From Dicyema japonicum (lineage: Eukaryota; Animalia; Dicyemida), in contig RDEW01000034.1 in NCBI GenBank assembly GCA_011109175.1, forward strand, positions 314,331 through 378,330: a stretch of DNA of 64,000 bases, given 5' to 3'. Every line of letters begins with the position of its first letter. Within the stretch, counting starts at the first letter, position 1. The notes below the pieces were generated by a model. The model saw only the letters and a program-made list of their open reading frames with translations, did not search any database and was not told the origin of the DNA. Shown one piece after another: positions 1 to 64,000 of this stretch. Both the position numbers and the translations under genes were made by a program.

Positions 1-289
1 TGGGTGGAAACATCTCTTGTAGTTTCCAAGTAGCGTTATTACAAAGTTTAATTTCGCTGGGAAGAGGAAATGATGTTGCTGACAATTTGAATAGAATAAC
101 CACAATTATAGTTGACACGTGTTATGACGATACAAATTTTAGACAATTGTGTCGTAAAAACATAACGAAAAAAGTAGTGATTATTTGTTGGTTGTAATAT
201 TCTTAATCAACAGTAATTGTAAGATAAGAATTATATCTCAAAATCATGAATCAATATCCTGGGAGAGTATTGGAGTATTTAAGGGATGT

Positions 290-560
290 CATTTTATTGT
301 GGGTAGTCATTATATTGGAATAATATGTCGCGAGATGGCACGGGATGTGATTTGACAGATGTAAACGGATTTCGCTTTGAAGCCATTCTCACCATCCTTG
401 CCCACGCAATCTTGTATCTGTCCCTATTTCGATCATCGTTCAGATCGTCGGCTGTCACCAATTTACGACCTGTTGTTTCGTAGTCATCTTTTAAGCAAAT
501 TACTAAGCGTGAACGGAAAACCCAATATGGATTATAGTTCCCCTGAATCTTCACAATAAA
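290..560 (-). mobile_element. RTE-like retrotransposon 3' remnant
   Basis: Minus-strand RKLVTADDLNDDRNRDRYKIAWARMVRMASK resembles the C-termini of the RTE copies at 7134-7391 and 43935-44132. Confidence 0.4.
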
Positions 561-864
561 TTGAATAAAACTTTATAGCTTTTATAAGCAATAATTAATA
601 TTATTTAAGAGATCACTTATTATTATAGGCACGTGCGCGATGCTAAGANCAGATCGTCTGCTGTCACCAATTTACGACCTGTTGTTTCGTAGTCATCTTT
701 TAAGCAAATTACTAAGCGTGAACGGAAAACCCAATATGGATTATAGTTCCCCTGAATCTTCTCAATAAATTGAATAATGAATAATACTTTATAGCTTTAA
801 TAAGCAATAATTAATATTATTTAAGAGATCACTTATTATTATAGGCACGTGTGCGATGCTAAGA
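441..864. repeat. Near-identical tandem pair (441-648 / 650-864) joined by a single N
   Basis: Same ~210-nt sequence on both sides of n649, with a few substitutions and one small indel. Confidence 0.85.
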
Positions 865-941
865 TCACAAAGCATTGCAACACGAAAAGTTAACAATCTA
901 ATTAACATCGCCCATTTTTTTCGATTCGTCGCCATGCTCCG

Positions 942-1344
942 TAGCATATCTATAGGTTATCCCCATCTTTAAAATATCACTTAATAATAACAGCCTTTTT
1001 CACGGGGCCGTAGTATTTACAGCACCGAATAGGCAGGACACGCTTTATTTAAGTAAAGACAGTTAAATTTAACCTTTCGTAGAGCCAAGGAATGGTCTTC
1101 ACTTCTACTTTCTTGTGTGTGGGTATTTTTTGACTATCCAGTTCCGCAGTGAGAGTCCACTGATNTAGCATATCTATAGGTTATCCCCATCTTTAAGAGA
1201 TCACTTAATAATAACAGCCTTTTTCACGGGGCCGTAGTATTTACAGCTCCGAATAGGCAGGACACGCTTTATTTAAGTAAAGACAGTTAAATTTAACCTT
1301 TCGTAGTTTTTCACTATCCAGTTCCGCAGTGAGAGTCCACTGAT
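942..1344 (-). repeat. N-joined pair (942-1164 / 1166-1344) containing partial minus-strand SINE body and tail
   Basis: Reverse complement matches the SINE at 26933-27251 (cagtg..cactgcggaactgga; gtgtcctgccta..gtgaaaa). The second copy has a ~44-nt deletion. Confidence 0.8.
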
Positions 1345-1561
1345 GACAACTTGGAAGAGATCAATTAAAAATATAAATTAATTTGTAAGAGTATATAAAA
1401 TACGTTTATATTAAATATATTTTTAATATTAAATAGTTTTTTAATTATTTAACATTAAATAATTTAAATAAAATAAAATTAACATTAAAATTTCGCCCGC
1501 TTTTCTGCGCTTTACATTTTAGCCTTGTATAAGTTTTCATAAATCTTAGAAAGTAGCCATC

Positions 1562-2239
1562 ATGCACACTCCACTTCCTATAATTTCTTCCGAAGACCAC
1601 AATGTACTTGAAATAGCCTCTAATTTTCAACTTCAACGTGCGTATCATAATTTGAAGGAGAAGGAACGAAGAAATATGCTAAAAGAATCTTTCAATGATC
1701 TGGAAGATATCATCCCTTCACGAAATAAAAAAGTTAACTTTTTACTTATGTCAGATGTCCCGGGTTCAGATTTTGACAACAGCATTGGAATATATTTCAT
1801 ATATCGAATTTTCCAATGATAAATTGGACGCTTACATGGAGATGGTTAAATCCTTAGACAAAGAACTCACTTATCTTCGTACTTCTGCCAATAATCTTTT
1901 TTAGAAACGTCATCGTCAGATTATTCGGAATTGATGGCACTATCTAAATCCGTGGTGGAGAATATAAAAGTCTCTGTTGTCGATTATTTGGACCCGATCA
2001 ACGGATTTTTCCAATATCAAGAAGAAATTGACATTGGATCTCGTAAAAGAAGTTTTAGTGAGATGAAAGAAGACATATGCCAACTTTATGAAATGCCACT
2101 GGATGTGTCATATTATGATAATTATTGGATTGATGAGCCTTTTAAGACTGTAGAGTTGGATAACGGGGAGTACTTGTTTATTGACGATCAACCCTCTGAT
2201 AGAGACATTCTCAATAGAATTCTTAAGATAGAAGATTAG
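1562..2239 (+). CDS. Max/Myc-family bHLH-ZIP transcription factor, 3 exons (1562-1732, 1755-1878, 1905-2239), 209 aa
   Basis: RAYHNLKEKERRNMLKESFNDLEDIIP...MSRVQILTTALEYI matches the Max/Myc basic-HLH pattern. Removing GT-AG introns 1733-1754 (22 nt) and 1879-1904 (26 nt) joins three ORF-track fragments into one stop-free frame ending at TAG 2237-2239. Confidence 0.8.
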
Positions 2240-2599
2240 TTAGTTGTGACTTTATTTCATTAAATCCTTACCTCTTTACATTAATTTTATCCCCCGTTTG
2301 CATCTTCGGTAGTTATACCTGTCGATTTTGATGAGTGATTAGTAGGGCAACCGAGAAGTTGTTTTAAAATCAAAAAAGGCCGCAACTGCGTTAAATATTT
2401 TTATTTGTTTGTTAAAACACAAAATTAGATGATATTTTTACATTTTTTGGTAGGAAATTTCAACCTTTCGTTAAAATTTTGTGAAGAATCGAGATTCCAA
2501 AGGCCATTTAAATGTCTTATGTTATGGCATCTCAGAGGCTTTTGATATCATTGAACATGACTTCCAATTTCTCTGACTCTCTTGTATCAGATCTCCCTT

Positions 2600-3360
2600 T
2601 TTTTCACAAAATGGACAAAAATGGGCTATACATGATATATTGTGGAGAGGCTGTAGCATTTTTTATCTTGAAATTCTCGAAAGTCCGAGCAACCTTCGCA
2701 CGTTTCAACGCGCAACCTGCAAGTCTCGACTGGGAAAAGGTGTCGGTATAGGCCCCATCCCAAATCAAGTATTTTCCCCGAGTGAGGGGCATAAATTATA
2801 TTTTTTGTTGAAAGTTAGAGAACTTGAATAACTGGGCTGTTTCCCTAGATAATGTCTATTGATATTCGCTTTCGAAGCCATCCAGCCTCACGTGGATCCT
2901 TTATGACCCTTTAGATCCGACGGCTGCTCGTGGGCCAAGGTTTCCTGACATCTAAACGGCGAATAGGATAAACAAGTGGACTTTCGTGATGCTTCTATAC
3001 TTCATTCTCTTCTGATCCTCGGCTTGTTTTGAAACATGACCTGGGTTCGGGACTGAAAGGACCAAATTCTTCGGAGAGAATGTGTCAACACATTTAGATT
3101 CCCAAACCAGGTTCCGACCATTAGCGAATAGGAATGTTGTCATCCCGTTAGGACGTTCTCCATCTTCTCGAGTGAGACTAGTGCAGTGGTGGTCAGCAGA
3201 GGAAAATCCGTTTTTCAAAGTAGGTTCCGACCATTAGTGAATAGGAATGTTGTCATCCCGTTAGGACGTTCGCCATCTTCTCGAGTGAGACCAGTGCAGT
3301 GGTGGCCAGCAGAAGAAAATCTGTTGTTCGATCGATCTTCGCCTCTCTGGAAAGATTTCT
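2600..3360 (-). mobile_element. CRE-clade retrotransposon RLE-domain remnants, with an internal 113-bp tandem duplication (3110-3222 / 3223-~3330)
   Basis: GKYLIWDGAYTDTFS and DGERPNGMTTFLFANGRNLVWESKCVDTFSP...AEDQKRMKY...FILFAV are restriction-like endonuclease motifs. Confidence 0.75.
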
Positions 3361-3369
3361 AGTCGATCA

Positions 3370-3790
3370 ATCATTGCAAATATTTAAGCCGACTATCATC
3401 TATTACAGCTTGGCGTTAGAGTCAGACGTGGATGCGAAGTGGGAATCCAGCGTTTAGAGAGTTCGCCAGACTATCATCTGGAGCTGAAGATAGGACCCTT
3501 TTCAAATTGGATCTTCAGAACTCATTCAACTCGAGCAGAAGGGATGTCATCCTTGACGTTTGCTTGAAAAGAACGCCAAAAATATACCCTTTTGTCCATC
3601 TTTATCGTATTCGAGTCCTTTCACCCTCATTTCGGAGATTAAATTATTCCTTCTGAGACGGGAGTACAGCAGGGTGACCCATTCGGTCCTCTAATTTTTT
3701 CTTTAGCTATCGATCATATAGTGCAAGACGTTTCTACTTTCCTAATTTATAGTACCTGAAAGAAGCCCTGAAGACCTCATTTCAAAAGTA
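3370..3790 (+). mobile_element. CRE-clade reverse transcriptase remnant
   Basis: LQLGV, FKLDLQNSFNS and ETGVQQGDPFGPLIFSLAI across frameshifts. Confidence 0.8.
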
Positions 3791-3839
3791 ACCTCGATTT
3801 CTGAGAATTTTCTGAAGATTGGCTTTTAGGTTAACTTAA

Positions 3840-4780
3840 AAAATGCTAAATGGTTATAAAACGAATAGAAGATATTGTCCCAGATGTTCGAACTGCGGAC
3901 CTATGCTTTCTTTAATTCCTCGGATGCGGGAGAACTTAAGCGACAAAAAAATTTCTGGGAAAGGTTGCCGGCAGTTTGATCCTCCTGGATAGTCATGTTG
4001 GACTTTTTTGGTTAAAAACAGTCTTTGCTTCCCAAGATGAATTTCAACTTCCGAAGTTCCCCATGTTATGATGATCAGAATCCCTATCTCTCCTTGATAA
4101 TGAAATAAAGTCAACCCTCGAAGCAATGTTAAACATACATTTTCATGACTATGGGTGGTTTCAGGCAATTTTTCCTGTTTTTAAGATTGGGAATAACCGT
4201 ACCTTCGGATACCGCATTATGTGCATTTGTCCTCTAATAGCTTTTCGAAGAATATGATGGACACAGTTCTCTTGATTAAATTATGGCTTTTTTCTTGTTA
4301 ATGCATTTGTGTCAAGTCTTGTCTTAATGGGGGGTAGTGATCTCTATGTTGGTGGTAATCTATAATTTCTATATGTTTTTTTTCATTATTGTCCTTCTTT
4401 TATTTCTAAATTATCGGAGACTATTGGTTTCTCCATTTAACTTTTTGCAAAAATGCCTCCGATTGAGTTCGAAACACTATTTTTGTTTTCTGAATTCCTT
4501 CCGGGATTCATGTACTCTGAGTTTTTTCTCCTCGATCTATATTTCATTCTGAACTAACTATTTTTCCCAATTCATCCTTCTTCGACTTTCAATATCCATA
4601 TTGGCGCAGTTTATTCCTCGTATCGTCATCGAACCTCTTATTTCCCTTCTGTTCGACAAACACCGAGATTTATTTGAGCTGTTTATTCAACTTCAGAAAT
4701 CTTCCTTGTATGCGCTCAACCAACAGGAATTGATATATTGCCATATTGAAGAGTCAATCCTCGAGAGAATTTCTTTGTTG
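3840..4780 (-). mobile_element. R4/Dong-like non-LTR retrotransposon remnant (region N-terminal to RT)
   Basis: RVHESRKEFRKQK*CFELNRRHFCKKLNGE resembles the recalled R4/Dong pre-RT motif; many stops. Confidence 0.45.
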
Positions 4781-5694
4781 NNNNNNNNNNNNNNNNNNNN
4801 NNNNNNNNNNNNNNNNNNNNNNNNNNNNNNNNNNNNNNNNNNNNNNNNNNNNNNNNNNNNNNNNNNNNNNNNNNNNNNNNNNNNNNNNNNNNNNNNNNNN
4901 NNNNNNNNNNNNNNNNNNNNNNNNNNNNNNNNNNNNNNNNNNNNNNNNNNNNNNNNNNNNNNNNNNNNNNNNNNNNNNNNNNNNNNNNNNNNNNNNNNNN
5001 NNNNNNNNNNNNNNNNNNNNNNNNNNNNNNNNNNNNNNNNNNNNNNNNNNNNNNNNNNNNNNNNNNNNNNNNNNNNNNNNNNNNNNNNNNNNNNNNNNNN
5101 NNNNNNNNNNNNNNNNNNNNNNNNNNNNNNNNNNNNNNNNNNNNNNNNNNNNNNNNNNNNNNNNNNNNNNNNNNNNNNNNNNNNNNNNNNNNNNNNNNNN
5201 NNNNNNNNNNNNNNNNNNNNNNNNNNNNNNNNNNNNNNNNNNNNNNNNNNNNNNNNNNNNNNNNNNNNNNNNNNNNNNNNNNNNNNNNNNNNNNNNNNNN
5301 NNNNNNNNNNNNNNNNNNNNNNNNNNNNNNNNNNNNNNNNNNNNNNNNNNNNNNNNNNNNNNNNNNNNNNNNNNNNNNNNNNNNNNNNNNNNNNNNNNNN
5401 NNNNNNNNNNNNNNNNNNNNNNNNNNNNNNNNNNNNNNNNNNNNNNNNNNNNNNNNNNNNNNNNNNNNNNNNNNNNNNNNNNNNNNNNNNNNNNNNNNNN
5501 NNNNNNNNNNNNNNNNNNNNNNNNNNNNNNNNNNNNNNNNNNNNNNNNNNNNNNNNNNNNNNNNNNNNNNNNNNNNNNNNNNNNNNNNNNNNNNNNNNNN
5601 NNNNNNNNNNNNNNNNNNNNNNNNNNNNNNNNNNNNNNNNNNNNNNNNNNNNNNNNNNNNNNNNNNNNNNNNNNNNNNNNNNNNNNNNNNNNNN
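4781..5694. other. Assembly gap (914 N)
   Basis: Run of N. Confidence 1.
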
Positions 5695-5765
5695 AAAAAA
5701 AATTTGTATTTTAACATAACTTCATGGGTAATTTACCGATAGTTGTATTATTGTCTAATATTTAG

Positions 5766-6092
5766 TTTCCAAAACGGGTTCAGAAGAAAGATGACATCAA
5801 GAAGCAAAAGGAGGAGGTGAAAGAGGAGGAGGCGCAAAAGAAGGATTTGAAAGATGAGGAGGCGGAAAAATTGAAAAGCATTCTACAAGCTGTTGGCACT
5901 GAAGAATTTCCACGTGATGACATAATATTTCGTGGTCCAACACGTGACTTCTATATAAAAAATTCGATTTATTCTGAGAAAGAGGCTGAGGAGAAGTGGA
6001 ATCAAGTCAAAAAGAAACACCCCGAATATGATATGGATAATTTGGTTGTTCTGCCTAAAATAATTTGCGAGAAGTTTCAAAAACTGTATTGA
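5766..6092 (+). CDS. Possible terminal exon of an unidentified K/E-rich protein
   Basis: Open frame of ~108 codons following a tttag acceptor and a candidate 21-24-nt intron; no family recognised. Confidence 0.25.
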   Translation, partial: FPKRVQKKDDIKKQKEEVKEEEAQKKDLKDEEAEKLKSILQAVGTEEFPRDDIIFRGPTRDFYIKNSIYSEKEAEEKWNQVKKKHPEYDMDNLVVLPKIICEKFQKLY

Positions 6093-6279
6093 ATATGTTA
6101 TATATAATAGTATGGAGGAAGGCAACCTCAATGTAATCAAACTAGATTTATGACATTTATGTTAATTTTTTCCTGAGTCAAAGTAATCAAACTAGATTTA
6201 TGACATTTATGCTAATTAAGTTTTTTTCCGACGCTGGAATTCCTTAGTCGTTTAGGAATCGGATATCTAAGCAAACAGT

Positions 6280-6620
6280 GAGGGATCCCATGAGCACTGC
6301 TGGCTATTTGAGCGAATCTCGTTGGCCTTCTTGATAGGAATAGCCACGCGGTCGTTGTATGACCTTTCTGTTTATTTTGATGTTTTAACAGTTAATCGAA
6401 ATTAACAACTGCCAGAGAAATCCTTCGGAATAATCATTCGGTTTCCCGAGGCTCATTGCTAACTTTCAAATTCATTGATCCATGTGATCTTAGAAAAGAG
6501 ACTGTCTTGGGCACGAAGACTTCACTCGTCTCGACAACAGCGGGCTGTATATGGAATTTTGTGGAGAGGCTATTGTATGTTTTTTATCTTGAAATTTCGA
6601 TTTCGAGCTGCCTCCCCAGC
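6280..6620. mobile_element. Two CRE 3'-end remnants (+ at ~6280-6400, - at ~6480-6620)
   Basis: HCWLFERISLA on +; SLSTKFHIQPAVVETSEVF on -. Confidence 0.65.
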
Positions 6621-6650
6621 TTTCATTTATTTTAAAATTTAATTTGTTCT

Positions 6651-7483
6651 CTTTACTGTTTTCCTTGAAACTGCACTAAGAGAGTCCAGGGCCCTGACTG
6701 GAACAACTATGACGATATATTTATGCGGACGATCTATTTTGTTCTGAGGATACTCAAACACTTCAGCACATGCTCAGCGTACTCCCACACATATTTTCGA
6801 AATGGTTCTTATCCGTAAATCCAGACAAAACGGAGTTTACAACGCTTAAACGTAATGAGTACAGGAGAAGGCAAAAGAATGTTGGCTCGCTTCTAGGAGA
6901 CTCTGAAGATGTTACTCGTAGGGAGATCCTTGCTATTAGTGCACTTAAAAAATATCGTCATATGGAGCCACAAGAAGAGGACAGGACTAAACACCAGGAT
7001 TAGAATATACAAAGCTTTTGTCATCCGGGTACTAACCTACAACTCTGGGACTTAGGGAATCTCTAAACGGGAAATGGACCGTCTTGACTCCTTCCACAGA
7101 GCTCAGTTCAAATCGATAGTCGATTACTAGCCTATGAAGATCTCTAATGCAAACCTTTGTAATAAATGCAAATCTAGTGTGCTCTCAGATGACATTTTCA
7201 AATCAAGATGGAGCCTCTTTGGCCACGTGTTACGTCTAAATGACCAGGTCCCCGCAAATGTCGCAATGGACAACTACTTCGCACACACAGGAGACGGATT
7301 CCGCAAAAGGCCATTCCTATCGGCGGTTGGCATGAGACTAACTTCGGCGGACTACCTAAGAGAACTAGTGCGCAGCAGAGGATCATGGTGAAGGCTGACG
7401 GAGAGGATGATGATTCGGAATACGGCACAAGGGAAACTTAACTAATTTTATGTTTTCTCGTGAGTGCTTTTTAATAATAATAA
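6651..7483 (+). mobile_element. 5'-truncated RTE-clade retrotransposon with (TAA)n tail and 11-bp TSD
   Basis: YADDL at ~6720 and RWSLFGHVLRL; (TAA)n tail; TSD taatttgttct at 6640-6650 and 7484-7494. Confidence 0.8.
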
Positions 7484-7845
7484 TAATTTGTTCTATTTTA
7501 ATTTAAAAAATACTACTTTACGTGGGCCTTGTTTTCCTGAATAAATCAGTCACGAAATCATTATTTGTCTGTATGGCTAACTGGTTAATAAGTAAATTTG
7601 AACCAGTAAACCTAGTGGTTGATAGATCGAAGGTTGAGTGGGTGACATGACTATGATGAACTATGGCATAGCTCTTGTAAACTTATGTTTCTATTATGGA
7701 TGTAATCCTTGTTCCCCTTCTTGGAGGTGTCGGAAATACGAACTTTTTGATACTCGGATTCATTTAATGTATCTATGGTCGAGTTCTTATTTGGCATAGC
7801 CAAATAGAAGGAACTAGCATATACTGCTTGAGAAGGAACAAGGTA

Positions 7846-7943
7846 CAGCAAAGTCTCTCAATCCGCCAATTATAACTAATAAATTCTCTAATCCGCCAGA
7901 TTTTGCCGATCCCCGAAATTGGCGGATTCGAGAGACTTTACTG
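7846..7943. mobile_element. 98-bp pogo/Tigger-type MITE
   Basis: Imperfect 26-27-nt TIRs CAG(C/T)AAAGTCTCTC(G)AATCCGCCAATT flanked by TA at 7844-7845 and 7944-7945. Confidence 0.85.
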
Positions 7944-10316
7944 TAATTAGTTCTTAATTCTCGACTGTTCTTAATAATAAACTAAGCACTCAACAGCGCC
8001 AACAAGTTATCTGCCACAGAGATGCATTTCACTAAAAAGAAATTACTTACTCTCATTTCCATACAAATCAAAAGAAATGAGATCAATCATGTATTCCTCT
8101 TCTTGGATGTCCCTTCTCCATTTCCAATTAACTATCGGATAGGACACAAGAAGACAAGCGAGTTGGATCTAAGAATCCCCGAGGTTTTTCTGTTGAAAGA
8201 AACTTGAAGATGACATTATCTTTTAAGAGTTTCGATCCTTTTTGCGTGAGTAGCCAATAGTGCAACGTTGGAGGGGAGAGGTCATCAGCACAGGTGGCTT
8301 CCCACACTTACAATAAGAAATAATTTATTCCAACGAAAATTATGGGACAAACGGGAGTACCGATGGTTTCGACTGCGCCTTGGAATGGTTATCGTGCCCG
8401 CCAGTGCACAAAAAGCTTAACAGATTACGTGAATTTAAAATATGTCGATTATCTCAGATAATTTGTTGTTCCGTACCTCAGGGGAGATCAAATTGCCACT
8501 AGTTAGTAATTGGTTATTTAAGAAAAGCTAGAGGGCCGGTCGGAAGTACCGGAGTGAGTTGACGGTTAACTTCTCAGCAGCTCAAAAAAAGAGGACGACG
8601 AGTTCTAATAGAAATATGAAATCTAAATAACCTAGAAGGTTACCAAAAATAAATGCAAGCCAATGAACTCCGAATCCTGAGAATGCCGTAATCTGTAAGT
8701 CGGAACTAAATTGCCGTTTCGCTGAGTCGAAATATTGTGTGTCAAAGTTCAATATATACGCAAGCAACAGTATTTAAAGATGATAAGGCACTGAGGATTT
8801 TCTGAGTTGTATCGATATACATGATTTTAGCCCACTTGGAGAGCTTTAACCAGAGACAACTAAAGAAGTTACCTTAAAAGACCAATGAAGAAATCGAGTC
8901 AATACAATTTTTACTTGGAAAATTTTGATAAGGGAAACTAAGCCAGATTAAACCCGATAGCTTCATAAGTTGATAGATTCGATAGTCGAGAACTACGTTA
9001 AAAGATTCTTTCCAGACTTCTTCGAATATCTCGACTACATAAATACAGACTTTGTTGATTTGCAAAAGTTCTTTGACCTCACAATCTCCACCCACTCATC
9101 TTATATGGCAATTCTTTTGATGACCAACATTTAGTCGATCAGGCGAATGATTTGAATGAAAGTCATAAAAGCAGGGAGATCTTTACCACAGTTCTTTTCA
9201 ATTCTGTGATTTTGAAAATTTTTACGATTCTCGGGATTTAAAAAATATAATTTATTATAAATTATAAATGCCGGTCGAGAATAACAATTTTAGCTTTTTA
9301 AAATTAAAACTAAAGATAACTGGTGACATTAATTTATTTCATTTAATATAATAATTAATTATTTTAAAAATTATTTATTACATAAATAAATTTAATCATT
9401 GACACGTTGACATTTTATTGTAGTGTGTCTTGTTGACATTTTAAATCCTGTAATATTCTAATTTAGTCTAAGATATAATTTTATGTACATTTGTCTTATT
9501 CTTATAGGGGTTAGTGAATAGTGGCGGAAGGCTGTTGACAAAATGTTTTCGAAGAATATTTTGATGACTTCTCATGTTTGCTTTTTCTACACTATCCTGA
9601 CTAATCAATGAATTAATGTGTCATTCAATATTGAATATTTTTTTATATTTAATTGATATTTTGGATTTATATATTAATGTTTACTGTGCATACCTGTCTG
9701 TTCTTCATCATATGCAAACTTAACAATTTCCGGAGATTTAAATCATGAAAGACGTATTCGAATCCTTGTCTGTATTTGTTACTTTAGAGATAACATCATG
9801 ATTTTTCTAAACACCTGCTGTTTGAACATACACGTTTATCATTATGCTCTCACTAGTGAGGGTCTCCTGTTTTACCACTGATTGGAAACATTACTATTAA
9901 CACTGTCATTGGAACAAAATTTCAAATTTAATAATTGAGTTCCCACGTGCCCATTGAATTTTTTTCTTGGAATATATTCCAATTGCTTGATATTTTGTTT
10001 GACATTTGATATAAAGATCCCGAAATCAACTACTGTGGAAAATTGGAGATATCCACATTTTTGTTTATTATTGTTATAAACCCGGGAATACAGGAATGAG
10101 GAAAAGCTATCTTCTATATCAAGTGATACTGGTTTCAGTGAATCTCCCTTTTTCCAGCTTTGTCTGGAATCTTTCACGTGTGTCGAAAAGGGAGAAGTTT
10201 TGTTTCAAATTTACAAGCAAACTTGAACTTACAAAGAAACGAACTCATATAATTCCTGAGATACGATATTCTGACTACGAGGACCGTATGTCTGAATTAG
10301 GAGAGACTTGATTGAA

Positions 10317-10664
10317 TTAAATTATTAACCCCGGCTTCGCCAGCAAGTGGGAACTCCTGTAGAAGGGCAATGTCAATACGGTGTTTAACCAAGTACTCAG
10401 CCAATTCGGTATGTTTCGAGGTGATTCCATTGGTGTTAAGTTGTAAGATTCTGATGGGTCTATTCTGCGGCCCTGGGTTTAGTTCAATGTCACCGGATGT
10501 CAGGAGGGATTCTTGGGAGCGAAAGCTTCGTGCCCGCTCAATGGTCGCCATCGAGATCTCCTTGAAGAGAGACGATAGGGAAATAGTGTGGTTCTTTTTC
10601 ATGTGTGCTGTGTAGGGCACAGGCACAACCAAATGACACCTCTTGGTGAGCCACAACGTCATAA
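10317..10664 (-). mobile_element. 348-bp non-autonomous Ingi-like element (5' UTR/ribozyme + 2A leader + start of APE, fused to a short 3' end)
   Basis: 13-bp TSD agacttgattgaa at 10304-10316 and 10665-10677. Encodes MATIERARSFRSQESLLTSGDIELNPGP then RILQLNTNGI...IDIALLQE, then switches to a 37-nt 3' module ending ccggggttaataatttaa. Confidence 0.85.
10588..10664 (-). ncRNA. Degenerate HDV-like ribozyme fold
   Basis: P1 (tt)atgac/gtcat(tt), P2 gtggctc/gaaccac (1 mismatch), P3 acc/ggt, GG after P1', P4 tgtgc-c-tgtg/caca-gcaca, J4/2 catgaaaaa. L3 (aaga) is non-canonical. Confidence 0.55.
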
Positions 10665-12009
10665 AGACTTGATTGAACAAATAATATGCGAGAATAAATA
10701 CTTGTATTGAATTACGGGACGCAGATCTACCGAATTCACTTTTGATGTTAAATAAAACAAATATTTTTGTTATTTTTAAAATATTTAAGTCTTAAAAATT
10801 TTTAGATATTTCTCCTTACATGTTGGTGTTACAACGAACCTTCAGCTTTTCTTAACCTTTTTTCTGGTGACCCCCGATTTGAATTTTATTTTAGACTACA
10901 TCTGGGGATGGTTTTTAGACTACATTATTTTTAATTTTGGACTGTAAGTCATAAGTTGTTAATCTTTTCACTAGGCAGCGACACTCCGTGCCTCACCTCT
11001 ATTCTATGTTCTTATACTACTATTATATTTTGATGTCTGGTCTTGAGCTGCTGAGGGCCTTGCTAATATCAACTTCAATCAGAAGACGATTCCTATAATT
11101 GGTTTCTGCGAGACACTCATCTTCTCATAAATACGTTGTCTCGAATCGTATTATCTGTTTCTCGCGAATTGCAGCTTCGAGGTGGAAAACTGCTCTAAAT
11201 CGCGCCAAAATTCCATCAATTGTTTGTTTTTAATAATATGAACGCTCGCTGTGAACTTAAAGTTCAATCAAGGAATCCTCAATTTTGGGATCATCAGTTT
11301 CAACAATCGTAGTTAAAAATTGATTTATAATCCGAGTGTTGAATGGATTGGGTGTTGAAAAATAAATTTCGAACATTGATCGATTGCAACCCGAATGCTT
11401 TTTCCATAAAAAAATAATTAAATGCGATAATCATTTCATTAAAATATTGCTGAGACGAATAATCTGGCTGATTAAATCTAAATTATTTTAATTTTTGAAG
11501 TTTTTGATGATTGACTTATTCAATATCGGCAGAATATGTCATTCAGTTCTTGTACGTAGTAGAATGTGGACATAGGATCAGTTTGTCATATAAAGAGTAC
11601 TGATCCACAAACAGATATTCTAGTTGGAATTAAAACTAATAATCACAGATTTAGTGCGATTAGAGAATTGTCCTCAAAATTATTGCCTAAGACTTTTATA
11701 TCGAAAATAACTACCCACTAATTACATTCCTCTCACGTGTCTTTGCTTCCCTCAAATTAAGGTTCTTTCCAACTGTTTACTATTATCCTCTTTCACTATA
11801 GGCTGCCTGTTTACTATTATCCTCAGAAGTTGGATGGATCGTTTGATTACGGATACTGGATTACCTAATTGTCTGACGTTTTTTTGTCTTTCTTTTTTGG
11901 TGATTCGTGGTTTCTAAATAAAAAGAACAGTGAGACAGCTCGAATCTGCAAATTGGTGTATTTTTGGGATTGAACAGCTCGAATCTGCAATTTGGTGTAT
12001 TTAATAGAA

Positions 12010-12345
12010 ATACACGTGAGATCCGGTGGCTTCTCCAGTTGATCTCTGTTGCAATCGTGAGAGGCAACGCAACGTCGATAATGTCGGCGGGGTCCACTTT
12101 GGATAGATGGCAGTTTTAAATAAAAGAATAAATTTGTGTTGGTTTAAAAAATAAATTTGTTTTTTTAATAAAAATGTAGTAGTCATTGACGAGTAAAGTC
12201 TTCAGGCCCAAGACGGTCCCTTTTCTAAGATTGCTTGAGTCACTGATATTGAAAGGGGGTAATAATCGGCGGGAAACCGAATGGCTGTTCCAAAGGATTT
12301 CTCTGGAAGTTGTCAGGGGCAACAGCCATTCCATCCTCTCAGCTG
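12010..12345 (+). mobile_element. Two CRE 3'-end remnants
   Basis: WLLQLISVAIVRGNATS and TSKVFRPKTVPFLRLL...EWLFQRISLEVVRGNSH. Confidence 0.7.
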
Positions 12346-13409
12346 GATTATTTTGATTGTTTTGTTACGTAATAATTCATTTTTGTTAAAAAAATTATAA
12401 ATGATAAATTTTTGTTTGTCTGTCTGCAGTATTGTTTTTTTAAATTAGGTAATTTTTTCTGCTCGTGATTTCCAGTGTAGTGAAATTGATTTTTATATAT
12501 CAAAGCAATGCTATGGACTGCAAGAAGCTGATCCTCGTCAGAATAAGGCTAATACTTTCACAAAATGAAGTACAATGACATTCTGGGATCAAATGAAGAT
12601 TGCCATTACGAAAACTCTTCTACCGAAAAATGAAGTGACATCCTTGCCGGTAGTACGTGAGATGAAAATGGAAGAGGGCGGACCTACTTCACCTCTTTCG
12701 GAAGTGGAAGTCTATAATAAACTATTTAAGGATGGATTTGGTCGATACATGTAAATGCTCTCTCTTTGGTCCATTCTTGAATTTATTAGTTGTGCCTGTT
12801 TGTGCTGGGCTCACCAGAGATTGTAAGTCTGGGGTGAATAGCAAACTGGAAGAAACGAATCGGGCTAGAATCTGATATTAATCATTTAAAATTCGTCCAC
12901 TTAAATATTCGATAATAAATAAGACAATTTAAAAAAAACAACCAATTATTTGATTCCAGCTTCTAATAAATCTCTGACACTTCTTGCATTCTTCTAGTTT
13001 CACAAGTGTAGAACATTAGAGCCATTGCAAATGCCTTCGAAGGAGTTCGGTGTGTCGAAATTTTAAATTTATAAAAATTAGTCATTTTTAGGTCAAAATT
13101 TTAAATTTATAAATTTAAAGTGATTTCAAATTTTCAATTTATTACTGGAGTATTGGTCTCACAAGTGAGTTATTCAGGCGGAATTCTGTATCCACATGGA
13201 TCCTTTTAAGGACAAACCAAGTTTTTTTGATCTTGTGCTGTTTGGCGTTCGTTTAAGTTTTTCTTCTTGTTGTGTCCAGCTTTTTTAAATCCGTGACTTC
13301 AGTTGTGTCTGGAGTTACAGTTAAGAACGTTCTGTCAACCTGCAGAGTATTTGCTTCAATAAAAAGTGAGTGCTTCTTTGTCGTTTGAAATAAAGTCCAC
13401 GTCATTAAT

Positions 13410-13680
13410 TAATTTATTAACCCCGGATACACCGAGAAAAGTTAAAAGTAACAAATAGTTATGTGTATCTAGTTTCCACTGCTACAGAAACAAAGTCCAC
13501 CAGAAACCAGAATAAAATGTAAAAGACGTCCATTACTGGCAGTTGTGGAAACCCCTCCAATGGAATGGGAGTAGCAAATGATCTTTTTTCGTCCCAGTCT
13601 AGCACTGGGCTCCACCTGAGAAAGGTGGATCTCATGACACACTCTAGTAGGAAGGGGAAAAGGAGGAAGAGACAAACAAA
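13410..13680 (-). repeat. Retroelement 3'-end repeat, homologous to 19265-19470
   Basis: ~200 nt of shared sequence ending ctcggtgtatccggggttaataaatt; same terminal motif as the 10317 element. Confidence 0.65.
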
Positions 13681-13879
13681 CAGAAAACCTTAACTAATAA
13701 GCCACGTAGCACCACATGGCGCCACGAGGCAATACAACAACATCATTATGTATGCTATTGTGCTCGCTCCACTTCAAAGAGCGGCTCCTGAATATTTAAA
13801 AATATAATTTTACTTGTTTGTTTAATTTATGATTTTAAATAAAAATTAATTTTTGTTAATTTCTCCGGTGCTTTTTAAC

Positions 13880-14400
13880 CTTATTTTTAAACGACTTACC
13901 CTGCCCTGAGGTTCTGATATCATTCTAACATACGCAGACGATTTAATTATTGCGAGCAGGAATAAATACGTGGATATGACAAAATCAGAACTTCAGTCAC
14001 ATAAACGACCTAGGGGTTTGGCCGTTTTCGAACCGACTTTCAATATCCACGGAAAAATATTAATATAACATTTTTACTACCAAACGAAGACAAAAGGATA
14101 CGGTGGAAATCAGCCTTGATTATTCCAATGAAAACACATCCAAGAATACTGGGAGTGACCCTGGACCCCATACTCTCTTTCTCCCAACATGTGAAGGATG
14201 TTATGGCAAGGGGCCTTTGGAAACTCAACGTCAAAAACCTTTCTAAACTCCAGGACCCAGCCGTCTTATACCACCAGTTCTTAAAGCCTATGGTGGAGTA
14301 TGCCTGTGCTACCTGTGCTTACGGAATTTCAAAGTTTTACAAGATAAATTCCCTAAGAACAAAAATGGTTCGCATAACTAATCGCTCTGCTCAATTATTC
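13880..14400 (+). mobile_element. Ingi/I-like RT C-terminal remnant
   Basis: YADDL and HPRILGVTLDPILSFSQHV...LYHQFLKPMVEYA. Confidence 0.75.
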
Positions 14401-14479
14401 CGTCCTTTACTCGACAACGCGACAGTCCGGAATAATAGTTCTGGCTTCATCAGTCTATGCGGCTCAGAGTCTGATTGCT

Positions 14480-15000
14480 TCTACCAATCAGCGATGGAAG
14501 CCGCCGGTAAACTTAAATTAGGAAAAAGCCCAGGCCTCTCCAAATTCTGGATTCAGAAAAGCTTTGTGTACTATGGAGGAGAACATCAAAAAGCTATCGA
14601 TCATGTTGAGCTCTACCGGGATCACTTAATTAGATGGTTTAACTCCTTCTTTCTTGGTGTTCCCTTTTCGAGGTTAGATAATAATAACTGCGGAAGTGGG
14701 CTTCTCCTCGAGAAGGAAAATTACATGAAGAAAATTGGTAGAACGGATTGTAGAGTGCACAAGCGGAACCCTAAGTATTCATATGCTCATGGGTAACGCG
14801 GAAGCGCTATTAAATAACTAACTTGTCGTAAATCTAAGAAATTAGCAAATGATGTGTCTCCAAGAGTTCAACCTTCTCAGGTGGGAAAACTAACGCTCTG
14901 TGAATCTCCAACTTTAGAAGATTCAAGTTTCGTCTTGGAAGATTATGCTAACTTGGACAATCTTGCAGTGTTAATTGGAATGAAGGGGGACTTTTGGAAG
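14480..15000 (+). mobile_element. RT N-terminal remnant, probably CRE-type
   Basis: KLKLGKSPGL...HLIRWFNSFFLG followed by KLANDVSPRVQPSQVG. Confidence 0.5.
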
Positions 15001-17693
15001 ACGTAGCTGTTAGAAGGAAGATGGACCTCCGATCTCTTCTGTTTATGAGAAAGTAGTAAAATTGGAAAATTGGTTTTCCTGTTCGAGGGAGTTATTGTCC
15101 CTTGGCTTGTTTACGGATGTGAGGGATGGTACAACCCATAGGAAAAACCAGATAATGTCGAGTAAGAAAAGACAAGAAGAGTTTGTATCAAATTTACACA
15201 TAAAATTGAATAAAGGTACAAGTTGCAAAAAACCCAATAACTTGGCTCTTTAGTTTGTGATTAATTTAGGCCGCTTGAATGGATAGGCTGCTTCTACCGA
15301 CAATAGCTATCAAATTTGCTGTTGAAGCCATCCAGTCTTACGTTAATACTTGGTGGCCTTTTGGATCATTAAGCCGATCCAACAAACTGTGTCATATATT
15401 GATTTTTGCAGGAAAGTGGCGGTCATGAACTGGATAAGTACCCTTGTTTCTTGTATTAGGAAAATTCATAGTAAAATAGAACAATTTAATGAAAAATAGA
15501 ACATTAAGTAGTAATATCCTTGGTTGGATCAGTTACCCTAGTGGTCAATTGATCGAATGGCTGAGGTGACTTAGCTAGGTCTAATACATCCCTTATATCC
15601 TCAATATGAATATCATTCCATTTCGAAACTCAAGAGACATAGAAAATGAAACTTTCAGATACAAAGAAAAGTCGGACGCATTTATGTCTGGGTTGGAATC
15701 CCATATGCCCCAAATTGGAGGACCTTAGGATGTCCGTCTTTATGAAGAACAAAGGAACCATTAGTTAATCACCTAATAAGATCCTTGATGCTTAAAGACA
15801 CTCTACCATTAAAAGAGTTAGCCGCAAACTATATTTAATCGTATGTCCAACAGATGAGCACGTTGTTAAAACAAAGCTCTAACCCTTCATCAGACAACAT
15901 CTTATATATCATTACTATACTCGTAGGAGTTTTCTACAATACACACGATTGATGTAATAAGTCATCGTTTCCCCTTCTATAAATAACTTAGCTGTATAAC
16001 TCTTAGGCATTTGAAGACAACTCCATCCCAGGTAAATAGTGGAATAATCTTCACTTGAGAATATTAAAGAAGCGAGAGCCCTTCATCAAGAAGCACATGC
16101 TTGTGATGCTTCTCAACTTGATTATGGTAATACTACCAGATAATTACGAGTTCAATGGAAGTTAAATGTGAGAATATACAAAAGTACATTCATTATAATA
16201 TATGCCAATTATGGGAGTCTCCATTTTAATGGAACTGTGGAGATGGCAACAACAACAAAGAAGCGTGAATTAATAATTTATATTAAATTTAAATAAAAAA
16301 TTAAATATATAACAACTTGAATTATTTTTAATAATAATCACCGGTTGTATGATTTACCACCAAGGAAGCAGAGTCCGGTGGATTTGGAAGAAACTTGATG
16401 ACACAGAGAGTGTTTGGGACTCGTGAATTACATCAGATGAATCAGAAGATAGATATCATCTATAAGTTTAAAATAATATCTCAAAGGTTAATAAGAAGAA
16501 TGTTCAAGTTATCCAACTGAATAAACATCTCCTTATATGCAGGTGTAAGATGAACTCGATGAGTAATTAGAAAGCTACGTACTGATGAGTCAATTACATC
16601 ATCCTCACGAGGTTCTATTAAAATAGTCTTTTTGAGTACCCCGTAAGGATGTCAGTTGACACATTAGTCCAACGTGAAAAATCGCCCATAAACGGGCATA
16701 CAGGGAGTTCATCGGTATCCGAAAGAAACTTTGGTAAATAATTTCCGACTCCAAAATGGGGAAAATTTCTTAATATTGAGGTTTTGTCCAAAAAGGAAAA
16801 TTTTCTTAAAAAGCGAAATAAAAAATTGTGAAAAATTACTTTTATAATAAAAATTGCTATAATATGTATTAAAAACAAAATGAATCATCAGTAGGGCCAT
16901 TTAAATGCCAATGATTTTTTAGATTTTTATTTTTTTGATGAATAAATCTGCCATTTTCATTTTTTGGTAGTGAATGCACAATATCTGCTGTAAATCTGTA
17001 TAGTTTATGAACATTGTCATGAGTTTTTGTTTGATTACATAAAAATGCTTTTGAGAGCACGTGTCATATCATTTATCACTTCATACTCTAAGTGTCTCGC
17101 TGTTATCTTCAATGCTAAGATTATCATAAAATGTCTCTAAATTTTATGAATAATTAGCTGGTGCCGTGTAGCTACCTGAAGATTTCTCTTCCTTCTTTAT
17201 AATGGTGTCAACGGATCACCGTATTCAGGAGATGTCCAATGCCTCTATCTCTTTATTCCACCGGGAGATTATTCCGTTACTTGTCGGCGAGTTCTGGCTT
17301 CAACCTCAGCTTTCCGGACAATATCATCTGAACCACTGTGCTTGGATGAGGGCTCTACTGGGACGCGTCAGATTATGGGATTAGTCAGAATGGTTTTACC
17401 CTTGATCTTTGGAATAATTTCATTCAAGAACACTGCGGCCAAAACGTTCAGTTTTGAAAAAAATGGAGTTGAGAAATATCACCATAAAGAATTATGCTCA
17501 ATAGGCAGGTCCCAGACTTTTTGAGATAAATGAAGTGCAATAGTTAAACTTTTTTGATATATTCTTATAATGTATCCAAATGTACAAGCAAACGATATGA
17601 TACGCATACTTTAAGTAGTCCCATTTCGCGGATATCGAGACAACTCGCTACACGTTCCTTATATAAATTCATTTTGTCATACATCAAAAATTG

Positions 17694-17870
17694 GCCGGAT
17701 GGCTTAATGTAATAAGTTACGGATCAAAACCATGAGGTCCCTGGTTGAATCTCGCTGCTGTCTATTCGGTTGAAGATTCCACGCATTATAATGCTTGGTG
17801 TTAACGATGTTTCAACACTGCGAAACTGGACTGTCTTCTGGGACTCCACAAAAAAAAAAAAAACGAGAAG
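17694..17870 (+). mobile_element. tRNA-derived SINE, degenerate copy lacking the 3' module
   Basis: gccggatggcttaatg...gaatctcgctgctgt...ttccacgcat...ctgcgaaactgga...A-run; homologous to 26933-27251. Confidence 0.7.
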
Positions 17871-17929
17871 TCAAGAACATTTTCAATGTCACTTCTTATA
17901 ATTTATTTCTTTTTTTTTTATTTAAAAAA

Positions 17930-18170
17930 ATAGAACTAACAAAAAGGTCATAGCGGTCGTCCTGACCACGTCTATTCTCTCTAAGGATAGCGACGTGGTT
18001 TGCTCAAATAGCCAGCAGCGCTCACGGGGATTTCCCATTAGTGCAGAAATCTGATTCCCTAGACGACTCAAGAATTCGAGCGTCACAGGGGCAAGAGAAC
18101 TAGGCGTTTCAACAGCGAACGGAAAAACAAAAATCCTCATTACCGCGTACTTTGCAAGTTTTTACCTCTC
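17930..18170 (-). mobile_element. CRE 3' end
   Basis: FVFPFAVETPSSLAPVTLEFLSRLGNQISALMGNPRERCWLFEQ followed by an A-rich tail. Confidence 0.8.
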
Positions 18171-19264
18171 GACCTTTTTAAAATAAAGTGTGATTTCTAC
18201 CTAAGGTGAGGTTTAAGTAAATAGAAACAATTTTTTTATAGAGCACAAAATGAAGTCACAAGAATTCGGTTGGATTTGACGATTTTTTCTATGAACTGTA
18301 TTTTATCACGTTCAGTCTTATCTATTCGGTGACCACGACGAATTCATTATGAAATTCGAATACACATGCTTGATTTTTGAGGAAACTCATTGGAATCCGA
18401 GTAAGTTACTAAAATGTAAAAATCAGCCCAAATTCGGGTGTTTCTAATGAAAGTTCATTTCATAGCTCATCCCCCATCATGATTCTTAATAATATCTTCT
18501 CTTTGGTCCAATCTCCTTATATGAATTCTTAATGTTTGTGAAATTTTATTAAAGATTCTTCTCTTCCTTATTCATATCCGAGGACTTCATGAATTTCGAG
18601 AGTGACTATATTGTGTCTCTATTGTTGCATGTAGTCTACCAAGACAGACTCGTCTGTTTACCTTAGACTTGGATTGCCATAATGAATCGATCCCTGTCTA
18701 TTTCACATAGGATTCTCATGAGGTTGTCGTTTCGATATAATTCTATTTGTTCCGCGTCTGCGTGATCCTCAATACTAGTCTCTAACCTTCTCCTATTCGA
18801 TCCTAGGCTCTGCAGACAAATGAGGTCTTTATCGTCCCTTAGTGTTCTGTTCATTGGTCTCAGGTTACCATTAAGAACACGAGAAGCGTTGTACCACGAC
18901 AAACTCGGAACTTTTACTATTTGAAAAACTTTTGACAGATGATCTCACAAGTCTTTCAATTTTTAATTGACTTGAATCATACGTGCCTTGAGCTTCCAAT
19001 GTTCTTAATGACGTCATTTCGTCTATGCTAACAAGAAAGAAGTTGTTTGCTTTAGTAGATATTCTAAAAATCTTATTTTGACGTGAAAAGTAGACATTTC
19101 GACAATACAGGTGGTCGACGGTTCAACCTTCAGAGTCACTTGACTGTCATACATGCACTCTCTAGATTCGAATTTGAATCTTATGTGTACTTGGCACTCA
19201 CTATTCAAACTTTGGCTACGATGTCTCCCGAGTCTGTCACCTCGTTCCATGATCATGGGAGAAA

Positions 19265-19470
19265 TATATTAATTTATTAACCCAGGATTCACCGAGAAAG
19301 ATTTTAACAGTAAATAACTACTTAAAAGAATCCAGTTTCCACTGTCATAGAAACAGAGTCCTTTACGTCACACAAGTCCATGCAGAACCACTACAAAAGT
19401 AAATGACATCCATTCATAGCAGTTGTGAAAACTCCTCCAGTGGAGTGAAAGATTGCTGGATTCGCTGTGT
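19265..19470 (-). repeat. Retroelement 3'-end repeat, homologous to 13410-13680
   Basis: Ends ctcggtgaatcctgggttaataaatt; direct alignment to the 13.4-kb copy. Confidence 0.65.
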
Positions 19471-20099
19471 TATCCTAGTTTCTTCCTAAATTCTCAGGAA
19501 TAGCTTATCTGATTATAATGTTGTACCTGCAGAAACTCATACTGGTCGAAAACGTGGGAATTCTGTTGTCCTGGTGGAATTTCATGAACGACTGTCAAAA
19601 ACTGACATTCTGATGAGATTTAGCTCTGAGGAGGTAGCCATGGCAGGTATAGACTTAGCCTATTGACAGTTTAACGTACTAATTGGGTTAATGGTAGTAC
19701 GAGATTCCTGCGATATCCTTCTTTAAGATAATCGTTGTTGAAAAGGTCATCGGTGAGTTCGGAGATATTTGATGTTCAATGTGTCTCAATTGAGGAACAA
19801 GATGATGACAGAGTCGAAGGAGGTTAAAATCGTGAAGGAAGTGCCTAGTGGACGAGTGTCGTTAGTGGAGTGGATTGGAAGAGAATTTGTAAAAGAAGGT
19901 CGGTTGAAAAATTACGTGAGGAATAAATACAAGGAGAATGAAGGAGAGACCGACGTGATGGAAGAGACTCAAATCGGAGGGACAATAGGAGGCATGAACG
20001 CAGAAGGTGACATGTATTATTTTATATATATTTCAAATTTAAAATTTTTATCTCGATTTGTGATGGTTGCCAATGTATTTCTTTGTAACGATGTATTTC

Positions 20100-22140
20100 T
20101 TTGTTTAAGATGATACTCTGGGAGGTCATGGGCTCAGTACCCCCACTGGTTATTCGGTTGAAGATAACTCCTCACATCTCTTTGTTCCTAAGGCTAATTT
20201 GCGAGATTTATGTGCCACAATTGTGGCAGGTGGTGCCCAGTGCCCTGATGGCCATGAAAGAAATCATTTACCATTCCCTTACACTGCTGGTTAATTTCTT
20301 TGAGGGATCTCTACACATATTTAGGCTGAGTCTCGGTGTTGAAATGCGTCAGATTCCACCGTTATCTACTGTTCGACGCCTTTCTCTTACTATGATTTGT
20401 TCCTTTCTCGAGTGGAACCTATAAGGAGCATTCACTTTTTATCAACCCACTAAATCGTTTCTTGGAGGTTCCCATGACTTCTAAAAGTTGGTCTTTCTTT
20501 TTTATCTCCATGGAAGGACTTATCGCGTAAAGATGAGCAGTCTATTATCGAAGTGGTCGCTTATTATGATATTAAGTTTGCTTTCTTGGAAGATATCTTG
20601 CCATGGTCTCCGATGATGTCATTGAATAAATAAAAAACTGGATAAACAGATAATGAACTTTCCGAACATAGTATACTTGTATCTCAGACATGGACAAAAG
20701 TGGAGTTATACAGGGATCAATCCTCCGTCAGCCGCTGTTCAACATTGTCATGGTGAACTTTCCTATGAAAAATTTTCCAAGCACGAAAATATTAATTTAC
20801 TCAGAGAAGCGATTTTTTAAAGTCAAAACAATATCCGAAAGACGATTTGCTGTGTAAATAGAAGAGACGTTCCTCATTGTCTCTTCATAAGTGCTAAAAC
20901 CGTCTTTGATCTACGACAAAGTTAAGGAGATTTGGAAACTGGCTGCCCTAGCGTATGGTTCGGACAGCACAGTTGTCTTCGAAGATAATATTGTGTGTTC
21001 TCATACCAGTGTGCAACAAGGGGATCCGCTTGGAACACTCCTTTTGACCTGACTGTCGATGATGTCGCATGCAATGTGCTTTCCCTATTCAACGTATGGT
21101 ATATGGATGACGTGGAGGCCTTTATGACTCTCTCTTGAAAGATCTCCGTGTCATTAACAACTCTAAGGAGTCTTTGATTATCAAATCTCTATGTCCGGCA
21201 AAGATTTAGTTTTCGCTGCAGGAGCTTTAGAGATCAATTTACCGGAGAAAGGATCGGGAAGTGGGTGAATTTTAATTCCTCAAGATTTGCATTGGTGGCG
21301 ACGGGAAAGCTCTTTCCTCGAAGGACTCTCTGCTACACTCAATATCCGAAAAACACTTAGGATTTAGGATGTCTCTATGCTAACGATCCTTGATTCACAC
21401 ATGGTGTTCTTCCTGCTGAAAAATTGTCTTCCTTACTCTTCGTTTTGGGATGCTCGTCATCCTTCAAGCACAGGGACATCCTAAACACTATCAACTTTAA
21501 AATTCTTAGTGGAGGTAGTCCTTAATGTTTAACTTAACGATCTAGGCTGGAGGCAGTGCAAAATCTTGATCTTTAAAGATGGCCTCGGCCTTAGATCTTT
21601 AGCCGACATTACGCTCCTTGCTTTTCTTTTTCATGTGCTTCTTGTGTTTGCCTGTGGTCGAGATTTTACTCAACAAGATCTTTTCTTGAAAGTTTCGTAA
21701 ATTGAGTTTTTAATAATAACTGAATTTCATTACAATTCCTTGGTTTATCAGTAAGTTTAAGGTTGTAGAACTAGTCACGTGGCATCCATATAGCCGATCT
21801 ATTACGGATAGATTCGTAGTGGGTGAACAATTGAGAAAAGCTGATGAGAAGATTCGTGATTTATTCTCAAACTGAGAGTTACAGGCCAGATGGAATTATC
21901 ATCGTTCTTCTCGACTGGGAAGCTCCAAGTATGAGATGTCCAGTGTAACCTCCTCTGAATGTTGCCAATACCGAAAAATTAAATTGGTGGAAGTATGCTG
22001 ACCTCCTTGGTGGCTTGAAGTTTGTTCCTCTTACTATGAAAACCTTTGGAGCTCTAGGATACTCATCCCATGATTTCTTCAAAAAACTCGAATACCTAAT
22101 TTTAGTCAGTTCGGGAGTCAGGACTGAATTTTTTTGTTTT
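20100..22140 (+). mobile_element. Long degenerate CRE-clade element (RT + RLE)
   Basis: AGGAQCPDG, VQQGDPLG, NVWYMDD, YRPDGI and KFVPLTMKTFGALG in order, with stops and frameshifts. Confidence 0.75.
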
Positions 22141-22329
22141 TGTTTTTTATTAAACAAAATAATTCGAAATTAATGATTCTAAACATGGAGTAAGAATTTA
22201 TGAAATGATCGAAAGAACTTTAAGTCAAAATTTGGAAATCTAGAGGCCAGGAGCTATATGAGCATAGTTAGTATGCTTTTTAATGATAATGAGATTTAGA
22301 GAAACTATCATATAATTGCACTAACAATA

Positions 22330-23030
22330 ATTTTATACATGGCCTTCAAAAAATTGTCTAATACTCATGCCACCATCAGCACCATAGTGAAAGCCATGAT
22401 ACTTTTAGCTGAGATTCGCTCAAATAACCAGCAGCGCTCACGGGGATCTCCTGATCGTGTAGAAATCCAATTCACTAGACGACTCAAGAATTCCAGTGTT
22501 GCAGGTGCAAGGGAACCAGACGTCTCAGCGGTGAGTAGACAAAAAATTAATCGGTAGGACCGCATACTTTTCTCGTTTACGGCAGAAAAGCTCCAGAGAC
22601 ACTCTGGATTAGGTTGCAAGTAACAGACGTTTCGGTGCAGGTGATGTCCCTGACAAGAGCTTCCCCAATTTCAAAAAGTAAGGTGGTCATCTATCTAGTC
22701 GTTTCCCGTCACGCCTGCAAAGACCTATTGATTCGAGTATGAAGGGATGTCCGGCGGCGTCCAAAGCTCGTCTTACGACTTCGTTTAAGGCCATGCGTCT
22801 TGGAGATCTGCCTGCACTCTTCCTGCTTGATAGAGGGTGTAGGTCAAAACAGTCGATCTGATCTGCACGGATGGGGCACACGGAATTTTAATCCCAGTCG
22901 TATTGAGATCCCATACGGACTTATTCATCATCTAGATGGCACTAAAAGTCCATTAGGAATGGCGTTAAGCCAGACACCGCTCTCTGAAGACGCCCTCGAC
23001 AACTAACATGCATGGCGATGTTGGTTATGT
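22330..23030 (-). mobile_element. CRE-clade RLE domain remnant
   Basis: LNEVVRRALDAAGHPFILESIGLCRRDGKR and AETSGSLAPATLEFLSRL...DPRERCWLFERIS. Confidence 0.85.
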
Positions 23031-24116
23031 GACAGATCTTCAATGCTATAATTAATTAGTAATTTTGATTAAAAAACCCTTGACCTAGGTGAAGGTTAAC
23101 CAGATACTTTTTATTTTGGATTATTTTAGTAAGACCTATTCTGATGTCTTTTGCAGATACTCAAATTATTATACTTCTTTTTTATCATATGGTTATGTTC
23201 ACCCTGTTCAACAGAATATTCATGGAAAAGACGATCGCATGTACTATTTCGTTTAATTTTATAAATTATTTTACAATATTTATATTTTCATGAGTTAAAC
23301 CGATAAATTATCTCTTTAACTGTAGCGTAGTTAAATACTATGTATAAAAATTGCATTTCGGCATTTTTGTTTTAAAATTAATAAATGCACAATATTTGCA
23401 TATTGTCAATTCTTCCTAGCAATGCATTGTTGCGGAATGTAATTGCTTTTAGTAATCGGAAGATTCCCTTTGAGGAATTTATAGACACATCTACGTACGG
23501 AAGTATAACACTATCGACAATAAAGTATAAAATAAATAAAAAACAAGTATCGGCGACAATTTATGCAACTTTATGTTAATAAAAATCCTGAATAGTTTGA
23601 GGATTTGCAGTACAGTAAACTCTCTCAAATCTGCCATTTTTGGTTCCGGCGATTTTTGTGAAAGTTTGAGAAATGGATGGTTCTGGAATTTAATCAATTC
23701 AATCTGGAAATTTCAATTTGTGAACAGATTCGTACTCTTGGACAACTCACCCAGACAGATATCACATTCATACCGCTCACTCTGAGAGACTTATGGGAGC
23801 GGATAGCAATCTAGGTAGACATTTGGAGGCAGTCATCTGCCTAGTTAGCTATAGTTGAGTAATTAACTAAAACTAACAAGTTCGCTGGATCAATTCTTTT
23901 AAAGAATAATAAACCAAACTTTCCAATAATATCCAATGAACCTACACTCTCACTAACCATTCATTTTTATGTATCTACGTCTCACTTGGAAATCGTTGCA
24001 TATCCTCATTTTCCTTAGTTGGAAAGACTTGCCATAAAACAAAAATAAACATTTCCATAAAAATAAAGCGAGCCACCCAATTGAATAAATTAAATTCATT
24101 AAATTAAACAAAACAA

Positions 24117-25532
24117 CTATCCTCTGATAACTGCAATTAGAAGAAATTTGATAGTTTTATATTAGGTAGATGACATGCCTCCACTACTTCGGAAACATCT
24201 CTATATGACTGGAGAGCCTCTTCCATTATCAACTTGGGAGAAGAATCTCTGATGGAGATTACCTTATGTCTTATTGCTTCCAACACATCTTCAAAAACAA
24301 GGGATCGTCTCACCTTCGCTCACGAAAGAGCCCTTCCAGCTTTTGATACGTGTTCCAAATAACTCAGAAAAACCAAGCCTGTCCTAGTCAGCACATAAGT
24401 TCACGTGCCCATCGTCCTGGGGTAGCCAGTCAACTACAAATATAAACTCTAGCAAACTTCGTAATCAACAGAAGTCAAAGGATGATGAGGCGGAAAGGGT
24501 CGGGTTGATCTCATCCGTCACCCATCAACCTCAAGTATCAAACCGTTTGTAGAAAGCCATCAAATAAAAGTGGACAAAACCTGCAGGTAAAGAAAGGTCA
24601 TCGAGTACCGGTTCACCAAGGAATAGTTGGCCGCTGCAGGAATCATCTTTAAATAGTTCTGGTCTTCTTCTGAACTGATCCTTGCACATGCCAGTTGAGG
24701 GTAATTCACATAAATCTGGTCTTTTCTCATAGACTTGCCCATTTCAAACACAGAATCTTGGTTGAATCAAAAAAAGTAGCAACTTAGTGACCCAGTTCCC
24801 GACTTCATCACACAGAATTGACTTACTCTGTCGATCCCCATCTTGGAGGATGCAAATTTGTCGTAAATTGAAATCCACTGCTCACAATGCTCCTTATCTT
24901 CAGCCGATGAATATCCTTGGGTGACTATAGAGCTTCAAATCTTTTCTGATTCTTCAATCCATGCCCATCAATAGAGACTCTCAAGATCCCTGAATTATAA
25001 GGTAAACAACTTGGCTGCCATTGGAACGACACCACGTGACCCTAATCCGACAGGGATGTGGTCAAAAAGTGCCTGGGATAGCTGTTCCTTTGAGGTTCGA
25101 CGTCCTTCTCGCTCAAATTGGTCCTGATTAGCCGAATTCCACAGTTTATCTGGAATCCAACTCCACCGGGGAGACCATGACATTAGAATCCGTCATAACA
25201 AAAGCTATCGTGTTTCCTACATTGAATCCGTATCCCGAATGAATGTCTGGCAGCCCAATGTAGTTCTGGAATTATTCTAGAACTGTACCTTGACTATGCC
25301 AGGCAGATTTGTTATTGAAGGAAGAAATCCACTACTTCCCTCTACTCAGAGTAGTGACGTAATTCATCAAACAAATTTTTCTACGGGATTTCTTGACGTG
25401 TAATAGCCTTCCACTATGAAACTGATTAATGTTTTATACATTCATCTGAAACTGCAGTCCATTCAATATTTCCATGATATGCATTTTCCCCTTTTAGAAT
25501 TGTAATTTTTCCTAATGTGTTAAAACAACCAT
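24117..25532 (-). pseudogene. RTCB: RNA-splicing ligase RtcB, full-length decayed copy retaining introns
   Basis: [76 protein letters not shown] and IAVIRG* are collinear with animal RTCB. Introns at 25414-25439, 25266-25288, 24990-25010 and 24434-24457. In-frame stops, frameshifts and deletions, including loss of the GTLGxGNHY region. Confidence 0.9.
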
Positions 25533-25829
25533 GAAACTGGCTAATGTTAGCGATTTTAAATGCCGAATTTATTATTATTATAACACCAGAGACCACTAAA
25601 GCCAAATTATAAATAATTAAACTTTTAAATTTTAAATATTGTGTTCATTAAATTTTATGTATCGATAATTTATAAAAAAAAATACATCCGAAACCTTTCA
25701 GCATCAACAATCGTCTATTCAGAACTAAACCAACCCATAACAAAATATTTTTATTGCCGAACAAATTTAGAAGCCATCGCTCACTACAAAACTCCCGTGC
25801 CTGTGGCCCTGATGGAGTATCTTTAAGTC

Positions 25830-26400
25830 ATTTGAAATACTCGGGGCCATAGCAAAAGTGACAATCACAAATACACAACAATTAGAACAACACCCTCTGT
25901 AACCCCATATGGAGCACGACGATGATTTCGATTAATATTCAAAAGGCTTTTTTACTCTGTCTCGGGGACGCAGCGGACAAAATGTTTGATACCAATATTC
26001 ACCATAATGTTAAACTCTGGTTAGAAAACCTGGAAGAGTATTCATGGAAAAGAGCAAGTAGATATCCTGACTGCTATCAAATAAAGTCCTACAGAGCTCC
26101 CCAAATTCACCGATTTTGTTTAATTTATTTCTTTATGACGTCCCCCAGATTGATGATTCCGACACGCCATTCCTGCTCTACCCCTCCCATTATGTGCTCA
26201 TAGCCATTTCAAAGAATCCTAATATCCTAGGATACCATACAACAAATTGATAAACTTCATAAGGTACTCAGACCAACTCCTAACGAAAGAACTAGATGTG
26301 AATATCCTCAAGGTAATTGCTAGGAAATGTCCATAACACCATTAGACTGCATATACAACATTGAATATGCTTGTGCCATTTGAGTTGACGATTGATAAAA
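25830..26400 (+). mobile_element. Ingi/I-like RT remnant
   Basis: ISINIQKAF...TNIHHNVKLWLENL and SPILFNLFLYD. Confidence 0.6.
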
Positions 26401-26625
26401 TTGTTCTCGGAGGACTACGCTCTAGTATTTTTTTGCTCCGAGGGCTCGGCATGCGTAGACACAAAGTCGTGTATATTTTAGATCCAGGTGCTGTCGTAGT
26501 GGATTTAAATAATTAACAGCTAATCAAATGTATCCAACCCCAAGGTCAGAAAATCAGAGACCTTTTAATATCAAACAAATTTATCAATCATCAGAAAAAA
26601 CGCATGCAGTCCTAATAGGTATATG

Positions 26626-27446
26626 ACCTTTCCAGTTGAGCGGGAGAGAGCGAATGATTTTCTTAGTCCCAACCAGTACTGGAATAACTTAGGAGATGGA
26701 TTGTATGAATAAGACTACTGGATGATTCTACAATGATATAGATCATGTTTTTGTTGCTTAAAGTGAAATTTTTGTATAGTGTGTATTCACTTAAGTCTTA
26801 GCGAATCTTCTGGTTATTTGAGTGAATCTCACTCGCCAGGGCGGCCGCAGTCCGGCCATTTGTTTATTATATTTTGCATTAATAAATAATTTATTGACTT
26901 AATTTTTTATTCACTGAATAAAGAAAAATTAGCCGGGTGGCGTAGTGGTTAGGTGTCGGGCTTAAGTGGCTTAGGCTACGTGTTCGAATCTCGCTGCTGT
27001 TCACCTGGTGGAAGGTTCCACGCATCTACGATGCAGAAATGGTTTGACGAGTGACGCCGTCATCAGTGAATACTCACTGCGGAACTGGATTTGTCTAAAA
27101 AGGACACTCACACAAGAAAAAGAAAAAAAAGAAGTGAAGATCATTCCTTGGTTCTACGATTAGTTAAAATTAACTGTTCTTTACTTAAATAAAGTGTGTG
27201 TCCTGCCTATGCGGAGCTATAAAATACTATGGCTCTCGTGAAAAGGCTTAAAAAAATTAGAAAAATTATCAAAGAAAATGAAATTATCCATTAGTTTACT
27301 ATTCTGGACAATACGTTGCGGATACTTTGAAAGATATGATATGTGCAATCTTCATTTGAAATGATTTGTTTAATTCACCACCCATATTTTAAAAATTAGT
27401 CGATTAACTAAATTTTAGTGATTAACAAAGTAAAAGAGTAAATTTT
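26626..27446 (+). repeat. ~500-bp segment duplicated at 32387-32887 (CRE 3' end + AT-rich flank); this copy carries a SINE insertion
   Basis: Direct high-identity alignment on both sides of the SINE. Confidence 0.9.
26933..27251 (+). mobile_element. Full-length tRNA-derived SINE (~319 bp) with 9-bp TSD
   Basis: A box TGGCGTAGTGG at 26938-26948 and B box GTTCGAATC at 26982-26990. TSD aaaaattag at 26924-26932 and 27252-27260. Absent from the paralogous site near 32690. Confidence 0.9.
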
Positions 27447-28200
27447 AAATGGAGTCCGTCACGGATCCCCACTATCCCCAGCCTTTTTCAATCTATACAT
27501 AAACGACATGGCACAAACCTGTAATGAAAACAGACTAATCTTCCCCGATGCCGATGATATTATAATTGCCTCCAAGGACAGAAGCATTCAATCAGCGACT
27601 CAGTACGCTCAACAAATTCTTGAAAAGTTGGAACTAATTCTCTCGAAGATGCGAATCGACGCATCAGCAACAAAGCCTTCTGTCACGCTGTTTACCACTT
27701 AAAAAAGACAGCTCTGTGTAAAACCTAAATTCTTTATGAAGAACGAGGCAATTCCTATCAACAAAACATCGAAAATACTTGGATTCACATTTGATCAGGG
27801 ACTGACCTTTATCCGACATGTTGAGAACATAGTATCTTTTTCTCTGAAGAAAATAAGAATTTTAAAAGTGCTCTCAAAAACACTTAGAGACCAAACTGGT
27901 GGCCTTGCAACGATTTATGAACAACTTATCCGACCATGATGACGAATGCAAGTTCTCTGTGGACAATGCAGATTTCACGATTCTCCTCATTGAAACTATC
28001 TGCATTCGAGGATACCGCAATAAAGATAATTGGACAAGAAAAATCCAGCCCATTGAAATTCTCTAAATCGAATTACAACAGGAATTTTTAAAGGAGGCTA
28101 GTTTACCAAACTACCCTCTATTCCATACACAATCGAAATATTTACAATCATACAAAAATTTTGAGCCGATGCCATATCTAATGAGAAGGGCTGTTCAGGA
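27447..28200 (+). mobile_element. Ingi/I-like RT remnant
   Basis: NGVRHGSPLSPAFFNLYINDM...DADDI and SKILGFTFDQGLTFIRHV. Confidence 0.8.
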
Positions 28201-28429
28201 TTTTCGACCATGCTGGACTCGTCTTCTGGGATCACTTAGTTAGTTGAGAACTTTTTATTTCTTTTCTTTGACCAACTGATCTTAGACGTAATAATTATAA
28301 TTATGTCTCCGGTGGAATAAAAAGATGGATTTGTTTTTCTATCATATTACTTGATTGTTTTGACAAATCATCGCTAAACCACCTGTGTGGATAGCCTCTC
28401 TCCTTCCAACCTTATTATGACAACAACTA

Positions 28430-28630
28430 TCCCAGGCTCTGCTTCGCAGAAGGCTGAAACCCTATAGCTGAAGAAATACTATATCTCGGTGGATAGTTCA
28501 TTTTTGACCAGTAGCCGTGGAAACGTCGAAATTTAAAGGAAGTAGGTCGTTGATTCTGCTAGATAGAATCAGATCTCTTGTCGCTGATAAATTCTAGGTC
28601 AATTTAAGCAAAATCGATTGTTATAATTTA
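28430..28630 (+). mobile_element. CRE RLE remnant
   Basis: ASQKAETL*LKKY followed by a degenerate AVETS motif. Confidence 0.45.
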
Positions 28631-29199
28631 TATAGAAGGTTGCTCAATATCGATATCATTGACATAAGCAATCTTAAAAAAGTTTTGAGGCCCTATGACT
28701 TCACTCGTCTTGGCGACAACAGTCTGCTTATAAAATCTGGTTAGACGCTTTTGTAATAGATTATTTAAGTTCTCTAACTCTAAATATATGTATGCCGATG
28801 CCACATTGTGAATCAGACTTTTCAAGAGAGAATAAAAAAACTATGATCCTGTCTGGGCGCATTCCATAATCACGATGTCAGAAAAAAAGTTGAAAATGCA
28901 ATAGACCATGACTACTTAAGAGACAAAACAAGAAAAGAGAAACTTGAAAGAGAATAATTACGAAATTATTATAAACGTGCTTGGAGATTTTAAAATAAAA
29001 AAACAACGAGAAAATTAATTGCATTTAAAAAATAGGAATATATTCATTTGGTCTTATTATATTTCGGCATTTTTGACAAATGTGATGACTCCAATTATTG
29101 TAAGTGTTAGAACAGATAGCATAATTCCTATAATTATAAAAATTTTTGAATGATTAGAATTTGTATTTTTTTCAGGAGTTACTTCTTCAAAACACTCTG

Positions 29200-30030
29200 A
29201 CTCTAAAATTCAGGAAAAATCAAACCTTTTCCAGTATAATGGGATTTAAAATCACTCCGAATAATTTGTGCCTTAAATGATGAAAATTCAGCATATATGT
29301 CATCAGAAAATTTAGTGAGAGACAATTTTAAGTTACAGGAATTTCCAACATCAATCAATTTGCTCTTATTAGGACTCCAAGACCCATTATAGATTTTATT
29401 GATGACTATTTGAATATTGGAGATATAATATTTGTTTTGAGACAAAATAAATGTATAAAGTATTTCTAAATAATTCCCCTTAAGAGATAACTCAACACTA
29501 TTGTTATCAAAATTAATCTTCGAATCCAGATTCTCGTAAACTAATGACAAATTATCAAACTAATATTAAATTATACAATTTACCATTTTAACAGTGTGAT
29601 CATAAAAAAGTGTGATTCTAAAATTTCCACTTAATATTCCTTTCAGTCGATTTTCCTCAATAAAATACCAATATTGAAGATTTGGATCGTTTGCTGGATC
29701 ACAGTCATGTGCTAAATTAAATTATGTCAAACCTTTTCCAATAAAATATGGATATGATTGTTTATTGTAGTATTTATCACCAAAGAATATAATGTGAGAG
29801 TATTACCATTCCCAAAACTTACGGACATATATCCGCATCTGTAATATTTTCCATGTTTAATATTTGGAAGATTTGTTGTATTTGTGTAGGTTTTATTATC
29901 TTTGAGTGTTAACTATTAAATACTAGAATTTAATTCTATTTGTATTGAGATGTTGTAAAATTTGTCTGAGAATTCAATAAAAAATTGGTACATCAAGTAC
30001 TTTGTTTTTATTGTAATTGGCATTTTATCA
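29200..30030 (-). other. Unidentified micro-intron-containing gene or remnant
   Basis: Open frames linked by candidate 21-24-nt GT-AG introns into ORF 29203-29550. One junction needs a frameshift; no family recognised. Confidence 0.3.
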
Positions 30031-30879
30031 TAAAAGTAGTGAGAAATAGTTTCAATTGAATAATTGTTTTTCTACCATTATTATTTATAAAATACATTTG
30101 TAAGTGTACTTTTCAATAAACTTTTTACATATACCGACATTCGATTTTTAAAGTTGAAATTCGTGATTGAGGACAAAAATATTAACAACAACATAAATAT
30201 GTAAAATGAACACCTCGATGTGTATAATTTAAGTCACTTGTTATATTAATGAATTTTTTTTTAATAATTTGAAACAAATGATATTTATTTTAATTTTATA
30301 ATTATATTTATTTTCATGAATTCATTGATCAAGAAAGTCCTATTCATACTGCAATGTTAACCGTCTTTAATAATTTCATGGTATTTTATCGAAATCCACA
30401 ATAAGTCCTTCTGTTTTGGAGGAATCTTTAATGATCGAAGGAAAACTTAATCAGCGATATTCGTAAATTATCAAAATAACTATTTTATGACAGAATCGAA
30501 TAAATATTTGTTGCCAATTGAGTTAATATATCTTTAAATTGAAAACGTATTTTCTTTAAATCGTTAAGAGAAATGGGATCTCAATTATGAGACTGGCCAC
30601 TAGTTGTTTACTGTTTGTTTTTGTATTAAAACGTTTTTATTCAAAAAAAGATTAATGCTAGGAGAATAATCTGAAGTGAATTGAATATAAAAAGTTAAAC
30701 CAGCATTAACAAATAATACAGATGTTCATTAATAGGTGGCATAAAAGGAATTTATACACAAATCGTTAATTCATACACGAATTCATTATTAAATTTTTGT
30801 TGTTTTTATGTGCTTCAAGTGGATAGGATAAGATAGTAAATTGGTTAATTGGTCGGACCTCCATTCCACTAATTGTCTC

Positions 30880-31600
30880 TTAATACCTACTATGTCTCCC
30901 GTGGAATGATTATTTCGATGTGTTTTTCTCAAATCTTCGTATTCTTATCTTAGCAAATCAGCCTAATCCGCTTTATCTCCAAGATTGCTGAGAGAATTAT
31001 CTTCAAGAGACTAAACGAACACATAGAAGAGAGCTGTTTCCTCCTCGCTGAACAATGTGGCTTCAGACCCTGAAAATCCTGAACGGATTGTCTCCATTAC
31101 ATGCATTCGATGGTACTGAGAGGCCTGGAATTCAAGAGGCGAACCTGATGTGTTTGGACCTGTCCAAGCCTTCGATAGCGTGTGGCATGAATCCCTCCTG
31201 ACAAGGCTAGCGGCTGCTAGCATCCAAAAGAAACTCTACACATGGATAAAAGACTTCTCAACACGACGTACATTCCGAGTACGTGTTGGGGCATATATAT
31301 CAAAGGATATCCTATGGAAAATGGGCGTTCCACAAGGCTCTATCTTGAGCCCGCTTCTGTCTAAGGTGTTTCATTCTCATTTCCCTACTCCGCCGGATGC
31401 AAACACCAAACTGATAATTTACGCAGATGATATTCTGATTACGGATACGTCGAAGAAGTCAATTCTATCTGAAAGAAAAATCAAGTCATTCATTGACCAA
31501 GTGCAAGATCGGTGCTCCAAGAGAGGGATGAGACTCTTTACTGACAAGTCCAGATACTTGAGAGTTAGTCGTCTACGGAGACATCGTACGCAGCCCTAAT
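30880..31600 (+). mobile_element. Jockey/I-group RT remnant
   Basis: SKIAERII...EQCGFRP, FDSVWHESLL, GVPQGSILSPLL and YADDI. Confidence 0.85.
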
Positions 31601-32029
31601 CGCTTTGTATTCCAAAAGTAAATTAACTCCGCTACCTCGGGATAGTTATCGATGGAGGAGGTTCTTTCTAGACGACGTACTCCCAACTCATTCCGTCAGT
31701 TCTGTGTTCGACAATAAAACTTCTATCTACCTGACAGAATCCCTATTAAGGAATCCCCGCAAAACATCGATAAGCTTACCTAGACCAATTATGTCAAAAA
31801 TTCTCGACATGTCGATCCCCAAAATTGTAGTCGCACTCTCAAATTTTGATAAGTGGCACAACGCCACCTATGCCCCCAGACAACATTAGCGGTAGATCTG
31901 CCTGTCCTGAATCTACTGTGGCTCGATGACAGGAATTCATTCACATGCTTTGCACACGATCCAGCACCACTAGAGCAAAAACTTATCTTAGCGTATTGAG
32001 TAGGATGACTGGGCACATGTTTTTCACAA

Positions 32030-32385
32030 GGCCCGTCCTTTTATTCGGTTTTTAATCGGCACCAGAATTCCTTTGACAAACGGAGGAAGGTGGCCACGAT
32101 TTCCCCAGGGTTTTGGGGCCGTAATTTAGCACTTATGCTATCCGGTCCTGACGAGCGATTGCACTTCAGTCTCTCAATCGCTTTCATTACTTCTCCCACC
32201 GTGATTTCATTTAAAAAGATTTCCTGCATTACTAGTGATTAGGTCCACCTTTTCTCCGTCAACGTCAAAGAGTCGTTCAAAATGAGCAGCAATAAGTTCG
32301 GCTTGTTCCGTAGCGTCAAAAATCATATTCCTTTGTTATCTTGAATTTGTAGTTTGCCCTTTTGGTTCCTCCTCTTAAGTGAAAG
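32030..32385 (-). mobile_element. APE-type retrotransposon pre-RT remnant
   Basis: ITVGEVMKAIERLKCNRSSGPDSIS. Confidence 0.65.
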
Positions 32386-32386
32386 A

Positions 32387-32887
32387 ACCTCTCCAGTTGA
32401 GCGGGAGAGAGCGAATGATTTTTCTTCGTCCCAACCAGCACTGGAATAACTTAGGGAGATGGATTGCATGAATAAGACTACTGGATGATTCTACAATGAT
32501 ATAAATCATGTTTTTGTTGCTTAAAGTGAAATTTTTGTATAGTGTGTATTCACTTAAGTCTTAGCGAATCTTCTGGCTATTTGAGTGAATCTCACTCGCC
32601 AGGGAGGCCGCAGTTCGACCATTTGTTTATTTTATTTTGCATTAATAAATAATTTATTTACTTAATTTTTTATTTACTGAATAAAGAAAAATTAGAAAAA
32701 TTAGAAAAGAAAATGAAATTATCCATTAGTTTACTAATTCTGGACAATACGTTACGGATACGTTGAAAAACCCTACATATGGATATGTGCAATCTTCATT
32801 TGAAATGATTGTTCATGTCACCACCAATATTTTAAAAATTAGTCGATTAATAAATTTTAATGATTAACAAAGTAAAGAGTAAATTTT
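32387..32887 (+). repeat. SINE-free paralogue of 26626-27446
   Basis: Single aaaaattag-aaaaattag junction where the other copy has the SINE. Confidence 0.9.
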
Positions 32888-32929
32888 CCAATTACGGATT
32901 TTAAAAACATGTCTGAACTCTTGGATGGA

Positions 32930-34520
32930 CTCTCGATGTTGAAGAGTTCAACTTTTCTTCTTTTATTGGAACAGAGAATGACAAAATTTTGCAAGAAATG
33001 TGGTGGGAATTGTGGTTATCAAAGATTATTGATTTGAAAGTCCACCTGATATGAAGGAATTCATTTCGATTATTAATTTTTATACTTCAAGGCAGGTCTT
33101 GCAAACCACGTAACTGATTTATTTTCTCTTAGCATCTGGAACTTACTATAAAGATAAAAAACCTGAACTTGCATTAAAATTGGGAGAATTGGATAAATCT
33201 GGAATTATATGTCTTTGGAGTTGATCCACCAAGATTCCTTAATTGTGGTAGAGATTGATTTGAATTAAATTTAACAAAATCCAAGGGAAGTATTCTCGAG
33301 GATTTGGAACTACTGGATTACTTGAATAAAATAAAGAGCAGTATTCAAATCATTAGAAAATCATTAAGCCAGTCCAAGCAATTTCATCAGGTCTAATCAA
33401 AAGAGAGGTCGATTTTCACGGAATTTCCAGAATTTGGCGTATCGGTTTATTTCCCAATGGACGAGCTTTATAAACTGAATAATACGTATTCTTTCAGTTT
33501 AAACGCATTTCTTTATCCAGAAATCTCTTCATCGTGTTCTGTACTCTTTCATTAACCATTTCTAGAGAAACTAAAAAGGCTCTGATGAATATAATCAGCT
33601 TTATAGCCATATCAGGAATTATTGTCGGAGACATTGAACATGTCTTCACTATACGATGATGACAGTTTGACATTTGGATTATATTTCGTGCACTTAGTTC
33701 ATCCACAATTGTTCGGAAACTCGGTAAGACGCGTGTTTTAGCGTTTATTAAGGAATGGGAGATGTTTAATCAGATTGTGGATAGTTTTAAGACTCTGGAG
33801 GCAGCAAAAGTTCAAGTTGGATTATAGAAGGCCGTCGATTAAAACATTGAAAGTATTCTGAAATAGGAAAAAATAGGAAAATTTACCTGAATTTTACTCC
33901 TGCTTGAAATTGGAGAATGAAGGACTGTGGAATCGTCACAATGTGAAAATGAGTTCCCCAGCCTCAAGAAAATCTCATCCTTCCAAAAATGCTTACTAAT
34001 TCAATCTCTCAGACCTGATCTCTTCAAACTGCCTTCAATGGATTTGTCTTTCTTCCATCTTTTTAACTTACAAAATATTTCAGGGATCCCTGATTTATCG
34101 TCTGGCATTATGATGTTAGCGAAATATATGAGCAGGTCACCACGTCGACCAGCCATTCATTATTTATAATATCTCCGGGATCTGATCCTTCTTTGGAACT
34201 CCTGGAATTGGGAATTACCACCAGGTTTGTCTGTGGTGAACTAATTGGCTAGATTCCGTTGGCACAAGGGCAGTGTGAAATTGCAGTGACTTGCTTACAC
34301 AAGTAGTCTAAAAGCGGAGATTGGGCATGCCTCAAAAATCTTGATCTTGTAACTCAATGGTTGCCTCTTTAGAGAAGGTATTACATTTTGAGAATTAACA
34401 GGAGCTCACATCTCTGAAGAATGAAATTCAGATTTTCGTATTTTTATAATAATAAATATTTATTAACAAAAAGTTAAGGAGTTTTCTGGAAGGTATTACA
34501 TCAGAGACTTGGACTCCACA
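32930..34520 (+). pseudogene. DYNC2H1: Cytoplasmic dynein-2 heavy chain fragment (AAA5-AAA6 region), decayed, retaining introns
   Basis: LTKSKGSILED, YFPMDELYKLNNTYSFSLNAFL, HPQLFGNSEW, SQCENEFPS, IQSLRPD, IISPGSDPS, LAQGQ and GDWACLKNL are collinear with DYNC2H1. Introns at 33110-33132, 33724-33752 and 34378-34401; stops, frameshifts and deletions. Confidence 0.8.
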
Positions 34521-34984
34521 CCTGGACCCTTCCTCATTTTTAAAATTTTTTTCAGAACGTTTCTTCCAGTTTTATATATTTGTGCTGGATCTTTGATATC
34601 CTCCTGAAACCATTGATCTGATCCTCCACAATCCTACTGATCGGTTCTAACAGCTTGTCGTTTTCGCCTAGACAGTCTCTCAGTTTCTTATCTAAGGAGA
34701 GCTTAATTGCAGCTCTCCTTGACTTCTCTAAAGGGATAAGATCTTTTTGGAGAGAAGAACCACCCCTCGACCCATAGTAGGCTAGGGAGAATAACTCCCT
34801 TGAAGATGAACAGGTAGGTTTCACGACTAACGTGTAACTTTTGTGTACATAAGAGCGACTGAAAAAATTTCTTCCTCCTCTCCCTTTATGAATTCTTAAT
34901 CTCCTACGTGTCCATAGTCGACTCTCAGGTAGCACAGACTGCGTTCATTGTTCACCCCCAGTGGTATTCTTTTTTCAGATGAGT

Positions 34985-36411
34985 TAAAACATGAAAGATT
35001 TCTAGCAATATTTGGTTAAGATATAGTCATTAGAAAAACTGGTGGAGGTCTATCGCGGTTCTGATGTCCAAATCGATTGTCGAAGGTGGGTCAGGGGCAA
35101 AATTCTAGCTGTTTCTCTTAGAAATTTCTCTTAGGATAGCCGGCGCTCGAGACTAGTTTCATATGTTAAAGCAAGTGATTAGAGGATTTGTGCTTATGCG
35201 GGTGAAACTATTCTCGAACACTAAACGTGTGAGAAGTGTGACTAACCTGAGTGTATTCATACGTAAAATAAGGGTTCCAAATGGGTCAGTAATGCTCATC
35301 ATTACTGCGCTGTGGGATGAACCAAACGCCTGGTTAAGGTGCTTAATTATACGCACACATGATGCCATAAAAAGTGTCAGTTGATTATGATAACAGGAAA
35401 GTGGCCTTAGGAGTAGGAAGCGTCTAAGGAGTGTGTAATAGCTAACCAGTTGAATTAATTGGACTTGAAAATGGATGGAGCTGTGGCGTCTGATCTATAC
35501 CGGGCCGTTGTGGCAATATAAGTGTTACTTGCTAGAGCGTGGAGGTAGCGCAGAAAGCCATGTGAGTACTGTGGAGTTGCTCCAGTACAGATCTTGGTGT
35601 TAGTAGCAATTACTCAAATGGGATCTTTGAGGCCTATGTAGAGAAGGGTTTTATGTGAACATTAGTTGGACATAGTTAGTGTCCAAAGCATGTTGAAAGT
35701 CATTTGAAATAACTGTTTAAGCCAAAGTGCGAAAGGAAATGGGTTAATATCCCCGAACCTGAGCTGGCTGTTTATGCGTGACGCTTTTGTCAAAGACGGA
35801 AGGCATTCGGGGAAAGTTGTTTTTTCCTTTAAAGGGTCGATTTCTCTAGAAATGGTTTAGCAAGCTAGAGAGAAGTTGTTGGTCATAGAGACCTTATCCG
35901 CAAAGGATAAAAGTTTCTGCCGTGTCCGATGCATGTGAGTCGTTTCATAAACTCCTGTAACAGTTTAAAGTCACTTGGGTCGTACCAATAACCGCACAGG
36001 TCTCCAAGTTAGCGGCTCTGGTGAATAGATAAACGCTGATAAGGGAAGTCGGCAAAATAGATCTTTACCTTGTAGAAGGAATGGCTCTATAGGTTGAGCC
36101 TATATTCTCTATTTCTGTTGTGATAGCTTGATGTTGCTTGATATAGAGGGTAAGGCATTAAACAACCAAAGTAAACTCGATAGCCGTTGACGGTTATGAC
36201 GCGTGTGATTTCCCCAGTGCCCTGAATGTCAGTGTGAAGAGATTCACTTAAGCACGAGTAAATGGCAGGAGTAACTATGAGTCTCTTAAGGTAGCCAAAT
36301 ACTCTTAATTTAATTGATGACGCGCATGAATGGATGGACGAGATTCCCACTGTCCTAATCAGCACTCTAGCGAAACCATATCCGGGGTAACGGCCCAGGA
36401 GAATCAGCGGG
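34985..36411 (+). rRNA. Isolated, highly divergent LSU (28S) rRNA fragment, probably a pseudogene
   Basis: Conserved blocks in order: ctggtggaggtc, ctgtgggatgaacc, gaaaatggatgg, cagatcttggt, aagggaagtcggcaa, cttaaggtagccaaat, gacgcgcatgaatggat, gaatcagcggg. Flanked by non-rRNA sequence. The conserved agactaatcgaacc segment is missing near 35100. Confidence 0.85.
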
Positions 36412-38018
36412 TAGAGTCTTTTTATGGCCATGGAACAAATTTATAACTTCTTAGTTCCTTACTGCAGTTGTGACTCAAAAATACTTATGAGGTCCACGTG
36501 ATGATTTTCGTAGGTTCCGCCAGGAATGAGGAATAACACGGTGCTGTGTATCAGCTCTTTTCCACGTGGTTATATCTCACACATAAAACCCCCTCGTTCG
36601 TTTGCCATTTTAGCCTTGATAACCTTGCACACTGTTCTCCGAGAAAGACAGAGATTTATTCCTTAGGGATGGGACACATTCTGCGAATTCTTATATTCTG
36701 ACTTTAAAATTAGCTGTGATGTTGTTGAACGAACGACCTGTTTTGCTTAGGGTCGCTGTTTTTTACATTTTCAGATTCTGGTAATGTTCTGTGTGAGTTT
36801 ATTCACAGAAAATTAGTTGTCGTTTACGGAGGTAGAATTGACAATTTGTTAGACTTGAAGATATTGAAACATTGTATTCTAACATATTATGACCCATGTG
36901 TCCTCTCTTCTCGTGGAGACAAAAATTGGGTACTCTAATGATTAAGAACCAATGCTCCTTTTCGGTTATGCTCTATTAGTATTATAATTAAGGAATTAGT
37001 TAAAGCTATAGACAATTAACCCGACGTTGAAACTCCTCAAATCCTGGTTTGGCCGAAAACGTGGATAAAGTCATGCAGAACTTTAAAAACACGGAAGATA
37101 TTGAACTAAATAGACATCTGTATTGCATATCTAATGTTTCCTAAGTATTACAGGTTAAAAACAGGGGTATAGATCCCCAATATTTTGCTCGAAAGTAATC
37201 TCCCTAGTTCAACTTATTATGCGAAAGGATAACAGTGACTCTCATTACTCCGACATGAATCTCAGAAACATCATAAAAACCCTGGAACACGAAGATCCTT
37301 TTGGGTTTACACGTACAATTTATATCTCTAATATGAAACAACGAACATCCATGAGGCAAATTGAGATGTTCTCCTTGTAATAGTAGTACCCTCTTTATAT
37401 TTTATTTAAATACAACCATGAAGCACCAGGAAAAATGGTAACAGTAACCGTTCTAGTGATGCGATCCAGGTTCCTCTTATCGCCCTTGCTATTTCCATCC
37501 TGTGTTCATCGATGGACCGAACCAAGGCGGATGTATCTCTGCTTGTGTCTATACAGGAGGTAGATGGACGGAATGGATAGCTGGGTTCAAATTTTATGTG
37601 ATACGAAATTTTGGGGTAACTTTGCCAAATCAAATTTACATCCAAGAAGGACAAAAGCTGTAGTTAGGATGCCATGCATAAAACAATACTATTTATTCTG
37701 CGTCCTAAATTCCCATAATGGAGACTTGTCATTATTTATTTATTACCGCGTTCGAGGCGACACACTAAACATTTTTTAACAAAATTTATTCCAAAGACCA
37801 AGGGTAACCAAACTAACTAACACCTTAATCCTTGATTTTTTTAATTATAATTTTTATTTATTTATTATTTATTATCCTCAGTTTCGCCCCGATGGCACTT
37901 GGAATTCCATTTATCGACTCAAAATAAGATCAACGGAACACAGGATAAAGTACGACACTTGGGAACTCCCTTTCCTAAAAAATGAAGAACATTTAGGTTT
38001 TCCATAAGCATTCTCTNT

Positions 38019-38295
38019 CGAATGTCGATACTGCACATGTCGGTTGAAGGTTCCACGCATCAATATGCTTTGGCTTGACGAGTGACGCCTTTATCAGTGA
38101 ACTTCATTGCGGATCCATATCGTCTATAAAGGACATACACCCAAGAAAAAGAAAAAAAACTGAAGAGCACTCCTTGATCCTTCATCGATTGCTATTATAA
38201 CTGTTCTTTGCTTAAAATGAAGTGTGTGTTCTGCCCGTGGGGAGCGATAGCTGTTATGGCTCCTCCGAAAGTGCGAATATTATTTATTATTATGT
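38019..38295 (+). mobile_element. tRNA-SINE copy, 5'-truncated
   Basis: ggttccacgcatc...ttgacgagtgacgcc...A-tract...3' module all match 26933-27251. Confidence 0.8.
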
Positions 38296-38854
38296 CGAGA
38301 GTGGTTTCCTGGCGAGCTGAGTTGATTCCAGAAGTCGTCGACAGAGACCGAAAATTCTCCCTGTGGAATGAATAGATAGACCTTTTTAAATACCGGCCAG
38401 ACATTCGGCGTCTTCAGACATTTAATGGATTGTGAACTGAATTTTTTTGGTTTTATTCATAAACTATTAAGTCTTCTAAAAGACCTCGATTTGTCTAGAG
38501 TGGTTAAGTATATGACACATTCTTATATAATTTTTTGGAGCAACAAAAAAATAAATACACCTATTCAACTTTTGGACCCTAAGACAACTTTTTAACGACG
38601 TCTTCTCCAGAAGAATCGAATGAAATCATTTTGTTAAATTTCATGATTTTTTATATATGAAAATTACTTTATATATTGTCACCCCTCGTACGTTGAGCTC
38701 CATCTATTTTTACACATTTTTCATTACTCTATTTTCTTTATTCAAATATGCCAATTTCTTCAATGGGATTCGATGGTTTCTATTGCTATTATTATATTAC
38801 TTAACTTTATTTAACCAACAATAACAATTTAATATTTAATAATCAACAACTTTC

Positions 38855-39190
38855 TCGCCTGTCTGTTTGCCAGCCTCCTCAGGCAGGTTCGATTCTGGTT
38901 GAAACAACTCCAAGAGCGCTTTGTACAATTGTACCCTCTATTCATATGGGATATCCGGGCAACGCCTTTAACACTCCTGTGCCAGGCTCTCTATGGTCCG
39001 CTTTAATACAGTGGACTGTATTTAGGCCTGGAGCTTCCTATCTACTTTTAACTGCTTCAGACCAGAGCCTTATCGTGTACCACTATGTACGGACAACATT
39101 ACGGACAACATTGTCTATCTTAATTTGAACCCTGGTGTTCTCTACTACTGATTGCACCTTATGTGTCAGCAACTTTGGTGTGGCGAATTT
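38855..39190 (+). repeat. Interspersed repeat family (also 61880-62140 and a fragment at 54593-54650)
   Basis: Shared gcctgtc...caggttcgat...ggctctct..gtccgcttta..acag.ggactgta. Confidence 0.7.
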
Positions 39191-39320
39191 GGAAATTACC
39201 TGAACCTCTTAGTGGGGCACTTAATTTTTTTTAATTTATATAAAGTCTTGCAATTAATATTTAATTTAATTATATAAAATTTTCTTAAACTTCGCGTGCT
39301 AGATTTGCGTTTTTGTTGTG

Positions 39321-40352
39321 ATGGTGAGGAAGCTTACTCTGGAGTTAAAGCTTAAAATTGCCCAAGAAATCAACAAAAATTGTCTCATGAGCGAACGAGA
39401 TATTGTCAAAAAGTATAAAATTAGTAAAGGTTATCTGGAAATTCTATTGTTTAGGAGCAGTATCTAGAATCAAACAAAATTATATGAACTTTATAAATAA
39501 TGGGTCCGTACAATCAAAAGATTGTTTTGGAATTAAAAGGAGTAAAGAAAAAATCACTATTCTTTTGTCGGTCAGTGCTTGTGGCGAAAAATTGAACCAT
39601 TATTAATAGAAAAATATAAATCTCCACTTTGTATGAAAAATTTTAACCCTGAAGAGCACGGAGTATTATATTCGTTTTCTAAAAATTGTTGGATGACATC
39701 TGATATATTTATTACTTGGTTCAACATTGTCAACGAAGAAATGATTCAACACAACCGAAAAATTGTCCTTTTGCTTGACAATGCAAGTAGTCACAAGACA
39801 AATAAATTTCTAACATTGAGCTATTTTTTCTGCCAAAATGCAACATCATTAATTCAACCCTTAGATATGGGAGTTATTAAATCGTTCAAATCCAATTATT
39901 TAAATAATTTGATGGATTTTACCCTATCTTTTGAGGATGATAAGTTTACAATGTTTAATTTAAAGCAAGTAAATCTCAGACAAATAATCATTATTGTTGA
40001 AAAGACATGGCAACAAATACACTCTGAATCAATTACTAATTGTTGGAAGAAAATTGATGAATGTCGTTTTCAAACTCTCTCATTGGTGAATAATTTTTTA
40101 GATAACATAATTAAAGGTATAATTACTGAAAATGTAGTTGAAAATGATGACGATAATATATACGACGGAGTAAAATGTACATATTCTCATTTGGAAACAA
40201 TAACAGCGATGAATACACTTGAAGAGAACATTTTCAATTTGTTCCCTGAAGCTTTGAAAGATTATTATAATTTCAGAAAAATATTAGGAATGCAAATGAA
40301 AAAATCCGCACCCGGAGGGAAATTAACAGACTATTTTCCTATCGTTAAATAA
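39321..40352 (+). mobile_element. pogo/Tigger (DDE_1) transposase, internally deleted and frameshifted
   Basis: N-terminal HTH MVRKLTLELKLKIAQE; SKEKITILL, WMTSDIF, VLLLDNASSH and IQPLDMGVIKSFK. Confidence 0.9.
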
Positions 40353-41869
40353 ATATGTTTTTAATATAATTCTGAAAAATCTAAAAAAAACATTATTTAT
40401 CTATAAATTTAATAAAAAGCAAATTTAAATTGTTAAACTGTGGATAAATCTAAAGAAAATGCCGAACCTCCATTTTTGGGGAAACCTCTGTTTTTGGGGC
40501 ATTTTTTTAAATAGTATACTAGCAATACTAATTGCAAGACTATATGAACAGAATCATACGATGGTTGTTTCTCAGTTCCATTTTAGACAAGCCATCTCTG
40601 CTCTTGTCTTCATTTGATGTTTGAATCCACCAGATATACCTGACAGGTCTCTAAAAACGTTTTTTTGGTAATCATTTCCTTATAGCCGCCGGTTTCCTTT
40701 ACTTGAATGGACATAAGTAAATAAATAAGAGAAACCACCCGTCAAATCATTGATTTTTTTACCTAAAAAATTAAAATCAATTTGATTTATTTTTCTGTTT
40801 AAAAATAATTCACCTTATGCTTTAGAACATTAGCAGTGTTCAAGAGCTTCTTGCAGGTGTCCTCAATAAGTAGACTAATTCTTGGTAGTTTATTACGTTT
40901 CTCAGAATTAGAACACTATAAATGCAGTTTTTGACAAAATCACTATTACCTTTATTCGTCAGCGCTTTACGATTTTTTGGTAAGGGAAATTATACACTCA
41001 CTCTTAATTGACCTTGACGTAGGGCATCTAATGGAGTTAAGAGTTATGATTTACTAAATATTTCCTATTCCCCCATTTCTTGATCTGCAACGAGCCTTGA
41101 CAATATTACTTGTTGGAATTTCTCTTAAAGCTCATGGAATCGTATGTCTAAATAAGCAGTGATATGTGTTTCCTGGAACCTCTTACCTCGCGATGAATTT
41201 ACCGGTTGCCGTCTCGAACACATTTGAGACGATGAGAAACGGCCCCCAAGCGCAAAATATTTATCCAGCTTTCTCTGTTTGGCAGAGTAAGTGGCCGGAG
41301 AATCCAAGTTTTATTGGGTACTTTATTTGTCAGGAAAAAAGGCAATCATCTTCCAAAATATATTCAGCCTGAATCCTTACAAGAATTAATCAAAAACAGA
41401 AGAATCAGAAAGAAGGGAACTACAATTCTCATTATTTCTTAAACATCAGTCAATTCAACAAATAATGGAATATTATATGCTCGTACTGATATATCGGTCG
41501 ATCGCATCAGAAAACGTAGAGTCAACTTTGCATCCACATATACAAAATACAAAGTAATCCAAAAAAACAAATAAAAAGACTAATAAATCGAAAAAATCCA
41601 AATTTACTCTTCCGTCAAAAAAGCCCGCTTAAATATTTTCTCAATGTTAAGGTCATCGTACGGTTCTAAATGTGTTAATATCAACAAATCTTTGCGTGTT
41701 AACGAAGGCCATAATTGTCCCCTCCCATTTAATATTTTTTATTTAAATAAAATGTCTACGAAATGTTCGGGACAACAACATCATTGATGCCAACCATAAA
41801 TTAGACATTTTGTGACAACTTGAGAGAAATCGGATTTTTAAATTCCGCAGTTGTATAGGGAATCAGATT

Positions 41870-42000
41870 TCTACACGCACGGGATATCTCCGTCAGCGCT
41901 GCTGGCTATTTGAGCGAATCTCGCTCGCCATCTTGAGAGGAAATAGGCACGCATTCAGGACAGCTATTGTGTGATCTTCGGTTTTAGGAAATCGTATTTA
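41870..42000 (+). mobile_element. CRE 3' end
   Basis: RCWLFERISLAILRGNRHA. Confidence 0.75.
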
Positions 42001-42019
42001 TTTATTTAAAAGCTTGTAA

Positions 42020-42780
42020 ACAACATCTATGTATCAATATTCGATCTGTGTTCCTCACAAATTCTCAAAATTATAGACCAATTATCAAGATAAGATTGAA
42101 GACAGTCTGATAAAGTGTTCCAGCGAACATCAATCGGAAAAATAAGTTTTTTTTCTCCAGCATATTTGTACCATGCCGCTGGAGGATGGACGCATCGAAA
42201 GTATTTATTTTTTCTTCCGATGGTTTCTTCGACATCCTTTGAGAAAAGGCTGAGATAATGTGCCGAATAACCATATGTAATAATTTCATCGTCATCTTGC
42301 ATCATTATCCGCTTCATTTTAGTCATGTTGGCGGCATTGTCCGTTACAAGACTCCCGATTTTACATCTAACCGTGGCTCGGCGAACTTTGCAGAGGCTAA
42401 AGCAACAGACTGAAGATACTCTGCGGTGTGGCTATATCCAGAAATGTTCACAGTGTCAATTAGATAGATTTCTCCATCCGATGTTACAACTGACACAAAT
42501 AACAGGTTCATTATGAATGTTCCAACATCATAGACACTGGCTTGTCTTGGAGCCTTTGCCGACAGTCTTCATGTATTTGGTCGTACACACGATCGAGCAA
42601 TGGAACACCAATTTGATGACGAGAAAGTAAACGATACACAGGAAGAAGCATTTGGACGAATTTGACGAATTCAGGATGTTCTGCAGCAGCAAAAGGAGTA
42701 TTACTCGAATATTTGTATCTAGCTGGTCCTTCATCCTTGGGAGGAATTCGCTGATCAAATCACTTTCAGGTTTCTACGGA
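42020..42780 (-). mobile_element. hAT transposase remnant
   Basis: SSNTPFAAAEHPEF, SLVTDNAANMTKM, YGYSAHYLSL and IDVRWNTL. Confidence 0.85.
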
Positions 42781-42829
42781 TTTTCATGAATTTCAATATT
42801 ACTTCGACATAACAAATGATGTTGCCTCA

Positions 42830-43460
42830 TCCAGATACGAGACCTTGTACTTCCTTTCTGTAATTCGGCATCTGGCTTCACTCCCGGTCTCTCCATGAAG
42901 GTTTGTTAACTAAACCTTATTGCTGAGAAGACGAGAACAAGTAAGATGGATGCAAAGTCACATCTTTTTGGGAATTGTGATTTTGAAGTTCACCTACCCC
43001 ATCGGCTTTATTAAGCCTATTTATATCCCCCAACATAAAAACGAGTACTTCAACCAGCTAACTTATAAGGTATGATGTTGTTATCCTGCTACTATGTAGA
43101 TAATATTGTCAAACAGTCACTTAACTAGACAAAAAAATGCTGCAAACTCGATTCTTATGGGTTTCTCAACTACGGCTTGTAGTTCCCTCAACCTAGTCTT
43201 TTACAAACTGCCATCCTTGGCTGCTGTCCTCGATGTGCAGTTATACAATAAAGGCTGGGGGAAGTTCAAAACTCTTGAGCTCTCAGAGTATCCCCGGACT
43301 CAAATCTTGACTGACATGCACTCCCTGCTTTTCTTTCTTCTTTTGCTTCACGTGTTGGCTTGTTGTTGGAGATTTTTCTCAACACTTCGAGATCTCCCTT
43401 CGAAAAGGCTTTCTCAGAAGCCCAAGCAGCATGGGAAGGGTCGGCTTGTTGTTCCCCAGT
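42830..43460 (+). pseudogene. Possible transcriptional cyclin (T/K/L-like) remnant
   Basis: DFEVHLPHRLY and SLNLVFYKLPSLAAV weakly recall the cyclin box; contains stops. Confidence 0.2.
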
Positions 43461-43699
43461 AGACGATTTTCCTTATAGCTCTTGAGACAAAATAGGTCTC
43501 GCCTCACACTATTTGAAGCTTATCAAAAACCTCAACCAACACCGCCTCGCTTGCTTTCATTCCACATGCATAGAAAATAATGGTTGTTTGTTAATGCCTC
43601 TCTGCCGTCGAGACTTCGCTCAATATAATTAAAAATTTTTAATTATATTTCAAAAATTTCATTAATTTTAAAATTAATTTATTTGTTATATCCCTGAAA

Positions 43700-44175
43700 C
43701 ATTGGGTTTGTCTAAACGGGCAGTGGAGTCTATTGACAGTTTCGACCGCAGTATGCTTCGGAAGGCACTTAATATTCACTACAAAATGAAGATCAAAAAC
43801 GAACAATTATATAAGTTGAGCAAAACAGAACCATTATCCATGGAAATCAGAAGATCGAGATGGAGACTGTTCGGTCACATTCTGAGGATGGACCTGGATG
43901 TCCTGGCAAATCACGTAATAGATGAATATTTTTCATGGAAAAAACAAAATCATTCCGTGGAAGGCCTAGAACAACCTTACCTATCACGTTAAATGAGAAC
44001 CTAAAAGCCATAGGCAGGGAGTTGAAAACAATGGATGACCTCGATGAACTAAGAGAAATTGCGAAACGGAGAGGCCTTTGGATGCGATTGGTGCAAAGGG
44101 TGGCCGGCGCGGCACAAGGGAACCTTAATTGACTTTTGTTTTTTTGTGTTCTCGGCAGTGCTGATAATAATAATA
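43700..44175 (+). mobile_element. 5'-truncated RTE retrotransposon with (TAA)n tail and 12-bp TSD
   Basis: IDSFDRSMLRK...RWRLFGHILRM...GRPRTTL; TSD atatccctgaaa at 43688-43699 and 44176-44187. Confidence 0.9.
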
Positions 44176-45049
44176 ATATCCCTGAAATATGTAAGAAGTC
44201 CCTAATCAATCCTAGGTGGTAATGTTGCAGTTTAATGGGCTATATTTTTTCGAGAAAATAAGAAATAATAAAATAAATAATTATATTATTAATTATATCA
44301 GCATATTTAGAGTAACTTTCTTTTATTTAATTGAATAAATTTGAATCACATGGTGCGAGCTGGTAGCAAGAGCATAATTCAACAAGAAGAAATAATGAGT
44401 CGTGCTGCCATTCAAGCCGAACGACTCTCCCTGTTGAGGCTTCTGATAGGTACACAGAGTCTGGTGGAATGCATAAAGTGGCTATGACGGTGTTTTTTGG
44501 TTAAATGAATTTAAATATTAGTAATATCCATAAAATATGTCTTCAGACTCTTAGAGTAAAGTCGACGAGCATTAGACTTAAAAGTCGAAAATACTGAAAA
44601 TACGACCTCATCAAAATTTAACAGCAAAAAAAATTTGGTAACAATTCGTGAAACAGTAGTTCATGGAAGATTCAGCATTCGTTTAACAAATGCCTTCCAA
44701 TGCTTCTCGTGGAGGCCTTACTTTAATGAAAAAACTCAAATTGTAAATTATAATGTTGCTATTTTGTACTAGCAATTAGCTGATGGATTCTCGCACTTGT
44801 TTCAAAAAGCGATATTTAGAAAAACAATAAAAAATCTATTACTGAAGAAAGACGCTATTTTGAAAGATTCTAAAAAATATTAGCCGTCTTTTAAAGCTGC
44901 TCCAAAGCTTTCATAGCTTGAACAGAAGTTGGTAGAATTGATGTAGGTAGAAGAATCAAAAGGTATTTATTGAAAAATCAATTTCCTTGGTGGTTTTTGA
45001 ATGATGCCTTAATATCTCAAGGCAGCATTTTTTTGTAAATGAGTTAAAA

Positions 45050-45420
45050 CTTTATAATTTCTATAATTTTAATGGGTTTTGGATAAAATCAAAAGACAAG
45101 AAGTCAGAATGCTCAAGTTACATGGAGAAATGCAAAAAAGATAAATTAGTCGACATTGAAGCCTTTCCTGAAGACTTTAAAGAAATTCCAAAAACAAATA
45201 AACCCGACCAAATCGATGATCTGGAATCCAGATTTGAGACGAATTGGATTATACAATAAGCTCATCGAAAAGTTTCTGCAGGAACCGATCCCAAGGTTAC
45301 AAAAAATTTAAAGAGCGTGTCTTTATTATGCTTTGTTCAAACAAGGCCGGAAAGCATAAGTTGAGACCAGTGATAATCGCAAGACCAAAAATGCATCAAT
45401 GTATTCGAAATACGAAGCAA
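45050..45420 (+). mobile_element. Second pogo/Tigger transposase remnant
   Basis: KLHGE and GYKKFKERVFIMLCSNKAGKHKLRPVII. Confidence 0.75.
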
Positions 45421-48246
45421 GCATTTTTGAAGCAAAGTAAAAAACAGTTAGGAATTAATTTTTTTAATAAAACTTAAATATGTTTTTTGTTCATTTAAGG
45501 GATTTTATTATAAATTCTATGTTCATTGTTTTTCAAAATTATTGATTTTATTTATTTCAAATTGGCTATTTTTCATAAAATTCTAAAAAGCAAAAATGGC
45601 CAATTTGTAAGTCGAGTTTACTTGTATGGTCACAACCACTTCTGTTCGATTATCAACTCACTCAACACATCAGAAATGCACCTTCTGTGCAGTGTTTCCA
45701 TTCAAATTTATCACTTCCCATATTGAATGAATGAAAAATTCCATAGACCAATGTAACACCAAACTAACTACTCACGTGATCCCGGCACGATCAAACAGAA
45801 ACCTTCACTTGGCACGATTTTCTTATCTTGAGCCCATACAACCATGTCTCAACTGTACAACTGATCCTCATAAATCGTACTTACGGTAAGTGCAATGGCC
45901 GAAGAGCCTTCTGTATTTTTCCATTTACCCTTTTCAGTTTTTTTTCTGGTGGAAGAACTCTAGCACGCTCTTGATTATTTAGTAGGAAAGTTAAGTATAA
46001 ATATCGAATATGCATGTGCTTCCTCGAAGTTCGGACTCTGTGTCGATGTTTGAGAAAAGTACACGAGCAGACAACTCATTTAACGTCGTCGAACGGATCA
46101 TGCCCTATGCAGTGTCATGTGGGAGTCGACAATACGAAGGGACAATTGTAGATTTTGCTCGTTTTTTCAAGCACCAGGTAATTCCCTATGTTCGTCCGAG
46201 TTTTCCTTTCTCAGAGATCTGTTCCCATTGACATCCTGTTTAGGCACAAGCACATACACCTCAAAATACATTGGGGTCCCTCGATGAGCAGAAGGATGAA
46301 AATGGAAAGGGGGATTAGGGGAACCAGAATTACCTAAGCAGTTCAGATGCTATTAGTTTCTTTCTTATTGCTTCTACCGTACTAATACCTGACTTTATCG
46401 TTGAGTGAGATAACTAGGAATGCTCTTTACTTCTCTTTATCTTTTTGTTTCGTGCGAGTCTTCTATAGACGATTTGGTTCCGCTATGAAATATTCGCTGA
46501 TTACCAAACTGATCTTCTTGTATATAGAATTGATATGTGCTCTCATGTTGGTGGTCAAATCCTCTGCTTTAATGATGTGAGTATATATTTTCAATTTTTA
46601 GAAATTTTGGAGTTGAGTAGTTTGTATAAGATTATCAGAACAGCCTCCTTTACTACCAATATCTATGATGAGCTAATGTCTCCCCTAACACTGTGTTCCA
46701 ATATCTGAGTGTTGGCACTCAAAGTATTCAACATCCGATGAATATGATGACATCCTTTATAAGTTGTAGGACACGTTAGAACTTGCTATTGATGTGACCA
46801 ATTCGATTTTCTCAAACAGATATCAAATTTTTTTATCAGGTCCAACTACTCTACTATTTGGACGAATTTAGTGAATTGAATTACTCCCAGTTGTCACAAG
46901 TTATTAATAGAATGGCACAAAATGAGATTGAGGACTTACCGGACTGCATACCCGCGTGTGACATTATTTATTTGGCTCAGGTATTCTATATATTCAAATT
47001 ACGTGGGTTTCTGCTAGAATTCCTTGTTCTATGGAGAATCAGAAATACTTGTCTCTGCCAGAGGACTTTAAATTTAGTAACCATTTTACTAATTCAGTTC
47101 GAGGCTTAGACAGAGGCCCATTACAAGTCACCAAGGACGCGAACATTGTACCAAGTCTATGGAGACATCCAGTTCATAATATGTGACGATGAATATGATA
47201 TTCTAGTGAACCTGCAGACCATATGTTCAATAATCTACACTCCCTTATGCGAACCTTCTTCTACCAGAGTTGGACTGGTAGATGGCTTGGTGACCCTAGC
47301 ATATTTGCCTTGACTGATGTATCTCAGAAGAATAAGTACTGCCGACCCATCATATGTAGTCCTACTGTTTCTCCAAGGTTTGTAATACGTGGTGGAAGGT
47401 TGTCTTACACTCACTAGACATCCCCTATTCGAACTAACAAATTTTATATTGACAACCATTTCTGTACATATGGCCTCCATTGGATGCTTTTGCCGGCTGA
47501 GTACATAGAGTTCCAACCTTTTGACTCAATCCACGTGCCATGTTTTCATTCCAGATCTATCAAAGCCTTACTGCCTGTTTATGACATCGCTAATCTAGTC
47601 CTCTGATATAAGCATTATAGTTGTCACGGATACTTAATCACTGTGGGAGATTCAACTCTGTAGTGATTGAGAGTGAAACTGATTACGCGAGTACTGTAAC
47701 GCATTTGGTAGGAGCTATCCGTTACGACCTCCTTCTGATTCATACTATTAATGACCTACCATCACTGCAGGTCGATATTCCTACATTTTAAAGCCTCCTC
47801 TGCTGTTGCATTCAAGGTAATATGGATAATCATTACTAACAAGTCATGTCTAGTAAAGGATGAGGAACTTGTGCATCTCCACCAAGTTATTGACGGATTT
47901 TGTACTGACTCAAGGGCATTTGATGTGATCATCCTAATGAACTTCCAGATGTTATAATGCCTTCAGAGGAGGTAGGAGTGGAAGTGACCAAATTTATCAC
48001 ATGGTTAAAGAAATAATTTGTTACTGCCATTTAATGAGAGTGAAGCTTGATTTGACTGTAACAAATCAATGTAGTGATATTATAGTTATTATTAGGGCAA
48101 TTTAAGTGCTATAATGGCAGAATTTTTTTTATTTTATTTTATTATTAAAATAAGATAAAAGTAAATTTTGTCATGTTTTATTCATTAAAAATCTAATTTT
48201 TTAAATTTAAATTTTGTTTGAGTGCGTCATGTGATTCACCATCTCA

Positions 48247-48319
48247 AATTTTCGATGTGGTTCACCTTCACTTGGAGAAAATTGGATGCCCGTATTAAAC
48301 TGGCAACTAAAAGAACCAC
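48247..48319 (+). ncRNA. HDV-like ribozyme
   Basis: P1 AATTTTC/GAAAATT, J1/2 GAT, P2 GTGGTTC/GAACCAC, P3 ACC/GGA (2 of 3 pairs), L3 TTCACTT, P1.1 GG at 48284-48285, P4 TGCC/GGCA, J4/2 ACTAAAA with C48307. Confidence 0.75.
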
Positions 48320-49120
48320 TTCTATCCCCTGTCAACCTTTTCAACGACTTCTGGAAGTCGGACTGGATGATGGCGGCTAGTGAGCGGGCGCGTAGCTTTC
48401 GCTCCCAAAGATCGGATTGGCTACTCCTAATCTTAGCTGGGGACATCGAACAGAACCCCGGGCCCCACAAAAACGTGAAATTCCTTGACATCATGAAATT
48501 TAACATAAACAGCCTCACACACAAATCAAATGAACTTTTTGCATTTCTAACTTCTCACAAAATTGATATTGCCATGCTACAGGAAACGAAACTATCAAGA
48601 AAGTCAGCGCTTGCACACTACAAGACTACTCAATTGTCCGCCGTGATCGACCGAATTCAAATAGAGGAGGCGGTGTTTTCATACTTATACACAAATCTAT
48701 TCCATTCTCCGATACTTTCGCTCAGACACAATCTCTGTTTGAAGATGACGATCACATGCTGACAACAAATGTTCTCCATCACTATCTTCGGCGATATCTT
48801 GGAGAATTGTATATGACCTACACTGGACCATAATCCAATTCTACTGTCAATCGAACTACTCTCGCCTATTGTTAGACATCGGAAAACTAACGAATTACAA
48901 ATGTGCAAAATGGGATTCATTCAGAGAAGAAACAGAAAAATTTCTATCTGACTTTTCCGTTGAGAATTTCAAATCGTTTGACGCCACAGTGAAATTTTTT
49001 AATAAAATCATCCTCAGTGCCGACGAGAAAAACATTTCAAGAGGACTAATTGCAGACTATAATCCCAATTTCACTAAAAAAATTATCTAAAAGATTCATA
49101 CAAGACGTCGACCTATAGAG
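48247..49120 (+). mobile_element. 5' part of an Ingi-like non-LTR retrotransposon (ribozyme + 2A leader + APE endonuclease), decayed
   Basis: MAASERARSFRSQ...LLLILAGDIEQNPGP at 48370-48465, then IMKFNINSL...IDIAMLQETKL; later frameshifts. Confidence 0.85.
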
Positions 49121-52100
49121 TACCCATGATGCTTTCGTTATATAAGAAATTGTACTAATTGAGGTTCACTCTCTTAAATGAGAATAGAATAACCTCAGCT
49201 ACCTAAGTCTTCCCAGATCCACAAGGTGGAGGTCGAGCCGGGATCTTGAACCGCTTTCAGTAAAGAGTTTTAATATTCTGATATCAGTTTTTTTCAAGGT
49301 ATTTTATATCGTAGACACATTGAAAGATATTGAATTAATGTTATTAAGTTGTTCCAAAAAATAGAGACCCGTTTTCTTTTATGCGGGAACCTTTATTCCA
49401 GAATCATTTTTCAAACAGCCAACTAACCATCAAACCAGCTGCCCAACTTAGCTTCTTCTGGAAGATTCCACTCTCCAATGCCTCTACAATCCTTAATTAG
49501 TTATAACCGAGGAATGTGCTGTTGCGACTACGAGGATTCAGTTATACGGCCTATTGTGCTTATGTGGGGTCAAAGAAGGAGCATCTGAAGAAGTTGAGGT
49601 CTCTGTTAGAGCGTACTGGGATTACGTGAATGGCTAGTTTGGTGTTACCTCGGTCTTGGTATTTTTTCTATTAAATCTCTCAAACTTTCATATTAAAAAA
49701 CATCAGATGAATCAATTCGAATCTTGCCTGTCTAAATTGAAGGGAAATTGACAGAAAATCCTTGTAGAAGAAAGCTTCTTCTTGACTAGCCTCAATTTCT
49801 TCGTGACTAGCTCCAAAAAGTGTTTTTCTATACTGGATTTAAAGGATTTGAGTGAACGGAACAACCTGGGTTAATTATTCAAGAAAACTTCTCAAAGATC
49901 AATTCTCTGAGGACATGTCCGCTGAAATACATTCCGAACTACACTTTAGTTAGGATTTGGAAGATCCAAATTCGTGTAAGACGGACCTTCAATGGGTGCT
50001 GGAGCTCGTGGCGTAGATGTTGTACGAATTTCATTTTCAAATTGAATTTGGTGTTATTCAAGCTGTCGCTGTGTAACTGTAAGTTTGTGGAAAAGGATCC
50101 AGTTCAGTTTGGTGTTGTTTTGGAGTATTTGATACAGGTTACCAATTAGTGTTCTAGAAAGGGGTATGGTTGGTTTTTATTAATTTTGTGCTTCGTTTTA
50201 CTGTTTTATTTATGGTTGTGGAAGATAAAAGTCCTGGTCTTAAAGGAGTGTTTTGATCAGTTACAGAGTCTTTCAAAAATAGTTGCATAAACAATTCTTA
50301 TCAAAATATTTTATTATATGGCCCATTTTGGTTTATATTACTGTATTCCAGTAAAATGAGATGTTCCTTATAGAGTCAATACTCCTATCATCGTTCTCAG
50401 TTGTTTGAACATATTCTTCTTTATTATGAGAGTAATCGTGTGTGAGTAAAACTAGTAGTTTTATTCCTTATATGATTAATTAGGATAATGCTTACGTTGT
50501 TGCATAAATCTGTGAAAAACCGTCCGTTTTTATACCTATAAAAGTCGATTCCTTCTCTCATTGTTATTTGAAATTAAATTATTCTTTCAGAGACAAGAGT
50601 ATAGCTGTGCGATTCAGTTGTCCAACCAGTATATTAATTCAATTATAATAAAATTGAATTAATTAACACCAATTTAAATCATGAAAAAACCGATTAAGTT
50701 AGTAAATATTAGTATTTTTAACTCCGCAAGTTCCAAGTACATTGTACTTGTTCTTAATGGCACTGCAGTCTGAAATAACAATATTAATTACGTGATTCAC
50801 ATGTCGGCCTTTGTATCTCTAAAAATATTACTTTTGATCTTATACAATTTATTATTTCTGAGGAGAAATTCATCAGTGATTCAAATCTATACTAAATATA
50901 ATAACATACGCTTCTGGAATATCGAATGAATCAATGCAAACGATAACTATATTATTATTATTAAAAATACTTTTAAATAAACAATGTTGGAAATAACTTT
51001 AAAAATTTGAATAACATTTATTTCAGAAGGAAAGACACTATTAATTACAAAAAAATGTACAGATCGCGAAGTAATGATAAATTTTCGGCAAATTCGATCG
51101 ATATGAATCTGAGGGAATTACATTCAAAAACTTCTATAAATTTAAAAAATATATAACATGACGTAATGGTAGGTGGAATGTTTTGTTGTCACAGATTTTA
51201 AACATTGATCACTACTACATTACTATGAATAATTAATACTTAATACAATTGACGTAACTTCATTCCCATTACAGAAAAGTGGACAGATTCAGATTTAATA
51301 TTTTGAATTACTAATGTACTAATTTCAAAATCAGGTAGGCCAGTTATCGAATATGTACAATTAATCCAATATCTTAATAATTTATATTTGATACAGGTTC
51401 TTGTACTACTGTTAATTCGTTTGTGCAAATATGCTGTGATGTCAAAATATCGAATGACAAGTTTAACACGAGAAAAGTGAACATCTATAAGATTAAATAC
51501 AAAAATAATGAATATACGATTACCACAAGAAATAAAAATTAATACATGAAATACAGTCGTAATAATTATTAATATTTTTATTAAATAAAGTGTTGGATTA
51601 TATAAATAAAATTAAAAAATATTTTAATTAAATTTACACAATTAACATGGTTTTCCAATTTGTTTAATAACTTTACCATAAAATTTAATAAATTTGTCAA
51701 AAATGTCTAATAACTTTATCACAATGTCTAATAAGTTCATCAAAATGTTTAAAAATTGTGTCAAAAAGATTAATACCTCTTGAGTGATGTTTAATTACAT
51801 CTCAAATTGCGCGAAAATCAATTTTTAAGTAATTCTGAAGAGGGCTACGCACATTGATACTTCAGAAGGAACTCACAATAACCAATCTCTTGTTATTTAT
51901 CTGGTAGCTGCTCTTTGTATCTGAGAGCTAAAAATTGTCCTACTTCTATCTAGGAATTAATATATGCGGATGACCTGGATTTTAGTTTTGAGGCATCATG
52001 ATATCTAATTCTTTTTCAGACAAGAGTACTGCAGGGCAAATGAAGTTATTTTTTACGACAAGAGTCTCATGGTAATTTAATTGGTATAATTTTGGAGGAT

Positions 52101-52869
52101 TAGACGTGAAGTTAACACAAAGCATTATGAAGTGTTAGCCTGAGCATGATGGGAGAATCTTTTGCCTTTTTTTAAATCAAATAGATGATATTGTTGCTCT
52201 CTCGAATTGATTTGATTTGAAATATTAAAAAATCGAATAAGGTAATCGTTTGATGACAAAATAATTTTTCTGTGCGATTTTGGCTACAGATTGATCTATC
52301 AGAGTAAAAGATATTTAACTCCGATGTTCTTTTCTATTGAAAGTAAAAATAGGTCATATTCCTCCTTGACAGTAAAATTAGGTCAACCGTTGAAGTAATT
52401 TTAAATATACATTTGATGACTATAGATGCCATTAGTATCCTTACTATTATTCGCAGCCAAATGTGATGCCATTGTTTATACTGACCTTACCCTTTACTCT
52501 ATTTCTGGATCTGTGGACATTTATTAGGACATTTTTTAATCAACTAAATGACCGAATTAATCTGAAATCGCATTAAGATGTTTTTTAAAAAAAAGAGTTT
52601 TTTGAGGGCAATATGATGCTAAAAGGTCTGCTTCAAGATGACTAGAAATTATTCAACATATGCTTATTTGGATGTTTATCCATGTGCTAAAATTGGCAAC
52701 CTTCTGACGACGAGGCAGTGAGAATTGCTGTCTTGCTCCGTTTTGACCTTAATTTTGTGTTGAATGAAAATGCACTTGTGGACGCTGAATCGATGGTTAT
52801 CTTCCTTTAAGCTGATTTATGGCTGTCCTCGACATGAGGTAACAACTTGACATTAAAAAATACACACTC

Positions 52870-52990
52870 TTCGCTGGCCACCACTAGTTTCTTCTTTTGC
52901 GATATCAACGCCCCGAAGGGACAACAATATTCCCTTTCGCTAATGGTCGAAACATGGCTTGGGCCGTCCTTGAAAGACTTGTTCTGGAAA
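52870..52990 (+). mobile_element. CRE RLE fragment
   Basis: RPEGTTIFPFANGRNMAW. Confidence 0.7.
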
Positions 52991-53599
52991 AATTACAATA
53001 CTCAATCTTAATACTTTTGATACACTACAGATTCTGGGGTAACCGCACAACCCTCACACAATTCATTGCGGAATTATTTAGCTTTGAATAGTGAAAACAG
53101 TATTATTGCTGAAATAAAAAAAATTATTCTTTCATCACATATTTTATATTTATTTTTTTTGTTATTCATATATTGGAAAAATTTTACTATTATATCTCAA
53201 TCCTATCTATTATTGGGCCAAAATTATATTTTTATCTTCCTCCAAAGTATTTCTTATAACAAAAAATATCCAAGATCCACGATAAAACTAAACTAACTAA
53301 TCATCTGATCCCACTTTGATTATTTTTGTATTCGTCTATGCTCATCCTTCTAGCAGCAAAACCACGCACGCAGATGAAGAGCCTAATTATCTTCATGTTG
53401 GTGGCTGATCCCATTGTTATTACAACTCAGGGATTTTTTGAGCAGTTGGTAAGTAGCACATTTCCTAAAAGTGTATCATAGCGTCGATTTGTTATCCCAT
53501 TTGTTGGTAGCTAAGAAGATTTCAGCATTTGTCCATGAGACTGATTGTCCCTGCATGACTCGATGTAATCCTTGGATAAGAAGGTTTCCTATTCTCCAT

Positions 53600-53800
53600 A
53601 GCTATGAGAGATATATTTCAATCAATATTATTTTGATCTCGCAGTTTATAAGAACGCTATCAAAATTTAGAAAAAAGCACGTGCACGTCGAAAGTTATTC
53701 CCAGGATTTTTTGAGATTTGTTGTATGGGATTTTGACATTGTTTACCATCAATTCGCTGTCTTCTTAAAATCCATTTATCTGGCCAAATTACCTATACAA
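53600..53800 (-). mobile_element. Ingi/I-like RT C-terminal fragment
   Basis: LMVNNVKIPYNKSQKILGITFD. Confidence 0.6.
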
Positions 53801-54668
53801 ATTATGCTGACCACGTGGCACCAGTATACACTATTTTTTACCAAATTTATAATTAATCATTTTCCCAGCTGAATTCAAATTGAATTTTTGTTCTTCAAAA
53901 ATTACTTTTTGATTCGATGAAGGAAAATTTTTAATTTTATCTCTTACTAACGCAGTACTTGAAATGACTTGTCACACGCACGCATAATATTCCATAGTTG
54001 CTCAATTTCCTCATTTAACATTGTAGGTTCAAAAGCTAATTTCATTCGCTTGACTCTTCATAAATTGAAATAGTTCACAATTTGTGTGCATGATTAAATC
54101 ATTCAGCTAACTTGGTTGTTCTAATAGTACTGCAGGGCCATGTTATTTATAACGGCTTTTAGACATTTAATGGAGTTTTGTACGTCGCATGATGGCTGTA
54201 CTTTACCTTATTCAATCTCAAGTTATCATTTTTCTTACTAGTTTTGGTATTATGAAAATCTTCAGTTTTAACTTCCACTGATTGGAACTGTTCACGTAAT
54301 TTCTATCTTTTCCATCTAACATGAAATTTGGAAGTCATCGCTATTCTATTATTATTTTTAAATCAATTTTGGGGTAACACCCTGTTTATGCTATTTTTAT
54401 GAATGCAGATTCACTTTCTCCCTTCTATAAAGGTTATGAAATTCAAATTGATTTTTCAAGAAAAATTTTCGTTAGAGACGGCATTTTCAGACATTTAATG
54501 GATTGTGAACTGAATTCTTTTGGTTTTATTCATAAACTATTAAGCCTTTTAAAAGACTCGACTTGTCTAGAATGGTTAAGTATATGACACACCTGGTGTC
54601 TCTACTACTGATTGCACCTGAAGTGTCCGCAACTTTGGTGTGGCGAAGACCATACTTATTGCATAGTA

Positions 54669-55100
54669 CAGTGGTTCGCAACCTTCAAGTGCTCTCGGAA
54701 CCCTTTGGGCTATTTTTTGCGTAATTTTTCTAATTCAATTACTACAATTTCACTTAAACATAAATCGTAATAACCAAAAACAATTTAATGTGAACATTGA
54801 GATACTTTTTATCATAGCATAGTTGTGTAAAGCAGAGTTTTTGTTGAGAACTGTATCCTCATATCAGCTGAAAGATTGAGTTTATTTCTATATTTTGTTT
54901 TGGTAGATCTATATATTGAAACTCCGACACGCATAAGAAAGTCGGTTGGAAAAAGGAATAGTGTACGTATAGCCTCTCCTGAGATCTCAAAATATATTTT
55001 GAAATGTATGCTCTTCAAAAAATTAATAAGGGATTCATTTTTATATATCTGATTTGACGTTGATTCTGATGTTAATACGATGTTCATATTCAATTGATGT
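54669..55100 (-). mobile_element. hAT/Buster 3' remnant with TIR
   Basis: EAIRTLFLFPT...FSIYRSTKTKYRNKLNLSADMRIQFS-like C-terminus; TIR-like CAGTGGTTCGCAACC at 54669. Confidence 0.75.
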
Positions 55101-55989
55101 TAGGTTTGTTAATATTACTATAACTTTGAATAGATTTTGAACCCATCGTCATCAAATTTATCCGAAAATATTTCGCAATGTTATCATCAAATTACCAAAA
55201 CTAAGTCAAAACAGAATCAAGATATAAACATGGATGTTTTACATATAGCTCTTTCCTAAATAAACGATGACCTCATACTTTGTCTAACTTCCAACATGTT
55301 TAATAAAACTGCTGTTAGTAATTCCATCAATACAGTAGTTAAGAGGTTAGAGTATTATGATCTACAATATTCTACTGTGGTTCGATTTTCACTACGGTTC
55401 ATTCGGTTGAAAAATCAGATCATTATTTTAACTTAACTTCAACATCTATACATGCCATCGCCTACAACAACTCCAAAATCTGTCATTTGTCACCTTACAT
55501 TTTAATGACCAAGAAGTGAATTAATTATGTGTTTATCCGTGAATTCCATAGGCGTGAATCTAAAAGTATGTAAAATTTAAATTTCTAAGCTAAAATAGAC
55601 ACTGAACTGTATAGTATCTATCTTCCAACATGCATTGAGTAAATAACAGAAAAAATCGATATATTGAAGTTAAATGGGTCAATTCAGTCAGGTAAAGAAA
55701 TTCAATGACTGAGAGAGGATGTGTGATAAATTTTAAGTTGATGCTTCCTTTTTGTTGGAAATGAAGGATAATAATATACATTGTCGTAAAATATTACAGG
55801 TTTATTATTTTTTATATAATAAATTAACTCGGAGGAGTGCTTGCCAGAAAGAAAAGGGATCAACGAGAAGGGTTATGGATAAGACAAAAGATAGGAATAG
55901 CCATACTCCGAGGGAACTCGTTCGCAATCTACGCAGCAGGCTCCTCAACTGACATTTGCTTAATTGTTATAAAAATAAAAATAAAAAAA

Positions 55990-56620
55990 ATAAATAAATT
56001 AACTTGTCTAGGATGAATTTTATTATAAAATGAATAAAAATTAAATTAAGGCATCTGAATGGCCATGCTATTTCCCCTAACAATAGCCAACGAGATACGT
56101 TCTCGGAACCAACCAGTCTCTCGCGATCCTTGGTCACAGCTTGAATCATGGAGCCGATCTTACGAACCAACTCATCTGCTTGGGGGCCAAGGATTCCTGA
56201 CGTTTCCACCGCGAATGGAACAAAAAGATACTCCTCCGAAATTCTCTGGTACTTCCTCCTCTTTCGTTCCTCGGCCTGCTTTGAAGCATGTCCTGGGTCT
56301 GAAGCAGAAGCAACCAAATTAGACGGGGAATAAGTATCAACACACGTCGCGTTCCCAGATCAGGTTTCGTCCGTTGGCGAATGAAAAGTCGTCATCCCAT
56401 CAGGGGCGTTTTTCCATCGTTTCGGAAAGACCAGCAGGTTCTAACAGGCAATGGTGTCCAGCAGAGGCAAGGGAATTCTTTAATGTCATGTTAAGACAGG
56501 AGTGCCTGGGGAAACGACCCGCACTCATCTTGCATGACAAGGATGATAACCAAAAGGATCGATCCAACGTCCACAGCGGCATTTTCTTTCGGCAAATCTA
56601 GGATTAATACTAAAATAAGT
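55990..56620 (-). mobile_element. CRE RLE domain and 3' tail, the best-preserved copy
   Basis: GRFPRHSCLN, EKRPDGMTTF, AEERKRRKY...FVPFAVETSGILG and an A-rich tail. Confidence 0.85.
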
Positions 56621-58319
56621 AGAAACGCTATATTTTGGTATCAAAGTAATGTTTGTGTCTTTGGGGGAATGGTCACTGATGAGAAAAAAAATCGTCTTTT
56701 TCAAAATAATGTATAAATTTTATTGGTAAAAAATAATCAGATAAATCCAGATGAAAGAAAAGAGTGTCTGTTCCTTTGACAACTGCAAGAGATAATTTGT
56801 GGAACAACCATTGACACTCATTGGTCACTGTCGAAACCATTGACCCAAGCGATCTAGAAAAGAGACTGTCTAAATTAAATTTTTGCAGATTAAATCTACA
56901 TTTTAAATATGGCAAAGCAGTAGAAATAGCACTCAAACACATTACTACCATGTGTTCAACCGATTCCACTCTAAAAGCCAGCATTTTCCTTCATCAAATT
57001 TTAACATTATGCATATCTGTTGGAGATTTTGTATACTATCAATGGCTAGGATACAGAACCCGGTTTATTTCGACTAGTTATTCAATATTCCTATAACATT
57101 TTAAATGTCTTAGCGAAACTTTTTTGCAAATTTCAGAAATACTCAAATCATCATTTATGAAGCACATTTTTAGTGGTGCCTACAGAACATTAATGAATAT
57201 TTGTTTTTTTCCCCCAGTTTTCACCACCAAATTTAATTAAGTATTTTTTAATTAAAAATTAATTTCACTTAACAATAAAAAAAATTACTAATTATAATTT
57301 TTTATTGCGTGTTAAGTATGTGTTGTTTGGGTGCTAAAAATCCGTAGTGGAACTCCATCAATCTTTGAACTGTTGATTTCTTGTCAAAAATTCGAGATCA
57401 GTCAATATCTAATTTTTTTCATGGAATTTTAGAAGTAAACATACAAAATATGACTAACATTAGTGAAAATTTAGAAATTAACTTTAAATAGGAAATTCTT
57501 ATAACTGCTCGTCAATATGCCCTTAGAAGAAAGTATTGAAAACTGGATATTCAATTACCTAATGGCGAAATTAGATATTATAAAAGGCGACAACACAGAT
57601 CAATATAATTTTGGACGATTGGATTTATGTACTCCATGACGGAGATCCACCTAATCCTGATACACCCATGGACCAAAATTACCTTAGTGGAGTAAAGTTC
57701 ATAAAATTGTAAATTTTAGAGATGTTACTGCGAGAACATGAGGTTTTTTCTCTATCGATGTTATGTTTTTAATTATAGGAATATGAATGTAACCGTGCAA
57801 TCCTGAATGCTATTAGAAAGTTACGCAGAAATCTATGCTTTCTTTAATTACTAATATCGCTTTATTTTGGTGGTTAAGTTAACTGACTTGAATTCATTTT
57901 CATTATTACAGAGAGGTGATCCTCTAGTTTTTTTTAATTTTGATGCTTCCTTTCATTGAGAACTTCTCGTCTTCAATGTCTGTCGAGGGCTTTCATGCAT
58001 CGTGTAGCTAAGTACAATAGAGATATGGCACTAACACAACCCACGTAATATAAAGTTTTTTAGTCATTTGTAGGGCGAACTAAGTAAAAAAGTTAAAATT
58101 TAATTATAGTTAATAAATAATCATTAAAATGAATTTTAACTATATTTTATATAAATAAATGTATATTAAACAAAATTATTATGTTAAAAAGTTAAAATTT
58201 AAAATTATAAAATTAAAATTATTTTAACCTTATAATTTTTGATTTAATTTATTATTTTTTTTAAATTAACTATTATTAATATATTTTGCCACTAAAATTT
58301 TTGGTTGACATACCTAAGA

Positions 58320-58628
58320 TAGCAAAATAGTACCAAATTATAGCTAAGGCCATTGTAAAGTATTATCCTAAAGAATTTATGATTCTTGAGGATGGCGCGC
58401 TATATTGTCGACTCTGTTTGTGTAATATAAAATGCGAGAAAAGGCAATAAAAGGCATTTGGGAATTCATTGAGTTTTGCGATATAACAATTATTTTTTTC
58501 TAGATAATCTGACCGAATCGCACCAAACACACATTGACCAATATTCTAAAAATGATGATTGGGCTATACAAGTAACCAGAGCATTCATAAAATCTGATAT
58601 TCAACTTAAACAAACTATCTATGCCGTG
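58320..58628 (+). mobile_element. CGGBP1-like zinc-finger DNA transposon remnant interrupted by the Buster element
   Basis: YPKEFMILEDGALYCRLCLCNIKC; the reading continues across the empty site (PWLRELFY) after 60237. Confidence 0.4.
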
Positions 58629-58636
58629 GCTTAGAG

Positions 58637-60229
58637 CAGCGGTTCTCAACCTGGGGTCGATTCGACCCCCAGGGGTCTAAAATCAATCCAGATCGATCGT
58701 AAGGGGGTCGAAAATGAAATACTTGGGAGTCGAAAATAAATTTAACATATTTAATTTTTTATTTTAAATTAAGTTAGTTTATTTTTAAAGTGGTGAACCT
58801 TTGTCTTTAAAAATTTGTAAATTTTCTATGATTGTTTTTTGTTCGCGTTCTTCTACAATAAAAATTCGTCAATATAAAAATGAATATTTAAATTTATAAA
58901 AAATTCTTTTGATAATAGACCATATTGCTTACTGCGTAATAAGTCATTATCAAATGATGCAATGGAACCGTCCAAATTGTTGGATCATTTTAGGAGGAAA
59001 CATTCGGATAAATAAAATAAACCATTACAGTATTTTGAAGATTAAAAGGATTTTTTTCGTAAACAAAAACGATTGACACTGTTTTTGCAAATAGTAATGA
59101 AAGAACAATAGTTGTTTGCTAATTTAAATTATATTTAGGAACACTAATAGATCTTATAAAATTGCAATGATTATTGCCAAAAATGAGAGTTACTATGTTT
59201 CTGGTGAAAATCTCATCAAACCATCTATATCAGTGATTCTATAAGATCTGACGGGTTTAAATCACGACGAAATTTTAAAATCCGTACCAATAAGCAATGA
59301 TTCAATTCTTTGCAGCATTAACGAAATGTCAGATTATGTCGAACATATTTCGTGAAAGGCTTAAAAATACTATTTTTTGCTTCAAATAAACGAAAGTCAT
59401 ATATGTGTCAAACATTCAATTCTAATGGGATTTGTCAGGTTTATATTATTAGAAGCTTACTCTTTTAGATAATTTGACGATCATGCTTTTCTTACAGAAA
59501 ATTTATTATTCGTCAAATATTTGGAAACTGATACGACTGGATTTTCTATTTTTTCCGTAGTCAAATTATTTTTGGATAACAAGAAGATTCCATATGAAAA
59601 TTTGGTTTCTTGTGTCACAGATGGTGCAGTGTCTATGGTTGGAAAATATAAAGAATTTGCGGCATATTTGAAAAAAATATGTCCAAATGTGATTTATATA
59701 CATTGCGTCCTACATATACAACATTTGGTTTCAAAAGCTCTTCACCAATTATACATGAAACGTTAAATATAGTTATTAAAACCATAAACGAAATTAAGTG
59801 GACAGAAATAGCACAATTGCTACTCTATTTTCCGACATCATATTGTGTGAATGCGGATTTAGCATTCTACATCGAATTGTAAATAAAGAACGAAACAGAT
59901 TGGATGTGTCCATTTGAGGAGATATTCGTTTAAAAATAACACAAGTAGAGCCAGATAATGAATCTTTGGTAATAAAACATCAGTCACTGGTTCCCATTGG
60001 TAATTAATTCTTTTTTTTATTATAGATTTATGCAAAGATACCAACTTAACATTAAGTATATACTTTTTTTGTTTGATTTGATTATTAACAATGAATTCAT
60101 TTTAGATAGTTAACTAATTTTACTTAGAATTGTCTGTTCTAATAAAAAAGCTTTAAAGGTCGATTAAATATTTGGTGGGTCGAAAAAAATTCAAGGGGTC
60201 GACGAGTAAAAAAAGGTTAAGAACCCCTG
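58637..60229 (+). mobile_element. Complete-ended non-autonomous hAT/Buster element (1593 bp)
   Basis: TIRs CAGCGGTTCTCAACCT and CAGGGGTTCTTAACCT; 8-bp TSD GCTTAGAG at 58629-58636 and 60230-60237. Encodes LSNDAMEPSKL, VSCVTDGAVSMVG and IHCVLH, with stops and deletions. Confidence 0.95.
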
Positions 60230-61879
60230 GCTTAGAGAATTGTTTTACAGAGGCTCTTTTCGAGTTCCCTGACCGTTAGTTAGCAGTCTATGTGACCTTA
60301 TCTGAAGCTATTCGGACATTCCAGGTTCCCTGAATAATGTCGCTATTGCAGATATTATTATTAAAGTACACACTCCACAATTGAACAAACAAGTGATGGT
60401 TTAGAATTGTTGGAATTTGAAAATGACAACAAATTTATTAAAAAAATACATAAATAAAAGGCTTAAAAATGATATTTCAAACATATTTAAATTTGACTAA
60501 TTCACACATATCTCCTGCCAAGTATTCATTACTCCTGAATTGTTAGCCAACTTAGTGCTCGGTTGAACGATGTTTCTCTTAGATATAGAATTTTCTAAGA
60601 ACCAACATACATTTTCTACCAGAAAATTTAGAAAATTATGTAATTTGTATGTGTAACAAAAAGTTTTAGTGTTTTTATTGTTTATAAAGTTAAATTTTTT
60701 GAGTTAATTTTTTTAGGTTAATTTTTTTATTTTTTAGGTTAAAAAAAATTTGCCCTGGTCATTTGTCTACTCTCACTTAAATGAAGCGGGTAAGATAAGT
60801 ATCGTAGTGACTATTGTTTCTCGTGCCACATCTGTCTGTACATCCCGGGTTATCATAAAATCCTATCCTAAGAAGTAAATTCGATTCAAATTTGCTATAA
60901 TCAATATGCACAAACAAATCAGCTAGCGTAAACAAACATTTAAGTGCATGTAGTTTCTCTGGTCATGACTGATGGACAGCAACTTAAAGACTCTTTTAAT
61001 TTATTTAGGTAGTTGGGAGAGCAGGAGTTAATAATATTGTAGATAACTATCCAAGGCGGTGGCAGCCTCTTTCCTTCTTTTGGGGGAGTTTGCCACCTAC
61101 ACATCCTTATTCCTACTCCACATTGGAATCAGTCGGTTCTCTTCCTACTTCAAATGGGATATCTTCGTATTTATAATATGTCAATTCCACTTGTTGTTTT
61201 GAAACAATTATTAAATATCACCGGGAGGCCTAAATCCCACTGTTGTTTACAGCCACCATACTTTCAAGAGTTCTCTTCAACATGACTGAATTCCAAGTTA
61301 AACGTATTATTTAAAATATTCACTATTATTATCCCCCAAATTCTACTATTTTGTGATCCACTGTGATATTTTTATTATTAAAGCGTAATTAGAGAAAAAA
61401 GTCATTATTATGTATCTTGTGACTCCCTGTAGCAAACTTTTTCCAAGTCCCACCATTGTGAATTTACTTAAGGGGAGTGAGATAAGATTGTGTTTACTCC
61501 ATCGCGTATTTGCATCGTTGAAATCAGTTGTATCCGCTTGTGCACGGTGAAAGCAAATCCGTAGTTAAACAATCAGATTCGAGGAACAGCAAGCCATATT
61601 CACTCATATTAAATTACTGCCTGATGGTCTCTTGTAAGAAGCAAGCTGATATGACATTTTTAAAAAGATCCAAGTATAACGGATACACCGTCCTAAAATC
61701 TATGCACGTTGAATAAGTCAAAAGTCAAAAGTTGAAGTGTTGACATTGATAAGACGTAAAGCTAAAAAATATAATTGCACCAACCAAAAGAATAATAAAT
61801 TAAATTTTTTAAATTAAATAATTTTTGAAAATCAATATATTTAACAAAAAATTAAATATTTTAACAATTAGCAAACTTC

Positions 61880-62140
61880 ATTGCCTGTCTAATCGCCCGC
61901 CTTTTCATCCAGGTTCGATCTGGTTGCGAAACAGCTCCGTAAGCACCTTGTTCAATTGAGCTCTCTGCCGATATGGTATCTCTGGACTCTGCCTTCAATA
62001 TTCGCAGTGTCAGGCTCTCTTGGGTCCGCTTTAAAACAGCGGACTGTAGTTAGTAGTGGAACTTTTTATCTCCCTCTAACTGTCTTAGTTTACCTTTGTG
62101 GTACTTTGTTGCAATTCCTTCCCACATCATTACTATTTGA
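61880..62140 (+). repeat. Copy of the 38855-39190 repeat family
   Basis: Direct alignment. Confidence 0.7.
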
Positions 62141-62499
62141 ATAAAGAGGNCACTTTTTAATAAATTAAATACTCTCTCCATTTTCATTGGCATATGAAAG
62201 TTTATATTTCGATATCTTCAATAATACCTTAAACGTCCATGTCCTATCTTTGAAATCCCTTGCAGTATTATATAAAAAGGATTCTCTCATTTACAAACTA
62301 TAGCTATTTCATTTACTAGTGCAATATGAATTGTGTGATAGGCTTTCTGATATAAATTAATTCAAAATAATACTCTTAATTTTTATTCTTCATCCTTTAG
62401 TAGTTAGTGAAATGGAATTCTTTTCACTTTTTCTGTAAATATTTCCTCCAATTGTTTTGTAATAAATTTAAGTTCTCCATTGTTAGCACTGCTTTGTAC

Positions 62500-63900
62500 A
62501 TTAGTCCTTACTATTCTGTCCTCTCAATTCCAAATCATCTCTTGTTCACAGTTTGAACGAAGGTAATTAACATGACTTGAGGCACATTTACTATCACTTG
62601 GAATGGCATATAGCTAAAGTATATTTGCGTACTAACCTGTAGTCTATTAGTCAATATATTATTTGGACACACAGTCCCAATATCCACATGGTACATCAAT
62701 GGTGTACAAATAAATGTGGATGATTTCAAATATCCAATTCGTTTAAGCAGTCATCATACACTCCAAAATACATATTATGTTCCTCAGAGAATAAAAGATG
62801 TAGAACAGAACGAATATTATTAGTTAACCATTCAATGGTAGATCACTCTTTAAATTATTATAATTACCACAATTCTAAATTTATATGGTATATCAGTTCT
62901 AAAAGTCCACTTTCTAATCCTCCACGTGCCCACATATATGTATCTGATTATATTACTTGTCCATCTCAGTAAAACAATCTGCTTCCATATGGTTGATTGT
63001 CCCACTTTAGTAACCTGTGTCAATAGTACCTAAAGAGAGTGCCTGTCCCTTTTCTTTGGACCTTAAATAATATGTATTAACAACCTCATCAAGAATGTGT
63101 AATAATTAATGGAAACATATAAGTGTGAATAAAATCAAATAATAAGTAGCAACAGCATCAGAGTGAGCTTCGAAGGATTGAAGATCCTCACTTCCTTAGA
63201 ATACACATCTTCAGGGTCCACCTCAACTGTTTCATACATCAATTTAGTTCGGTTACTCCTTTAAGTCCCTGACTCCTAATTGGTAAATAACTATCTCTTT
63301 TCACTCATCTAATATAACAATAAAATAAACTTATCCATAATACATGCACAACGACAAATATAATCTCCTTGATAACCCTTCTTTATTCCAATCTCATCAC
63401 ACATGGTTATATGAAATGAAGCTCTAGCATCTTAAATGTGACAAATGCATCCGCTGAAATTGTATCACATGGTCAAGAAAGTAGTCAATGCAGATTTCTG
63501 TTAATAATATAAATATAACTTCATCTGGCTGATTTATCATGTGAACTTTCCACCAACACCAGGAATGGGTATATACTCAAAATCATGAACATTATGAGGT
63601 ACCACATCACGATTAATGACTAGAAATCTCTATATGACATAGATATGATACCTTTCTATAAAGAAAATCGAAGTCATATATCCTCCAAATTGTTATTCTT
63701 CTGAATGCTTGTCCAATGAGAACATCATCATACGTTACGTAAAAAATGCTTTATAGATCATAGTTAGCTTTTGTTACAATTCAACATACTTTAAGTTGTT
63801 TCCATCCTCCTCCATAAAAAAGGTTGACTGATGGCACAAGTTGACCATACTAATCAGTTGTAACGCTCTTCTCTTATAATGTATGATATACAGACTTCAT
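62500..63900 (-). other. Unidentified multi-intron gene remnant
   Basis: Several 21-23-nt GT-AG candidates (e.g. gtatcatatctatgtcatatag, gttagtacgcaaatatactttag) separate protein-like frames containing stops. Confidence 0.25.
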
Positions 63901-64000
63901 ATTGATTAAAAAACCTTCCTTTCTGATATTTTGTCATTATTCATAGCAGTATCTCTGTCATAAAATAATTTCCTTCTTTTTGCATTTACCGGCTATCAAT

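Follow-up and report, generated by a model that had tools for sequence, protein, structure and literature searches.

The window analysed here, a stretch of 64,000 nucleotides from contig RDEW01000034.1 of Dicyema japonicum, carries at positions 10317-10664 a 348-nt element that lies on the minus strand (10664→10317) and is bracketed by exact 13-bp repeats. The 13-mer agacttgattgaa is found as an exact match at 10304-10316 and again at 10665-10677, where it adjoins the 5' end of the element. In run X2 an empty-site contig from the same sample joins 10303 to 10665 and omits 361 bp (348 + 13), and the 13 letters shared at this joint fit either side. The idea that the repeats match by chance was rejected on finding this empty-site form in the same sample; since it skips 361 bp with 13 shared letters, the duplication is a true target-site duplication, as a sequence-only reading of the region had proposed. 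The presence of the empty site among the public contigs of that sample also shows the element to be a genuine insertion that remains polymorphic. Depths in run X2 are 638 for the empty site and 366 for the filled form (linked SNP 10248), and an X5 contig over 10047-10382 has the filled form at the same locus in a second sample. The 348-nt element is thus a very recent insertion that some chromosomes lack. The six element-side bases of the left duplication, attgaa, may instead be the element's 3' end or microhomology; in run X5 the match of a second locus (below) to this side begins at 10311.

The element is made of two parts. Its first 311 nt (10354-10664, minus strand) are the 5' part of a 2A-headed APE LINE, comprising the 5' UTR and the ORF from its first codon through LLQE, as judged from homology to a related copy at 48247, from phmmer matches and from contig breaks; they hold, in order, a 77-nt HDV-like fold, an AUG, a StopGo leader with DIELNPGP, and 38 endonuclease residues to LLQE. 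Alignment of 10664→10354 with the 48247 copy (alignment A1) gives 75% mean column identity, the peptides are 51% identical over 72 aa (tblastn E 3.6e-19), and this homology ends directly after the LLQE codons, the GAG codon being 10356-10354. The other 37 nt (10317-10353, minus strand) form a LINE-type 3' tail, in which GGUUAAUAAUUUAA comes after a short hairpin, CUGGC-GAA-GCCGG. There is no further copy of the whole tail (10353→10317) within the 64-kb window; its last ~18 nt are common to two other retroposon ends there, at 13409 and 19269. In run X2, 26 contigs that contain the 37-nt tail diverge at exactly 10353 and continue GCCGGCGACCATCA... (continuation agreement 0.99), and in runs X5 and X6 contigs of the 5' part begin at 10353, so contigs break at this point from both sides. 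Since these X2 contigs of other copies share the tail and diverge at 10353, the 37 nt represent the 3' end of the family. The earlier description of ~310 nt of family 5' end joined just after LLQE to a 37-nt 3' end is borne out by the stop of the 48247 homology and by the contig break at 10353. The sharing partner of the tail would be the autonomous LINE itself, and an autonomous LINE with this head is expected to end in ...CTGATGGTCGCCGG-TTCCCACTTGCTGGCGAAGCCGGGGTTAATAATTTAA; "5' end" and "3' end" of the LINE are used here as defined by relatives and contig break points, a same-family autonomous parent not having been retrieved. The 3' tails and the conserved AUG block, when folded, had z-scores short of significance.

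A residual ORF of 84 codons (10297-10551, minus strand) consists of a 27-aa leader with 2A, 38 aa of endonuclease N-terminus to LLQE and 18 aa from the tail and flank. The leader ends in the 2A/StopGo motif GDIELNPG/P, with DIELNPGP at 10491-10468; this D(V/I)ExNPGP-type motif (LLTSGDIELNPGP, residues 16-28) stands in frame directly before the APE N-terminus and is predicted to act by StopGo. In phmmer, ORF residues 16-66 align with the N-termini of APE proteins (P0004 and P0023, for example), and the proteins matched by the N-terminus carry 2A directly ahead of Exo_endo_phos, then RVT_1; with the 66-aa N-terminus as query the relatives are only ~50-60% identical, and the autonomous parent is absent among the matches. 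Exact-protein look-ups with the 84-aa ORF, a 127-aa extended ORF and the 48247 ORF found no record, the 84-aa ORF had no candidates in a word-indexed protein search, and a protein search from P0023 for same-family parents returned two distant matches only. At 348 nt in total, with its 84-codon residual ORF, the element has neither a reverse transcriptase nor a complete ORF. ARAGORN found no tRNA-like sequence in 9000-20000, and Rfam found no small-RNA head in the element; a classical Pol III SINE was rejected on these grounds, there being no tRNA-, 5S- or 7SL-derived head. With neither a reverse transcriptase nor a tRNA-like head, the element must have entered in trans by target-primed reverse transcription. 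Together with the target-site duplication and the empty site, it upholds the previous suggestion of a 5'+3' LINE deletion derivative mobilised in trans.

The first 77 nt of the element (10588-10664, minus strand) can be drawn as an HDV-like pseudoknot, with P1, P2, P3 and P4 all in HDV order from the 5' end. On the minus strand, P1 is 10664-10658 with 10637-10631 (seven positions, five of them paired), P2 is 10654-10648 with 10594-10588 (one C·A mismatch), P3 is 10647-10645 with 10640-10638, L3 is 10644-10641 (AAGA, 4 nt), a GG follows P1 at 10630-10629, P4 is 10627-10604, and J4/2 is 10603-10595 (CAUGAAAAA, 9 nt), in which the C at 10603 is the candidate catalytic base. Three divergent elements, namely this copy, the 48247 copy and L003, show covariation in P1 and P4, the more distant relatives L001, L004, L005 and L006 having been left out of the comparison for their different 5' regions; for random pairs of 7-mers, the probability of at least 5 contiguous pairs is 0.009. 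Several details of the sequence-only reading can be judged from this comparison. It had stated that the sequences of P1 and P4 are unlike those of the 48247 copy and yet pair, and compensating changes are indeed seen. It had stated that P2, the start of P3 and the length of J1/2 are conserved, and P2, P3 and the 3-nt J1/2 are conserved against the 48247 copy, although P2 carries the mismatch. It had also placed 10664 at the first position of P1, which agrees with the register of the 48247 copy, but the first two bases of that register (UU) face UU and are unpaired, and the helix proper, AUGAC/GUCAU, begins at 10662. Its view of L3 as degenerate is correct, since L3 is AAGA only.

In the register that the relatives share, AAGA offers no partner for G35 G36, leaving no P1.1 (the pairing of L3 to GG that makes the double pseudoknot); an alternative, non-conserved register, with P3 CUC/GAG and L3 ACCAA, gives a CC able to pair with the GG of P1.1. 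The C at 10603 directly follows P4, but J4/2 differs from the CUAAAA(A) of the 48247 copy and L003. For none of the three heads (this copy, 48247 and L003) did Rfam, whose HDV-type models are narrow and blind to pseudoknots, give an HDV-type match at E values up to 10, and permissive thresholds yielded noise only. The MFE z-score of the head is -0.74. A loose HDV descriptor scan, with ~4,000 matches in the window, was uninformative and was discarded. By sequence comparison the fold is a conserved RNA structure of the LINE group, and the catalytic core of this lineage looks impaired. Given the defective core (5-bp P1, C·A in P2, 4-nt L3, no P1.1) and the lack of an Rfam match, self-cleavage by this head is unproven and doubtful, and the earlier proposal that it takes the place of a Pol III promoter is not supported.

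The element's sequence is much deeper in the public contigs than its surroundings. Summed word depth is 2100-4650 over the element and 50-190 over the flanks in run X1, and 51,000-122,000 and 900-2900, respectively, in run X2, or ~160x the flank at 10340 (tail) and ~25x at 10433 (5' part), where these Logan contig word depths are sums rather than true copy numbers and pool full-length and short copies. Two other loci are known from contig-layout summaries (loose ends and letters between joints) rather than full sequences: a second locus in X5, with other flanks and a duplication of about TCCGGCTGC, has the identical LLQE-side 5' breakpoint, 38 extra 3' letters (a 75-nt 3' end) and 6-9 additional bases upstream of the head, and at a third locus an X1 contig has a different flank abutting 10664/10665. 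The 5' end agrees within 0-2 nt at two other loci (three loci in all), and the predicted coincidence of 5' ends at the start of the head was found. The companion prediction, of multiple copies with the same junction, fared less evenly: depth is tens of times that of the flank and the breakpoint recurs at the second locus, but the exact 37-nt junction was seen at the 10317-10664 locus only, where it is filled in two samples. A metagenome DNA scan with a 21-mer beside the junction found no match, and a scan with a 22-mer of the tail found one, in bacterial contig L002, which was a chance match on reading its sequence; the protein searches and these two metagenome scans thus gave no further copy.

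These findings are probably best explained by a very recent, polymorphic insertion of a bipartite non-autonomous LINE of the RIME/NARTc/Vingi-N/R2-SIDE type. The shared breakpoint at the second locus indicates that a 5'+3' derivative served as template before the 10317-10664 insertion. An ancestral internal deletion would have fused 311 nt from the start of an APE LINE with one ORF and a 2A head to that LINE's 3' recognition end, of which the 10317-10664 copy would retain the last 37 nt and the sister copy 75 nt. The RNA may be a Pol II product, started at the 5' end of the element itself or included in a host transcript, and the reverse transcriptase of the autonomous LINE would bind the 3' hairpin and UUAAUAAUUUAA tail in trans. 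The nicked target, ...ATTGAA-3', is identical to the six terminal bases at the 3' end of the second locus, and the insertion has a target-site duplication of 7-13 bp; its ATTGAA end could pair with the 3' end of the RNA (UUCAAU) and so prime cDNA synthesis. The 5' end would be inherited from the parent and coincide with the start of the P1 register. An internal start site, or plain inheritance of the parent's 5' end, would equally well produce a fixed 5' end, and self-cleavage, though possible, is superfluous for explaining the data.

Two other accounts are about equally unlikely. According to the first, the element is a one-off product, made when reverse transcriptase jumped within a single RNA of the parent or of a longer derivative, and the 348-nt form was never itself a template. 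Such enzymes are known to jump templates (PMC3414825), and the restriction of the exact 37-nt junction to one locus in two samples, with no other copy from the protein and metagenome look-ups, speaks for this account. The identical LLQE-side breakpoint at the second locus, however, means that a 5'+3' derivative was already a heritable template, so that at most the extra 38-nt loss is private to the 10317-10664 insertion. According to the second, which we consider just as improbable, the 77-nt head is an active ribozyme that excises the element from host co-transcripts, sets the 10664 end and replaces a promoter, for which NARTc/L1TcRz and R2 SIDEs provide precedent (PMC3383444, PMC3414825). 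The HDV-like helix order at the exact 5' end, the P1/P4 covariation in three elements, the 5' end common to three loci and the CC restored for P1.1 in the alternative register all speak for it; against it stand the defects of the core in the relatives' shared register, the 9-nt J4/2, the Rfam result for all three elements, the MFE z-score and the extra bases ahead of the head at the second locus. Moreover, an X5 contig bridges the 5' junction of that locus, and if X5 is RNA, some transcripts, on one strand or the other, pass through it uncut. The absence of high-depth variant letters in 10588-10664 also faintly suggests that the amplified copies share this core. Somewhat less likely still is an amplified lineage whose rewired HDV-like core (P3 CUC/GAG, L3 ACCAA, P1.1 CC) still cuts itself out of host transcripts. 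Deletion of the interior of a full-length LINE after its insertion at 10317-10664 is very improbable, since the other form in the same sample is a precise empty site and not a longer element, the insertion is young (polymorphic) with duplication and ORF intact, and the 5' breakpoint recurs at another locus.

A bipartite non-autonomous LINE has well-described counterparts. RIME (from ingi) and NARTc (from L1Tc) are non-autonomous and combine the two ends of a 2A-headed APE LINE that has a single ORF (PMC3383444, PMC4035085, PMC5786205), and the 348-nt element resembles them in its ~77-nt HDV-like fold at the exact 5' end, its mobilisation in trans and its target-site duplications. RIME and NARTc are found in trypanosomes, whereas the present element has an animal host, has no sequence similarity to the Pr77 of that group and ends in a hairpin and UUAAUAAUUUAA rather than poly(A); unlike them, it has kept the start codon AUG, the 2A leader and 38 APE residues, and its L3/P1.1 core is non-canonical, with promoter and ribozyme roles that are putative. 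The R2 SIDEs of Drosophila likewise have a 5' ribozyme-type head joined to a LINE 3' end by internal deletion, and they propagate by target-primed reverse transcription with the autonomous element's protein and have variable 5' junctions (PMC3414825). R2, however, is site-specific for 28S rDNA and uses a restriction-like endonuclease, whereas the 348-nt element, of APE LINE origin, sits in ordinary DNA. The non-autonomous derivatives of hedgehog Vingi-1_EE, products of internal deletion, and other bipartite non-autonomous LINEs (RTE, Ingi, Vingi, R2) also have 5' and 3' ends and no full ORF, and such bipartite elements are reported to drive copy bursts (Kojima 2018, PMC5786205, citing Kojima et al. 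2011). No reverse transcriptase sequence of the 348-nt element's family was retrieved that would place its parent in a clade, and Odon et al. (PMC3708506) detected no 2A in the Vingi elements that they examined. Among animal LINEs, Ingi-1_AC of Aplysia and other 2A-headed APE types are autonomous, whereas the 348-nt element preserves only the leader and the 38 N-terminal residues of APE. The idea of a ribozyme-headed, trans-mobilised derivative is already published for NARTc/RIME and R2 SIDEs (PMC3383444, PMC3414825, PMC5786205), and no new kind of mechanism is revealed here.

Since the insertion is still polymorphic, a LINE group in this genome is active now or was so very recently, and, like Vingi, R2 and the ingi/L1Tc elements of trypanosomes, it spawns head-plus-tail parasites. 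Another animal lineage is thereby added to those in which ribozyme-type heads and 2A leaders are linked to bipartite non-autonomous LINEs. The insertion also provides a natural minimal substrate, in which 37 nt of 3' end were enough for one retrotransposition event, and, because a family with a non-canonical core still spread, a natural test of whether an HDV-like head must cleave. If the rewired core were real, the element would be a retroposon that is active at present, lacks a promoter, is processed by its ribozyme and also bears a translatable 2A mini-ORF, in an animal genome that is small and has tiny introns.

The 13-mer agacttgattgaa occurs in exact form at both 10304-10316 and 10665-10677, and the 348 nt enclosed by the two copies make up a minus-strand element that spans 10664 to 10317. 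It begins with a structured head of 77 nt (10664-10588), followed by a short 5' UTR and a start AUG at 10551. A 27-amino-acid leader ends in LLTSGDIELNPG/P, by sequence a 2A/StopGo motif of textbook form, and leads into 38 amino acids that resemble the N-terminus of an apurinic-type endonuclease as far as LLQE (GAG at 10356-10354); a 37-nt 3' tail (10353-10317) then starts abruptly and ends in GGGGTTAATAATTTAA. In translation the ORF continues past the tail into flanking DNA, where it reaches a stop after 84 codons. The element region has no tRNA-like head and no credible Rfam match at E <= 10. The sole Rfam match in the window at gathering scores, unrelated to the element, is a eukaryotic LSU rRNA-like fragment (RF02543; 34781-36399, plus strand; 443 + 200 bits, model positions 665-2388), whose many mismatches, internal gaps and non-rDNA context suggest a diverged pseudogene or retrocopy of rRNA. 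An assembly gap of 914 N at 4781-5694 makes artefacts of the low GC of 4001-6000 and of the long ORFs on both strands at 4601-5719.

Logan contigs from four public sequencing runs were placed on 9200-11800. In X2, the run from the same sample as the window DNA, a 323-nt contig joins 10303 to 10665, with 361 bp (348 + 13) absent and the 13 letters fitting either side. This precise empty site rules out a chance repeat as the origin of the 13-mer, which is a target-site duplication (TSD), as the sequence-only reading had it. The empty-site contig carries a linked variant, 10248 T>C, whose depth of 638/1004 in X2 indicates that filled and empty forms coexist in that sample at roughly 1:2. The filled form is also present in a second sample, where a contig of run X5 covers 10047-10382. 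Thus, the insertion is true, young and still segregating. Its flanks hold many half-depth variants in X2, which fits allelic or pooled polymorphism; single-copy word depth in X2 is ~1000, GC is near 35%, half-depth variants amount to 1-2%, and GT..AG skips in X5 measure 52-58 nt. These features would fit a compact, tiny-intron genome of high heterozygosity better than that of an octopus, though in DNA pooled from several animals "heterozygous" would mean polymorphic within the sample. The published D. japonicum genome is of this type, with 67.5 Mb, GC of 36.7%, heterozygosity of 1.24%, a mean intron of 38 bp and 49% repeats (PMC6736024). X5 itself looks like RNA, since within 9374-11336 its depth is 50-100 to the left of and inside the element and 1-4 to its right, and its skip joints 9449->9508 and 10865->10918 have plus-strand GT..AG borders. 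It seems that a transcribed region ends close to the element, which would be antisense to it; an AATAAA stands at 10693. In run X1, the loose ends at 10610 and 10618 carry AGATGTGTATAAGAGACAG or its complement; these are remnants of Tn5/Nextera adapters and have no biological meaning.

The only relative of the element within the window is the plus-strand copy at 48247, to which it aligns with 75% mean column identity (peptide 51% identical over 72 amino acids, E 3.6e-19), and this similarity stops just past the common LLQE codons. No other copy of the 37-nt tail occurs in the window, even when up to 3 mismatches are allowed. Twenty-six X2 contigs match the tail to 10353 and then all read GCCGGCGACCATCA... 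(agreement 0.99), and 5'-part contigs begin at 10353 in X5 and in X6 (a run labelled as another organism, B); 10353/10354 is therefore a break point on either side when other family members are compared. The X6 contig, of 436 nt, is 99.6% identical over 10353-10583 and its identity to the element is confined to that interval, so that it has another head in place of the ribozyme-like module; it could represent a close relative, host/parasite cross-contamination or transfer. A 40-nt stretch that includes the start codon (10513-10552, minus strand, against 48369-48408, plus strand) is 87.5% identical in two families otherwise 60-75% alike, with the pattern GATGGCG...GAGCGGGC.CG.AGCTTTCGCTCCCAA; contigs of further families break exactly at 10513 and 10552, and folding of the block gave no significant structure.

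The terminal ~18 nt of the element (CCGGGGTTAATAA-TTAA), with a short hairpin before them, recur at the ends of two unrelated, older retroposon bodies at 13409 and 19269 (minus strand). These two (13409-~13600 and 19269-~19480) are copies, ~76% alike, of an older 3' region from a retroposon or LINE, and both close with the hairpin and CC(G/T)GGGTTAATAAATTAA. By its sequence the common end looks like a shared LINE 3' recognition tail, and several unrelated bodies appear to share one LINE tail. A metagenome scan with 22 nt of the tail gave no match besides L002 4410-4431, a chance match between two ORFs of a bacterial-looking contig with nothing else in common.

Summed word depth is 2100-4650 over the element against 50-190 over its flanks in X1, and 51,000-122,000 against 900-2900 in X2, though such sums cannot be read as copy numbers. 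Position 10340 in the tail exceeds the flank ~160-fold, and position 10433 in the 5' part ~25-fold (at 10433 most of the depth carries A and this copy has G). The repeat is thus present in tens of copies or more. A second locus, in X5, has other flanks with TCCGGCTGC repeated on either side; its 5' part is identical to this copy except for a 27-nt gap, and it has the same LLQE-side breakpoint followed by 38 extra letters ahead of the same 37-nt tail. A third flank adjoins 10664/10665 in an X1 contig (the second and third loci are known from contig-placement summary tables, not full sequences). Judged from these two loci, a 5'+3' derivative with this 5' breakpoint would already have been a heritable template, from which this copy differs by a further loss of 38 nt in its 3' part. 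The proposal of a RIME-like non-autonomous element is accordingly supported for the lineage but not for the exact 37-nt junction, which among the contigs of the four runs on 9200-11800 was found at this locus only.

The second locus matches this copy from 10311, so the 3' end of the element probably continues as ...TTTAA-TTCAAT. At the present locus TTCAAT coincides with the first six bases of the TSD, whose true length is 7 to 13 bp. Given these six common bases, the nicked target strand would have ended ...ATTGAA-3' and could have paired with the 3' end of the RNA, a microhomology of the sort usual where LINEs that lack poly(A) tails insert by target-primed reverse transcription.

A phmmer search with the 66-amino-acid N-terminus against 1.84 billion representatives returned 32 matches, several with a 2A motif immediately before an Exo_endo_phos domain. 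L001, a Tara Oceans metagenome contig, has 2A and Exo_endo_phos followed by an RVT_1 ORF, and one match carries an Octopus sinensis annotation (P0023, L003). None of the 32 goes above about 60% identity, so this family's autonomous parent is not among them. In the mollusc element Ingi-1_AC, an active 2A immediately upstream of APE has been described (PMC3708506).

We compared the heads of three divergent elements: this copy, the 48247 copy and the Octopus-annotated L003. P2 (GUGGYUC/GAACCAY) is a perfect 7 bp in the 48247 copy, has one G·U among its 7 bp in L003 and one C·A mismatch in this copy; P3 is ACC/GGU in this copy and L003 and (A)CC/GG(A), with an A·A mismatch, in the 48247 copy. Both helices are thus conserved in all three, as is a GG placed 0-2 unpaired bases past the paired stretch of the P1 3' strand. 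In sequence, P1 is wholly different in each head, yet it pairs in all: (UU)AUGAC/GUCAU(UU) in this copy, AAUUUUC/GAAAAUU in the 48247 copy and (GC)GCGUC/GGCGC(CG) in L003 (random 7-mer pairs from the window form at least 5 contiguous pairs with P = 0.009). The same is true of P4: UGUGC-C-UGUG/CACAGCACA, UGCC/GGCA and GAUAC/GUAUC, respectively. Such conservation, together with pairing that persists despite sequence change (already noticed for P1 and P4 of this copy and the 48247 copy), shows the fold to be a real, conserved RNA structure of HDV-like helix order at the start of the element.

This copy's head is the weakest of the three. Its P1 has five pairs and its first two bases face U·U, so that 10664, proposed as position 1 of P1, is so by register only and is itself unpaired. 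Its loop L3 is AAGA (4 nt, against UUCACUU, 7 nt, in the 48247 copy and UUUUCU, 6 nt, in L003), degenerate as had been noted and unable to form the pseudoknot pairing P1.1 with GG, and its joiner J4/2 is lengthened to CAUGAAAAA, against ACUAAAA and CUAAAAA, respectively, in those two. Rfam ribozyme models matched none of the three heads, and the MFE z-score of this one is -0.74. An alternative register, seen among the three heads in this copy only (10650-10640; P3 CUC/GAG at 10650-10648/10642-10640, L3 ACCAA) and not conserved in the two relatives, offers CC for a possible P1.1 and absorbs the mismatched base of P2, at the cost of a bulge of 2 nt and a J4/2 of 12 nt. Although depth over 10588-10664 is 60-120 times that of the flank, no variant letters of high depth were listed for this interval, a weak hint that this copy's core is common to the amplified copies. 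The 5' ends of three loci agree within 0-2 nt, and one locus has 6-9 extra bases. A fixed start site, cleavage in the parent lineage and full-length copying would each account equally well for the agreement. That this element cleaves itself is possible but rather improbable; the proposal that self-cleavage replaces a promoter finds no support in the five-pair P1, C·A in P2, short L3 and long J4/2.

Bipartite non-autonomous LINEs made of parental 5' and 3' ends are known for Ingi (RIME), L1Tc (NARTc), Vingi-1_EE, RTE and R2 (SIDEs), and a published discussion explicitly takes up their tie to 5' ribozymes (PMC5786205): the first 77 nt of NARTc hold the L1Tc ribozyme (PMC3383444), and R2 SIDEs consist of a ribozyme and a 3' end (PMC3414825). 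The present element fits this kind as a bipartite 5'+3' derivative. What is new in it is the host lineage, the kept 2A mini-ORF, the direct evidence that it is still polymorphic and the extreme shortness of its 3' part.
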